51,812 bases of DNA, from positions 1 through 51,812 of the forward strand of contig MNWW01000020.1 of NCBI GenBank assembly GCA_001871415.1. The letters run 5' to 3'. Source of the stretch: Candidatus Woesearchaeota archaeon CG1_02_57_44 (GTDB taxonomy: Archaea; Nanobdellota; Nanobdellia; Woesearchaeales; CG1-02-57-44). Made by a program: the position numbers and the translations under genes. Positions 1 through 51,812 of this stretch are shown here, in pieces. Every line of letters starts with the position of its first letter. The first letter of the stretch is position 1. The notes below the pieces were generated by a model, which was given only the letters and a program-made list of their open reading frames with translations, did not search any database and was not told the origin of the DNA.

Positions 1-246
1 TCCGCCGCATTTTGCTCTCTGTTCAAGTTCTTCTGGTGTGGTGGATTTGGATGGAGAGAATACCGTGTCTGATGCTTCGATCGTAGGGTGCAGCTCGACT
101 CCTGCTCTTGCCAATTCAAGGTTGACGATCTCGATGACATTGCCCAGCGTTCGCTCATATCGCGGATAGCGTTGCCGGAATTTTGGGTCTGCGACGCACA
201 GCACGCTCAGCTCGCAGACTTCTCCCAGTGGAACAGAACTCTTCAT
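1..246 (-). CDS. Partial hypothetical protein (runs off the window start)
   Basis: ATG at 244-246 on the minus strand, open for 82 codons to the window edge (MKSSVPLGEVCELSVLCVADPKFRQRY...). TATA-like AACATTAATAAG lies about 25 nt upstream. Not in the ORF track because it is truncated. Confidence 0.6.
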   Translation of the reverse strand, partial: MKSSVPLGEVCELSVLCVADPKFRQRYPRYERTLGNVIEIVNLELARAGVELHPTIEASDTVFSPSKSTTPEELEQRAKCGG

Positions 247-386
247 GGGCCCCGAAAACAAACGCGACCTTATTAATGTTGCCCTTATTAAGTAGTGTCA
301 TCTTGCATCTCGCTACCTGTTGCCTCTCGCTGTGACCTCCATCGCAACCTTTTTCAACACTCGCGCCTCCCGCCATACAGGTGACT

Positions 387-689
387 ATGATGGAAGAAGA
401 TGACAAGAATATCGATGTGCCAGAAGGCCAACGCCTGATACAATTCTCCGGCCGCGAGTGTGTGCACTGCAAGGAGATGGATCCTATCGTCGAGCAGCTG
501 CAAAAGGACACCGGGCTGAGGATAACGCATCTGGAGTGCTGGCATGACGAGAAGAACCTCGCGCTCTTTGAGAAGTATGATCAGGGCAGATGCCAGGGCG
601 TGCCCTTCTTCTACAATGAGAAGACCACGAAGTGGATCTGCGGCAACTGCGACTACGACGCGCTCAAGAAGTGGGCCATGGGGGAATGA
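387..689 (+). CDS. Thioredoxin/glutaredoxin-fold protein
   Basis: CVHC active-site motif and cis-Pro motif GVPFF. SD-like AGGTGA upstream; start is 387 or 390. Confidence 0.85.
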   Translation: MMEEDDKNIDVPEGQRLIQFSGRECVHCKEMDPIVEQLQKDTGLRITHLECWHDEKNLALFEKYDQGRCQGVPFFYNEKTTKWICGNCDYDALKKWAMGE

Positions 690-753
690 GCTGACGAAGT
701 GTTTCGGATCTCTACTATTTTCTTTATTATATATCCCTTCTGTCTGAGGTCCC

Positions 754-3264
754 TCACATCCGGAAGAACTCGGCATTGGGCGTGTACTCGCGCAGCGCCC
801 GCATCAGTGCCTGTCCTCGCTGCCTGCTCAGCGCCCTTCCATGGTGGCTGATGCCAAAGGTGTTCAGGGCACGCTCATGCCCTGTCTGGAACGATGCTGT
901 GTCGATGGTGCACCCCGCGTTGTAGATGGCCTGCACCTGCACCAGCGCGCAGCCGGGAAGGTCCTCGGCCGTGGTGCTCAGGGTGCTGCGCTCATCATTA
1001 TGGCTGATCGAGACATCGAGCAGCTGCAGGCTCGGCAAGGCCCTTTTCTTGGCTTCAAGCATCTCGATGGCAGGTGTGGTCCGTTCACGCGCCGCGAGAT
1101 AGGTGTTGGTGAATCGTTCGACCGCAGCGCCCTCGAGCGCGCTGCCATGCTTGGACAGGTTGAGCGCGTCGATGGCAGAGCCGTTCCAGTCCGCGATATA
1201 GGCGTCGTGGATATTGAATGCCTCAAGGTAGCAGGAGAAGATGATGTCGCGAAGGCGGCCCGTGACATCCGTGTCGAGGATGACGAGCTCAGTGTATGCG
1301 GGATGGATCTTCGAGGGATTGATGGTGTGCGAGGCGTACACGACAGGGGTATGCTCCAGGTTCCCTAGCAGGGCCGTGACCTCCGGGTCCGTGAATCTGC
1401 TGAGCAGATCAAGGCCGGTCTCTGACAGCACGGCTCGCACGTCATCTGCCGGGACATTGCGTGCGCGGGAGATGGCGCTCACGCTGCGCTCGACGCGGGG
1501 GCTGCGGGGATTCCTGCCCATGATAGCGCGGAATACGTCAAGCTGCCGCTCTTGGGTGAGCGCGTCAGGCGCATACTCATTGAGGGGCTCCCATCCGGCC
1601 CGGGTCATCAGTTCCAGGCCTTCGACGATCATGGCTTGGGGCGCCACGCCAGGACCCATGTGCTCGCGCGCGTGCGTGGCGGCCTCATCGGTGACATCAC
1701 CGTACCGGAGCAGCACTTCCCGGGGCAGATGGTGATGGCGTACCAGGGAGCCGACCACCGCGGTGTAGGACGCGTCATAGCCGAGGCGGGAGAGCAGGTC
1801 CTTCACCATGGCTTCTCCTCGTTCAGTGTGACCGTTCAGGCCCTGCGCGATAGCTATGTTGCTGCACAGGGTGGCCCAGGCCAGCTGGCTGCGATGCAGC
1901 GCCGTGGTCTCTCTGGCGCGGTAGTTGTTGGCCGAGTGCTCGGGGCTGTCCTGGTGGAAGAACCAGCTTGAACCTTCCATGAGACGGGAGAGCTCATCAA
2001 GCTTCTGCACGGCCACATACCCGACAGTCCGGTTGAGCCCCGAGACCGTGTATGGTTGGTGGAACATCGCGACGACCTCAGGCAACTGGTGCTCGAGGAA
2101 CGGATGCAGCAGGTCAAAGACCTCGGCGAGGTTGGGGTGCGCCATGAGCGAGGTGAGCACTTGCGTATCCGGGGACTGCAGGGGGTCATAGGAGGTCTGT
2201 ATCCTGGTCGCTCCGGTTGCAGCGGCACTGAGGACTGCGGCAAGGTAGTTGTCGGTGATGGTGCTGTCTCTTTTCCATCGCCTGCCTTGATTGTCCGGCA
2301 GGCGTATGCCCTGCTCATTGATCCGGTCGATGGTGCGCAGCACATAGGTGTCGATGGTCTGCGCCGCCTTGACTACCTTGGCGACCAGCTGGTGCATGTT
2401 GTCATGGCCCAGCGCTGGCGCGGAGGCTGGTGAGAATTCGGTCAGGTGCGCTGACCTGCATCGTGTCCGCAGGTCCAGCAGCAGGCCTGCGGCTTCCTGC
2501 ACATCGGTCGGATAGGGCAGCTGCGCGCCGGTCTGGCGCGCATACGCCCGTCGCAGGTCAAGCGTCATGCCCAGCCATTTCAGGCCGCCCCAATGCTCCT
2601 TGAGGTGGGCTGGGTACAGGGCACGCTGTGTCTCGCGCAGCTGGGTCATGTCATGTCCATGCAGCTGGCATGCTGCCTTTCCGTCGATGAGCTCCTCGAT
2701 GACCGAGGGGACCGAGAAGGATGCATGCCACTCCCGCATGACCATCATATGCTCAAGATAACCATTGTCCAGCACGGATACCGGCTCATGCGCGCCAAGC
2801 TCGAGCAGCGCTTCATTGCCCACCCGTCCAAGGCTCATGACATCGATGAATGACACATTCCAGGGTATGCTCAGGGCGCCTGCCTGCAGAGGCGGTGTCT
2901 CATCGAAATGGCATTGTAGCTGTGTCCTGATCTCGCGCGCCTCAGGGTCACGCTGCACCTGTTCGTAGTCCATGTAGACCTGCACGTCCAGGTCCCCGGG
3001 GACCCATCCTCGCTGCAGGCTGCCGGAGAGTCCTACGCCATAGAGCCATGATAACTGATGCTCCTGCAGGAATCGCGCTACTTTGAAACGGGCAAATGCT
3101 TCGGGTATCTGCGTCATAGCGTGCAGCTTGATGGCTTCGCCAAGCTCAAAGGCGCTTGCGTGCCCGGTCTCATAGCGCGCCACCAGCGAGTCCAGGTCGG
3201 CCTGTCTGCTTCGCTGGCCCGGGGATGTCCTGTGCCGTCTGGCGTGGTCTTTACTATCTGTCAC
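754..3264 (-). CDS. GlnD-like protein (nucleotidyltransferase + degenerate HD + two ACT-like domains)
   Basis: GSLQRGWVPGDLD pol-beta NTase motif; FHQPYTV; GHTERG...LVRHHHL HD-region remnants; two C-terminal ACT-like repeats (TELVILDTDVTGRLRDI..., STLSTTAEDLPG...). Confidence 0.65.
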   Translation of the reverse strand: MTDSKDHARRHRTSPGQRSRQADLDSLVARYETGHASAFELGEAIKLHAMTQIPEAFARFKVARFLQEHQLSWLYGVGLSGSLQRGWVPGDLDVQVYMDYEQVQRDPEAREIRTQLQCHFDETPPLQAGALSIPWNVSFIDVMSLGRVGNEALLELGAHEPVSVLDNGYLEHMMVMREWHASFSVPSVIEELIDGKAACQLHGHDMTQLRETQRALYPAHLKEHWGGLKWLGMTLDLRRAYARQTGAQLPYPTDVQEAAGLLLDLRTRCRSAHLTEFSPASAPALGHDNMHQLVAKVVKAAQTIDTYVLRTIDRINEQGIRLPDNQGRRWKRDSTITDNYLAAVLSAAATGATRIQTSYDPLQSPDTQVLTSLMAHPNLAEVFDLLHPFLEHQLPEVVAMFHQPYTVSGLNRTVGYVAVQKLDELSRLMEGSSWFFHQDSPEHSANNYRARETTALHRSQLAWATLCSNIAIAQGLNGHTERGEAMVKDLLSRLGYDASYTAVVGSLVRHHHLPREVLLRYGDVTDEAATHAREHMGPGVAPQAMIVEGLELMTRAGWEPLNEYAPDALTQERQLDVFRAIMGRNPRSPRVERSVSAISRARNVPADDVRAVLSETGLDLLSRFTDPEVTALLGNLEHTPVVYASHTINPSKIHPAYTELVILDTDVTGRLRDIIFSCYLEAFNIHDAYIADWNGSAIDALNLSKHGSALEGAAVERFTNTYLAARERTTPAIEMLEAKKRALPSLQLLDVSISHNDERSTLSTTAEDLPGCALVQVQAIYNAGCTIDTASFQTGHERALNTFGISHHGRALSRQRGQALMRALREYTPNAEFFRM

Positions 3265-3503
3265 GATTCCCGCAAATTATTCCGTGATTATGAATCTTAC
3301 CCCCCCACGCATACGAAATACGTAATCGTTACGATTGCTCCCCTTGTTTTCACAACACCCCTTAAAGGAAAAACTATATAACCATCTGTCTTTTCGGCAG
3401 ACAGGGTCGATGCAGCTGCACGGTGCTGGCTTTCGCGTCCATTATGTCCGCCGCAAGGCGAGGACGAGCAAGCCAAGGCGCGTGTCGTCCCGGGGGTAAT
3501 CAT

Positions 3504-4559
3504 ATGCCACGAAAGACGCTCGCAAGCTTCAAGGTCGAATATCAGCAGCTCATGAACGAGAAGGGAGATGTCGACGAGAAAGTTGCCGCTATCGATCCAG
3601 AATTCGCCAAGCGCTGCTATGAGCTAATGACACTCGTCAGGGTCTTTGACGCCAAGGCCGTGGCCATGCAGCGCCAGGGCCGCATCGGCACTTACGCGTC
3701 CGTGCTCGGTCAGGAGGCGGCGCAGGTAGGTTCTGCGCTCGCGTTGCAGGAGTCAGACTACCTGCTTCCGACTTACCGGGAGGCAGGAGCGCTCATCGCG
3801 CGCGACAGCCCCATGCATCAGCTGCTCCAGTATTTCGGCGGCGATGAGCGCGGCAGCGCGTACGAGGAAGGCATCAATAATTTTCCCATCGCGATTCCCA
3901 TCAGCAGCCAGATTCCGCACGCGACCGGCATCGGCTGGGCCATGCGCCTGAAGGGCCACAAGGCCGCTGCCTTGGTCTATTTCGGCGACGGCGCGTCCAG
4001 CCGCGGGGACTTTCATGAGGCCATCAACATCGCCGCGGTCATGAAGGCGAATGCCGTGTTCTTCTGCCAGAACAATCAGTATGCTATCTCCCTGCCGCGT
4101 GAGCGCCAGACGCTCGCCGAGTCCATCGCACAGAAGGCCATCAGCTATGGCGTTGAGGGCCTGCAGGTGGACGGCAATGATGTGCTGGGAGTGCATAAGG
4201 CGGTGAGCGACGCGCTGCAGAAGGCCTACACAGGCAAGGGCCCGACCCTGATAGAGGCCTACACCTTCCGCCTGGGGGACCATACGACAAGCGATGACGC
4301 AAAGAAGTATCGCGACCCCAAGCTCGTGGAGCAATGGCAGAAGCGTGACCCGCTCGCGCGCCTGCGCGTCTATCTCAGGCAGAAGATGCTCTGGGACGAG
4401 GACTACGAGAAGTCATTGCTCGAGCGCTGCGCAAAAAAGGTCGAGGACGCCGTGGTCAGGTATGAGTCCACGCCTGCCGCTCCGCTGACCGACATGTTCG
4501 ACTATCACTACGCCCAGCTGCCCCAGAACCTTGCTGAGCAGCGCAGGGAGGTGATGTGA
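3504..4559 (+). CDS. pdhA: Pyruvate/2-oxoacid dehydrogenase E1 alpha
   Basis: QRQGRIGTY, GQEAAQVG, TPP-binding GDGASSRGDFHE...NNQYAIS and HTTSDD motifs. Start reassigned to ATG 3504. Confidence 0.95.
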   Translation: MPRKTLASFKVEYQQLMNEKGDVDEKVAAIDPEFAKRCYELMTLVRVFDAKAVAMQRQGRIGTYASVLGQEAAQVGSALALQESDYLLPTYREAGALIARDSPMHQLLQYFGGDERGSAYEEGINNFPIAIPISSQIPHATGIGWAMRLKGHKAAALVYFGDGASSRGDFHEAINIAAVMKANAVFFCQNNQYAISLPRERQTLAESIAQKAISYGVEGLQVDGNDVLGVHKAVSDALQKAYTGKGPTLIEAYTFRLGDHTTSDDAKKYRDPKLVEQWQKRDPLARLRVYLRQKMLWDEDYEKSLLERCAKKVEDAVVRYESTPAAPLTDMFDYHYAQLPQNLAEQRREVM

Positions 4560-5531
4560 ATGACCGTCATGAACATCCTCGAGGCGGTGCGAGATGGCCT
4601 GCGACAGGAGCTTAAGGCGGATCCTGATGTGGTGCTCTTCGGCGAGGACATCGGCAGAAATGGCGGCGTGTTTCGCACGACCGACGGCCTCTTCGACGAG
4701 TTTCCCGGCAGGGTCATCGACACGCCGTTGGCGGAGCTGGGCATCGTCGCCTCAGCAGTGGGCATGGCCGCCTATGGCATGCGCCCGGTCGTGGAGATAC
4801 AGTTCTCCGGCTTTGTCTATGGCGCCATGGAGCAGCTCATCAGCCACGCCGCGCGCCTCAGGAACCGCACGCGGGGCAAGTTCACCTGCCCGATGGTCCT
4901 GCGCGCGCCCTACAGCGGCGGCATCCGCGCGCTGGAGCATCACAGCGAGTCAATGGAAGCGTTCTATGTGCACACGCAGGGGCTCAAGGTCGTCATCCCC
5001 AGCAATCCCTATGACGCCAAAGGACTGCTCATCGCCGCCATCCGCGACCCTGATCCGGTCATCTTCCTGGAGCCAAAGCGTATCTATCGCGCGGTCAAAG
5101 CAGAGGTTCCAGATGGCTCGTATGTGGTGCCACTGGGTCGCGCGTCCATACTGCGCGAGGGCACCGATATCACCGTGGTCTCGTGGGGGAGCATGATGAA
5201 GTCTGTGCTCGACGCAGCGACCGAGCTGCAGGGAAAGGCGAGCATCGAGGTGCTGGACCTGCGCACGCTCTCTCCGATGGATACGGCGTCGATAATCGCG
5301 AGCGTGGAGAAGACCGGGAGGTTGCTGGTGGTCAGCGAGGAGCCAAGGACGTGCAGTGTCGCTGGCGAGATACTGGCGCAGGTGGCCGAGCGCGCGATGC
5401 TCAGCCTGCAGGCGCCACCGCGGCGCGTGACGGGCTTTGACACCATCATGCCGCTCTACAAGATGGAGAATGATTATATCCCCAGCAAGGACAAGATAAT
5501 GAAGGCGATACTGGACGTGGTGAGCTACTGA
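4560..5531 (+). CDS. pdhB: Pyruvate/2-oxoacid dehydrogenase E1 beta
   Basis: GEDIGRNGGVFR, DTPLAE, EIQF, HHSES and DPVIFLEPK motifs. Confidence 0.95.
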   Translation: MTVMNILEAVRDGLRQELKADPDVVLFGEDIGRNGGVFRTTDGLFDEFPGRVIDTPLAELGIVASAVGMAAYGMRPVVEIQFSGFVYGAMEQLISHAARLRNRTRGKFTCPMVLRAPYSGGIRALEHHSESMEAFYVHTQGLKVVIPSNPYDAKGLLIAAIRDPDPVIFLEPKRIYRAVKAEVPDGSYVVPLGRASILREGTDITVVSWGSMMKSVLDAATELQGKASIEVLDLRTLSPMDTASIIASVEKTGRLLVVSEEPRTCSVAGEILAQVAERAMLSLQAPPRRVTGFDTIMPLYKMENDYIPSKDKIMKAILDVVSY

Positions 5532-7060
5532 TGGCGTATGAATTCGTGTTCCCGGACGTCGGTGAGGGCATCCCTGAGGGGATGCTCAAGGAATGGAAAG
5601 TCAATGTAGGAGACAAGGTCTCGGCTGATGAGACGCTCTGCATGGTCGAGACCGACAAGGCGGTGGTGGAGATGCCCAGCCCCCGGGCAGGTGTGATACT
5701 CAAGGTATTCCATGCCGCTGGCGAGATAATCAAGGTCGGCGAGATACTGGCCATCATCGGCGAGGAAGGTGAATCGGTCCAGAGCGCCACGGGCGAGAGG
5801 AGCGCGTCGACCGCTTCAGCGACAGCAACCGCGACAGCAACCGTGGCCAAGGACGCGAAGGGACCGCGATCCGAGGACGCGGCGTCTGCAGGAAAACCTG
5901 GTGCTGGCGAAGCAGAGCATTACACCGGAAGCGTCGTCGGCAAGCTCGAGGAAGCGTCTGAATCCATGAAGGACGTGCCGCGCGACGCGCAGCAGTCATC
6001 GGCTCCGGCAGACGGCGTGAAGGCGACCCTGCTCGTGCGAAAGCTCGCGCAGGCCATGGGCGTCGATATCAGCAAGGTCAAGGGCACAGGTCCGCAGGGG
6101 CGCATCACTGAGGATGATGTGAAGGCCGCAGTCGGCAGGGAGCCGACACCTGGCGGGCCATCCTCGTCAAGCGCGGCATCGCCAGCAGCGGCTTCGCCGT
6201 CGACCTCCGTAGCTTCTTCAGCGTCGGCGTCCGCAGCATCCGTCTCCGCGTCAGCGTCTGCAGCGACGCAGCCCGCCAAGCCCGCAATCAAGCGCAAGTA
6301 TGATATGTGGGGCTATATCGACCGTCAGCCGTTCAAGGGCATCCGCAAGACCATAGCGACGCGTATGCTCCAGAGCCAGAGCGAGAACGCGCCCGTGACC
6401 TACCATGTCAGTGTCAATGCGGGCAACCTGGTCCTGCTGCGCGAGAAGGAGAAGAAGAGGGCGGCGGAGCAGGGCATCAAGCTCACGTATCTCGCCTACA
6501 TCGTCAAGGCCGTGGCCCTTGCGGTGCTTGGCCATACCGCGGTCAACAGCAGTCTGGTCGACGATGAGATACTACTCAAGAAATATGCCAACGTCGGCAT
6601 CGCGGTTGATACTGAACACGGCCTGTATGTCCCGGTGATAAAGCGCGCAGAGACGCAGGACGTGCTCGCGATAGCCAAGGAGATATCGCGTCTCGCGGAC
6701 GCGGTCAAGGACAATAAGCTTAATCCCATGGACCTGAAGGGCGGCAGCATCAGCATAACGAACCTTGGCAGCGTCGGGGTAGAGTACTTCACGCCCGTCA
6801 TCAACCCCGGCGAGTGCAGCGTGCTGGGTGTGGGCAGGATGAAGGATGCGCCCGTGCTCGAGCAGGCGGCTGACGGCAAGGGCTCAGGACCAAAGGTGGT
6901 TCCCGGGAGGATATTGCCGCTCTCGCTGACCGCGGACCATCGCATTGTCGACGGCGCTGAGGCGGCGCGCTTCCTCAACGATGTCAAGCGCATGCTTGAG
7001 GATCCAGGCGACGGCTCAGGAAATCCCGACGACTGGCCTGCGAAGAAGGTTGCGGTGTGA
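5531..7060 (+). CDS. pdhC: Dihydrolipoamide acyltransferase E2
   Basis: Lipoyl domain (ETDKA), E3-binding domain (GTGPQGRITEDDV), catalytic DHRIVDG, and Ala/Ser-rich linkers. Confidence 0.95.
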   Translation: MAYEFVFPDVGEGIPEGMLKEWKVNVGDKVSADETLCMVETDKAVVEMPSPRAGVILKVFHAAGEIIKVGEILAIIGEEGESVQSATGERSASTASATATATATVAKDAKGPRSEDAASAGKPGAGEAEHYTGSVVGKLEEASESMKDVPRDAQQSSAPADGVKATLLVRKLAQAMGVDISKVKGTGPQGRITEDDVKAAVGREPTPGGPSSSSAASPAAASPSTSVASSASASAASVSASASAATQPAKPAIKRKYDMWGYIDRQPFKGIRKTIATRMLQSQSENAPVTYHVSVNAGNLVLLREKEKKRAAEQGIKLTYLAYIVKAVALAVLGHTAVNSSLVDDEILLKKYANVGIAVDTEHGLYVPVIKRAETQDVLAIAKEISRLADAVKDNKLNPMDLKGGSISITNLGSVGVEYFTPVINPGECSVLGVGRMKDAPVLEQAADGKGSGPKVVPGRILPLSLTADHRIVDGAEAARFLNDVKRMLEDPGDGSGNPDDWPAKKVAV

Positions 7061-7061
7061 G

Positions 7062-7514
7062 TCACATATAGGCAATCGCGCTTCTGATCTCCGCGATGAT
7101 GTGCTTGTCTGCCAGGATTGCTTGGCTCTCCAGCAACACCTCTCGGCACAGCGCCAGGCGCGGACCGGTGGATTGTGATCCTATATCACGTGTATGATAC
7201 TGTGCATTGATGCGTGACCTGAAAGCGCTATGGATGCTCCTTTTCGTCCTTGCAGGATAAGGGACTGCATGGTCCATCGCCGCGAGTGTGCATTGATGTA
7301 TCTCGCTCTTGATGTCTGCTGCAACCAGCACAGCGGTCAATGAGTAATAACAGCAATAGTAGGTGATGGTGGCCTGCCAGAGCGGACTCCTCACACAGGT
7401 GAGGTCATCAAGGGAGATGTGTGCCATGCTCAGGAACCCGCGTGCCTGCGGCATATCAGCTTTGACGACGCGGATGCCCTTTTCCTGTTGTCTGCACCAT
7501 TCAATCAAAACCAT
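7062..7514 (-). CDS. HEPN-domain protein (toxin of MNT-HEPN pair)
   Basis: YYCCYYSLTAVL...IKSEIHQCT and an RINAQY (Rx4Y) motif. Overlaps the upstream MNT gene; start reassigned to 7514. Confidence 0.8.
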   Translation of the reverse strand: MVLIEWCRQQEKGIRVVKADMPQARGFLSMAHISLDDLTCVRSPLWQATITYYCCYYSLTAVLVAADIKSEIHQCTLAAMDHAVPYPARTKRSIHSAFRSRINAQYHTRDIGSQSTGPRLALCREVLLESQAILADKHIIAEIRSAIAYM

Positions 7515-8067
7515 ACCAATGCCTCCAGGCCAGGCGCGTGTAGCGCTCTGCCCCGGAGAGGATGATGTGGTTAATGAGTATTCCTGCTGCGAATCTGTCT
7601 TTCTTCTGGAGCATGCGGACATATTCCGGCTCGCTCAGCGAGATGGGATGGAGAGGTATGCCCATGATGTGTTCGGGCATCTTTTCCCTGCTCCCGATTA
7701 TCAGAATGTCGAGATCGGATTGTCTTGTCTGTTCTGCCTTGGCATAGCTGCCATGCAGCACACACATCCCGGATGTCGCGCTCAACGGGCGAGCAAACAG
7801 ATGTTCATCGAGGAATCGCAGCTTGCGTCCCATCTCTGCGATGGCCAGCAGGTCAGGGACCGATGTGTTGTGCCTATTGAGCATATACTGCTTGATGGTT
7901 CCTTTCGGTTCACTGACGAGAACGTGTAGGTCTTCAAGTTCCCTGAGGGAGAGCGCTATCGCCTTCTGGCTCAAGGGGATGGTTGATGTGAGTTCCCTGC
8001 CATGGACGCGGCGCTCGTAGTCCTCGAGGAACTGTTCGAGCAGTAGCGCATACTTATTGAGTATCAT
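7501..8067 (-). CDS. wHTH + minimal nucleotidyltransferase (MNT antitoxin)
   Basis: N-terminal HTH and GSYAK...SDLD motif. Start 8067 (or 8076) chosen from the TATA at about 8096-8104. Confidence 0.85.
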   Translation of the reverse strand: MILNKYALLLEQFLEDYERRVHGRELTSTIPLSQKAIALSLRELEDLHVLVSEPKGTIKQYMLNRHNTSVPDLLAIAEMGRKLRFLDEHLFARPLSATSGMCVLHGSYAKAEQTRQSDLDILIIGSREKMPEHIMGIPLHPISLSEPEYVRMLQKKDRFAAGILINHIILSGAERYTRLAWRHWYGFD

Positions 8068-8085
8068 TTTACTCATGTGAGTAAA
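8068..8085. promoter_or_regulatory. Palindromic operator candidate of the MNT-HEPN operon
   Basis: TTTACTCA-TG-TGAGTAAA, a perfect 8-2-8 inverted repeat directly upstream of the MNT start. Confidence 0.55.
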
Positions 8086-8423
8086 TACGTGCTCATATAT
8101 AATGCTTCTGCGTGCCGCAGGTATATCATCTTTTTCATCTGATGCTGTTTCTTTGGCTTTCACAACCCCATTCCTTCTTTTTTTCCTCCCTATTGCAACG
8201 CTTATTAATCCCCTGCGCCGTGGCATGTTCTCTCGTAAAGCAAGACAGCGACTATCAGTCGGGGCGAAGCCCCGGGTGACCCTACAAACGAGCAACAAGG
8301 AATCGCACGCAGGCACAGCCTGACCGTATGCCCGGCATCCAGCCGATGCATCAGTAAGCGAATCCGAAAGCTCGCTGCTTTCTATCAAGCTCCTCTATGC
8401 GATAACGGAGGGAGGTGTGAACA

Positions 8424-8495
8424 ATGCCAGCGCAACCAGTCAAGCAACCAGCCAAGCCGGCCGCCAAGCCAGCACAGCCAGCAAAGAAGAAATAA
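8424..8495 (+). CDS. 23-aa small protein MPAQPVKQPAKPAAKPAQPAKKK
   Basis: Strong SD GGAGGTG upstream of ATG, TAA stop, Pro/Ala/Lys repeat composition. Confidence 0.55.
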   Translation: MPAQPVKQPAKPAAKPAQPAKKK

Positions 8496-8683
8496 GGCAC
8501 AGTCTCAGACGGATGCTATCATCCGTGGCGCAAACCCGCGGGGCGAAATAGGCAGCGATGCCGTATCGCCCTGCGCGATGTGCCCCCTCTATCACTGACG
8601 ACATGATCGACGACAGAGAACAGTGTCCACGATCAACCACGACAGATGCGCAACGCGATACCCCCGAGAGGGAGGTGACCATC

Positions 8684-8755
8684 ATGGCAAAGAAACAGCA
8701 GCCGGCCAAGAAGAAGCAGTCCCAGCCGATGGATGAAGACGAAGAGGACTACTAG
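8684..8755 (+). CDS. 23-aa small protein MAKKQQPAKKKQSQPMDEDEEDY
   Basis: Perfect SD GGAGGTGA 5 nt before ATG. Basic N-half and acidic C-half; followed by a T-rich tract. Confidence 0.55.
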   Translation: MAKKQQPAKKKQSQPMDEDEEDY

Positions 8756-8783
8756 TCCATCAACGATAGACCTGTCACTCCTC

Positions 8784-8798
8784 ATTTTTCTTTTTCTT
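8784..8798 (+). terminator. Archaeal oligo-T terminator candidate
   Basis: ATTTTTCTTTTTCTT downstream of the second small ORF. Confidence 0.4.
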
Positions 8799-8935
8799 AT
8801 TGCAAAGCACGTGGGTTGAATACCCTGTCCTTCAGGACGTGCTATGCAATTCAAAAATCCGCCTGCAATGACGAGGCGTGGCAATACAGCGGCCTTCAGG
8901 CCGCGGTTAGCGCCGAGTGGCGGATTTTTGTTATT
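8797..8935. repeat. Dispersed double-hairpin element, copy 1 (IS200/IS605 PATE- or REP-like)
   Basis: Near-identical to 51652-51789. Hairpins GTCC-TTCA-GGAC and GCGGCC-TTCA-GGCCGC sit inside longer stems; TTATT at both ends. Confidence 0.85.
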
Positions 8936-8981
8936 ATGTTCGCGATGATATTTTTTATACACGAGGCAACTCCCACTGCGG

Positions 8982-9779
8982 ATGACAGGTGGCGGCTACG
9001 AGGAATCCATGCGGCGCATGCCGTGGCTCAGGCCACAGGACTATTTTGTCGCAGAGCTTCGTGCGCGCCCGGAAGCGGTCTTTGAGGCACGTACTACCCT
9101 CTCCTGGATAATGTGTCGTGGGGTCTACCAGGGCCGGCGTCTGGCAGACCTGGTGCTCGTGCACGAGGATGGCATGGCGACCGCGGTGGAGGTGCTGCCT
9201 GACAGGACCGATAAACAGGCAGCCGTTGAGCATCTGCACCAGACCCGTGATTTCATCGCAGCAGAATTGGGCATCACCGACACGTTGCTCAAAGTGGCCT
9301 ACTATGATGGTGATGTGTTCTCTTATGACATCGTGCCTAACGGGACCATCGGCAACGCCGAAGCGATATGCACTGGTATGCACGCCGGCTACCGCAACGG
9401 CATGCGTCGATACACCACCGGACGGGACATGACCACGCATGCTGAATACCTCGAGGCGTTGGTGACTCGTCTCGACGCTGTCGATGTACAGGACGAAAAG
9501 TGGATAATGCAGGATGGCGTCTGGTTCGAGGAAGGTAGCGTGCATCAGCGCCGGCTGGCGGATCTCGTAGTGGTGCATAAGGACGATTCCGCGACCGCGC
9601 TGGAACTCAAGGGTTCAGGGAAGAAGAACCAGAAAGCGCGCGTGCAATTATTGGACACACAAGAGTTCATACAGGAGCAGTTGGGGCTGAGAGATGTAAC
9701 ACTTCGCATCGTGCACTATCAGCCAAAGGGTCAGTACACCTGGTTCGATGTTGGACTCGACGATACTAGTGAACCCTGA
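8982..9779 (+). CDS. Protein with two tandem PD-(D/E)XK-like nuclease domains
   Basis: Internal repeat RRLADLVLVHEDGMATAVEVL / RRLADLVVVHKDDSATALELK. TATA TTTTTATA upstream. Confidence 0.6.
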   Translation: MTGGGYEESMRRMPWLRPQDYFVAELRARPEAVFEARTTLSWIMCRGVYQGRRLADLVLVHEDGMATAVEVLPDRTDKQAAVEHLHQTRDFIAAELGITDTLLKVAYYDGDVFSYDIVPNGTIGNAEAICTGMHAGYRNGMRRYTTGRDMTTHAEYLEALVTRLDAVDVQDEKWIMQDGVWFEEGSVHQRRLADLVVVHKDDSATALELKGSGKKNQKARVQLLDTQEFIQEQLGLRDVTLRIVHYQPKGQYTWFDVGLDDTSEP

Positions 9780-9785
9780 CGCGCG

Positions 9786-12700
9786 CTAGCGGATCCGCAG
9801 CGTCGCGCTCTTTCCGCTCCCTTCACGCGTCAGCTTTCCCGCCTTCTCGAGCGAGACCACCGCGTCATGCACCTGTCTCTTCGCTGCGGCGGTGGCAGTC
9901 CTGCCGTAGATGCCAGCAATAACATCGCGTGCAAGGTCCTCTTCGGTCATGCTCATGTTGATGGACAATACATCCTGCACAGCCAGTGCGAGCTCTTCTT
10001 TGGGCACCCATTTGAACGCGCGCTGCTGTTCCGTCGACACTCGTACAACCGGCGCGGTGTCGCCGCGCAGCCATACAGAGTGTCCCGAGCGTTGCGCGCC
10101 CATGCGCCGGAGCGTATCCTTGAGCGCTGCCCGCGCAACCTGCGTATTCGCGACGCCAAAGGCACCTCGCACGCGGGAGAGCAGATATTCCTCGTGCACG
10201 ATTCCCTCAGTTTCCAGCACCTGACGCATCACCGCTCCAGACCGTTCAGCAAATCGTGCTTTACCATATCGGGGCAACCTGGCTTGCTGATAGGAGCTGT
10301 AGCGCTCGCGAAGAGGGATCTCCGAGAAGGTCTTGACACTGCGAACCTTCGCGAAGCCGTCCTTGCCAGTGGGGTGTTCTGCTGCATCATCTTTCGATGC
10401 CTCGGCGGTCTGCCGTCTGCCTAAGGATTCCTTGACGCTATCCATCACATGCTCGCGCGAGACGATCCAGTCCTCGCTGTACACGCGGTATAGCGTCCAA
10501 CCCAGCGAGAGCAGCAGCTCATGCCTGACCTTGTCGCGGTCCCGCGCCAATGGCGCAGCGCGGTAGAAGCTGCCATCGCACTCCACGCCAAGAACGTAGC
10601 TGTCGCCTTTCTTATCCTTGAGCGCGAAGTCCAGCCGGTAGCCGCTGCGCCCGACGAGCGTGTCGATCTGATACTGCCTGCGCAGAGCATCATGCACGCT
10701 CTGCTGGAAGTCGTCGAGCAGGAGCGTATCGTCAGTTCTTACACCGTCTCCACGCGTATGCGTCGCTATGCGCTGATGCGCAGCGACTGCACCTCCATGC
10801 CTGACCTGATGCGCGTACGCGAGATAATCATGCAGCACCTTCGGGCCTTGTCCTTTGGCGTGCGCGAGATCCTGCGGCGAAAGCCCGGTGACCATGATGG
10901 TCTTGACCCGCGCCCTGGTCACGGCGACATTCAGCCGCTTGTAGCCGCCTTCCTGATTGAGGGGTCCGAAGTTGAGCGTCAATCGTCCTGCCGCGTCATG
11001 AGCGTAGCCTACGCTGATGATGATGATGTCGCGCTCATCGCCTTGTACCGTCTCCAGGTTCTTGATGAAGGGCTCTTCCGACGATGGATCGATGCTCTCA
11101 TCAAGCGTGACGCCCCTTGCCTCAAGAGCTTCTCGTATCGCGCGTTCCTGCTGTACCGAGAACGCGATGAGGCCGATGCTTGCGTTCTTCTTGCGCTCCT
11201 CGATGAACAGCTCTGCCACCTTCTCGGCTTCCCTGAGGTTCATGCGTGAGCCGCCGCGTTCATACGCGCCTTTCACGTGTACCACAGACACTCCGCCTGC
11301 GCCGCCGCACTGCGGGAACGTGATGAGGCGGCTGTTGTAGAACTGTTGGTTGGAGAACGCGATGAGCCGCTCGTCTCTGCTGCGATAGTGCCAGAGCAAG
11401 GAGAATTCAGGAAATGTCGTCGTGGCTTCGGCCAGGAAGCTGTCCAGGTCATCGATGATTTCTGTCGCGCTGCCAGAACCTGCTCCCGTCGCTATGGTGT
11501 CTTCGTTATCCTTCTGGAAGAAGCTTGTCGGCGGCAGCTGCTGTGTATCCCCCATGATGATGGCTTGCTTTGCCCGCATGAGCGCGGGCAGCGCGTCCTC
11601 AGGCATTATCTGCGAGGCCTCGTCGAAGATGACCATGTCGAACTGTATCTTCTCCGGGTCGATGTACTGGCTGACCGTCAACGGTGACATCATGAAGCAG
11701 GGCTTGAGCGCGAACGCGAGATTGGGCATGCTGGAGAGAAGCGAGCGTATGGGCTTGAGCTTGCGCTTCTTCTCGTGCTCGCGCTTGAGGATAGCCACTT
11801 CAGAGGTGCCGCCGCTGGTGTGATAGTGTTGCTTTGGCTGTGCGGCTTCAATTGTGGCCATGATGCGATAGCGATGCATGTCCCTGACTTTGTGGTCCTC
11901 CTTACGGTAGCGTTCGGCGAGCTCCTTGGGAGCGTTACGCGCGTTTGTGCGCATGACCTGCGCTAGTGCCTGATGATGGTACGCTTTGACAAAGCATGCG
12001 GCGGTCCCTTTTCCAGAAGTGTCTGCTGCCGCGGCATTGACAAACCCTGAAACTTCCGCATCCAGCTTGCCGTAGGTGTCGCGAAACGCGATGCAGTCCG
12101 TCAAGGTGCCAAGCAGGTTCTGGAGCTGGCCAAGTGCAGAACCTGCCGATTTCACGGTAACCAGCGGAAATACTTCTTTGGAAAAGAACCAGTTGACATC
12201 TCCCGCTTTCTGGCGGAATTCACCGACGATGTCCGCGTTCGCCTTGGCAAGGTGCTGGAGGATGGCGTCAGCGCTGCCGAGCGCGCTTGCCTGCTCCCGC
12301 AGGGCTCCTGCCTTCTCCGCCATGCGATGGTACTTGCCGACGACAGAGGCGCTGGTCGCCTGATAGTGCCTGCTCTTCGCGGACTCCTTGCTGATGTCCT
12401 TCTCGATCTGTCGGTGTTCTTCGAGCAGCGAGAACGCGCGTATCCAGGAGCCGTGGCTCATGCGGCGGATAGCGAATGGTCGCAGAGCCGCGCGGGCTGT
12501 CCGGTACTCGGACGAGAACAGTCTGCGCCACCACGGGCATCGCAGGCCGGAGGGCATCTGCTGTGACAGGAATCGCGTGGTCACCATGCTCAGCAGCGAG
12601 GAGCGTAGCGCGGCCTTGCGCTCGTGCAGGGCGTGTAGTCGCGCCAGCCGTGGCTGCTCGTCAGAAATGTTGGTCAGCAGCCAATGCGGTGCCCGTAGGG

Positions 12701-14273
12701 CCTGTAGCTCTCTGCTGATGGACGCGAGCGCCTCCAGTTGGGCAAACGTCGTCGCTTTGCAGGGTAGCCCCTCAATGAACGTGGCAAGCGAACGAAGCGC
12801 CTGTGCAGCGGACGCGAGCGCGTGCTGCATACCGCTCTCGATGCCGCGTCCGCCTTTCTTGAAATGCCAGTAGGGGTTTTCGAATGGGACGCCGATCCGC
12901 TGCATGATCTCGTCGAGCAAGCGCACCTGCTCGAGCATCTGGGCGAATCCGGAAGCGTCGAGTTTGAGCGTACTGGTGAGTGGCTGCTCGATAAGATGGA
13001 CGTGTTCGCGTACCGCGAGGGATCCTCGGAGCTCATAGACCGAGATGTTCCAAGGTTTGCGTGGCTCGCACAGCCACTGGTAGTATTCATTCAGTTCCTT
13101 GGCGAGCCCTTCGTAGGGCGCGAAGGAGTAGCGCATGGCATCATCAGGTATCCTCGGTGACGTGAGCAGCTCCTGCATGAGCTGCTCGATGACGGTCTTT
13201 TTCTGCTCCTTGTAGTTGTGCAGGTTCAGGCAATAGCGTCCCAGCCCTGCCTGTTCCAGGCGCTGGTGCACGACATTAAGCGCCGCCATCTTCTGGCTGA
13301 CAAAGAGGACCTTCTTGCCTTGCAGCATGCTGGCGGCGATGATGTTGGCGACAGTCTGGCTCTTGCCTGTGCCAGGAGGTCCTTGCAGGACGAAGGACAA
13401 TCCTGCTTTGGCCATCTCGATGGCGTGCTTCTGGCTGCTGTCTGCCGGTAGCAGATCGATGCTCTCATCGCGCACCAATGGCTGCTTTTGTTCAAGGCCT
13501 TCTCCTGCGAAGGCCCTGACCAACGGATTCTTCGCGGCGAGTTGCGCGTGCGTGGTGAGGTCGTCGACCATGATGTGCTTCTGGTAGCTGAAGATGTCGA
13601 TGAGCACGCTCTGCTCGAGCGTGCCGTCCAGCGGCGCTATGGCCTTGGCTACAGCGTCGAGATACGCGACCGGGCCGTCGCCCTGCTGCGGCGCATAGGC
13701 GGGCAAGGTGATGCGATGCTCATGGTGGAGTTTCTCACGCAGCGCTGGATTCAGGCCAAGCTCCTCGACAGGCGTGAAGCTGATATCGATGCTATCCTTC
13801 TCGGGGCTACCGCGCGAAAGTTCCAGGGGCTGCAGCAGCACAGGCATCTGCTGCTCTTTGATGGTCACCATGCCGACAGCCGCGAAGCACGTTGAGAGGC
13901 CTTGCTCCTGGAAGTGATCACGTGCTTTCAGGTACAGCCTGGAGACGCGCTTGCGAAGCGCTGCTTGAGCAGGATCATCTGTGTCCTCATTCGTCCGCCT
14001 GTCACCAGAGGATTCCCCTGTTCTTGCTGTCTCCTGCACGACCCATCGTCTGGCCTTGCGCCTTTGCGCGACGCGGATAGGTGTCTCCTGCTCCAGCTCT
14101 TTGATGGCGCCTGCGAGATCAGGGCTGCTGATGCGAAGCGTGCGGGACGTCTCGTGGTAATTGACCAGGTTGTTCCTGCCAGATAGGTCAAGCAGCCGCC
14201 GTTTCCAGTGCTCCAGCTTCTGCGCTGTCTGCGTACTCTGTCCACTGTGCGTGCCCTGCATAACGTGACCCAT
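9786..14273 (-). CDS. DUF4011-SF1 helicase-Vsr-like nuclease (Hhe-like defence protein)
   Basis: WKRRLLDLSGRNNL (DUF4011); helicase motifs GPPGTGKS, DEASQ, GDTQQLPP, HYRS, QGDERD, RLNVAVTRAR; C-terminal D...ECDG...RD...GW nuclease. Confidence 0.88.
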   Translation of the reverse strand: MGHVMQGTHSGQSTQTAQKLEHWKRRLLDLSGRNNLVNYHETSRTLRISSPDLAGAIKELEQETPIRVAQRRKARRWVVQETARTGESSGDRRTNEDTDDPAQAALRKRVSRLYLKARDHFQEQGLSTCFAAVGMVTIKEQQMPVLLQPLELSRGSPEKDSIDISFTPVEELGLNPALREKLHHEHRITLPAYAPQQGDGPVAYLDAVAKAIAPLDGTLEQSVLIDIFSYQKHIMVDDLTTHAQLAAKNPLVRAFAGEGLEQKQPLVRDESIDLLPADSSQKHAIEMAKAGLSFVLQGPPGTGKSQTVANIIAASMLQGKKVLFVSQKMAALNVVHQRLEQAGLGRYCLNLHNYKEQKKTVIEQLMQELLTSPRIPDDAMRYSFAPYEGLAKELNEYYQWLCEPRKPWNISVYELRGSLAVREHVHLIEQPLTSTLKLDASGFAQMLEQVRLLDEIMQRIGVPFENPYWHFKKGGRGIESGMQHALASAAQALRSLATFIEGLPCKATTFAQLEALASISRELQALRAPHWLLTNISDEQPRLARLHALHERKAALRSSLLSMVTTRFLSQQMPSGLRCPWWRRLFSSEYRTARAALRPFAIRRMSHGSWIRAFSLLEEHRQIEKDISKESAKSRHYQATSASVVGKYHRMAEKAGALREQASALGSADAILQHLAKANADIVGEFRQKAGDVNWFFSKEVFPLVTVKSAGSALGQLQNLLGTLTDCIAFRDTYGKLDAEVSGFVNAAAADTSGKGTAACFVKAYHHQALAQVMRTNARNAPKELAERYRKEDHKVRDMHRYRIMATIEAAQPKQHYHTSGGTSEVAILKREHEKKRKLKPIRSLLSSMPNLAFALKPCFMMSPLTVSQYIDPEKIQFDMVIFDEASQIMPEDALPALMRAKQAIIMGDTQQLPPTSFFQKDNEDTIATGAGSGSATEIIDDLDSFLAEATTTFPEFSLLWHYRSRDERLIAFSNQQFYNSRLITFPQCGGAGGVSVVHVKGAYERGGSRMNLREAEKVAELFIEERKKNASIGLIAFSVQQERAIREALEARGVTLDESIDPSSEEPFIKNLETVQGDERDIIIISVGYAHDAAGRLTLNFGPLNQEGGYKRLNVAVTRARVKTIMVTGLSPQDLAHAKGQGPKVLHDYLAYAHQVRHGGAVAAHQRIATHTRGDGVRTDDTLLLDDFQQSVHDALRRQYQIDTLVGRSGYRLDFALKDKKGDSYVLGVECDGSFYRAAPLARDRDKVRHELLLSLGWTLYRVYSEDWIVSREHVMDSVKESLGRRQTAEASKDDAAEHPTGKDGFAKVRSVKTFSEIPLRERYSSYQQARLPRYGKARFAERSGAVMRQVLETEGIVHEEYLLSRVRGAFGVANTQVARAALKDTLRRMGAQRSGHSVWLRGDTAPVVRVSTEQQRAFKWVPKEELALAVQDVLSINMSMTEEDLARDVIAGIYGRTATAAAKRQVHDAVVSLEKAGKLTREGSGKSATLRIR

Positions 14274-14282
14274 GGCGCACTC

Positions 14283-14651
14283 TTATTTATGCTTTTGCTG
14301 CTGCCTGTCGAGCCACACGCGCTTGAACCACGGGAGGCTGGTGGTGCTGAGCAGATACGCCGCCGCAGGCACCAGGCTGCTCAGATACGGCGTAGGGAGT
14401 TTTGCTGCGAGAAAGAAGCTGACCACGACAAGGTAGGTCATGGCAGTGACCATCAGCCGTCGCAGTCCTGAAGTCTCCCATGCCTTGTCGAGCTCAACCC
14501 GCGTGTTGCGCTCCTTGATATGCGCGATGTCCTGCTCAAGAAGCCGTAGGCGGGTTTGCTGCTGTTGCGTTGATGCTATCGGGGCCTGCTGCTGTTTTGT
14601 TGGCGCTGCTGATGCGTGTTGAGGGTGTTGTGTTGGTGAAGGTGTTTTCAT
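14283..14651 (-). CDS. Small membrane protein
   Basis: IKERNTRVELDKAWETS followed by two hydrophobic helices. Confidence 0.7.
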   Translation of the reverse strand: MKTPSPTQHPQHASAAPTKQQQAPIASTQQQQTRLRLLEQDIAHIKERNTRVELDKAWETSGLRRLMVTAMTYLVVVSFFLAAKLPTPYLSSLVPAAAYLLSTTSLPWFKRVWLDRQQQKHK

Positions 14652-14660
14652 GGTGTTCGC

Positions 14661-15422
14661 TTATAGGTTTTCTTTTGTCATTTTATTTACTATAACTCTC
14701 TTAGTGACCAGATAGGCAATGAATGTGCCCACGAGGGCGCTGGCGAAATGTACTACTATCGCCGGTTGGTATATGTCAGGCCGGAACATGACCGGCGGGG
14801 CGATGAGCGCAATGGTGTAGACTAGTCTGCCTGCCTTGCCTTTTGGGGTCCAGGACTGTATCTGCGGCAGTCGTGATGCGAGGGCGATAAATCCTGCGGC
14901 AACTATCCATAATGCCAGAGTGCGATGCCACGCTGAGAGTACCAGCAATCCCAGCAGGAAGCTTGCCGTGAGATACAGGACAAAGAACATCAGCGCAAGG
15001 GTGCCACCCGTGCCGGCGTACGCGACCGTGGCCCAGAACCAGCCTGCAAGGAATCCGGAACTTCCCACACCCAAGGGTATATCCGCAAGAGCGAAGGGGG
15101 GGAACAACATAAAGGTGGTGATGGGCACGAGCGCGATGATGAGGATGTTTCCGATGAGCATGTGCCTGCCGATGCCGAGCTCTCTGGCGAGCAGGAACTG
15201 CAGGATGCCCAGGATGATGAATAAAAAGGCGTTGCGCAGGTAGTGATCTGTGCGAAAGTGCGTGACGCTGGCAGTATAGGCTTTTACTAGACGGGGATTA
15301 TCGGCATCAAGGGCCAACTGCTCGCGTGTGCTCAGGGGCAATAGGAACACGACGCCGATGAGTAGCCAGATGACGATGATGGGGATCATCCCCAGCAGCG
15401 CGTTTTTAGTGTTGATATCCAT
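14661..15422 (-). CDS. Rhomboid-family intramembrane serine protease
   Basis: Multiple TM helices, HF..DHYLRN, catalytic GSSG and C-terminal VHFASALVG. Confidence 0.7.
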   Translation of the reverse strand: MDINTKNALLGMIPIIVIWLLIGVVFLLPLSTREQLALDADNPRLVKAYTASVTHFRTDHYLRNAFLFIILGILQFLLARELGIGRHMLIGNILIIALVPITTFMLFPPFALADIPLGVGSSGFLAGWFWATVAYAGTGGTLALMFFVLYLTASFLLGLLVLSAWHRTLALWIVAAGFIALASRLPQIQSWTPKGKAGRLVYTIALIAPPVMFRPDIYQPAIVVHFASALVGTFIAYLVTKRVIVNKMTKENL

Positions 15423-15429
15423 GTCAGGT

Positions 15430-16245
15430 TCATCTCGAGAAATTCCATCCCCTGTCGCGGTAGCGTGACTTCGCCAGCGCTTCTGCCCGCGAGAGCTCTT
15501 GCGCTGTCCACGAACCTATCTGGCATTGCTTGTCTCGCGTCAGTCCTATCAGCAAGGCTCGGGTCACATCCTCTCTGCTGACCGCATCCACGTCGATATG
15601 GTCAAGCACGCGCGTGACGCGTTTCTTGACTGAGGTGATGAGCTTGTCCGCTATCTTCTCCTGCCCGACGCGCAGCAGCGAGAACATCCTGTCCACATCG
15701 ACGTCGTAGAGGAGGGTGCCATGCTGCAGCAGCACGCCGCCGCGACGTGTCTGCGCGTTGCCCGATATCTTCTTGTCCCCGACCATGATGTCATTGATGG
15801 GAGAGAACTGAGCGCTGATGCCCAGCTCTGCAAGACCATCGATGACCCATCCGCAGATGAGCTGGTAGGATTCTGTGATGCCGGAGAACCACGACGATGG
15901 CGCGATGACGCTGTAGGTTATCTCGCCGTCATGGTCGTGGTACACAGCGCCGCCGCCGGTGCGCCGTCGCACATAGTCGACGCCGAGCGCGTCGCAGCGT
16001 TCAGTGGCGATCTCTGCGCGCATGCTCTGGAAGCATCCGATGCTGACCGCGCTGGGCTGCCAGCGATAGAGACGGATGGTCGCGATGCCTCCTGCCGCGA
16101 CCTGTTCGCTGCAGGCTTCATCAAGCGCCATGTTCAGGAACGCGTCATGGGTCTCCAGTGGTATGATACGCCAGGGTCCGCTGCTCATGGCGGAGGTCAC
16201 GTCCTGGGAGTCATGCGATCGTGGGTTGTGTTCTAGAGCGTTCAT
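15430..16245 (-). CDS. lplA: Lipoate-protein ligase, catalytic subunit
   Basis: NMALDE, RRRTGGGAVYHD, NDI..GDKKISGNAQ and QHGTLL motifs. The start overlaps the lplB stop (TGATG). Confidence 0.92.
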   Translation of the reverse strand: MNALEHNPRSHDSQDVTSAMSSGPWRIIPLETHDAFLNMALDEACSEQVAAGGIATIRLYRWQPSAVSIGCFQSMRAEIATERCDALGVDYVRRRTGGGAVYHDHDGEITYSVIAPSSWFSGITESYQLICGWVIDGLAELGISAQFSPINDIMVGDKKISGNAQTRRGGVLLQHGTLLYDVDVDRMFSLLRVGQEKIADKLITSVKKRVTRVLDHIDVDAVSREDVTRALLIGLTRDKQCQIGSWTAQELSRAEALAKSRYRDRGWNFSR

Positions 16246-16598
16246 CAGAAATCCTCCTTCGCGTGCGCAGCGCCGTGCGCATGGTTTCCGCTGGCATCGT
16301 CTATCGACGCCAGCACGAACCACTCAGCGATGGCTTCAGGAGTGATGCCTACCATGGTGATGTTCTCCTCTTGGGCTATGCGGGCAAGCGACGCCCTGAT
16401 GGGTGCGACAGCGTCTGAGGAGATGGCGCTATGACCCTTGTCGTGTGCGTCAACCAGAATCGTGCTGAGAGCGTCCTCCAGCAAGGGCAGCTTCTCTTCA
16501 GGGTGCAGGAAGAAATCTCCTGTGATAATCGCTCTGCCCTGCTCGATCGTCACCGTCAGCAGCTTGCCGCCAGGAACCTTACGGGTATGCTGTCCCAT
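16245..16598 (-). CDS. lplB: Lipoate-protein ligase accessory subunit (stand-alone C-terminal domain)
   Basis: KVPGGKLL and ITGDFFLHPEE motifs; coupled to lplA. Confidence 0.8.
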   Translation of the reverse strand: MGQHTRKVPGGKLLTVTIEQGRAIITGDFFLHPEEKLPLLEDALSTILVDAHDKGHSAISSDAVAPIRASLARIAQEENITMVGITPEAIAEWFVLASIDDASGNHAHGAAHAKEDF

Positions 16599-16737
16599 GC
16601 AGGGGGATGCCACGACGACGCTTATTAATGTTTCTGGCGACGATGGCAGAGGGTATGGACGGCGACGATGGGAGGGCGTCCACCGGACAGTCCTAGACGA
16701 TCAGCACCTGTGCTCTGCCAGGAAGCGGTGTAAGCGA

Positions 16738-17763
16738 TTATACGACGAGAATCTGTTTTGACAAGGATTTATGCACATACACGGTCTCATTGACCTTGAC
16801 GTTCAGGCCTGCTTTCTTGGCGATAAGATGCGCTCTCGCCCAGTCTGGCAGCAGCAGCGCTGCGCGCCGGTAGCGCGATGTGGCGAGCCTGCGGAAGAAC
16901 TCAAGGTAGAGCTCTTCAGGTTGCATGGTGACTCTGGTGCTCTGGCCGAAAGGAAACTCGGACGCGATGAAATCATCATACGTCCTGTTGAGCGCATCCT
17001 GCTGTGTGACCGTCACGCTGGTGTTGCGCAGGTTCTGTCGCGCCTTGTCCAGCATGCGCGTATCGATGTCGCTGCCTTCAGCGCGAAAGCCCGCGAGGAT
17101 GGCTTCCAGCAGGATGCCTCCCGTGCCGCAGAAGGGATCGACGATGAGCTGATTGTGCTTGGCGCCCGTCAGGTTGACAAGGCAGCGAAGCAGTTTCGCG
17201 TCCGACGAGACAGGTGCGAAGCCGGAGCGCAAGGAGGGGTGCCTGGCAGCGAACCCATCTCCGGTCGTCTCGGGTTGCTTGAAGGTCTCAACGCCGATGG
17301 TGCACATGCGGCCCTGGATGATGAACGTCAGGATGCGACCGTCGCGGGCCAGTGTGGAATCAACGTGCTTGAGCAGGTCCGCGGTAGTAGGCTCTCTGAT
17401 GGGCGCGTTGCGCATTGCCCGCTCAGGCTGCCTCAGCCTTGCGGCCGTGCGGCTCTTTGGCGCTGCCGGGGGATCCGCTGCAGGGCTCGCGATGCCTCCA
17501 AGCTTTTCCACCCACACAGGTCCTTTGACTTTGATAGTGCCAAGCTGCGCTAGTGGCCGTCGTCCGAGCACCTGAAATCCTCGCAGGGTATAAGCCAGGC
17601 GCTGCAGGATCTCTGGTCGTATCGGTGTTTCTGTGAGCGCGAGGCGTCCATCGCGATGGACTTCTTGTCCGCTGGCCGCGTGCAGCTCAGCTGCCGCGAG
17701 CATAGGGTGAGATCCGCTGAGCCAGTAGGCGTGCAGGCCTCGGGGTTTGGGAGCAGGGCGCAT
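16738..17763 (-). CDS. tRNA (guanine-10-N2) methyltransferase, Trm11/TrmG10 family
   Basis: DPFCGTGGILLEA, GSDID and C-terminal YVHKSLSK motifs. Confidence 0.8.
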   Translation of the reverse strand: MRPAPKPRGLHAYWLSGSHPMLAAAELHAASGQEVHRDGRLALTETPIRPEILQRLAYTLRGFQVLGRRPLAQLGTIKVKGPVWVEKLGGIASPAADPPAAPKSRTAARLRQPERAMRNAPIREPTTADLLKHVDSTLARDGRILTFIIQGRMCTIGVETFKQPETTGDGFAARHPSLRSGFAPVSSDAKLLRCLVNLTGAKHNQLIVDPFCGTGGILLEAILAGFRAEGSDIDTRMLDKARQNLRNTSVTVTQQDALNRTYDDFIASEFPFGQSTRVTMQPEELYLEFFRRLATSRYRRAALLLPDWARAHLIAKKAGLNVKVNETVYVHKSLSKQILVV

Positions 17764-17905
17764 GGATAGTGCATGTTCCTTGGTTACGGGACTCCTTGGA
17801 GCCTGCGTGATGCGACTCGGGATGATGGTCATAGGTCTAGGAATGATGCCGATGCTGTTAAAGCTTGCCAAAACATTTATGAATCTGTCCGGCCGCCTTT
17901 TTCAG

Positions 17906-18310
17906 ATGCGTGGAAGGCCAAGACGAAGCGTCATCAGGCAGAACATGGTGGACATGCTGGCGCAGTTGGGCTCAGCGCATGGCTACGCGCTGTGGCGTGA
18001 GTATTGCAAGCAGTATCCAAAGGTCTCCCAGCGCTCCATCTATTATCATTTGCAAAGAGGGCTGGAAACAGGTGAGTTCCGTATAGCATCGGTCAAGGAG
18101 GAGGAAGGGGACTACACCTGGGGCGCGAGTGCCAAGCGCACCTACTTCGCGCTGGGGGTGCGCGCAGAGCCCATGCCTCTGCCATTCAGCAAGCAGCAAG
18201 GCAAGCGCGCCAAATCGTCTGCCGAGGAAGTGCAGGCGGGGGCTTCTGAGGGGCGCAGCGCGGCAGCGTCCGGAAGGCAGCGGGTGCGGAGCGACGGTGA
18301 TGCGCCATGA
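17906..18310 (+). CDS. Winged-helix protein (conserved hypothetical)
   Basis: MRGRP..S.IRQN..HGY...SQRSIYYHL..G HTH-like pattern; EEGDYTWG. Confidence 0.7.
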   Translation: MRGRPRRSVIRQNMVDMLAQLGSAHGYALWREYCKQYPKVSQRSIYYHLQRGLETGEFRIASVKEEEGDYTWGASAKRTYFALGVRAEPMPLPFSKQQGKRAKSSAEEVQAGASEGRSAAASGRQRVRSDGDAP

Positions 18311-19116
18311 CGCATCCATCCGGCGCCTACTACGACGCTACTGCGGCGAGCTATGATTATGACTATAGTACCCCCTACTGGCAGCTCTACTACGACCTGA
18401 CCTGGCGCAATATGCGCGAGCACATGCCCGCGTCTGGCAGGATCCTTGATGCTGGTGGCGGCACTGGCATATTCGCGCTGCGCATGGCGAAAGCCGGCTA
18501 TGACGTGACGCTTGTCGACGTGAGTGACGGCATGCTGGACGTGGCGCGCCGCAAGGCCAAGGACCAGAGCATCCGTGTGCGTATCCTGCGCCAGGACGTC
18601 TGCTCTATGGATGCGCTGCAGGACAATGCCTATGACGTCATCATCTGTCAAGGCGACGTGCTCTCCTATTGCGGCGATCATGGCAAGGCCATCGCCGAGC
18701 TGGTGCGTGTGGCCAGGCCTGGCGCGGTCATCATCGCGTCAGTCGACAACATCTATCCCAGTATCAGGCATGCCCTGGAGACCTGCAATGGGGCGGGCCT
18801 TGATGACGTGCGTCTGCTCCTCGAGAAAGGCATGACGTCATATTTTGGCAGATTCCCTGTCAAGACCTTCCACGCCGACGAGCTGCGTGACTGCTTTCGC
18901 AAAGCAGGGTGTACGGTCAAGTCCCTCATCGGCAAGCCCGTGCTGCTCGGGTTCATGAAGCGCAAGGACGCGGACAACATGCTCCTGGACCAGCGCTTCT
19001 ATGAGCAGATGCTCGCCTTGGAGCTGGAGTACTGCCGCAGGGAGCCCTACAACCTGTTCGGCGGTCACCTGGAGATCGTCGCGATGAAAGAAGGGACGCT
19101 GCGCGGGTTCCTGTGA
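18307..19116 (+). CDS. Class I SAM-dependent methyltransferase
   Basis: ILDAGGGTG, VDVSDGML and ELVRVARPG motifs. Confidence 0.9.
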   Translation: MTHPSGAYYDATAASYDYDYSTPYWQLYYDLTWRNMREHMPASGRILDAGGGTGIFALRMAKAGYDVTLVDVSDGMLDVARRKAKDQSIRVRILRQDVCSMDALQDNAYDVIICQGDVLSYCGDHGKAIAELVRVARPGAVIIASVDNIYPSIRHALETCNGAGLDDVRLLLEKGMTSYFGRFPVKTFHADELRDCFRKAGCTVKSLIGKPVLLGFMKRKDADNMLLDQRFYEQMLALELEYCRREPYNLFGGHLEIVAMKEGTLRGFL

Positions 19117-19164
19117 ATCCGTAGGTGTCGGTGAATCGTATGGATCACTATCGTTGTATTCTTT

Positions 19165-19929
19165 TTATCGTTCTATTCTTTTCTGCTCGTCTGCGCGGTT
19201 CGCTTCGGTGTCCTTCTTCAGTGTCGTTGTGTCCTTTCCGAGCTCTTTAATCAACCCGAAGAATAAGGCCAGTTCCCTGCCGCTCATGCGTCCTACTGCT
19301 CGGTGGAGCACCTGCAGGTGCTGCGTCTGCTTGGGTGCTGGCAGGTCAAGAGCGCCGACGCGTGCTTCTGCCAGTGCCATGAACGCGTCCTTCTCCTTCC
19401 TGCCTGCTGGTCGCGCATCCCCTCGTTTATCTGCCGACGCTGCCTTGAGGCGCGACCCATGGGTCGCTTGATAGAGCACGATGGCCACGGCATGCGACAG
19501 GTTGAGCGCAGCGTACGCGGCGGTGGGTATGGTCAGGATCATATCTGCCTGCGCGAGCTCCTCATTGCTCAGGCCATCGCCTTCCCGGCCGAAGACCAAT
19601 GTGCATCCGGGTGGCGCTGAGAACGCGGGCAGCAGCACCGGGGTCCTGGTGATGTTGTAGTCCGTGCCGATTTTGCTGGTGGTGGCGACGAGCATGTCCA
19701 TCGCGAAGACATCAGCGACACCGACGATGCGCGCCTTCTCGAGGATATGCTGCGCGTGGCAGGCGACCTTGCGCGCCTCGATGCTGAGATGATCGCACCG
19801 GGGGCTGGCGATGATAAGCGAATGGACGCCGAAGTTTGCCATGCTGCGGGCAACAGCTCCGATATTCTCTGGTGTCTGCGGCTCGATGAGCGCGACGCTG
19901 ATGTCGGGGGGAAGGGAATGGGCTCGCAT
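19165..19929 (-). CDS. trmJ: SPOUT tRNA methyltransferase, TrmJ family
   Basis: PENIGAVARSMANFG, VFGREGDGLSNEEL and LNLSHAV motifs. Confidence 0.9.
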   Translation of the reverse strand: MRAHSLPPDISVALIEPQTPENIGAVARSMANFGVHSLIIASPRCDHLSIEARKVACHAQHILEKARIVGVADVFAMDMLVATTSKIGTDYNITRTPVLLPAFSAPPGCTLVFGREGDGLSNEELAQADMILTIPTAAYAALNLSHAVAIVLYQATHGSRLKAASADKRGDARPAGRKEKDAFMALAEARVGALDLPAPKQTQHLQVLHRAVGRMSGRELALFFGLIKELGKDTTTLKKDTEANRADEQKRIER

Positions 19930-20102
19930 GCAACGCAGGAATCCGCAGGGGTATATATAGAAATCCTGCGAAGCGGCAAGTGTGCTCGCCCTCCGCTCCT
20001 CGGGGTATGCTTCGGTTCAGTGGAGGGGTATCATGGGCTGCCTGCAGCTGATTGCCGCCCCCAAACGATAATTTTTTTATACTACTGCTAAATACTAACA
20101 CT

Positions 20103-20555
20103 ATGGGTGGAGTGGCTCAGGAGTATGTCTAGGCATCTGCGGTCCTGTTCGCGTTGCATGGTAATTACGACCCGGTGCTTGACGCCTTGTACAATAGGAT
20201 TGTGCAGGGGCCGGGTGGCAGGGGCATTTTGGCTGATACCGGGGTGGAACATTACGAGAAGCCAAGGTGCTCGGAGCTTGTCCCTGATTTCGGCGGCCCG
20301 ACACAGGCCCTCGCGTGGTATGATCGCATCCCTCCCCACTTGACCCTTCCAGCCACGCCCGATCGTATCTTCTTCTATACTTCCCTTTATTGCCTGGAGG
20401 ACGAGGGTATCTATTGCAATGCGGGAGAGACCGCGATTATCGTGCATAATCCAAGGATTCCTCAACTCGCGAATATGGTGGAGAAAGCGCTGGGTGAGCA
20501 AGGACCACTTTTTTCGCGCTCAGACATTCTCATAAGAACGCGAACGCGAGATTGA
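20103..20555 (+). pseudogene. Hypothetical gene interrupted by an in-frame TAG at 20130-20132
   Basis: TATA about 25 nt before ATG 20103. After 9 codons and a TAG, the same frame continues into the 20154-20555 ORF. Confidence 0.45.
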
Positions 20556-21717
20556 CGAGCAGCAGCAGCAGGAAGAACATGCTGATGCCCTTCCAGACTT
20601 TCATCCCTTTTTTCTTGCCAAGGAGTCGCTCGCAGCTGACGAGCATCATGCGCCCGCCGTCGATGGGGCCCAATGGCAGCAGGTTGAAGAGCCCGATGCC
20701 AAGGCTCAGCACCGCGATGGTGAGCAGCAGTCGTACTATCCAGTCATAGACCGGCAATATGGTCTTGCTGGAACCTGCGAGGCCTCCGGTCAGCGTGCGC
20801 GCCTGCTCGACGAACACGCCGAGGTATGCCATGCTCTCATTGTCGGGATTGCTGCCGAGCGTGAGCGTATAGGTCTTCTCATTCGTGGTGATGCTGAGTT
20901 CATCCCCTGGCTTCTTGCCGTCGAGGACAGTGATGAATTCCTCCAGCGTCACCGTGCTTACTCCATTGACGCTGAGGATGCGCTCGCCCGTGCGCAGGCC
21001 TGCTGCCTCTGCCGCCAACGGTGGGTCATGCGCATGCAATCCCTGGATGAGCACGCCGGTCGGTTGTATCAGCGCGTTATCTATGGGGGGAAGTGCAAAC
21101 AGCAGGACCAGATAGAGCGCAGCGAATAACAGTATGTTCGCGAACGGCCCTGCCGCGAAGACGCCGAGCTGCTCGCGCGCCTTGCGCTTGGTTATCTGCT
21201 TCTCATCCGGCTCCACGAACGCGGCAGGCACGATGGGGATGAGGATGTTAAGGAACGCGATGCCGCTGGAGAGCACGCGTATCTTGTGTGCCCGCGCGAC
21301 AACGCCGTGGGCGTACTCGTGGATGGCAGCAATCACGAAGATGCTGATTATCCAGTAGAAGAACGGGACATAAAAGACTCCTGCTGCCTTTATCGGCAGC
21401 ACAGGCATGACCCCAGGCGGGGTTCCTGGTATGAAGATGAGCTTGCGCAGGTTATCAATCAGCAGATAGGTGATGAATCCCATGCCAAGAAAGCCGATGA
21501 CAATGCCCATGTCCGCTAGCAGCTTGATGCCTTTAGGGTGCTTCTTGCCCAGCTGGTCCATCCAGGCGAGTCCCCACTTGGTGCGATACATCATGAAGTA
21601 GAGGAAGGGGAAGAAGATGTTCTGGATGTCTATCTGCTTGCGCTTGGTGTACCAGAACCAGAGCATCAGGCCAAGGAAGATGATTAGGGCGATATTGTCG
21701 ATACTCAAGCAGGGCAC
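20530..21717 (-). CDS. Site-2 protease (M50) with PDZ domain
   Basis: HEYAH, AFVEPD, AAGPFAN and NLLPLGPIDGG motifs plus a PDZ insert. Confidence 0.95.
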   Translation of the reverse strand: MPCLSIDNIALIIFLGLMLWFWYTKRKQIDIQNIFFPFLYFMMYRTKWGLAWMDQLGKKHPKGIKLLADMGIVIGFLGMGFITYLLIDNLRKLIFIPGTPPGVMPVLPIKAAGVFYVPFFYWIISIFVIAAIHEYAHGVVARAHKIRVLSSGIAFLNILIPIVPAAFVEPDEKQITKRKAREQLGVFAAGPFANILLFAALYLVLLFALPPIDNALIQPTGVLIQGLHAHDPPLAAEAAGLRTGERILSVNGVSTVTLEEFITVLDGKKPGDELSITTNEKTYTLTLGSNPDNESMAYLGVFVEQARTLTGGLAGSSKTILPVYDWIVRLLLTIAVLSLGIGLFNLLPLGPIDGGRMMLVSCERLLGKKKGMKVWKGISMFFLLLLLVNLAFAFL

Positions 21718-21762
21718 CTCTTACTAAATCGCTTTGCGCCCCCGGGGTTTATAATACTTGCG

Positions 21763-23271
21763 TCAATGATGAGTTGCCAGGAACTCCACCGCTGCCTTCC
21801 ACTGCGGGAACAGTGCGAACCCAAGGGTCTGCTTGGCGCTCTCATAGATGCTGTATGATTCAGGATCAGCATGGTACCATTGCGCGACCTTGCAGGGTGT
21901 GAGCTCTTGCATGACCCGGACTTCTGGGGTCTGATTACCGTACGAGCTGCTGAGCCAGTCACCATGCATAGGCCGGAATTTTCCCTGGAACTCCAAATCA
22001 TGGGATCTCACGAATGGATTTGGTTCTGCCTCATGCAACCGCTGTTGCACAGCGGAGTAGTCGCAGCCGAGATAGCTGAGGAATGCATCCAAGACCAGGT
22101 TGTTGCGTCGCGCCCATGAGTCCGTATTGAGTCCAAAGACGCTCCCTATGAGCTCATATTGTGCAGTCTGTTCCATGGTCTCGATAGCGAGCGCGTCTAG
22201 TTCATCTGCTATCTGGGCAAGGCAGGTGTGTGCAGGGCTATTGGCCCGGTACGCAGTGGCAGACAGGATGCGCGCGATGCGTGGGATGTGCTGGCAGTAA
22301 TCGTCATAGAAGGGGATGTCTGAGGTATTGCTGAACTGTCCAAGACGCAGCGCGAATGCCTGGACAGGGACCATATGTAACCTCCTCACCAGCGGCTCCG
22401 GAAACGCGGTGTAGTTGCTCGTGGCGATGGTGAACACATGCTCTGTTCCCTCGCCCCCGCTGATGAGCGTCTTGAGCGTGGTGATGAGCGCCTGGCCGAC
22501 AGGGTCGACGACGAATCTGTCCTCTCTATCCCTGGTGGTGGTCGATGATCCACTGCGCTCGCCATAACGCTCGTGCGTCTCTTCCCTGCTGTGCGTGTGC
22601 CGCTCCAGGTGCTCATTGACCAGCGTGTCGAACTCATCGAGCAACAGGATAGCTGTTCTGCTCTCACGCCTGGCGATGTCCTCAAGCTCCCGATACACCT
22701 GCGTGAGCCGTTTGCCTCTGCTCTCGCTCTCGCGGATAGCGCTGATATCAGCGACGTAGAAGAGCGCGGCATCGCCGAGCACCCCTTTCAGATGGCTGGC
22801 GTATTCAGTCTTGCCTGTTCCTGCGCGCTCGCCGCAAAGCAGCAGTCCATTCCAGGGCATGCGCGTGATGGGTGTTCCCGTGGCCAGATGTCTGACCAGT
22901 TCTGGATGGATATCTTTCAGCTCAGGAGGCAGCACATAGGCATGATCATCGAGAGCAAGTTCAATAGGGCGATACAGGCCTGCTGCAGAAGACGACGCGC
23001 CCGAAGGCAAGCTTCCCGCGAGCGTTGCCACCTGCTCGAGGCGCTGTTGCGCAGAGGTGAGCGCACCAGTGGTCTGCCCAGCAAGCAGCTGGTTGAGCAG
23101 CTCAGGATCCATGACGGAGAGCGCGTGTATCTCTGCGAGCGTGCGAAGCAGCGCTTCCAGGTCGTCTGGTTTGCTATCTGTCACAATGTCAGGCAATCTT
23201 CGTGCGCTATAAAATGATTGTTGCAGAAGAACGCCGATTCGCAGCAGGTTATCAGCGCTCTCGCTGTACAT
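21763..23271 (-). CDS. Divergent AAA+ ATPase
   Basis: LLCGERAGTGKT Walker A, ILLLDEFD Walker B, IATSN sensor I and PLVRRL Arg finger. Confidence 0.75.
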   Translation of the reverse strand: MYSESADNLLRIGVLLQQSFYSARRLPDIVTDSKPDDLEALLRTLAEIHALSVMDPELLNQLLAGQTTGALTSAQQRLEQVATLAGSLPSGASSSAAGLYRPIELALDDHAYVLPPELKDIHPELVRHLATGTPITRMPWNGLLLCGERAGTGKTEYASHLKGVLGDAALFYVADISAIRESESRGKRLTQVYRELEDIARRESRTAILLLDEFDTLVNEHLERHTHSREETHERYGERSGSSTTTRDREDRFVVDPVGQALITTLKTLISGGEGTEHVFTIATSNYTAFPEPLVRRLHMVPVQAFALRLGQFSNTSDIPFYDDYCQHIPRIARILSATAYRANSPAHTCLAQIADELDALAIETMEQTAQYELIGSVFGLNTDSWARRNNLVLDAFLSYLGCDYSAVQQRLHEAEPNPFVRSHDLEFQGKFRPMHGDWLSSSYGNQTPEVRVMQELTPCKVAQWYHADPESYSIYESAKQTLGFALFPQWKAAVEFLATHH

Positions 23272-23461
23272 TTCAGACCAGAAAAAACAGGTCATTCCCT
23301 TATTTCTTCCTGACAGGTCGCAGCGCGGCTGAGCCGCAGCGTCCGCACGACGCCTTGCCCGCTGACACTTTCAGACCAGAGACTCGCGTCTTGCGCTTGC
23401 AGGCCCTGCAGACAAAGACATTCTTGAAAAGCCGGAATTCTGCTTCAGGGAATTTCGTCAT

Positions 23462-23857
23462 TTACTCACCTTTCAACTGCTTAAGGACCCTTCTGCCCAT
23501 AATCTGCCAGAACAGGACAGTCTGGCCTTCTGTGAGTTGGTCCTTGAACTCATCCGGTACATCAAGCTCGAACTGCTCAAAGCTCTCCATGTCCATGACA
23601 CTGACTTTTTCGCTCATGACCGCAAGTACTTGCGCATTGCGTTTCTCAAGGATTGGGACGTCGACACTGTCGTGGCCTGGCATGACCAGATCACGCTTCT
23701 TATCGTCAAAAAGACCCACAGCCTCGATGCGTATTTTCGCGTGTCCATGCTTGCCGGGTCTGGAAACAGAAAGATTGGAAACCTTGCTTGGCTCGCCGTC
23801 AATGACCACATAACTGCCTTTCTTGAGATACGATGCGGAAACGGGCTTTGTGCTCAT
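23462..23857 (-). CDS. eif5a: Translation factor aIF5A
   Basis: Hypusine loop PGKHGHAK. Confidence 0.97.
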   Translation of the reverse strand: MSTKPVSASYLKKGSYVVIDGEPSKVSNLSVSRPGKHGHAKIRIEAVGLFDDKKRDLVMPGHDSVDVPILEKRNAQVLAVMSEKVSVMDMESFEQFELDVPDEFKDQLTEGQTVLFWQIMGRRVLKQLKGE

Positions 23858-24081
23858 GATATCACCGAGTTCTACGGAAACCGGGTCGGTTTATAAAGGT
23901 TGTTGCTGGTGTTCAAGAAGCTGGAGGTGTCATCTTCCCATGCCCGCAGGGTTTTCAGGAGCATGCGGCATACCCGTAAGTGTGCCTGTCGCGGACCATA
24001 ATCCGGCAATATCACTGACTATATTACTATTCAGTCCACAACACCACAAACTATATTACTGTTCAGCCCAGAAGTCCCGGA

Positions 24082-25158
24082 ATGATCAGGACGGTGCGCA
24101 TCGCAGGATCCGGCCCCTCAGGCATGTCAGCGGCGATAACGCTCGCCAAAGCTGGTCATACTGTCGAAGTGCACGAACGCAACGCTGACGCCGGTATGCG
24201 TTTCCATGGTGATCTGCAGGGCCTGGAGAACTGGTCTGAGGACACTGACGTCCTTGACTCGCTGCGAAGCATGGGTATTAGCGTCAATTTTGACACCACG
24301 CCATTCAAGGATATCGCAGTGACTGATGGTTCGACCATCTGGCCCATATCCTGCAGCAGACCAGGGTTCTATCTGGTCAAGCGGGGCAATGTCGCTGGTT
24401 CAATCGACCAGGGGCTCAGGGAACAGGCACTCGCGGCAGGTGTCCGAATACGCTACAAGAGCGCCCTTACAGAGCAGGACACAGATATCATCGCTACCGG
24501 ACCGCGGATGGGTGAGGTTCCGGCAATCGCCAAGGGTATTGTCTTTGAGACCTCCTTGCCTGATATGGCGCTGGGCATGTTCAATGATAAGGCGGCTCAT
24601 CTCGCCTATGCGTATCTGCTGGTCACTGGCGGATATGGCTGCCTGTGCTCCATGGTCTGCAAGGACCTGCGTCTCATCAATCCCTGCTTTGAGGAGGCAA
24701 AGCGCCTCTTCGCGACCTTGGTGGATCTTGACATCCGCCAGCCACGCAATGTCGGCGGCGTCGGCAGTATCAGCGCAGTGCCGGAATTCCGTCGCGGGCA
24801 TGCGCTGCTGGTCGGCGAAGCAGCAGGGTTGCAGGACCTGATGTGGGGCTTTGGGATGAGGAACGCGCTGCTCTCCGGCCATCTGGCCGCGCAGTCCATC
24901 ATACAGGGCGCCTCGTATGAACGGCTTGCCTCTCCAGTCTTCACCCCGCGCCTCAAGGCGGGTGTGGTCAATCGCTATATCTGGGAGCGTTGGGCCAGCA
25001 AAGGCTACGCGAATGTGCTGCGCGGCAAGGTGCTTGAGCGCAAAGGGGATCCTCTCCCTATACTGAATAAGATGTATACTTACAGAGGCATGCATCCGCT
25101 TATCTATCCCTTCGCGAAGCGATATATCCGGAAGCAATATCCTATGATCCGATGGTGA
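24082..25158 (+). CDS. FAD-dependent oxidoreductase (geranylgeranyl-reductase-like)
   Basis: IAGSGPSG Rossmann motif and LVGEAAG...G.GMRNALLSG. Confidence 0.8.
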   Translation: MIRTVRIAGSGPSGMSAAITLAKAGHTVEVHERNADAGMRFHGDLQGLENWSEDTDVLDSLRSMGISVNFDTTPFKDIAVTDGSTIWPISCSRPGFYLVKRGNVAGSIDQGLREQALAAGVRIRYKSALTEQDTDIIATGPRMGEVPAIAKGIVFETSLPDMALGMFNDKAAHLAYAYLLVTGGYGCLCSMVCKDLRLINPCFEEAKRLFATLVDLDIRQPRNVGGVGSISAVPEFRRGHALLVGEAAGLQDLMWGFGMRNALLSGHLAAQSIIQGASYERLASPVFTPRLKAGVVNRYIWERWASKGYANVLRGKVLERKGDPLPILNKMYTYRGMHPLIYPFAKRYIRKQYPMIRW

Positions 25159-25176
25159 CATGCTTGCGCATCCTGC

Positions 25177-25659
25177 TCACCCATCGAGAGGATCGACCAG
25201 TCGCCGTGTCTTGGACAGATAGTTCTGGACGCTGCCTTCTTTCACACGACCGCAGCCGAGCACGATGCCATCGTAGCGCAGGATGACGAATCCTGAGCAG
25301 TCCTTCAGAGCGTCCTGGCCAGCAGTCCCTTCGCCGAAGCTGAGATCTTCGCCCTCGAACCACGCTTTGCGCATCGACCTATCGACATCGATGACGTTTT
25401 TCGTCGCATGCGCTCCGATGGTCTGGGCTCCTTCGATCGACAACCGCAGTCCGATAGGTGATTGTTCGGCGAAATAGCAGCCGAGGCTGCTGATTTTCCT
25501 GCGCTGATCCTCGTCAGCAAGATCACCCGTGAACAAGTAGTAGCGGTTCTTGTTATTGGCCAGATACTGCCCTTCAGGTAATGGCGCGTCCCATTGCTCT
25601 TGGATTTCCTGTCCCAGCCGCTTTTTTTCTCTGCTGGTGAGAAACTTGATTTCCTGCAT
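25177..25659 (-). CDS. Nip7/PUA-like ribosome biogenesis protein
   Basis: GLRLSIEGAQ..G..ATKNVI, WFEGED and GCG motifs. Confidence 0.7.
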   Translation of the reverse strand: MQEIKFLTSREKKRLGQEIQEQWDAPLPEGQYLANNKNRYYLFTGDLADEDQRRKISSLGCYFAEQSPIGLRLSIEGAQTIGAHATKNVIDVDRSMRKAWFEGEDLSFGEGTAGQDALKDCSGFVILRYDGIVLGCGRVKEGSVQNYLSKTRRLVDPLDG

Positions 25660-25813
25660 GCGAAGCACGATTTATCTGGTATATTTAAAAACTAACCATA
25701 ATTCACCACAGGTTGTTGATGCGAAGTAATCGGTTCGCGTCGATTCCCTGTCCAAAAGGCGAGGCAGGGCTGCAAAGCCCGGCTCTTGTGATCGACCGTT
25801 TTGGAAAAGGTCG

Positions 25814-25891
25814 GGGGCTGTAGTGTAGCCTGGTCTATCATCTTAGGTTTGGGACCTGAGGACCCCGGTTCAAATCCGGGCAGCCCCACCA
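25814..25891 (+). tRNA. tRNA-Pro (TGG)
   Basis: Acceptor GGGGCTG/CAGCCCC, anticodon arm TTAGG-TTTGGGA-CCTGA, T-arm GGTTCAAATCC, encoded CCA. Confidence 0.96.
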
Positions 25892-26075
25892 TTCTATTCC
25901 TGCTGTTCGCTGTAGCTATTCTTGCGCTTGGTGGCTTCCGGGTCCAGGAATCCTGCAGAGGATTTTTTGTCTGTCCAGGCAACCGCACTTCTCTCTTCGG
26001 ATCTCATCATCTTGGACATTATAAATGACCTGGCAAATCATTATATTGTCTGGATCATCCCAACAATGATATGAT

Positions 26076-26204
26076 TTCTTGCGATGGGTCCATACCCTGC
26101 CCTTGAGGGCGCACCATCGCAAGGACCAGAAATCCGCGTGCAGCAGCGAGGCGCGTCATACCGCGGCCTTCAGGCCGCGGTCAGCGTCGAGCAGCGGATT
26201 TCTG
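26076..26204. repeat. Dispersed double-hairpin element, divergent copy 3
   Basis: Shares ATACCGCGGCCTTCAGGCCGCGGT and the same architecture as the other copies, with compensatory stem changes. Confidence 0.8.
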
Positions 26205-26383
26205 ATTCCGACAGTATTACCTGGCCTTGAATCAAGACTTGAGCTGACGTATCATGGCGATTCTTCGGGCGTCGTGACCCAGGCGTCACTGGGGGGCTTC
26301 CGATCGAGTTTCTGGTCATACCATCACTGCAGCCTCGTAGGTTCCGCATCAAGCTGCATGATGACGCCTGCAATATCCAGACC

Positions 26384-27283
26384 GTGGAGGGAGCGACAGA
26401 CTACGAAGAGCGATGCCCGACTGTGCCGGGCTTCTTCTGGGAGTTCCCTGACCCGACGTCCATGTCGCCTGTGGTCATTGCTGTGTGCAAGGCGTCCCGA
26501 CATATGCACGTTCCTGTCGTCTACTCTGGTGATCCTGAGCAGGACCCTGCTGTCCAGGACATGTTGGACGCGTCCGGCGCCCAAAGCGCGCTTGACCTGT
26601 TCGGTGAGCGGCGCCATCTAGATGGCAAGGTATTGATTGAGCTGACTCCTAATTATGACGGAACGTTCATCCATCGCACAGTGGAACGTAGGCGGCGTAG
26701 CAATCCGTATCACATCGCGGCGCTGCACGTTCCTTATGCGCGCCAACGTTCAGAGGTGGCGGATGTCGTCAACGGCCTTATCCAAGAGCTGGATGCGAGC
26801 AATATCTATTTTCCAAGAACGTTGTTTGATGAACGCCCTCAGCAAACATGTGTCCATTCAGGTGCTATTATCTGCTATGTATCGCACACTAAGCTCAAGG
26901 CTGCTCTGCAGAGCGGTGACGCGCCGTGGACGCATGTGACGCATGCTGCCCTCTATGAGAATCGCAGCCGTGACAAGAATATGCTGCTAGCAGTATTGCT
27001 TGGGAAATCTGTGCACGAATGGGGTGCGCGGCCTGAAAGTTACACCGGGCAGGCAGCGAGTGTTCCCCTCACAGGAAACTGCACCCCTGCTGAGCTCGCT
27101 GCAGAGGAATTGTACGTAAAAAGCGTCGTCAATCCAGCGATGGCGTTCATGCAGGCCGATGCTTCTGCGATAAGCCAGTGGGCTTATGGCGGTAAAAGCG
27201 GTTATGAAGCATTGCCCGGTATCTTGCAGCATGCGAGGGAACACGCGCAATCGGTTTTTTCCCCTGCAGGTCAAAGCAGGTGA
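26384..27283 (+). CDS. Hypothetical protein (5' part possibly disrupted)
   Basis: 299-aa ORF. The frame is open upstream to about 26243 without an ATG. Confidence 0.55.
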   Translation: MEGATDYEERCPTVPGFFWEFPDPTSMSPVVIAVCKASRHMHVPVVYSGDPEQDPAVQDMLDASGAQSALDLFGERRHLDGKVLIELTPNYDGTFIHRTVERRRRSNPYHIAALHVPYARQRSEVADVVNGLIQELDASNIYFPRTLFDERPQQTCVHSGAIICYVSHTKLKAALQSGDAPWTHVTHAALYENRSRDKNMLLAVLLGKSVHEWGARPESYTGQAASVPLTGNCTPAELAAEELYVKSVVNPAMAFMQADASAISQWAYGGKSGYEALPGILQHAREHAQSVFSPAGQSR

Positions 27284-27400
27284 ACATCGTTTCTTTCAGG
27301 TGTTGATGTATCGCGTCATTGCTCATTCCCTCGTGGTTTCAGCAGGGATATCATTGTCAACCCGATATCTTTATAAACACCTCTTAAAATCCTCCATACT

Positions 27401-27667
27401 ATGACTTCAGGTGCCATCAAGCGCTACGGGAGCCGTTACGGTCGCAAGACCCGCCACCGCCTTGACGCAGTGGAGACTCTCCAGAAGGCCAAGTACGAGT
27501 GCCCGGCGTGCAATCAGATAGCTGCCAAGCGCGTATCTGCGGGTATTTGGGAGTGCCGCAAGTGTCAGACCAAGTTCGCTGGCGGCGCCTACCAGGTAAA
27601 GAAAGTGCAGGTCGTGATGGAGCAAGCCGGTAAGGCGTACCTGGAGTCCTTTGAGATGGAGGAGTAG
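27401..27667 (+). CDS. rpl37ae: 50S ribosomal protein L37Ae
   Basis: RYGSRYG, CPAC...GIWECRKC...AGGAY. Confidence 0.97.
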   Translation: MTSGAIKRYGSRYGRKTRHRLDAVETLQKAKYECPACNQIAAKRVSAGIWECRKCQTKFAGGAYQVKKVQVVMEQAGKAYLESFEMEE

Positions 27668-27805
27668 ATGGTCACCTACCGCTGCTTTAACTGCAACAAG
27701 GAAATCGAGGATACCACGCTTCGCAAGAAGGTCCTGTGCAGGTACTGCGGCTCCAAGATTCTTTTCAAGCCACGGCAGACCCTGACCAAGGTTGTGGGAA
27801 GGTAG
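27668..27805 (+). CDS. rpoP: RNA polymerase subunit P (Rpo12)
   Basis: 45 aa, MVTYRCFNC...CRYCGSKILFKPR. Conserved position after rpl37ae; absent from the ORF track. Confidence 0.93.
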   Translation: MVTYRCFNCNKEIEDTTLRKKVLCRYCGSKILFKPRQTLTKVVGR

Positions 27806-27807
27806 CG

Positions 27808-28119
27808 ATGGCTGACGTTGAGCAGCTGCAGGCGATTGAGCAGAACCTTCAGAACCTTCGCTCGCAACGCCAGCAGGTGCAGATGCAGCTGATGGAAACC
27901 GATTCTGCCCTGGAGGAGCTTGACAAGTCAGGAAAAGCCTACCGCATCGTCGGGGGCATCATGGTCGCAGTTGATAAGGATTCATTGCGCGCGGAACTGG
28001 AAAAGAAAAAAGAGCTCTTGCAGGTCCGCAGCAAGACCATAGAAAAGCAGGAAGGCCTTCTGAAGGAGCGCGGCAAGTCATTGCAGGCAGAATTCCTCAA
28101 AGGCATGAAGAAGGAGTGA
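27808..28119 (+). CDS. pfdB: Prefoldin beta subunit
   Basis: Coiled coil-AYRIVGGIMV-coiled coil, in the conserved operon context. Confidence 0.9.
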   Translation: MADVEQLQAIEQNLQNLRSQRQQVQMQLMETDSALEELDKSGKAYRIVGGIMVAVDKDSLRAELEKKKELLQVRSKTIEKQEGLLKERGKSLQAEFLKGMKKE

Positions 28120-28376
28120 TGCTCATGGACATCATTGAAGGCGTTATTCACGCCCTGGCGGAGTTGGCTGATGACACAAGCGTTCCAAAGAACGTGCGCG
28201 AGAAAGTCAACGCGGCTAGGGGATTTCTGGGCGAAAAGGATACTGAGCTATCTATCAAGGTCAACAAGGCGCTGGCTGAGCTTGAGGAAGTCAGCGAGGA
28301 TATCAATATCCAGACCTACACGCGAACGCAGCTCTGGAACATCGCGAGCATGCTCGAGAAGGCGCTGCTCAAGTAG
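28116..28376 (+). CDS. UPF0147 family protein
   Basis: DTSVPKNVR and D.NI..YTRTQLWNIASMLE motifs. Confidence 0.9.
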   Translation: MMLMDIIEGVIHALAELADDTSVPKNVREKVNAARGFLGEKDTELSIKVNKALAELEEVSEDINIQTYTRTQLWNIASMLEKALLK

Positions 28377-28462
28377 AAGTCGTGTTGCAGCAACGGACGC
28401 GGTGCTTGCTGAAGTCTTATTGCAGCAAGAATTTCTGCTATCCTATGTTCCTGATGCCGACC

Positions 28463-29023
28463 CTACTTTTTCTTCGGCTTGATCTTTATGACTTCAGTTC
28501 GCAGCAGGTGCGCGTTGGGGATGCTGATTAAATCATCCCCTGACGTACGCAGGATGACCTCGGTCATGGTGCGCTGCTCGACGATGCCCTCGATACCGCG
28601 CAGGCGTATGCGATCCCCGATAGTGACGAACTTTCGTGAACCCAGCAACAACCCTGCGAAGAAATTCGGCACATAATCCTTGATGGCCAGCAGGATGGAG
28701 AGTACCAGCACAGCGACGACGAGTGTGCCGATGCTGTAGAGCACGGCGGTCGTCACTTTCAGCTGGTTGAGCGCGAGGATGACGCTGGCGAAATAGCCGA
28801 GGTACGTGATGATGTTGCCGATGATGGGCTCCATGGGCATGCCAAAGCCGATGCGCGACAGGCCCTTGTCAAAGTCCAGCTCGAACAGGATGCGCTGCAC
28901 GGACCTGCCGATGATCTTGGCCAGGATGAAACCGACGAGCAGGATGATGACCGAGAGCACGAGATCAGCGACAAATCCACTGAAGACCTCCTGCACAAAG
29001 TCTGTTGCCTGCGAGAGTTGCAT
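28463..29023 (-). CDS. Small-conductance mechanosensitive channel (MscS family)
   Basis: TM helices, NFFAG, GDRI..GIEGIV and IPN motifs. Confidence 0.88.
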   Translation of the reverse strand: MQLSQATDFVQEVFSGFVADLVLSVIILLVGFILAKIIGRSVQRILFELDFDKGLSRIGFGMPMEPIIGNIITYLGYFASVILALNQLKVTTAVLYSIGTLVVAVLVLSILLAIKDYVPNFFAGLLLGSRKFVTIGDRIRLRGIEGIVEQRTMTEVILRTSGDDLISIPNAHLLRTEVIKIKPKKK

Positions 29024-29144
29024 GCTGCGAAAGAGCCCGGGTTGGTATATAAATCTTGTGCGGTGCCTGGCGCGGGTGAAGTGCGCGGGAAGAACCGCTG
29101 CGATCGCTGTTCACGGCAGGAGTTGCGCGAGATTCCCTGCATGT

Positions 29145-30377
29145 TCAGGCTGCGGAGTCGAAACGCTCAGCCACAACCTTCACCGCGTCTGCTCTCGCCG
29201 CAGTCGCGGTGCGCTTGAGCCAGTCGAACAATTCCTGGTCCAGGAAACGTATCGGTCTTACTAGTCCCAGATAGTCGCAGGCCTGCGTGTATGCCTTGAT
29301 GAATTGCCGATGGTGGTGTATGCCTTGCAGTTCCTTGAGCGTGTCTGAGAATACGTCAGGTTCCAGGCCTGCGAGCGAGACCGTGAGATTCTCCCGCAGG
29401 TATGCTCCTATGCTCCTGTTATCCAGCCAGCGCTGCTCAGGCGACAGTGAGCGGATACTCACATTGTGAAGCTGTCTGGCGAGTCCGATGGTGTAGCACA
29501 TGAGCCTTCCGAGATAGTACGTTCCATCTTGGCTGGTCGGGGTGAATTCCTTATCGCTCATCTTCTCGGCGCGTCCCGCGTCAGTCTCGCGTGCGATAGC
29601 GCAGAGCGTGCCATACATGGTCTTGAGTCTAGGCTGCTCGATGCTGAAGCTCTCTCGATGCTGCGTCTCCGCGAACATGGCGACGCCCTCGGTGTAGGTG
29701 TCGCAGAAGATGGTGTACAATGGCGCCATGCAGCCGAGCCAATTGTTGCCGTCGCGTTCCATCCACTGCTCGATGCGGTCCTGCATGGCATACTCTCGAT
29801 TGTAGAGCCCGCGTTTGTGCTCGACCTGATGCTCGAGCTCGTGCGAGAGGGTGCGCAGAAAGAAGCTCGCGTCGAAGCGTCCGGTGAGCAGCCACGGCAC
29901 GTACATCCTGCCTAGCAGCGTCTGCCCGGATATCCAGAGCCAGACATGGTCCGGGGTGGAGATGATCTCGTCATGGTAGGCCAATAGGTCCTTCTTGATG
30001 CCGTCGACGACCTTGACCGTGAAGACCACCTTCTCCTCACCGTCCAGCACGCCGCGCATATCGCCGGCGAGAAGGTGATCGAGCATCTGCAGGAAGAGCT
30101 TGGCCGTGACGGTGCAGAACTCATCGAAGCTGTGCCGTGGGAGGCCGCCGCGTCGGGCGAGACCCTCGGTGATATCGTCCCGCTTGTAGATATGATAGAG
30201 GTTGCGGCTCAGGTACGCGTGCTCCGCCTGTTCTGCCTCACTCAGTTCTGCGCCCGTGTTTATCTTGAGCAGCAGCTGCAGAAAGTGTGCGTATTTCACG
30301 GCGCGGAACTGCAGGAAGTCCATGGAGACCTCGGCAATGGTTCCGCCGAAATCCAATGATAGGCGTGTTGTTGGCAC
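29145..30377 (-). CDS. Putative Zn-dependent peptidase (gluzincin-like)
   Basis: HELEH, downstream TEGVA third-ligand motif, and YYLG. Confidence 0.6.
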   Translation of the reverse strand: MPTTRLSLDFGGTIAEVSMDFLQFRAVKYAHFLQLLLKINTGAELSEAEQAEHAYLSRNLYHIYKRDDITEGLARRGGLPRHSFDEFCTVTAKLFLQMLDHLLAGDMRGVLDGEEKVVFTVKVVDGIKKDLLAYHDEIISTPDHVWLWISGQTLLGRMYVPWLLTGRFDASFFLRTLSHELEHQVEHKRGLYNREYAMQDRIEQWMERDGNNWLGCMAPLYTIFCDTYTEGVAMFAETQHRESFSIEQPRLKTMYGTLCAIARETDAGRAEKMSDKEFTPTSQDGTYYLGRLMCYTIGLARQLHNVSIRSLSPEQRWLDNRSIGAYLRENLTVSLAGLEPDVFSDTLKELQGIHHHRQFIKAYTQACDYLGLVRPIRFLDQELFDWLKRTATAARADAVKVVAERFDSAA

Positions 30378-30502
30378 AACCGCGACCAGGGATTGAGAGT
30401 TAATAAATGTTCTTGCCCATATACGACTCGGTGCAGACTGTTGGACGATGCGTCGCTTTCGACCCAGAAACCTTTATTAAATCACCACGGTTTCAGCAAC
30501 CC

Positions 30503-31609
30503 ATGGCTGAACAGTTGTCCGCGGCCCAGCGCCACAAGCTCAAGCGTTTCATCGAGGTACTGGAAAAGCCGCGCGGCCGCAACACGGAGTTGGTCACGGT
30601 CTATGTGCCTGCGGGCTACGAGCTTACCAAAGTCATCCAGCAGCTCGCGCAGGAGCAGGGGACAGCGACCAATATCAAGAGCACGACCACGAGAAAGAAT
30701 GTCCTCTCCGGCCTCGAGCGCATGATCCAGCACCTGCGCCTCTACGACAAGACACCACCGCATGGCCTCGCTGCCTTTTCTGGTAATGTCGCGGAGCAGG
30801 AAGGGCAGCAGGATGTCGGTGTCTGGAGCATTGAGCCTCCGATGGAGCTCAAGATCCGCATATACCGCTGCGACAAGCAATTCATCCTTGAGCCCTTGCA
30901 GGAGATGCTTGAGGTGCACGAGCTCTATGGCCTGATAGTCATGGACCGTCGCGACGCTTCGTTGGCGACCCTCAAGGGCAAGCTCATCACCACGTTGGTC
31001 GAGACGCGCTCGAGCGTCCCCGGAAAGTTCAAGGCGGGCGGTCAGTCGGCGGCGAGGTTCGCGCGCATCAGGGAAGGCGAGGCATTGGCCTTCTACAAGA
31101 AGGTCGCGGATTACGCGAAAGACCAGTTTTTGCATCTTAATCTCAAGGGTCTGCTCATCGGCGGTCCTGGCCCGAATAAGCATGAGTTTGTCGACGGTGG
31201 TTTCCTGACGGGTGATCTGGCCAAGAAAGTCATTGCCGTCAAAGACCTCAGCTATACCGGCGACTTCGGACTGCAGGAGCTGCTCGAGCGCTGTCAGGAT
31301 GTGTTGGCCGCGGAAGAGGTGGCGAAGGAAAAAGTCCTGGTCAATGATTTTCTCAAGCGTCTGGCGACGAGTCCTGGCTCTGCCTGCTACGGTAAGGATG
31401 AGACATTGCGCCTGCTCAAGATGGGCACGATTGATATCGTCCTGCTCAGTGAGAGCACAGACGATAAACTCATCGACGAGTTCGAGGCCATCGCCGTGCA
31501 GTTCGGCACCCGCGTCGAGCTCATCAGCGCGGACACGCGCGAAGGCGCGCAGCTCCAGCAGATAGGGGGCATCGCGGGCATGCTGCGCTATGAGGTGCAG
31601 GATGCCTGA
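30503..31609 (+). CDS. prf1: Peptide chain release factor aRF1
   Basis: TATNIKS, YRCD and GGQS motifs. Confidence 0.97.
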   Translation: MAEQLSAAQRHKLKRFIEVLEKPRGRNTELVTVYVPAGYELTKVIQQLAQEQGTATNIKSTTTRKNVLSGLERMIQHLRLYDKTPPHGLAAFSGNVAEQEGQQDVGVWSIEPPMELKIRIYRCDKQFILEPLQEMLEVHELYGLIVMDRRDASLATLKGKLITTLVETRSSVPGKFKAGGQSAARFARIREGEALAFYKKVADYAKDQFLHLNLKGLLIGGPGPNKHEFVDGGFLTGDLAKKVIAVKDLSYTGDFGLQELLERCQDVLAAEEVAKEKVLVNDFLKRLATSPGSACYGKDETLRLLKMGTIDIVLLSESTDDKLIDEFEAIAVQFGTRVELISADTREGAQLQQIGGIAGMLRYEVQDA

Positions 31610-32255
31610 TCTTGTGGCAGAGGCGTATGAGCACCTGATGCAAAAGCCTTGCCCCTACGAGACAAAGCTCACTTATTCCGGCAGGTTCAAGTCATACAAC
31701 GCGCATCTGAGGCGCACATGGAAACTGCTTGAAGTCAGAGCGTCAAGAGAGTGGGAGGATATCGACCGCGACATCCAACGGGGACTCATCCAGAGTCTGC
31801 TATCTCGTTTCTACAAGTCTGCTCCCAGGACATCATACATCGACCTCTATGACGCTTTCATCCGCAACCTGCACAAGGCGATAATCAACCACGTGCAGGA
31901 CCCGTTGCTCAAGGCGTCTTTTGAGCGCGTCAACGAGCGGATGCTCGACGGCATGCTGGGCGAGTGCAACCTCAAGTGGTCTGGCTCGTCGGCAAGGGTG
32001 CTGGGCACCTACGAGTACGCGTCCGATACCATCCGCATCAGCAAAGCAGTCGCGCATGACCTGGAGCTGCTCGACTATGTCATGTACCACGAGATGCTCC
32101 ACAAGAAGCATAAGTTCTATACTGCGGGACGTCGGACCTTCCATCATACGCGCGCGTTCCTGCGTGATGAAAAAAAGTTTCCAGGCCGTGACGCGCTCGA
32201 GCGTCGTCTCAGCTACCTGTGCCGCCGCCGAGGACTGCGTCGGGATGGTAGCTGA
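31602..32255 (+). CDS. SprT/YgjP-like metalloprotease-fold protein
   Basis: LGTY, DYVMYHEMLH and HHT..F motifs. Confidence 0.8.
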   Translation: MPDLVAEAYEHLMQKPCPYETKLTYSGRFKSYNAHLRRTWKLLEVRASREWEDIDRDIQRGLIQSLLSRFYKSAPRTSYIDLYDAFIRNLHKAIINHVQDPLLKASFERVNERMLDGMLGECNLKWSGSSARVLGTYEYASDTIRISKAVAHDLELLDYVMYHEMLHKKHKFYTAGRRTFHHTRAFLRDEKKFPGRDALERRLSYLCRRRGLRRDGS

Positions 32256-32871
32256 GCTGTCTCGCGGCGATGATGTCACCATCCTGCATCGGATACAGTC
32301 CATGCAGGAACGTGCGCAGCGCCGCGAGATCAGCGTCACGCATGGTGATGGAGAGCGGAAGCACGCCTGCGAGATGGCGCAGGTAGATGCCTTGGGGGTT
32401 GTCCAGGTTGTCCGGGACGACGGGGGGGAGCGTATGCACCAGGACGCCCTGTTCGAACGCGTGGTTGTACGCGTAGCCTCTGGCGTGCAGGTCTGCTAGC
32501 ACATGGTAGGTCTTTTGCGCTGTGGTGCCGCAGTCCAGTCGAGCGGAGATATCTTCCAAGCATGAAAGGCCGGATATCTCTCGTTCGGCGTAGAATTTAT
32601 CGCTGACCCTGGTGATGCTGGTATACGGGCTTCTGCCTTGCTCGCCCTGCAGGCCGAACAATGTTTTGACAAGCTCTCGTTCATGGGGCTTGTCACCGTC
32701 GCGGGTGGAGAATGAGCGCACGATGAACGCCTGGGTTGTGGCGGCGCCAGCAGATTCGAGCACCACGCGCGAATAGAGCTCACGCTGGTGCGGGTTGAGC
32801 GTGAGGGTCTCATAGGACAGGAGTCTGCCCGAAAGCCCCAGCTCGCTCAATGCTTCTTGGATGTCGATCAT
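32209..32871 (-). CDS. Protein-kinase-like fold protein, probably catalytically degenerate
   Basis: ERE helix C, EREISG hinge, LADLHARGYAYNH and MRDAD. ATGA overlap with the synthetase gene. Confidence 0.5.
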   Translation of the reverse strand: MIDIQEALSELGLSGRLLSYETLTLNPHQRELYSRVVLESAGAATTQAFIVRSFSTRDGDKPHERELVKTLFGLQGEQGRSPYTSITRVSDKFYAEREISGLSCLEDISARLDCGTTAQKTYHVLADLHARGYAYNHAFEQGVLVHTLPPVVPDNLDNPQGIYLRHLAGVLPLSITMRDADLAALRTFLHGLYPMQDGDIIAARQLSYHPDAVLGGGTGS

Positions 32872-34397
32872 GGTGTATCACCTATCGCTGCAAGTATATT
32901 GTTGCGGGATGGACGCAGGTTCTCGATGATGGCGCCCATGACGATGAGTTCTGAGAGGTTCGGGCCTCGTCCGTCGCCAAGGGTTACCTGGTGCGCCGCG
33001 CGCATGACATCGACACGGTTGGAATCCTTGTACACATGGTGGCTGACCACTGGGTCCTGATATTGCTGGCGGATATGCTGGTCACGCTGGACCAGCTGCA
33101 GCTCCAGACGCAGTCCGCCAGGGGTCTGGACAGCATAGTGGATGGCCTCGTAGTAGGAGGTGTTGCCCTCACCGTCGATGCGCTCACGGCGGAAGCGGCC
33201 TGTGCGGTTGTCTATCTCGATGAGATACGGCATGCCTGGGGTGGGGATGTGATGTGCGCTTTGGATGATGTACTTGTCCGCGTCGACCATGGTGCCTGAA
33301 TACCTGTCAAGGGCATGAGTATTGTGGTCGTAGTGGTCGGGGTTGAACCGGAACAGCTCCCGGACGGTATTATCGATAAGGTAGGTCAGTCCAGGATAAT
33401 GCGCTTCATGGACCACGATTCGCATGGCGCCAAGATCAGAGAACGCGTCCACATCGAAGGCAGGCGTCACAGCATACTGCACGAGCTTGATGAAGAAATC
33501 TTGCTTCGTCCTGCTGCTTAGGTCGAAGGCATAGGGGCGCAGGTCCGCGTGTGATGGAGAAGAAGGGTTCTGGCGCATCTCTTCAAGCGTCTGCTGGAGT
33601 GGGCCTATGAGGTATCCCATATTCATGCGCCTGGAGCGCTCCCCGCGTCTGCGGTCGACCCGTGAGAGGTGGTGCGCTGATATATCCTCATCCGTCAGAT
33701 GCTGGGCGGCGGCGAAGATGGGATGTCCCTGGCCGAAATAGCCGTTCTGTGCGAGCAGGTGGACAAGATCGGTCTGTATGGTGGCCCTGTCCCTCGGCAA
33801 GTCGGGGTCGGATTTGGCGATGACCGATGCAAAGACGCGCCGGCAGATCTCCTGCTCGATGCTGCTCCAATCGTGCGCGCATGGCCTGAATCGTTCACGT
33901 CTGCCCACGAGGACGGCGTTGCTCTGCTGATGACTGCCAGCGACGACCCTGCTCGATTCTACGCGGAGCTGCTCGCAGTGCTTCCCCTGATGGAAATAGA
34001 GGTCGGTGTAGAGCAGCGCTTCGGTGCCTGGGAGGGTGTCCTGCCCGAAGGGGATGATGGCCTTGCCGAGTTCCAGAGGGCCTTCCTCGGTATCGGCCAC
34101 GGGTCTTATGGTATGATACAGCGCCCTTGATGATTGATGTCCAAGGAGTGCCTGCAGACCTCCAGGGGCGCTGGCCATCATGCTGGTGGTGTCTTCCAGC
34201 GCGCTGGTGTGGCGGGCGAGGAAGTCCTGCACGCCCAGGTGCGCCTGCGCGGCCTCATCGTCGCGGAGGATGGTGCCCCACAGTCCGAGGGTCCCGTCCT
34301 CCGGGACAAGCTCCTGCCAGTCGAGGTCTGCGTATGGGTGCGCTAGTTCGAGCGCCGTGTCGTAGACTTCGCCAGGGCTGTTGAACCGGATGCTCAT
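32868..34397 (-). CDS. Stand-alone RelA/SpoT-type nucleotide pyrophosphokinase (SAS-like) with unknown N-terminal region
   Basis: SRTK...IKL, FSDLGAMRIVV, DKYI, YYEAIH, LELQL and SHHVYKD motifs. ATG 34397 overlaps the upstream TGA. Confidence 0.8.
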   Translation of the reverse strand: MSIRFNSPGEVYDTALELAHPYADLDWQELVPEDGTLGLWGTILRDDEAAQAHLGVQDFLARHTSALEDTTSMMASAPGGLQALLGHQSSRALYHTIRPVADTEEGPLELGKAIIPFGQDTLPGTEALLYTDLYFHQGKHCEQLRVESSRVVAGSHQQSNAVLVGRRERFRPCAHDWSSIEQEICRRVFASVIAKSDPDLPRDRATIQTDLVHLLAQNGYFGQGHPIFAAAQHLTDEDISAHHLSRVDRRRGERSRRMNMGYLIGPLQQTLEEMRQNPSSPSHADLRPYAFDLSSRTKQDFFIKLVQYAVTPAFDVDAFSDLGAMRIVVHEAHYPGLTYLIDNTVRELFRFNPDHYDHNTHALDRYSGTMVDADKYIIQSAHHIPTPGMPYLIEIDNRTGRFRRERIDGEGNTSYYEAIHYAVQTPGGLRLELQLVQRDQHIRQQYQDPVVSHHVYKDSNRVDVMRAAHQVTLGDGRGPNLSELIVMGAIIENLRPSRNNILAAIGDTP

Positions 34398-35884
34398 TGT
34401 GTGCGCCCCGTATCGATGTACTGTTTCATGGTGCGAAGATAGTCCAGGGTCAGTAGTCTCCCTGCGCGCCATGGCTTGCCGTGCAGCTGCGCATGAAGGT
34501 CTAGCGACCCATAGGTGTGCAGCGCGGCCATCTGGGTGCTTTCGGCGCCATAGGCGGTGTCAGGGCGTGACACGATGCGGGTGCGTTCCAGGTGCAGGTT
34601 GCGCCCGGACTCAAGGACCAGCGCAGCGTAGGCGGTGTCGAGCAGGTCTTGTGTCCCCGGCGGTCGTTCTTTCATGACGCTCCAGACTTCATCGCCTATC
34701 AGCGATGCCTTGGTGGTGACTTTGCGCCTGGCGCGAGGGTCATCTCCGACAGTGCGCAGATTGCTCGTGATGTCGCATGCTGCTTTTGCGATGAGTCCTG
34801 TGGCGTAATCTTCGCGGCCTGCCCGCAACGCGAGTATGGCCTGGTTGCCCAGGTTGCGAAGGTACCCCTCCTTGTAGTGGTACAACCGTATGGCATTGAG
34901 CAGGTTGGGATCATCCAGGGGTGAGTAGCCGGCGAAATATTCTGTCGGATGCGCCTGCCAGGAGTTCCAGAGTGCCAGGCGATCGTCCAGGGTGGGGTGT
35001 GGGATTTCTGGTTGATACTCTGGTCGTTCATGCTCTACGATGTCTTCTGTCCGAAGGGGATTGCCTGGTCCGATGTCTTGCCATCGGTCAGTGCCTTCAG
35101 CATATGCCGTGACGAACGCGCCGACGTTTGCTTGCATCTCTCTGAAGTGTTCTGGGACCTGGATGTGCGACAGGGTGTCGAGCACCAGCTGCGCCCGGTC
35201 AGCGCGGTCCATCTGCGCGAGCATGCCTCTGACACGATGGGGGCGGGGAGCCCACGACGCTTTCTGGTGGGCTCTGTTTGTCAGGCTCCCGGTGATGTTG
35301 CGCACCAAAATGGAGCTGAAATCCGTGAGCGCCCAGACCTGGTCGGCCACATCGGGGCCGCTCATCTCGCCGATGGCGGCTATCCAGGAGAGGGCGTCAT
35401 CCCAGTTGTTGCTGAGGTCCTCGACAGCGTCATGGACCATGGTTATCTTCCGCAGCTCCGGGGACACATATTGTCTCCTGGCGACAGCAAGCTCCTCGAG
35501 GCGGCGCGCGCGAAAGGTGCAGTCGAGCGGATGCGAGGCTGCGGACACAGCGGTGAACTGGCGTTGCGTGTGGAGGAACTTGCCCATGATGAACGCGTAT
35601 TCCTGCTCAAGTCCAGCACCGATGGTGCCTCGCATTTCCAGGTAGGGGACCCAACGATGGTATTTGTTGATCTCCATCTCGAAAGGGTCTGTTCCCGCGT
35701 ACCTCATCAGGTCTGTAGCGTCATGCATGTGCGCGTAGGCCGCGAATCCCATGTCCGCCTCCATGCGGTGCCGATAGAGCTGACGCTCGAGAAGGCCAAG
35801 ATGCCGGTCTGTCAGCAAGTGGATGCGAGGCGTCAACGAGACCAGCGAATGCTTCGTACGCAATAACCTGCCCAGAGGGTCCAT
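34394..35884 (-). CDS. Stand-alone RelA/SpoT-type HD hydrolase (SAH-like) with insertion
   Basis: FLHTQR...SHPL, HDAVED, G.DVADQVWALTD and K..CD..SNLRT motifs. TATA about 25 nt upstream of ATG 35884. Confidence 0.8.
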   Translation of the reverse strand: MDPLGRLLRTKHSLVSLTPRIHLLTDRHLGLLERQLYRHRMEADMGFAAYAHMHDATDLMRYAGTDPFEMEINKYHRWVPYLEMRGTIGAGLEQEYAFIMGKFLHTQRQFTAVSAASHPLDCTFRARRLEELAVARRQYVSPELRKITMVHDAVEDLSNNWDDALSWIAAIGEMSGPDVADQVWALTDFSSILVRNITGSLTNRAHQKASWAPRPHRVRGMLAQMDRADRAQLVLDTLSHIQVPEHFREMQANVGAFVTAYAEGTDRWQDIGPGNPLRTEDIVEHERPEYQPEIPHPTLDDRLALWNSWQAHPTEYFAGYSPLDDPNLLNAIRLYHYKEGYLRNLGNQAILALRAGREDYATGLIAKAACDITSNLRTVGDDPRARRKVTTKASLIGDEVWSVMKERPPGTQDLLDTAYAALVLESGRNLHLERTRIVSRPDTAYGAESTQMAALHTYGSLDLHAQLHGKPWRAGRLLTLDYLRTMKQYIDTGRTQ

Positions 35885-36017
35885 TCCATCCGCAGCACCT
35901 CTTTCCCATTTATAAGCTTTTCTATTTGTTGTTACTTTATAGTTAATACTTTGAAGGTTGGGGGACTCTGCCAACCTCCCGCAAACCTTTTTATAGCCGC
36001 TACATTCCTCTCGTCTC

Positions 36018-36245
36018 ATGGCTGAACAATCCAAGAATGAACAATCCCGCGCTGAGCGCGTCGGCTTTCACAAGGGGGCGCTATCGACACTGGCAAAAGA
36101 GCGCCAGGAGCTTGGTCGCATTCTCGGCATCGTAGAGCAACTCATGCAGGCGCATGTGCAGTCCCTCAAGGAACTGGGCGTCGATCTCGTGGCAGAAGCC
36201 GAGAAGGCAAAGAAGCAAAAGCCCATAGAGGACATGATCAATTAG
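36018..36245 (+). CDS. Small conserved hypothetical protein
   Basis: Coding-like 75-aa ORF (GFHKGALSTLAKER) with TATA TTTTTATA upstream. Confidence 0.75.
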   Translation: MAEQSKNEQSRAERVGFHKGALSTLAKERQELGRILGIVEQLMQAHVQSLKELGVDLVAEAEKAKKQKPIEDMIN

Positions 36246-36254
36246 TGTGAGTGC

Positions 36255-36842
36255 ATGCGTAAATCCTCTGCCCCCATTGCTGTCCACCATATGACTCCTG
36301 TGCAGGCCAGGACATATCCTTCTGTTCAGGCCAATGCGTCTTCTCCTGTGAGCTTTACTTGCAAAGGGCACCCGAACATCAGGGCTGCCCACGCGAGCAC
36401 CATTGAGTTCACTAGGGACGAAACGCTGACAACACAAGGCGACTGCATCATCGGTATTGCCTGTGATTTCACGTCTGAGCACTGCCGCTCGCTGCCGCAG
36501 GGTCGCGCGCGTATAATGCTTCAGCTGCAGACAGAATCCGCAGATGGCGTCAGTTCCGCAGAACAATTGCGTGATTCCTTCACCTCAGAGATAATCGAAG
36601 GATTCAACCATCATGAGATGGTCTTTCGGCGCAGCGTGTTCCACAGTGAGCGTACGGCAGGCATCCGCGCTGACAAGGCCGCGTGCAACATCAATCGCAG
36701 CATTATCTACGCGCTGCAGAATCCTGATACGAGGATGACGGTCACGATCGCACCCGCTGACGAGGAGATCTCCACGCATGCTGTCCATCCAATGAAGATT
36801 CCAAAACAACGGCAAGCGCCTATCGGAGGAACCAGGCAATGA
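36255..36842 (+). CDS. DUF371 family protein
   Basis: GHPNIRAAH.STIEFT, GDCIIG and ADKAA motifs. Confidence 0.88.
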   Translation: MRKSSAPIAVHHMTPVQARTYPSVQANASSPVSFTCKGHPNIRAAHASTIEFTRDETLTTQGDCIIGIACDFTSEHCRSLPQGRARIMLQLQTESADGVSSAEQLRDSFTSEIIEGFNHHEMVFRRSVFHSERTAGIRADKAACNINRSIIYALQNPDTRMTVTIAPADEEISTHAVHPMKIPKQRQAPIGGTRQ

Positions 36843-37321
36843 AGCGAAAGCAACTGAGCAAACGCGACATCAGGGAGCTGACAGCCAGGATACAGCAGAC
36901 CTTTGGCGATGCGGCGGTCGCGACGTTGCCGAAAGATGTCATCGCGTTGCAGGACAGCGATCTTTGTGTCTACGCGTCCACCGGCGGATCAGCCAAGTCT
37001 CTCTTCTTCGAGCGCGACAGCAGCATCTATCCGACCATCACCACCGCTGCGACTATCCTTCCCAAAGTCGCAATTGACTTGGGCGCAATCAAGTTCGTGC
37101 TCAAGGGAGCGGACCTCATGCGCCCGGGAGTCACGGGCATCAAAGAGGAATTCCACGAGAACAGCCCTGTGGCGATCATCGCCGGTGAAGGATTGTGCGT
37201 CGCCGTCGGCATCGCGTTGCAGTCCTCGGATATCATGCGCGGCTCCTCGTCGGGAAAATGCGTGCAGATAATCCACCGTGGCGCTGATGTGATAGACAAG
37301 GCGCTTGAAAGTCCGCAGTGA
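36839..37321 (+). CDS. PUA-domain RNA-binding protein (DUF1947/MCT-1-like)
   Basis: DLGAIKFVLKGADLMRPG and GK.V..IH..D motifs. Confidence 0.88.
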   Translation: MKRKQLSKRDIRELTARIQQTFGDAAVATLPKDVIALQDSDLCVYASTGGSAKSLFFERDSSIYPTITTAATILPKVAIDLGAIKFVLKGADLMRPGVTGIKEEFHENSPVAIIAGEGLCVAVGIALQSSDIMRGSSSGKCVQIIHRGADVIDKALESPQ

Positions 37322-37402
37322 TTCAGGAATCCTGCAGGCGCAGGAATTGTTGTTGCAATGGCGCAGAGCTGTCTCTTCACGATACATAGGTCGTCAGTGC
37401 AT

Positions 37403-38512
37403 CTATCGCAGATGCACTTCCAGGATATCGCCGTCCGCGAGCAGGTGCTTGAGCAGGAACTTCTGTCCTGGAAATTTCGCGCTCCTGCCCCATACACGAG
37501 CGAACCGGAATTTCGCGAGAAAATCTTTGTGGATCTTCCTGCAGGTCTCCTCGATGCTGGGTTGGTGCCTGATGATGAGCGGCTCGTCCATGTCAGGTTT
37601 CTTACCGATCTCTTTCAGGTAGATGCGGTAGAAGTTCAGTTGCTCATAGATGGCATCGCGGATGGCCGGAAGATTCGAGCCAACGGACGCAGACACAGGA
37701 ACGATTCTCGTGCGCGGAAGGACTGACCTGATGTATTTGACCGCTGCGTCCTGCACCTTCTTGTCAGCGAGGTCTATCTTGTTGAGCGCGACCAGGCTGG
37801 GCAAGTACACCCTGTTGCCCAGGATGCCATCGATGAGACGATCGATGGAGAGCTCCTCGCCGAGCCGCACTTCAGCGTTGTTGACCTTGTTCTCGCGAAG
37901 GATTGCGAGGATGGTCCCCTGGTCGAGCTCCTGTGGTACAATGTCGATGATGCTGATGCCGCCGCGCTCCTTGTTGATGACGCGCACCTTCGGCGGCGAG
38001 TCGTCCAGGCGTAGTCCCGCTGCCTGCAGCTCAGTGGCGAGAGCGAGCAGCTCGTGGGGTACTCGCACATCAATGACAAAGATGGCGAGATCAGCAGTTC
38101 TTACCACGGCGATGACTTCCTTGCCCCTGCCTGTGCCGTCGGCGGCGCCGCTGACGAGTCCAGGCACATCCAGCAGCTGGATGCTCGCATGCTTGTGCAC
38201 CAGCATGCCAGGGATGACTTCAAGCGTGGTGAACGCGTATTCAGCGGTCTTTGATTCCGCGGAGGTGAGCTGGTTGATGAGCGTGCTCTTGCCGACAGAG
38301 GGAAATCCGACAAGCACCGCTGTGGCGTCGCCCGTCTTCTTGACTGAGTAGCCAGTGGTCTTGCCCTTGCCGCGGGAACGGCTGACCTGCGATTCTTTGA
38401 GCTTGGCTATCTTTGCCTTGACCAGGCCGATATGGTGCTGCGTACGCTTGTTGTACTTGGTCTTTGTCAGCTCCTCCTCAAGCTCTATTATCTTTGCCTG
38501 GATATCGTCCAT
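37403..38512 (-). CDS. DRG/Rbg-family OBG GTPase with TGS domain
   Basis: GFPSVGKST, YAFTTL, DVPG, NKID and WGRSAKFPGQ motifs. Confidence 0.95.
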   Translation of the reverse strand: MDDIQAKIIELEEELTKTKYNKRTQHHIGLVKAKIAKLKESQVSRSRGKGKTTGYSVKKTGDATAVLVGFPSVGKSTLINQLTSAESKTAEYAFTTLEVIPGMLVHKHASIQLLDVPGLVSGAADGTGRGKEVIAVVRTADLAIFVIDVRVPHELLALATELQAAGLRLDDSPPKVRVINKERGGISIIDIVPQELDQGTILAILRENKVNNAEVRLGEELSIDRLIDGILGNRVYLPSLVALNKIDLADKKVQDAAVKYIRSVLPRTRIVPVSASVGSNLPAIRDAIYEQLNFYRIYLKEIGKKPDMDEPLIIRHQPSIEETCRKIHKDFLAKFRFARVWGRSAKFPGQKFLLKHLLADGDILEVHLR

Positions 38513-38591
38513 CGGGCAATGGTTTGCGCGGGATGCATTAAAAGGTTTGCCCATGGTAACCTATTTAAACTCCCTCAGTACCGCAGCGTGT

Positions 38592-38849
38592 ATGCCTGCA
38601 GCATTTCCGGATGGGATAATCAACTGCCCGCGATGCGTCCGTCTGTGGCGCGGCGCGCCCATGCGAAAGCTGGCGCATCCAGCAGGCGTCACCCTTGATG
38701 TGTGCGACCGCTGCGGTGGCATGTGGGTCGATGGTGATGAGGTGCAGGCGCTCTTTGGCAAGGCAAAGGCGGGCAAGACAACGGGCGCGAAAGCATCCAC
38801 CACGCGCAGGAATCCGCGCGCGAAAAAGCAGGGACTGAGCAGGGACTGA
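38592..38849 (+). CDS. zf-TFIIB-like Zn-ribbon protein
   Basis: CPRC...LDVCDRCGGMWVDGDE; start reassigned. Confidence 0.8.
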   Translation: MPAAFPDGIINCPRCVRLWRGAPMRKLAHPAGVTLDVCDRCGGMWVDGDEVQALFGKAKAGKTTGAKASTTRRNPRAKKQGLSRD

Positions 38850-38916
38850 TACGTGACTGTTTGCGTGTCAATGCAGCAGGTGATTCGTTTCAACAAGCAA
38901 GTATTGGAGGGAGACC

Positions 38917-39510
38917 ATGGCAAGATCCAGCAAAGAGAAAAAGCCCCGTATGGGCCTGATAGTGACGGGCGTCGTGTTGATTATCGTCCTCTTGGGCATC
39001 TTTATGACCATAGGCGTCTACAACAGCGTCGTTCGTCTGGACGAGCAGGTGCAGACCTCCTGGGCGCAGGTGGAGAATCAGTTCCAGCGTCGTGTCGACC
39101 TCATCCCCAATCTGGTGGCGACCGTGCAGGGGGCGGCCGACTTTGAGAAGAGCACGCTGACAGAGATAACCGCGCTGCGCAGCCAGTGGCAGACCGCATC
39201 GACCATCGATGAGAAGGCGCAGGCCGCGACAGGCATTGAGCGTGTGCTCTCGCGCCTGCTGGTGGTCGCGGAGAACTATCCGACCCTGAAGTCCAACCAG
39301 AATTTCCTGGCATTGCAGGACGAGCTTGCCAATACCGAGAACAAGATAGCGGTCGAGCGCGGAAGATATAATGACGCGGTGCGCGCGTTCAACACCAAGA
39401 TGCGCACGTTCCCGACCAATATCATCGCGGGCAACATGGGCTTTGCGGCAAAGCAGTATTTTGAGGCAGCGCCAGGCGCTGATGTGGCGCCGACTGTCGC
39501 GTTCACCTGA
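38917..39510 (+). CDS. lemA: LemA family protein
   Basis: N-terminal TM helix, QRRVDLIPNLV, ENYPTLKS and RYNDAV motifs. Confidence 0.96.
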   Translation: MARSSKEKKPRMGLIVTGVVLIIVLLGIFMTIGVYNSVVRLDEQVQTSWAQVENQFQRRVDLIPNLVATVQGAADFEKSTLTEITALRSQWQTASTIDEKAQAATGIERVLSRLLVVAENYPTLKSNQNFLALQDELANTENKIAVERGRYNDAVRAFNTKMRTFPTNIIAGNMGFAAKQYFEAAPGADVAPTVAFT

Positions 39511-39520
39511 GGTGCTGGTG

Positions 39521-40411
39521 ATGCGTGTGTTGCGGGAACCCGGAAGGCACTCCAGATTCCGCGCTGCCATTTCATCTTCTTTTTCTTCTTCTCCTTTTTC
39601 TTCCTTTTCTGTCGCTCCCCTCTCTTCATCCCTCCTCATCGCATCGATCATCATCATGGCGCTCTTGTTGGCGTCATCGTTGACGCAGGCTGTGCGCGCA
39701 GAGCTTCCGCCGGCAGAGCGGATCGATGATTATGTCATTGACCACGCGGGTGTCTTTTCCACGGCTCAAGCCGACGAGCTCGCTGCACACTTGCGAGGTC
39801 TTGACCAGGCGACAGGCATGCAGTTCGTGGTGTTCACAGAAGAGCGCATCCCTGAGGGGACGACGCTGGAGGAGCGTTCGTTGGCCATTGCCGAGCAGAA
39901 CAAACTTGGACAGAAAGGAAAAGACAACGGTCTGCTCTTTTATCTTGTGACGGCCGACAGGCAGTTCCGCTGGGAAGTGGGCTATGGTCTTGAGGGCGAC
40001 CTGAGCGCGGGTTGGCTTGGCCGGATGAGCAGGGCTGTGATGGTGCCCGCGTTCCAGTCGGGCGATTTTGCCCACGGCATCACCGCGGGTGTCGCAGAGG
40101 TAGAGGCAAAGGCGGGCATCAACGCGACTATCGTCCCTGTCACCTATGGCGCTGCAAGCTACAGTTCAGGCGACGTCGATCCCAAAGTCATCTACTGGGC
40201 GCTCGCGATCGTCATCGCGCTGGCGTTCATCATCGCCATCGCGACGCCAGGCGCGAAGAAACGTGATGACGCCCCCTACATCGCGGCTGGCTGGATGCTC
40301 TATGGCAGGCCGCCGCGCGGCGGCATAGGCGGCTTTGGCGGCGGAGGGTTCGGTGGATTCTCCGGAGGTGGCGGCGGCTTTGGTGGAGGCGGCTTTTCCG
40401 GCAGGTTCTGA
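39521..40411 (+). CDS. TPM-domain membrane protein with Gly-rich tail
   Basis: DNGLLF, EVGYGLEG and GGGFGGGG tail; follows lemA. Confidence 0.92.
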   Translation: MRVLREPGRHSRFRAAISSSFSSSPFSSFSVAPLSSSLLIASIIIMALLLASSLTQAVRAELPPAERIDDYVIDHAGVFSTAQADELAAHLRGLDQATGMQFVVFTEERIPEGTTLEERSLAIAEQNKLGQKGKDNGLLFYLVTADRQFRWEVGYGLEGDLSAGWLGRMSRAVMVPAFQSGDFAHGITAGVAEVEAKAGINATIVPVTYGAASYSSGDVDPKVIYWALAIVIALAFIIAIATPGAKKRDDAPYIAAGWMLYGRPPRGGIGGFGGGGFGGFSGGGGGFGGGGFSGRF

Positions 40412-40499
40412 ATGTGGGCTGCCTGTACGTCCTGCACCATACCATCTCTCGTCATGGGAGCTGATACTGTCTTTTGTCACCCTGTTCTCTGTGAGCGCG

Positions 40500-41438
40500 C
40501 TATCCTATCGCGTTCAGCAGATATCCTGATAGCATGATGCCGACTGCGACGATGGCGAAGAACCAGGCGATGGCGCGCAGCTTGATTGCTTTGCGCAGGA
40601 GTATCGCCTCGGGCAGGCTGAGCGCGACCGTCGCCATCATGAACGCGGTAGCTGTTCCCACAGGGACGCCCTTATCCAGCAGCACGATGGCGATGGGCAG
40701 TATGGCAGCGCAGCTGGCGTAGAACGGGATGCCCAGCAATACGGCCAGCGGGACGACGAACACGCCGCCAGCCGACAACAATGTCTGTACGCTCTGCTGC
40801 GGCACGTAGTTGTGGATGAGCGCGCCGAGGGCGACGCTGCCAGCGACCCAGAGCCAGAGCTTGCGGATGATGCTGGACGCTTCCTGCCAGCCAAAGGCCA
40901 GCCGTTCTCTGAACGCCATTGTCTTCGTGCGGCTCTTCTGTTTTTTGGGCGCGAAGTCTGCTTCGATATCGTTCTCCAGGCCCATGGTGCCAAGCGCTAT
41001 CCCACCGAGCACGCCGAGCACGATGCCTATAACAAGATACGCGACCGTCACCTTCCAGCCGAGGGTGATGGCCATGACCGTGAGCAGGTACTCATTGACC
41101 AGAGGCGAGGTGATAAGGAAGCTGAACGCCACGCCCACAGGGACACCCGCGGAGAGGAACCCCATGAAGATGGGGATGCTCGAGCAGCTGCAGAACGGTG
41201 TCGCGACGCCGAACAACGCGGCGTACAGGTGCGCGCCTTTGCGCTTGGCGAGCCATTGCTTGACCTTCTCCGTCGGGATGTAGGTGCGCAAAACACCCAT
41301 CAGGAAGATGAGCGTTCCGAGCAGTAGCAGTATCTTGATGGTGTCGTACAGGAAGAAGCTGAGCGGCTCCTGCCAGGAGGATCCTGCAGGCAGCAACTTG
41401 CCGACCATCCACGCGATCACTTCTTCGAGCATGAGCAT
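40500..41438 (-). CDS. ArsP/DUF318-family permease
   Basis: TPFCSCSSIP, SPLVN and LSLPE motifs. Confidence 0.92.
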   Translation of the reverse strand: MLMLEEVIAWMVGKLLPAGSSWQEPLSFFLYDTIKILLLLGTLIFLMGVLRTYIPTEKVKQWLAKRKGAHLYAALFGVATPFCSCSSIPIFMGFLSAGVPVGVAFSFLITSPLVNEYLLTVMAITLGWKVTVAYLVIGIVLGVLGGIALGTMGLENDIEADFAPKKQKSRTKTMAFRERLAFGWQEASSIIRKLWLWVAGSVALGALIHNYVPQQSVQTLLSAGGVFVVPLAVLLGIPFYASCAAILPIAIVLLDKGVPVGTATAFMMATVALSLPEAILLRKAIKLRAIAWFFAIVAVGIMLSGYLLNAIG

Positions 41439-41515
41439 TCACAACTGCACGTCTTTGCCTGCTTCGCTTTCTTCTTGAGTTTCTCGTCTATCTTCTTCGC
41501 GATGCTTTCAAACAT
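41417..41515 (-). CDS. 32-aa Cys-rich small protein
   Basis: SD GGAGG; MFESIAKKIDEKLKKKAKQAKTCSCECSCSKK; overlaps both neighbours. Confidence 0.6.
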   Translation of the reverse strand: MFESIAKKIDEKLKKKAKQAKTCSCECSCSKK

Positions 41516-41814
41516 GGTGGTTCCTCCAGATGTTTTTTCGCTCCGGGCGCTATCCTGCAGAGCAGGTATGGCCCATCTTTTCGTGTCAGTACGAGTCCCG
41601 CGGCTTCCAGCATCCTGATGTGTCTGTAGGCGACGGACTGGTCCCTTCCCAGGCTGTGCGCGATGTCGCAGATGCACTGCTCGCCCTGCTGCGCGAGCTG
41701 GCGCAGGATGGCCAGGCGCTGCTCATCGCCAAGGGCCTTGTAGAAGGCAGCGAGCATGCGCGGGCTGTGCCGCGCGGATGCGAGGGTCTGCTTCGGTGTC
41801 TGCTTCGCTGACAT
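41488..41814 (-). CDS. ArsR/SmtB transcriptional regulator
   Basis: YKALGDEQRLAIL, CICDI and QSVAYRHIRML.AAGLV motifs. Confidence 0.9.
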   Translation of the reverse strand: MSAKQTPKQTLASARHSPRMLAAFYKALGDEQRLAILRQLAQQGEQCICDIAHSLGRDQSVAYRHIRMLEAAGLVLTRKDGPYLLCRIAPGAKKHLEEPPCLKASRRR

Positions 41815-41831
41815 TTGCATGTGTGTGCAAA
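41814..41831. promoter_or_regulatory. ArsR operator candidate
   Basis: TTTGCA-N6-TGCAAA between the TATA and the start codon. Confidence 0.45.
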
Positions 41832-41871
41832 CGAGCAAGTATAAGAATGTTTCGTCATCCAGTGCCGGGAC

Positions 41872-43623
41872 CTACAATCCCCACAGCGGGTTCTCCTGGC
41901 GCATCATGTCCGCGTATTCCTGCAGGACCTGCTTCTCTTTCCCTGTCAAAAACTGCTTGAACTTCTTGAGCTCGCGGAACTCATCGTCATTGATGGCCGT
42001 GTAGAGAAAATCATTGGCGTCTATCTGCCTGCCGACCGTGAATCCCTCGATGCTGGCTGCTACCTGGCTGCCTTCTTTCGCCTCGGTCACGTTCTCCTTG
42101 TTCTCCTGCAGGCCTTTGAGCTTGCCGAAATTCTTGCCGTCCTTGGTCACTTTATTGCCCGAGCGAAGATCGCCCATCAGGATATCGACGCCCACGACTG
42201 CAGGGTTGCTCTGCCGGAAGATGTAGCCGTTCATGACCTGGAACTTGCAGGGTCTGCTGATATGCTCCAGGCTGGCAGCTTCCTCGTGCGCTTTCACCTC
42301 TGCTATCCAGATGTCATAGTCATCGATGAGTCGGTAGATGACATTGCTGCTGATGACTTTTGTTCCTGAGTCCCGGCAGAGCGCGGTGGCGTCGTCCGTC
42401 ATGCCGACGCTGAACGCGAGCACTGCGCGATGGGTCGGCTCTTTGGCCGCTTCCGCGTCAGTCAGGTCCTTCTTGGTGACCGCGCCGATGGCGACGCTTC
42501 TCACAGGGATCTTATGGCCCGAGAGCAGCTTGTGTACGGCTTCAAGGCTGCCGAGGCTGTCAGCTTTCACGAGCACGCCATGCGCGTCAGTATCCAGCAG
42601 CACGGACGCTATCTCTTTCTTGATGTCCTCAGCGCCGCTCGCAGCATCGCCCGTCCGTATGGGCATACCACCCAGTGCGCCTTCGATGCCTGGTGCGGCA
42701 ATCCTGACGCCTGCCGCGGCAGTGACTTGCAATGCGCTGGAGAATTTTGTCTTTGCGTCGCGCATCTCGCCCAATTCCTTTGGCGTGAAGAGCGCCTTGG
42801 CTTTGGTGATGATGGGCTCCCCGGTCGTTCCGATGATGAGCGTATCGCCCGCGTGGATGGTGCCATCATAGATGATGACATCCATGCACGAGCCCAGCCC
42901 CTTCTGTTCTTTGACTTCAAGAATTGTACCGCGCGCAGGGCCTGCAGCATTGACCTTCAGGTTCTTCTCAAGGTAGCGCTGCGCGAGTCCCGCGATGAGC
43001 ATCAGCATCTCCGGAATGCCGTCGCCCGTGATGCCTGAGACAGGGACGATACCGATTTCCTTGGTGTAGTCAGTGACCCTGTCAAAGCGATCAGCGTTCA
43101 TGCCGAACTCGCCGAGCTTGGCGACTATCCGGTAGAGCTGGGTGTCCAGCTTCTCCTGCGTCGCCTGCGGAAGGGCGTTGATGGTCTGCAGCAGGCCGCC
43201 TTTCGCTTTCCATCCCTGGAGAAGGTCTATCTTGGTGGCCGCGACGATGAAAGGCGTCTTGAATCCTTTGAGGATCTCCAGCGCCTCCTGTGTCTGTGGC
43301 ATGAATCCGTCATTGATGTCGACGACCAGTATCGCGATGTCCGCGAGGCCTCCTCCCCTGCGCCTATGGCCCGTGAACGCCGCGTGCCCGGGGGTGTCGA
43401 TGGTGAGGATGCCGGGGATGGTGAAATCCATGCCCATGCTCTTGAGCAATGGTCCGCAGCACTGGGCGATGCGCTTCATCGGTATGAACGACGCGCCGAT
43501 GTGCTGGGTGATGCCTCCTGCCTCTGCCTTGACGATGCTGGTCTGGCGTATCTGGTCGAGCAGCGTGCTCTTGCCGTGGTCGACATGACCGACGACCGTG
43601 CAGATTGGTGAGCGAAGGGCCAT
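41872..43623 (-). CDS. infB: Translation initiation factor aIF5B (IF-2)
   Basis: [23 protein letters not shown] and [10 protein letters not shown] motifs. Confidence 0.97.
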
Positions 43624-43757
43624 GCTTGATAGAAGGTTCAGGGCTTTTATAACCTTATCGGGGCTGCGGTCGGGCCCATGGGAAGGCCAGGCGACCTGCG
43701 ATTTTCGCAACGCGGCAGGGCAAGGTTAAAGTACTATCCCGTAATCATTATGACAGC

Positions 43758-44240
43758 ATGACCTACCTTGGCGTGACACTCGACCAGGTGCTGGCGGCAA
43801 AGCCCGACCGCTGGGAGACCGCGCTTGCGTACATGGATGCGCCAGATGGTGGCAGTCCAGGAACATGGGTGCTGAAGGGCGATGTCTGGGTGCAGAAGGA
43901 AGACGACCATGGAAGCGTGGCAAATGATTTTCGCCTGCCGTATCATCCTGAAGGGCAGTATTTTGTCGCGACACAATTACAGACCCCTCATGACGTAGAT
44001 GCGTTGCATCGATTGCTATATACTGATGCGGGAGATCCTATCGACAGGTTGCACGAGTTGGTCATCGCAGATGCCTACCGTCCGGCAGAACAGCGGATGC
44101 CTGTCGTGGAATTGAGGTTCCTGGCGAAAGAGGTGCCGCAACGCGCTGCTTTGTTGTCATCCAATGGCATCCCGGAATCCATCCGTCAGCACTTCAACAC
44201 CAAGCTTCGAGGTGCTGGGGGCCTGCGTCCGGTCGATTAG
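43758..44240 (+). CDS. Hypothetical protein
   Basis: 160-aa ORF with an upstream TATA-like TTAAAG; no recognised motif. Confidence 0.6.
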   Translation: MTYLGVTLDQVLAAKPDRWETALAYMDAPDGGSPGTWVLKGDVWVQKEDDHGSVANDFRLPYHPEGQYFVATQLQTPHDVDALHRLLYTDAGDPIDRLHELVIADAYRPAEQRMPVVELRFLAKEVPQRAALLSSNGIPESIRQHFNTKLRGAGGLRPVD

Positions 44241-44278
44241 CCGAAACCTTTTTGTGCTGCCGCCTCATCGCCTTCTCC

Positions 44279-45316
44279 ATGCCGACCGAAGCGGGTATAG
44301 TGTTCAATGTCCCAGAGGGAGTCTTCTATAATCCGCTCCAGCGCCTCAACCGCGATATCGCGCTCGTCATGCTCTCCTCGCAGCCGAAAGAACAGCTGCA
44401 GATAGCCGATGTTATGGCAGGTTCAGGCATCCGCGCGATACGTATAGCCAAAGCCATGCCCGGGCGCATCCGCGCGCTGCATGCCAATGACGCAAGTCCT
44501 GAAGCAGTAGCGATAATCAAGGCAAATGCTGAAAAAAACAATGTCGCGCTCGAGGTTCATAACCTTGACGCGCAGACCTTCCTATACAACTCGACGGGCT
44601 TTGATTATATCGACATCGATCCGTTCGGAACGCCTGTTCCGTTCCTTGACGCGGCCTGCTGTCGCATCGCCCGCGATGGCATACTGGCCGTCACTGCTAC
44701 TGATGTGCAGGCGCTCTCCGGTGTGAATCCCAAGGCCTGCCTGAGAAAATATCTTGGTATGCCACTACGCAACGAGCTCATGCACGAGGTGGCTTTGCGT
44801 CTGCTCATCCGTCGCGTGCAGGTCGCCGGGGCAGCGCATGACCGCGCGATGATTCCCGTCTACTGCCACAGCACCTTGCATTACATCCGCTGTTATTTTC
44901 GGGCGGAGAAAGGCAAGCAGAAGGTGGACGCTGTAATGGCGCAGCAGGGCTGGCTGGGCTTTGATGAGAAGACGCGAAACTTCTGGGCGTCGCAGCAAGT
45001 CGCTGTCGCTGGTCCCCTGTGGCTGGGCCCCCTGTTCGATCCGGACGTCGCGGCAAAGGCGATGCAGACAGAGCTGCCCATCAGCACCGAGACGCGCCGC
45101 CTGCTGACTATCATCGCTGAAGAATCGAGCGTCCCTGCTATCGGCTTCTTTGACCTGCATCGCATCTGCCCAGCCAATGGTCTGGAATTACGTCGCAAGA
45201 TGGATGTCATCAGGCGCCTGCAGCAGCAGGGAAGCAAGGCAGCGTCGACGCACATCCGCGATACAGCTATCAGGACTACCGCGTCATTTGAGCAGGTAAT
45301 GGAGGCAGTGCGATGA
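44279..45316 (+). CDS. trm1: tRNA (guanine-26-N2) dimethyltransferase
   Basis: VFYNP...NRD, GSGIRAIR, DIDPFGTP and GPLWLGPL motifs. Confidence 0.95.
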   Translation: MPTEAGIVFNVPEGVFYNPLQRLNRDIALVMLSSQPKEQLQIADVMAGSGIRAIRIAKAMPGRIRALHANDASPEAVAIIKANAEKNNVALEVHNLDAQTFLYNSTGFDYIDIDPFGTPVPFLDAACCRIARDGILAVTATDVQALSGVNPKACLRKYLGMPLRNELMHEVALRLLIRRVQVAGAAHDRAMIPVYCHSTLHYIRCYFRAEKGKQKVDAVMAQQGWLGFDEKTRNFWASQQVAVAGPLWLGPLFDPDVAAKAMQTELPISTETRRLLTIIAEESSVPAIGFFDLHRICPANGLELRRKMDVIRRLQQQGSKAASTHIRDTAIRTTASFEQVMEAVR

Positions 45317-46056
45317 ACACCACCGATGCGATAGTGAAGGTGACCGAAGCGCTCGCGTCGGCCCAGACGATAATTTTCAGCGCGTCCTGCCAGATCCGCT
45401 ATTCCGGCCGCGCGGAGTCCTATCTTCCCCTGGGTGACCGTATCATCCTTATCAAGCCGGACGGGACCCTGCTCGTGCATCAGCCGACCGGCAGCAATCC
45501 GGTAAACTACATGAAGGCAGGAACCGTCCATGATGTCCATAAGGATGAGGGCGTGATGCTGCGCTCCAGCAACATCCCGGCAAAGGAATTCATGGATATC
45601 GAGATACTGTATTTTCACTTCGTGCAGACAGCGTCATTGCAGGACAGCGCGAAGCTCCAGCTCCAAGGCACCGAGAAGGATATGGCGGACATGATAATGA
45701 AGACTCCTGAGGTCATCGAGGAAGGCTTTCGGCCGCTCAGCCAGGAGGAGCAGACCAAGTTCGGATTCATCGACGTGCTCGGAAAGGACAAGGACGGGAA
45801 CCTTGTGGTGGTCGAGTGCAAGCGTTATGGCGCGGACTTTTCGGCTGTCTCGCAGCTGGCCCGCTACGTCGAGCGTATCAAGGCCTCAAAGGGTGTGGGT
45901 AATGTGCGTGGTATCTTGGCCAGCCCGCGCATCAGCGACAATGCCAAGGCGATGCTGCAGGAGCGCGGCTTCTCCTGGGTCATGGTCGTGCCGCCGATGT
46001 ATATGGAGCGCTTTTCCGCCAGCCAGCGTGGGCTTTTCGATTTCACCGGAACCTGA
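45313..46056 (+). CDS. nucS: Mismatch endonuclease NucS/EndoMS
   Basis: YSGRA, KPDGTLLVH, PVNY, IDVLG...VECK and QLARY motifs. Confidence 0.95.
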   Translation: MNTTDAIVKVTEALASAQTIIFSASCQIRYSGRAESYLPLGDRIILIKPDGTLLVHQPTGSNPVNYMKAGTVHDVHKDEGVMLRSSNIPAKEFMDIEILYFHFVQTASLQDSAKLQLQGTEKDMADMIMKTPEVIEEGFRPLSQEEQTKFGFIDVLGKDKDGNLVVVECKRYGADFSAVSQLARYVERIKASKGVGNVRGILASPRISDNAKAMLQERGFSWVMVVPPMYMERFSASQRGLFDFTGT

Positions 46057-46067
46057 GCGGTTTTTTC

Positions 46068-46361
46068 TTGCATACGCATATGAAGGTGCGAAGCGTCGAT
46101 GTAGTCATGACGTCCCTGCTATTGCTCATCAGAAAAGATGGTCGTATGCTCGTGCGCGAGGCGCACTGGCGCGAGGTCGCAGGGCTCTTGGAATCTATGC
46201 AGCAGAAGGGCGTGGCAGGGCTGATGGCCGTATCGCCAGAGAACCCTGACGCTGCCGAATACATCCTGCTCGACCTGGACGCGCGCCTTCTCGTCTCCTG
46301 CCAGGATTGCCTGTCGCTTGAGGAGCTGGCGCTGCCAGGGTATCATGTGTGCGTGCTGTGA
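46068..46361 (+). CDS. Small hypothetical protein
   Basis: Fills the gap between nucS and MNT with coding-like composition; start uncertain. Confidence 0.5.
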   Translation: MHTHMKVRSVDVVMTSLLLLIRKDGRMLVREAHWREVAGLLESMQQKGVAGLMAVSPENPDAAEYILLDLDARLLVSCQDCLSLEELALPGYHVCVL

Positions 46362-46409
46362 TCAAGATGGATGTCCAGAACGAACATCATTCGCAACCCT
46401 TAAGTAGTT

Positions 46410-46430
46410 TACTTACTTTCAAAGTAAGTA
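46410..46430. promoter_or_regulatory. Palindromic operator candidate of the second MNT-HEPN operon
   Basis: TACTTACTTT-C-AAAGTAAGTA, a perfect 10-1-10 palindrome 2 nt before the ATG. Confidence 0.65.
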
Positions 46431-46432
46431 GG

Positions 46433-46984
46433 ATGGCGCGAGCGAGCAAGGAGCGGGAGCTGATGGGATGCTTCTTCAATGAACCTTCTCGTCACTGGCA
46501 TTTCACAGACCTGCGGCAGGCAACAGGTCTGCCGGATCATCGGCTGGTTGTCTGGCTGGAGCGATTTCATGAGCAAAACCTGGTCCGGCGGGTGAAGCTC
46601 GAAGGCCAACGGTCATACTATCGAGCTTTGTCCGAGTCTCCTGACTATAGGATGCGAAAGAGGGCATTTGCATTTGAGGACATGCGAGCGAGTGGGCTGC
46701 TCGCCTATCTTGCGTCACTGCCTGCTGAGGCGGTGGTGCTCTTTGGCAGCATGGCGCGCTCTGACTGGCATACTGACAGTGATATTGATGTATTTGTGTT
46801 GGGCTCTTCTGCACAGATACGAAAGCACCGGTTTGAGAAACGTATGCGCAGGGACATCCAGCTCTTCACCTACTCCGACAGGAGGACGCTCGCGAGCGTT
46901 GATGGAGCCTTGCTCCGGAGCATTGCTGAGGGCATGCTGCTTCGCGGCGACTTGGGATTTCTGCAGGTGCGCGCTGATGGTTGA
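46433..46984 (+). CDS. wHTH + MNT antitoxin
   Basis: FFNEP..HWHF HTH and LFGSMAR...SDIDVF motif. Confidence 0.88.
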   Translation: MARASKERELMGCFFNEPSRHWHFTDLRQATGLPDHRLVVWLERFHEQNLVRRVKLEGQRSYYRALSESPDYRMRKRAFAFEDMRASGLLAYLASLPAEAVVLFGSMARSDWHTDSDIDVFVLGSSAQIRKHRFEKRMRRDIQLFTYSDRRTLASVDGALLRSIAEGMLLRGDLGFLQVRADG

Positions 46985-47426
46985 GTCTGCGCTCGTGTCA
47001 GAAGCTTTCAGGCAGTGCGAGACAGACGGCATGTACCTGACGCTGGAATCAGTGCCAAAAGGCAGGGTGCGTGCCATGGTGCGGGTCGCGCAGGAGGATA
47101 TTGCAGCATTGTCCTTGCTGGAGGGCGCAGGACTGCACAACACCATGTTCAAGATAGCCTATGATGCCTTGCATACATTGGCAGGAGCACTGTTGCTTGC
47201 GCAGAAAATAAAACCAAAGAATCATCAGTGCCTATTTGCCTATGTCTGCAGCAAGTTTCCTGCGTTGCGCATTGATTGGGGCATCTGCGAGCAGATGCGC
47301 AGTAAGAGAAACAAGTTGCATTATTATGGTTCAGTCGTCAGGAGCGCTGAATGGAAGGGTCTTGAAGTGCAGATGCTCCTGTATGCTGAAGCACTATGCT
47401 CAGAGATCGCAGGGCTGTTGGACTGA
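46977..47426 (+). CDS. HEPN-domain toxin
   Basis: YDALH, NHQCLFAY and RNKLHY motifs; overlaps MNT. Confidence 0.85.
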   Translation: MVESALVSEAFRQCETDGMYLTLESVPKGRVRAMVRVAQEDIAALSLLEGAGLHNTMFKIAYDALHTLAGALLLAQKIKPKNHQCLFAYVCSKFPALRIDWGICEQMRSKRNKLHYYGSVVRSAEWKGLEVQMLLYAEALCSEIAGLLD

Positions 47427-47428
47427 TG

Positions 47429-47704
47429 CTACCCGATAGTCCTTCGGACATCAGTCGTCTCGCAGGAAGCGACGCCATCAAGTTCGCGGATCTTGCTTTC
47501 CAGCTCATCCGTGCCGCCGCCTGCTTCGTCTGCGACAAACGTGAGGCTCAGGGACTTGACGCCGAACGCGACAGGTTCTATCTTCTCCTGGGTGCCGTCG
47601 CCGCCAAAAGCCGTGATGAGCTCCTGCGCCTTGGCAGAGATCCCTTCAAGGTCGCCGGGGATGTCGCTGGGCATAATCTTCAGTGTGATGACGACGTTAG
47701 CCAT
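47429..47704 (-). CDS. ef1b: Elongation factor 1-beta
   Basis: KIMP, EPVAFG and GGTDELE motifs; SD GAGGTGA. Confidence 0.95.
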   Translation of the reverse strand: MANVVITLKIMPSDIPGDLEGISAKAQELITAFGGDGTQEKIEPVAFGVKSLSLTFVADEAGGGTDELESKIRELDGVASCETTDVRRTIG

Positions 47705-47725
47705 AAAATCACCTCTTCAAAAAAG

Positions 47726-47890
47726 CTAATTGGGCCCGGTGAACCCGCACTTCGGGCAGGTGTAGCGTGCCGCGATGGCGCGCGCCTTGCCGGAGCGCAC
47801 AATCTCCTCATTGCACTGTGGGCAGGGGAAATTGACACTGCCTTCGATGTTCGTGATAGGGACCTTGGTGGTTACGCAGACCTTTTCCAT
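47726..47890 (-). CDS. DUF1610 Zn-ribbon protein
   Basis: 54 aa with FPCPQC...YTCPKCGFTGP. Conserved position upstream of ef1b; absent from the ORF track. Confidence 0.9.
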   Translation of the reverse strand: MEKVCVTTKVPITNIEGSVNFPCPQCNEEIVRSGKARAIAARYTCPKCGFTGPN

Positions 47891-48001
47891 GGCACTGCCG
47901 GAACAGGGGGCGTTTTATAAAGGTTTCCCTGCGGATTCTGGAAACTCCGCCCCGCAAACTATTTAAACCCTCCGGGATTCAACACTTGTGGGGGGTATAT
48001 T

Positions 48002-50725
48002 TTGAACACGACACTGCCTCCTCCGCTTCCGCCGGAGGAGCTACTCAAACGGCTGAAGCAGGACCAGCCTCGGCTGGGTACGATCAAGGATGATCTGGCC
48101 AAGATGGGCCAGTTGCTCGACCGTATCAAGGAACTCGATTCTAAGGTTGCGGGCCTTGCCACGCATCAGAAGGAGCAGGCCGTCAATGCGCACGCTGAGC
48201 ATCTCTCGCAGACACTTTCTGAGCTCAACAAGGCGATAGCCAATGAGAAAAAGACGCTCACCAAGGTACAGAATTCAGTAGCGACCAAGCAGAGCGTGAT
48301 GGGTCGCGTGCTCAAGAGCAAGGCGCAGCGAGTGGCTGCTGAGACAGAAGAGCTCGAGCGCGTGCGCCAGCACGCGGCGCAGGAGCAGGCAAAGCTTGAG
48401 GCAGGCATCAAGGCGCTCAAGCAGCGCAAGGAATCATTGTCAGAGGAGTTGCGCGGCTTTGACCGGCAGCTGAGAGAGGCGCAGCAGAAGCATCAGCAGG
48501 CTATGGCGCAGATGGCTGCTGAGGAGAAGCAGGCCGCGGCGAGGCTCGCGGCAGAGCAGCGTCAGCTGGAAAAAGTCGACAAGCTCGCGATAGCAAAGGC
48601 GCAGAAGGCGCAGGAGCAGGAGAAGGCGCTGCAGCTTCTGGAGAAGGCGCTGGAGGAGCAGAAGGCAGAACTGGACGAGGCCGAGCATATGCTCAGGGCC
48701 GGCAACCTGACCTTGCAGAAGGATCGCAGGAAGTGGGTGCGCAAGCTTGAGCAGCTTAAGGTCGATCTGGCCAAGACGCAGTCGGCTCGCGACAAGGCGG
48801 CCGAGGACGTGCGCGAGAAGCGCGATGAGATGCTCGGGCGCGAGCGCGCCATCGCGGCCAAGGAGCACGAGCTCACGAGGCGTGAGCAGGCGCTTGCGGA
48901 CGAGGTCTCGGGCAGGAAGACGCGGGAGCAGGAAGTGGCCCAGAAGGAGTCTGCGCTGTCTCAGTTAGAGGATCAGCTCGAGCGTCAGCAGGAGAAATAT
49001 GCTGCTTGGGAAAAGGAGCTCGCCAAGCGCGAGACCACCGTCGCCGCGCGCGAGCATGAAGCGGCTGAGGCATTGCAGAAGCTGTCCGGCAGGAAGCAGG
49101 ATATCATCGACGACCTGAGTCAGGGCATCGCGGACAGGGAAGCAGAACTCCGGGAGCGCGAAGCGGAGCTCAAAGACGATCTCAAGGAACTCAAGACCCA
49201 GCAGAAGCAGCTGGCTGACCAGGAGTCTGATCTGCGAAACCTCGAAGCGGAGCTGCAGGGCCAGGAGGATCACATCAAGGAGCGCGAGGACGCGCTCGAG
49301 CACAAGGTTGCTGGCATGCTGGCCAAGGAGAAGAGTCTCTCCCAGTTGCAAAAGGATATCGAGATGGCAAAGCAGAAGCTGGACGCGCGCGAGCAGGCGC
49401 TCAGGCAGGCAGCAGAGCAGGAGAAGCACTTCCTGCAGCTGAAAAAAGAAGCAGAGCAGCAGCGCCAGGACATGCTCAAGAACGAGGAGCTCTTGCAGCG
49501 CAGCCTGGAGACGTTGGCTGCGCGTGAGCAGGACCTGAAAGCGCGTGAGTCTGAGCTGGCATCGTTGGACAACCAAGTGCTTATGCACCAGAAGCTGTTG
49601 GACGCGCGCGAGAAGGAGCTTGAGGAATCCGAGCAGCGCATGCAGGCCATGCTGCAGAAGGTTGAGCAGGCGACAGCGGGGGTCGCGGCGCAGGAGGCGG
49701 CGCTCAAGAAAAAAGAGCAGGATCTGCAGGGCATCGAGAAGAAGAAGGACGCTCTGGATACTACTATCAAGACTGAGGAAGGAAAGCTCAAGGCCATGGC
49801 CTCGCAGCTGGCCGACAAGGAAGCAACGCTGCAAAAGGAGCGAAGGGCGCTTGCCGACCTGCGCCTGGAGCTTGACGAGCGTCAGCGCGTGCTCGACGGA
49901 CGCGACAATGCGTTGGCAGAGAAGGACGCTGAAGTCACCAGGGTGCAGCTGGATATCGACGGCAAGCTCAAGGAGGCGCTCGAGCTTGAGGAGTCGGTCA
50001 AGGCGCGTGTGGAGCAGCGCAAAGCGGACGCGGAGCGCGAGATGTCCAGAAAGCTTGATGAGGTCGCGCGTCTGGAGTCAGTGCTGAAAAAAGAGCTTGA
50101 CGATGTCGAGGCGCGCGAGCGCAAGGTGCAAAGGGCGAAGGAAGCCATCATGGACATAGAGAAGCTCGAGGCCGACCTGAAGCGCCTTGATACTATCTAC
50201 CAGAACAAGTCCAAGGAGCTTGAGCTGCTCGACAGCCACGTCAAGGCGAGGCAGGAGGACTTTAGGGCGCGCGAGGAGCGCATGGCCGCGCGCGAGCAGG
50301 AGCTTGAGCGGCAGCTGAATCTGGTGCTAGGCATCCGCGACCAGCTCAAGCCCGCGCACATACCGGATACGCCGGCCGTGAAGATGGGCGAGGCCAGGAG
50401 CGCAGCCAGAAGAGCGCACACCAAGCAGCATCGTGATGGCTCATCTCCTGCTGCATCATCAGAGGGTCCTGTCGTGTCCCATTCCCATCCATCCCGGCCA
50501 GCCCTGAGCAAGTCCCTGCGCGGCCAAGCCAAGAGCATCCAGGCAATGCTCGAGCAGTGCGAGGACTACGTGCGCCTGGGCAAGCTCGAGGACGCGCGCG
50601 ACCTCTATGAGCGCGTGAGCGCGGTGCTTGACACGGCGAGGATAAACAAGGCGCAGAAGCGCGAATTCTTCGTGCAGGCCAGCGAGCTCTACAATGAAAT
50701 CCACATGGGCATGATGGGGGAGTGA
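48002..50725 (+). CDS. Long coiled-coil protein
   Basis: About 750 aa of E/K/Q/A/L heptads, a disordered linker and a short helical C-terminal domain; no ATPase motifs. Confidence 0.85.
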   Translation: MNTTLPPPLPPEELLKRLKQDQPRLGTIKDDLAKMGQLLDRIKELDSKVAGLATHQKEQAVNAHAEHLSQTLSELNKAIANEKKTLTKVQNSVATKQSVMGRVLKSKAQRVAAETEELERVRQHAAQEQAKLEAGIKALKQRKESLSEELRGFDRQLREAQQKHQQAMAQMAAEEKQAAARLAAEQRQLEKVDKLAIAKAQKAQEQEKALQLLEKALEEQKAELDEAEHMLRAGNLTLQKDRRKWVRKLEQLKVDLAKTQSARDKAAEDVREKRDEMLGRERAIAAKEHELTRREQALADEVSGRKTREQEVAQKESALSQLEDQLERQQEKYAAWEKELAKRETTVAAREHEAAEALQKLSGRKQDIIDDLSQGIADREAELREREAELKDDLKELKTQQKQLADQESDLRNLEAELQGQEDHIKEREDALEHKVAGMLAKEKSLSQLQKDIEMAKQKLDAREQALRQAAEQEKHFLQLKKEAEQQRQDMLKNEELLQRSLETLAAREQDLKARESELASLDNQVLMHQKLLDAREKELEESEQRMQAMLQKVEQATAGVAAQEAALKKKEQDLQGIEKKKDALDTTIKTEEGKLKAMASQLADKEATLQKERRALADLRLELDERQRVLDGRDNALAEKDAEVTRVQLDIDGKLKEALELEESVKARVEQRKADAEREMSRKLDEVARLESVLKKELDDVEARERKVQRAKEAIMDIEKLEADLKRLDTIYQNKSKELELLDSHVKARQEDFRAREERMAAREQELERQLNLVLGIRDQLKPAHIPDTPAVKMGEARSAARRAHTKQHRDGSSPAASSEGPVVSHSHPSRPALSKSLRGQAKSIQAMLEQCEDYVRLGKLEDARDLYERVSAVLDTARINKAQKREFFVQASELYNEIHMGMMGE

Positions 50726-50727
50726 TG

Positions 50728-51141
50728 TTACTGTAGAAGCGTAAGCGCTTTTCCCGTGGTGATGATGGGGATTCCATGGTATGCTTGCAATGATAGCAGG
50801 TCGGTGTCGCCGCTGACGATGTAATCTGCGTCTGCAGCTTGCGCGCACTCAAGGAACTTGTTGTCCTCAGGGTCTCTGCACTCGTGTATTGTGATATTCG
50901 GGGTGATTACATCGGATAGGAGTATGACCTTGGCAAGAAGCATGGCCTGGGTGATGTTCGTGCGAGAGATAGCATCAGAGAACTTAGCCCTTTGCAGGAC
51001 GCTGGCCACTTCTATCATGATGTCCTGGCTGGTGCAGATGGTGATGGCGCCTTGCTCTGCTTTCCGGAGCAAGGTTGCCTCGTTCCCGTCCCAGAGAAGT
51101 CCCGAGATGATGGTGTTCGTATCAAGCACAAGCCTAGGCAC
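50728..51141 (-). CDS. PIN-domain toxin (VapC-like)
   Basis: VLDTN, RDPEDNKFLECA and IVSGD.DLL motifs. Confidence 0.92.
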   Translation of the reverse strand: MPRLVLDTNTIISGLLWDGNEATLLRKAEQGAITICTSQDIMIEVASVLQRAKFSDAISRTNITQAMLLAKVILLSDVITPNITIHECRDPEDNKFLECAQAADADYIVSGDTDLLSLQAYHGIPIITTGKALTLLQ

Positions 51142-51397
51142 CTTTCCTCACATCCTTCACAGCTTTGCGCACCTCAGCTCTGGTGACGCCAAGGTCTTTC
51201 GCTGCTCTGCGCAGAGGTCTTGCCAGCTCATCAAGGCTCTGCTTCAGGGCCTCAGGATCAAGCTTCTTGAGTATAACGGTGCCCTCTTCGCCAAAGACCA
51301 GGAACTGGTCGGATCTCTTTATGCCCATCGCTTTGCGCAGCGATGACGGTATGACGACCTGTCCTTTCTCGGATATGCGTGTCAGTTGTATGTGCAT
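51134..51397 (-). CDS. AbrB/MazE-family antitoxin
   Basis: SEKGQVVIP..LRK.MGI; SD AGGTGA; overlaps the PIN gene. Confidence 0.9.
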   Translation of the reverse strand: MHIQLTRISEKGQVVIPSSLRKAMGIKRSDQFLVFGEEGTVILKKLDPEALKQSLDELARPLRRAAKDLGVTRAEVRKAVKDVRKGA

Positions 51398-51415
51398 ACG
51401 AGCATCACCTGTAGG

Positions 51416-51439
51416 ATAAGTAAACTGTATCTTACTTAT
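51416..51439. promoter_or_regulatory. Operator candidate of the AbrB-PIN operon
   Basis: ATAAGTAA-N8-TTACTTAT inverted repeat adjoining the TATA (AACATTAATAAG on the minus strand). Confidence 0.45.
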
Positions 51440-51651
51440 TAATGTTGTGCCTGCTGTCATCCCTTTGGCAGGGTATTGGTGGCATGGCGGGTGCAATCGC
51501 ATGACGCCCGTTCAAGTGCCGCTCCTTAATGTGATTGCTGTAGAATTTTCCGCAAGATGTGCGGATAGGAAGCATATGACCTACTGGTTATATCGCCGGT
51601 CATGACAGCGCCTTGCATCGGCAAGGGTATTGGCCACGATTCTCATCAACG

Positions 51652-51789
51652 TTATTGCAAAGCACGGGGTTGAATACCCCGTCCTTCAGGACGTGCTTTG
51701 CAATTCAAAAATCCGCCTGCAATGACGAGGCGCGGTAATACCGCGGCCTTCAGGCCGCGGTTAGCGCCGAGTGGTGGATTTTTGTTATT
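51652..51789. repeat. Dispersed double-hairpin element, copy 2
   Basis: Near-identical to 8797-8935 in the same orientation, with the most perfect stems; TTATT at both ends. Confidence 0.85.
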
Positions 51790-51812
51790 CTGATACTATT
51801 CGGTAAATTTGG

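Follow-up and report, generated by a model that had tools for sequence, protein, structure and literature searches.

A probable split RSH hydrolase and synthetase gene pair beside translation-related genes in a Woesearchaeota archaeon

Are an RSH hydrolase and an RSH synthetase encoded as two separate, overlapping genes in an archaeon whose order commonly carries both domains in one long protein? The question is raised by three genes, here called g1, g2 and g3, for which standard searches (Pfam, NCBIfam, PDB sequences and 5.8 billion clusters) returned no match. The likely counterparts of g1 and g2, from which both have diverged strongly, are the two halves of the RelA/SpoT homologues (RSH), which handle stress alarmones in bacteria. 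They lie in a window of 51,812 nt, the whole stretch of DNA that was analysed, read on the forward strand of contig MNWW01000020.1 from assembly GCA_001871415.1 (Candidatus Woesearchaeota archaeon CG1_02_57_44; GTDB lineage Archaea; Nanobdellota; Nanobdellia; Woesearchaeales; CG1-02-57-44). The host is a groundwater archaeon with a small genome.

A preliminary description of this DNA held that RSH enzymes are sporadic in archaea, which fails for the host lineage: 183 of the order's 401 genomes have PF04607 matches, and according to PMC8407392, 41.7 per cent of Woesearchaeota have RelA/SpoT. Given that canonical long RSHs are thus common in the order and were already reported for DPANN archaea, the novelty lies in the split pair and not in the presence of RSH. 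What is new here is a split, fast-evolving HD/SYNTH pair tied to translation genes.

Three overlapping genes

All three genes are on the minus strand. The first, g1 (34394..35884; 496 aa), encodes an HD protein of RSH type, similar to alarmone pyrophosphohydrolases, that has a large insertion; g2 (32868..34397; 509 aa) joins an unrecognised N-terminal region of ~290 aa to an RSH synthetase-like domain; and g3 (32209..32871; 220 aa) is an orphan directly after g2. The two ATGA overlaps noted in the preliminary description could be read directly on the minus strand. The stop of g1 (...ACA CAA TGA) shares 34394..34397 with the start of g2 (ATG 34397-34395, ATGA 34397-34394), and the stop of g2 (...ACA CCA TGA) shares 32868..32871 with the start of g3 (ATG 32871-32869, ATGA 32871-32868). 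The g2 reading frame extends upstream to another ATG at 34472, so the start given here is provisional. Both junctions lie, free of indels, within contigs of independent assemblies (runs X1, X3 and X4); one X3 contig covers 32579-35403 with a single substitution, and X4 contigs cover 34356-34581 and 32780-32970. The split between g1 and g2 is therefore real, and the assembly error that might have produced it is ruled out.

In each gene the annotated frame has the top codon-usage score of the six (0.216, 0.305 and 0.284 bits/codon for g1, g2 and g3), GC at codon positions 1, 2 and 3 agrees with that of the genome, and codon usage is native; the stretch 5' of g1 (35885-36034) scores negative. A TATA-like box, TTATAAAT (35908..35915, minus strand), lies ~27 nt 5' of the g1 ATG (35884), within the 133-nt divergent intergenic region between g1 and the neighbouring gene orf75, and may serve as the promoter; GAGGTG occurs at 35901-35896, also 5' of g1. 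A second TATA-like sequence, CTATAAAAAG, is found near 35995-35986 on the same side, so that the single TATA proposed earlier is plausible but not unique. A T7 run (32170..32176, minus strand) 33-39 nt past the g3 stop could act as an archaeal oligo-T terminator. The last 47 nt of g3 overlap a convergent ORF (31590-32255).

The HD hydrolase, the probable synthetase and the orphan

Judged by its sequence, g1 belongs to the HD hydrolases of RelA/SpoT type. Among 400 relatives searched, homologous HD proteins turned up in two genomes, G047 (E 2.7e-4; BLASTP 1e-6) and G022 (E 0.00997; BLASTP 7e-6), a second colinear BLASTP segment taking in the K..D..N.RT motif, and jackhmmer from g1, run over 14,807 ORFs, converged with just these two proteins plus one from G345. 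The G022 homologue scores 27.7 bits with Pfam HD_4, above the cut-off of 27.2. The Pfam comparison suggested in the preliminary description came out negative for the genes themselves, HD_4 not matching g1 and RelA_SpoT (PF04607) not matching g2, and HMMER with the HD profile does not recover g1 (E 380). In the alignment of g1 with its three detectable homologues, H118, H151, D152, E155 and D156 are invariant, and the PDB matches of the resulting profile at E<=1 are RSH hydrolases only (16/16 chains, best E 1.1e-4). Comparison of g1 with the HD profile by hhalign gave P 0.004-0.008, a score equalled by 0/155 shuffles, and every structure neighbour of g1 in the ESM Atlas is HD_4. As first described, g1 retains the complete HD catalytic set, with metal and substrate motifs, and has a large insertion, which separates the HD..ED/G..V..V..LT motifs from the K..D..N motif: 216 residues lie between HD..E and K..D..N in g1, and 63-69 in four long RSHs.

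The second protein, from its motifs, is very probably of the RSH synthetase fold. The expected segments follow one another in canonical order behind the unrecognised region, as had been proposed: RTK (294-296), DLGAMRI (321-327), GRFRR (~399-403), YEAIH (416-420), ELQ (432-434) and HHVYK (453-457), with 95 residues between Syn2 and Syn3 where long RSHs have 44. HMMER aligns g2 to a SYNTH profile in two colinear segments (E 0.0097) and ranks it as the top own-genome match among 12,599 ORFs (E 0.005-0.022), values that are unsafe here, a PEPCK gene having reached E 0.0032 and outscored g2 in a round with an intermediate SYNTH profile. By hhalign the g2/SYNTH pairing is borderline (P 3e-4 to 9e-4), the cross-pairs g1/SYNTH, g2/HD and g3/either giving P>=0.22, and the g2 score was reached by 0/71 real ORFs and 0/3000 shuffles. 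In the ESM Atlas g2 has a feature score of 0.94 (206/256 features shared), and 9/9 structure rows are RSH clusters; the ESM Atlas models are of low confidence (pLDDT 0.44 and 0.50); AlphaFold2 from the single g2 sequence gave pLDDT 31.9. No Pfam family matched g2, and a PF04607 scan of the whole genome at E<=10 misses it; nor was there a significant match in the PDB, the 5.8 billion clusters, exhaustive HMMER or jackhmmer over 14,807 ORFs, nor to the SYNTH partners of the g1 homologues.

Composite regular expressions for the motifs in their order, composed after g1 and g2 had been seen, pick out g2 alone (SYNTH) and g1 alone (HD) when run on all 12,599 six-frame ORFs of this genome, and match 0/251,980 shuffled ORFs. 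Of 28 canonical long RSHs from the order, the SYNTH pattern fits 27 and the HD pattern 9.

The third protein, g3, is a lineage-specific orphan, and the kinase fold first ascribed to it is not supported. Its AF2 model has pLDDT 43.2, Foldseek found nothing at E<=0.001, no family or homologue was found in Pfam, NCBIfam, the PDB, the clusters, PADLOC/PHROGs or by jackhmmer over 14,807 ORFs, and no counterpart was found in relatives.

A fixed place beside orf75, DUF371 and PUA genes

The strongest support for reading g1 and g2 as an RSH pair is gene position. Divergent from g1 is a plus-strand cluster headed by orf75 (36018..36245; 75 aa), a highly conserved gene present in 350/401 genomes of the order (E<=1e-5) for which all Pfam families fall below cut-off. 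It is followed by a DUF371 protein (36255..36842; Pfam PF04027, E 1.5e-27) and by a PUA-domain protein (36839..37321), homologous to a G022 ORF with Pre-PUA, DUF1947 and PUA. In many families of the order an HD gene and then a SYNTH gene stand immediately 3' of this cluster; the same three genes flank g1, but here the block is inverted relative to the relatives and diverges from orf75. Each g1 homologue is followed by a SYNTH-type gene (E 5e-9 in G022, 6e-5 in G345 and 0.0016 in G047), and g2 fills the same slot. The gene-order conservation that the preliminary description had proposed to check is thus present for HD-then-SYNTH, and absent for g3.

Homologues of orf75, DUF371 or PUA adjoin HD and/or SYNTH genes at 11/15 relatives' loci examined. 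In a second sample of 40 orf75 loci, picked regardless of RSH content (13 of them <6 kb), same-strand HD and/or SYNTH genes follow orf75 at 10 loci at E<=1e-3, at 13 at E<=0.05 and at 18 once a bare HD..E motif counts too. Profile-profile comparison of the relatives' pairs with RSH gave probabilities of 97.6% (HD) and 98.4% (SYNTH). Neighbours of the module are RNA- or translation-related (PUA, aRF1 and DRG).

The relatives' proteins were gathered here into two profiles, A1 (HD proteins, n=7) and A2 (N-terminal region plus RelA_SpoT, n=9). They share with g1 and g2 gene order, neighbourhood and lengths (SYNTH ~390-510 aa, HD ~315-526 aa), and the A1 proteins are also expanded, with 92-160 residues from HD..E to K..D..N in the 4/7 that match the spacing pattern. 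Unlike them (HD pattern 0/7, SYNTH pattern 0/9), g1 and g2 fit the canonical motif patterns, and g2 has no significant similarity to A2 (no profile match; hhalign E only 0.048). Identity among the relatives' pairs is 13-29%, against 38-79% (median 49%) among the order's long RSHs.

Known systems and competing explanations

The long RSHs (HD_4 + RelA_SpoT + TGS + ACT, e.g. L002 of the order) have the same HD-to-SYNTH order and catalytic motifs as g1 and g2, which differ in being two genes in different frames with large insertions; at g1/g2 neither a TGS nor an ACT region was found. The g1 family also resembles SAHs of the Mesh1/HDDC3 type (PDB 3nr1, 5vxa, 3nqw and 4yf1; HD core matched by the family profile at E 3.4e-4 to 8.6e-3), but g1 has 496 aa against ~180 aa; ~150 aa are inserted after the fourth HD motif and before the fifth, and both termini carry extensions of unrecognised nature. 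We put at roughly two in three the probability that g1 and g2 are the host copy of a two-gene split RSH module which relatives in the order hold at one fixed place. In such a module g1 would be a Mn-type HD 3'-pyrophosphohydrolase of the Mesh1/SpoT/Rel kind and g2 a pyrophosphokinase with an RSH synthetase active site; co-transcription, together with translational coupling through the ATGA overlaps, would mean that synthetase and hydrolase are produced together. Between them, the two proteins would control the amount of a 3'-pyrophosphorylated nucleotide, with (p)ppGpp or (p)ppApp the likeliest candidates, and they may be linked to translation. The orphan g3 may have been added to the operon in the host lineage as a candidate regulator, partner or antidote.

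The arrangement also recalls the FaRel tricistronic toxSAS, described in the cited part of bioRxiv 10.1101/575399 as ATfaRel (SAH), FaRel (SAS) and AT2faRel. As in that account, a hydrolase gene has a synthetase gene directly 3' and a small third gene of no known family, the genes overlap or are tightly packed, and hydrolase and synthetase are separate polypeptides. This layout, with the extreme divergence of the relatives' pairs, speaks for a FaRel-like toxin-antitoxin or defence module in which g2 would be a growth-arresting SAS countered by two antitoxins, g1 as a type IV SAH that breaks down the g2 product and g3 as one that acts by binding, a reading that we nevertheless consider unlikely. 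Divergence of such extent is common in conflict systems. Against the toxin-antitoxin reading, g1 and g2 exceed typical SAH and SAS proteins 2-3-fold in length, at ~500 aa each with large extra regions, codon usage and GC are native, PADLOC and PHROGs searches gave no match, and g3 is not conserved. Moreover, the patchy, mobile distribution expected of toxin-antitoxin modules is not observed: whereas FaRel is patchy or phage-linked, the archaeal pair stays at a single place next to almost universal core genes in many families of the order. Of the two possibilities originally offered, the split HD/SYNTH pair is the better supported, and the toxSAS or defence reading is weakened by this fixed place near core translation-related genes.

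Slightly less likely is that g2 is an RSH-fold enzyme with another substrate (the tRNA CCA end, which some toxSAS pyrophosphorylate) or an inactive pseudo-enzyme scaffold, g1 acting on another phosphoester. The sequence does not reveal the product, as was recognised from the start, and tRNA-modifying RSH toxins have been described (bioRxiv 10.1101/2021.04.30.441581). The RNA- and translation-related neighbours are consistent with this, and the widened Syn2-Syn3 spacing suggests that the g2 acceptor site may be remodelled; set against it are the nucleotide-using RSH synthetase motifs, all kept in g2 (GRF+ segment, G-loop Y..H, E.Q and H..YK), and the full HD catalytic set of g1. It is very improbable that g2 resembles RSH synthetases by chance, with g1 the sole RSH relative and g2 and g3 unrelated orphans. 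Although g2 lacks a conventionally significant match in any search and PEPCK was a false positive (E 0.003) on a similar profile, its five motifs are in canonical order, it scores above all shuffles and real-ORF controls, its ESM Atlas neighbours are all RSH, and it occupies the exact slot of the SYNTH gene beside g1 homologues.

The split pair and the long RSHs can occur in one genome in the order, at least five relatives (G022, G047, G345, G263 and G114) having a long RSH plus the pair or its HD gene. The long-RSH genes sit elsewhere, with orf75, DUF371 or PUA at 0/20 of their loci. In G022 the HD and SYNTH ORFs of the pair lie in one frame with a single TAA between them, which looks like a fused form that has since been split.

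Structure of the putative three-gene operon

The three minus-strand genes are g1 (34394-35884, 496 aa), g2 (32868-34397, 509 aa) and g3 (32209-32871, 220 aa), each listed with an ATG start, and the g1/g2 and g2/g3 junctions both read directly as ATGA overlaps. The g2 frame stays open from a further in-frame ATG at 34472, so that the start at the ATGA is likely but unproven. Upstream of g1 lie a TATA-like element, TTATAAAT (35915-35908), and a GAGGTG (35901-35896); the preliminary description had seen a single TATA before the operon, and while that element is present it is not the sole one, a second TATA-like element being found near 35990. The intergenic region of about 133-134 nt is common to g1 and the divergently oriented orf75 (36018-36245, plus strand).

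Codon-usage log-odds were best of the six frames in the annotated frame for g1, g2 and g3 (0.216, 0.305 and 0.284 bits per codon, respectively) and negative for an extension of the ORF upstream of 35884. GC contents at codon positions 1, 2 and 3 were 0.64-0.66, 0.42-0.44 and 0.72-0.73 in the three genes versus 0.60, 0.44 and 0.72 in the long ORFs of the genome (G000; 1.53 Mb in 77 contigs, 82% complete), and the GC content of the operon region is similar to that of the remainder of the window. This agreement with the genome argues that all three are real, native genes. Contigs from public groundwater metagenome runs other than X1, which is possibly the source sample and also gave contigs, were informative about the junctions: one X3 contig covers 32579-35403 with one substitution and no indel, and X4 contigs cover each g1-g3 junction with zero differences. 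The split between g1 and g2 is thus not an assembly artefact, and the concern that the two might be one gene broken by an assembly error can be set aside. A search of 31500-36500 with Rfam returned no match at E ≤ 1, which argues against a riboswitch in this interval.

Conventional searches say little about these proteins. NCBIfam (E ≤ 0.1) and Pfam (E ≤ 0.1 and E ≤ 10) gave nothing for g1, g2 or g3 except a meaningless KRAB match at 0.064, and PADLOC and PHROGs gave nothing meaningful (BstA at 0.071 for g3; phrog_990, 'metal-dependent phosphohydrolase', at 0.2 for g1). A PDB sequence search found no matches for g1 or g3 and only viral phosphoproteins for g2 (E 0.088-0.12), while a search of 5.8 billion clusters returned nothing for g3 and, for g1 and g2, solely fragments of 100% identity. 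Exhaustive HMMER with g2 against 1.84 billion representatives recovered three self fragments and a repeat protein, P0005 (E 2.9e-4); seven repeats inflate the score of the latter, a Pre-ATP-grasp protein, and it was rejected as a homologue. A search of 60 relatives did not find g2.

Hydrolase and synthetase signatures

Judged from its sequence, g1 is an RSH-type HD protein. The ordered HD motifs that had been read in it (H..R, HP, HD..ED, G..V..V..(L)T and K..D..N; a list checked against long RSHs of the order) were borne out by its homologues. A search of 400 relatives with g1 gave two weak matches, in G047 (E 2.7e-4) and G022 (E 0.00997, both per genome), and jackhmmer from g1 converged on these two proteins and one from G345 in a space of 14,807 ORFs that includes all 12,599 six-frame ORFs of G000. 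The G047 and G022 proteins are HD proteins (Pfam HD at E 0.001 in one), and the G022 protein exceeds the Pfam HD_4 (PF13328) cut-off at 27.7 versus 27.2 bits; g1 alone has no HD_4 match even at E ≤ 10, so that the suggested Pfam check succeeds for the homologue and fails for g1 itself. BLASTP of g1 against the homologues reached 1e-6 across 156 residues and 7e-6 across the HD..ED/G..V..V..LT block, with a second colinear HSP in which AKAACDITSNLRT of g1 is aligned to VKLS-DSIDNIRT. In A3, the alignment of g1 with its three homologues, H118, H151, D152, E155, D156, G176, A180, V183 and T187 are invariant, and K..D..N.RT aligns to KL.D..D..RT.

The profile built from A3 matched 16 chains among all PDB sequences at E ≤ 1 (best E 1.1e-4), and 16 of 16 were RSH hydrolase-domain chains, comprising Rel/RelA/SpoT N-terminal fragments, MESH1/HDDC3, Drosophila Mesh1 and Lmo0812; in relatives, the profile also picked up long RSHs by their HD region. 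Comparison of g1 with the HD profile by hhalign gave P 0.004-0.008, a score reached by none of 155 shuffles and exceeded by one of 71 real ORFs, itself an HD-domain protein, and in the ESM Atlas all ten structure rows for g1 were HD_4 clusters (TM by row up to 0.77). The HD profile missed g1 in HMMER, probably because of the distance from HD..E to K..D..N, which is 216 residues in g1; it is 63-69 in long RSHs and, in four HD proteins of relatives, 92-160. The large insertion proposed for g1 is therefore real.

That g2 is a SYNTH protein is, from its sequence, highly probable. The synthetase motifs are present in order, as previously proposed (R.K 294-296, D..G.R(I/V) 321-327, Y..(L/I)H 416-420, E.Q 432-434 and H..YK 453-457), and the suggested Pfam check for RelA_SpoT was negative, PF04607 having no match across G000 at E ≤ 10; nor did the profile of A2, the alignment of relatives' divergent SYNTH proteins, match anything in G000. 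HMMER with a SYNTH profile aligned two colinear segments of g2, 302-332 and 414-461, that cover DLGAMRI, YEAIH, ELQ and HHVYK, at a full-sequence E of 0.0097 in a 13,606-sequence space, and g2 was the top match of its own genome in iterated searches with home-made profiles (E 0.0054-0.022). The HMMER score of 15.3 bits was reached by none of 3000 shuffles (maximum 5.7), and with a profile of long RSHs only the score was 11.0 against a shuffle maximum of 6.9. By hhalign g2 matched SYNTH at P 3.2e-4 to 9e-4 and a probability of at most 38.9%, a score reached by none of 71 real ORFs of 350-700 aa, and the cross-pairs (g1 with SYNTH, g2 with HD, g3 with either) all gave P ≥ 0.22. An ordered five-motif pattern, written after seeing g2, occurs in g2 alone among 12,599 ORFs and in none of 251,980 shuffles, and the same post hoc pattern is found in 27 of 28 long RSHs and in none of nine divergent SYNTH proteins of relatives.

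Structural evidence for g2 is a lead and not proof: in the ESM Atlas its feature score was 0.94 with 206 of 256 features shared, the cluster in question having RelA_SpoT in 12% of its members, and 9 of 9 structure rows for the low-confidence model were RSH clusters (TM by row up to 0.65). AF2 without an alignment gave an unusable model (pLDDT 31.9). The N-terminal region of about 290 aa, previously noted as unrecognised, indeed matches nothing in the searches. The idea that it is a degenerate HD domain arose from the ESM structure rows and a forced global hhalign (P 0.0035), and local hhalign gives it no support (P ≥ 0.24). Tandem duplication of g1 and g2 was likewise discarded, BLASTP between them giving just E 0.14, and no similarity was found between g2 and the SYNTH partners of the g1 homologues.

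Position and distribution in the order

The window carries genes for aRF1, a DRG-type GTPase (named from its own sequence and a 53%-identical match beside aRF1 in G010), DUF371 and a PUA protein. Genes with eRF1 domains were found in five of five relatives tested and, among control genomes, in archaea only, and the order comprises at least 136 families with genomes of 0.6-2.7 Mb; assignment to a DPANN-like archaeon is therefore reasonable, as first proposed. The accompanying statement that RSH enzymes are sporadic in archaea does not hold for this order, in which PF04607 occurs in 183 of 401 genomes (178 above cut-off), mostly in ORFs of about 650 aa. The one example whose domains were checked has HD_4, RelA_SpoT, TGS and ACT, and the long RSHs at loci L002-L031 share 38-79% identity (median 49%). 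In agreement with this count, RelA/SpoT has been reported for 41.7% of the Woesearchaeota and for 69% of the Diapherotrites (PMC8407392). No long RSH was found in G000.

Besides these, several relatives encode proteins that are 390-510 aa long and match RelA_SpoT weakly in their C-terminal part. Where the SYNTH gene spans all or most of A2, a same-strand HD-type gene lies directly upstream in 7 of 11 genomes, and profile-profile comparison of the relatives' divergent proteins with RSH gave 97.6% (E 4e-12) for HD and 98.4% (E 7e-15) for SYNTH. The g1 homologues are also followed by a SYNTH-type gene, of 589 aa in G022 (E 5e-9), 810 aa in G345 (E 6e-5) and 343 + 196 aa in G047 (E 0.0016). Replacement of the long RSH by the pair, true for seven of seven A2-type genomes, is contradicted by G022, G047, G345, G263 and G114; at least these five genomes have a long RSH as well as the pair (or its HD gene), so that the pair is a second system rather than a mere replacement.

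Homologues of orf75, DUF371 and PUA lie directly upstream of the pairs, or beside a lone SYNTH gene, at 11 of 15 relatives' loci, and the gene-order conservation that the preliminary description had proposed as a check is thus found for HD followed by SYNTH. In G010, aRF1, DRG and an MscS-like gene are also nearby, as in the window, and in G233 the distance from orf75 to the HD gene downstream is 255 nt. The orf75 product has 75 aa and no Pfam family above cut-off. Of the 401 genomes in the order, 350 have one copy of it, at 54-74% identity, and it is a core small protein that heads a conserved orf75-DUF371-PUA cluster (36018-37321 in the window). Near universality made orf75 a suitable anchor for sampling 40 loci regardless of RSH content, these being the best 40 matches minus those already seen and those of unpublished genomes, with 13 of the 40 shorter than 6 kb. 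A same-strand downstream HD and/or SYNTH gene was found in 10 of the 40 at a profile E ≤ 1e-3, in 13 at E ≤ 0.05 and in 18 when ORFs with a bare HD..E motif were added. None of orf75, DUF371 or PUA occurred at any of 20 long-RSH loci, so that synteny of the long RSHs with the window was rejected. In G000 itself g1 and orf75 are on opposite strands, so that its HD-SYNTH block is inverted relative to that of the relatives. The tallies of PF04607 genomes, A2 profile matches and orf75 include the unpublished genomes G182 and G244, and the orf75 tally also includes the unpublished G335, G273, G337, G370, G120, G205, G111, G303, G209, G315, G374, G131 and G207; the loci described here come from none of these unpublished genomes.

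Some loci in the order are irregular. In G022 (contig C2, L114 7595-10507) a single TAA separates an HD_4 gene of 378 aa from a SYNTH-type gene of 589 aa in the same reading frame, as if a fused HD-SYNTH protein had recently been split or were read through. The SYNTH-type gene after the g1 homologue of G047 (contig C27, L115 1087-2684) consists of two overlapping ORFs (343 and 196 aa) and could reflect a frameshift or decay. ORFs of 918, 955 and up to 1661 aa with a weak RelA_SpoT match (L066 1732-4485, L069 5226-8090 and L076, in G116, G036 and G082) are unusual large architectures of RSH-like proteins.

Candidate function, the third gene and neighbouring ORFs

As read from their sequences, g1 and g2 retain catalytic signatures of the two opposing RSH activities, HD then SYNTH, in overlapping genes at a position conserved in the lineage. 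The three genes would be co-transcribed from one promoter with coupled translation, so that a pyrophosphokinase (g2) and a 3'-pyrophosphohydrolase (g1) would be made together and may jointly control how much of a (p)ppGpp- or (p)ppApp-type nucleotide is present. There is reason to think that the pair has a housekeeping or signalling role, to which a probability of roughly two in three is assigned, given that it has a fixed position by core genes and native codon usage and that defence libraries gave no match. The nearby genes, for PUA, DUF371, the 75-aa protein, aRF1 and DRG, hint at a tie to translation, by association only.

The closest described layout is that of the tricistronic FaRel toxSAS (10.1101/575399), in which a SAH antitoxin, a SAS and a second antitoxin stand where the overlapping HD, SYNTH and third genes stand here; in the relatives HD then SYNTH is conserved and the third gene is not. 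A toxin-antitoxin-like role, which this resemblance suggests and which would fit the extreme divergence expected of a conflict system (identity is 13-29% among relatives' pairs, against a median of 49% in the long RSHs that the same families carry), nevertheless appears unlikely, as the same fixed position, codon usage and absence of defence-library matches that favour housekeeping count against it. It is quite unlikely that g2 has another substrate or is a pseudo-enzyme. Mere chance as the source of the resemblance of g2 to SYNTH might be entertained because conventional searches gave no significant match and a PEPCK gene reached E 0.0032 as a false positive on an intermediate SYNTH profile; it is nonetheless improbable, and gene position provides the strongest independent support for the RSH identity of the pair.

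Beyond the housekeeping reading, a broader and doubtful possibility is that many DPANN-type archaea of the order possess a second RSH system that had gone unnoticed, a split HD/SYNTH pair fixed downstream of orf75-DUF371-PUA (at least two genomes also have aRF1 and DRG close by) that evolves too fast for family models, such that many copies, including that of G000, are missed. Long RSHs sense through their own TGS and C-terminal domains, and in such a modular archaeal stringent response the sensing of ribosome or tRNA might pass to the PUA RNA-binding protein, DUF371 and the 75-aa protein, with G000 adding an orphan third subunit. The pair differs from long RSHs (Rel/RelA/SpoT) in that HD and SYNTH, joined there in one chain, are two genes in different frames in G000, and in that the TGS-containing C-terminal regulatory region has no counterpart, TGS and ACT having no match in g1-g3.

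In the available portions of the literature, (p)ppGpp is so far undetected in any archaeon (PMC8646023), archaeal RSHs are treated as rare transfers from bacteria (PMC3153485) or counted only where annotation pipelines recognise them (PMC8407392), and both RSH in DPANN archaea (PMC8407392) and SAH-SAS operons (10.1101/575399) are already known. No description of a split HD/SYNTH pair beside DUF371/PUA was found in those portions, which is weak evidence of absence, and archaeal pairs of this kind might already appear among the RSH subfamily tables (10.1101/575399) or the figshare figures (PMC8407392). What appears new is the split, Pfam-invisible pair of G000, its membership in a positionally conserved pair by orf75-DUF371-PUA across many families, and the orphan g3. 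A lineage of small-genome groundwater archaea keeps, besides canonical long RSHs, a two-gene hydrolase/synthetase pair at a fixed position by translation-related genes that is largely invisible to Pfam, and RSH censuses based on family HMMs undercount. If active, the pair would be a compact system in which to ask whether alarmone signalling exists in archaea, how opposing RSH activities work as separate proteins and whether a toxSAS-like layout also serves housekeeping control.

The third gene stands apart. No family or homologue of g3 was found in Pfam, NCBIfam, PDB sequence, cluster or jackhmmer searches. Its AF2 model is poor (pLDDT 43.2), with residues 1-90 alone reaching 50-73 as a helix, three strands, a helix and a strand, and Foldseek of this weak model against the PDB gave no match at E ≤ 0.001 and no kinase among the matches listed to rank 50; the kinase-fold label given to it earlier is unsupported by the model. 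Conservation of a third gene was also rejected, since the genes downstream of the pairs in G038, G001, G048 and G103 are unlike one another and unlike g3. Those after SYNTH in G038 (L070 4316-4978) and G001 (L071 3604-4269) have glycine-rich, methyltransferase-like D.G.GD motifs (Methyltransf_11 at E 0.044 for one) and are unrelated to g3.

Two ORFs without a family lie beside the operon, at 31590-32255 on the plus strand (HEMLH) and 29145-30377 on the minus strand (HELEH), the former overlapping the end of aRF1 by 20 nt and the end of g3 by 47 nt; their HExxH motifs suggest that they may be unannotated metalloproteases. Farther away, 48001-50000 shows strong strand asymmetry (AT skew 0.335, GC skew 0.165) that coincides with a 907-aa ORF at 48002-50725, which may encode a compositionally biased or repetitive protein.
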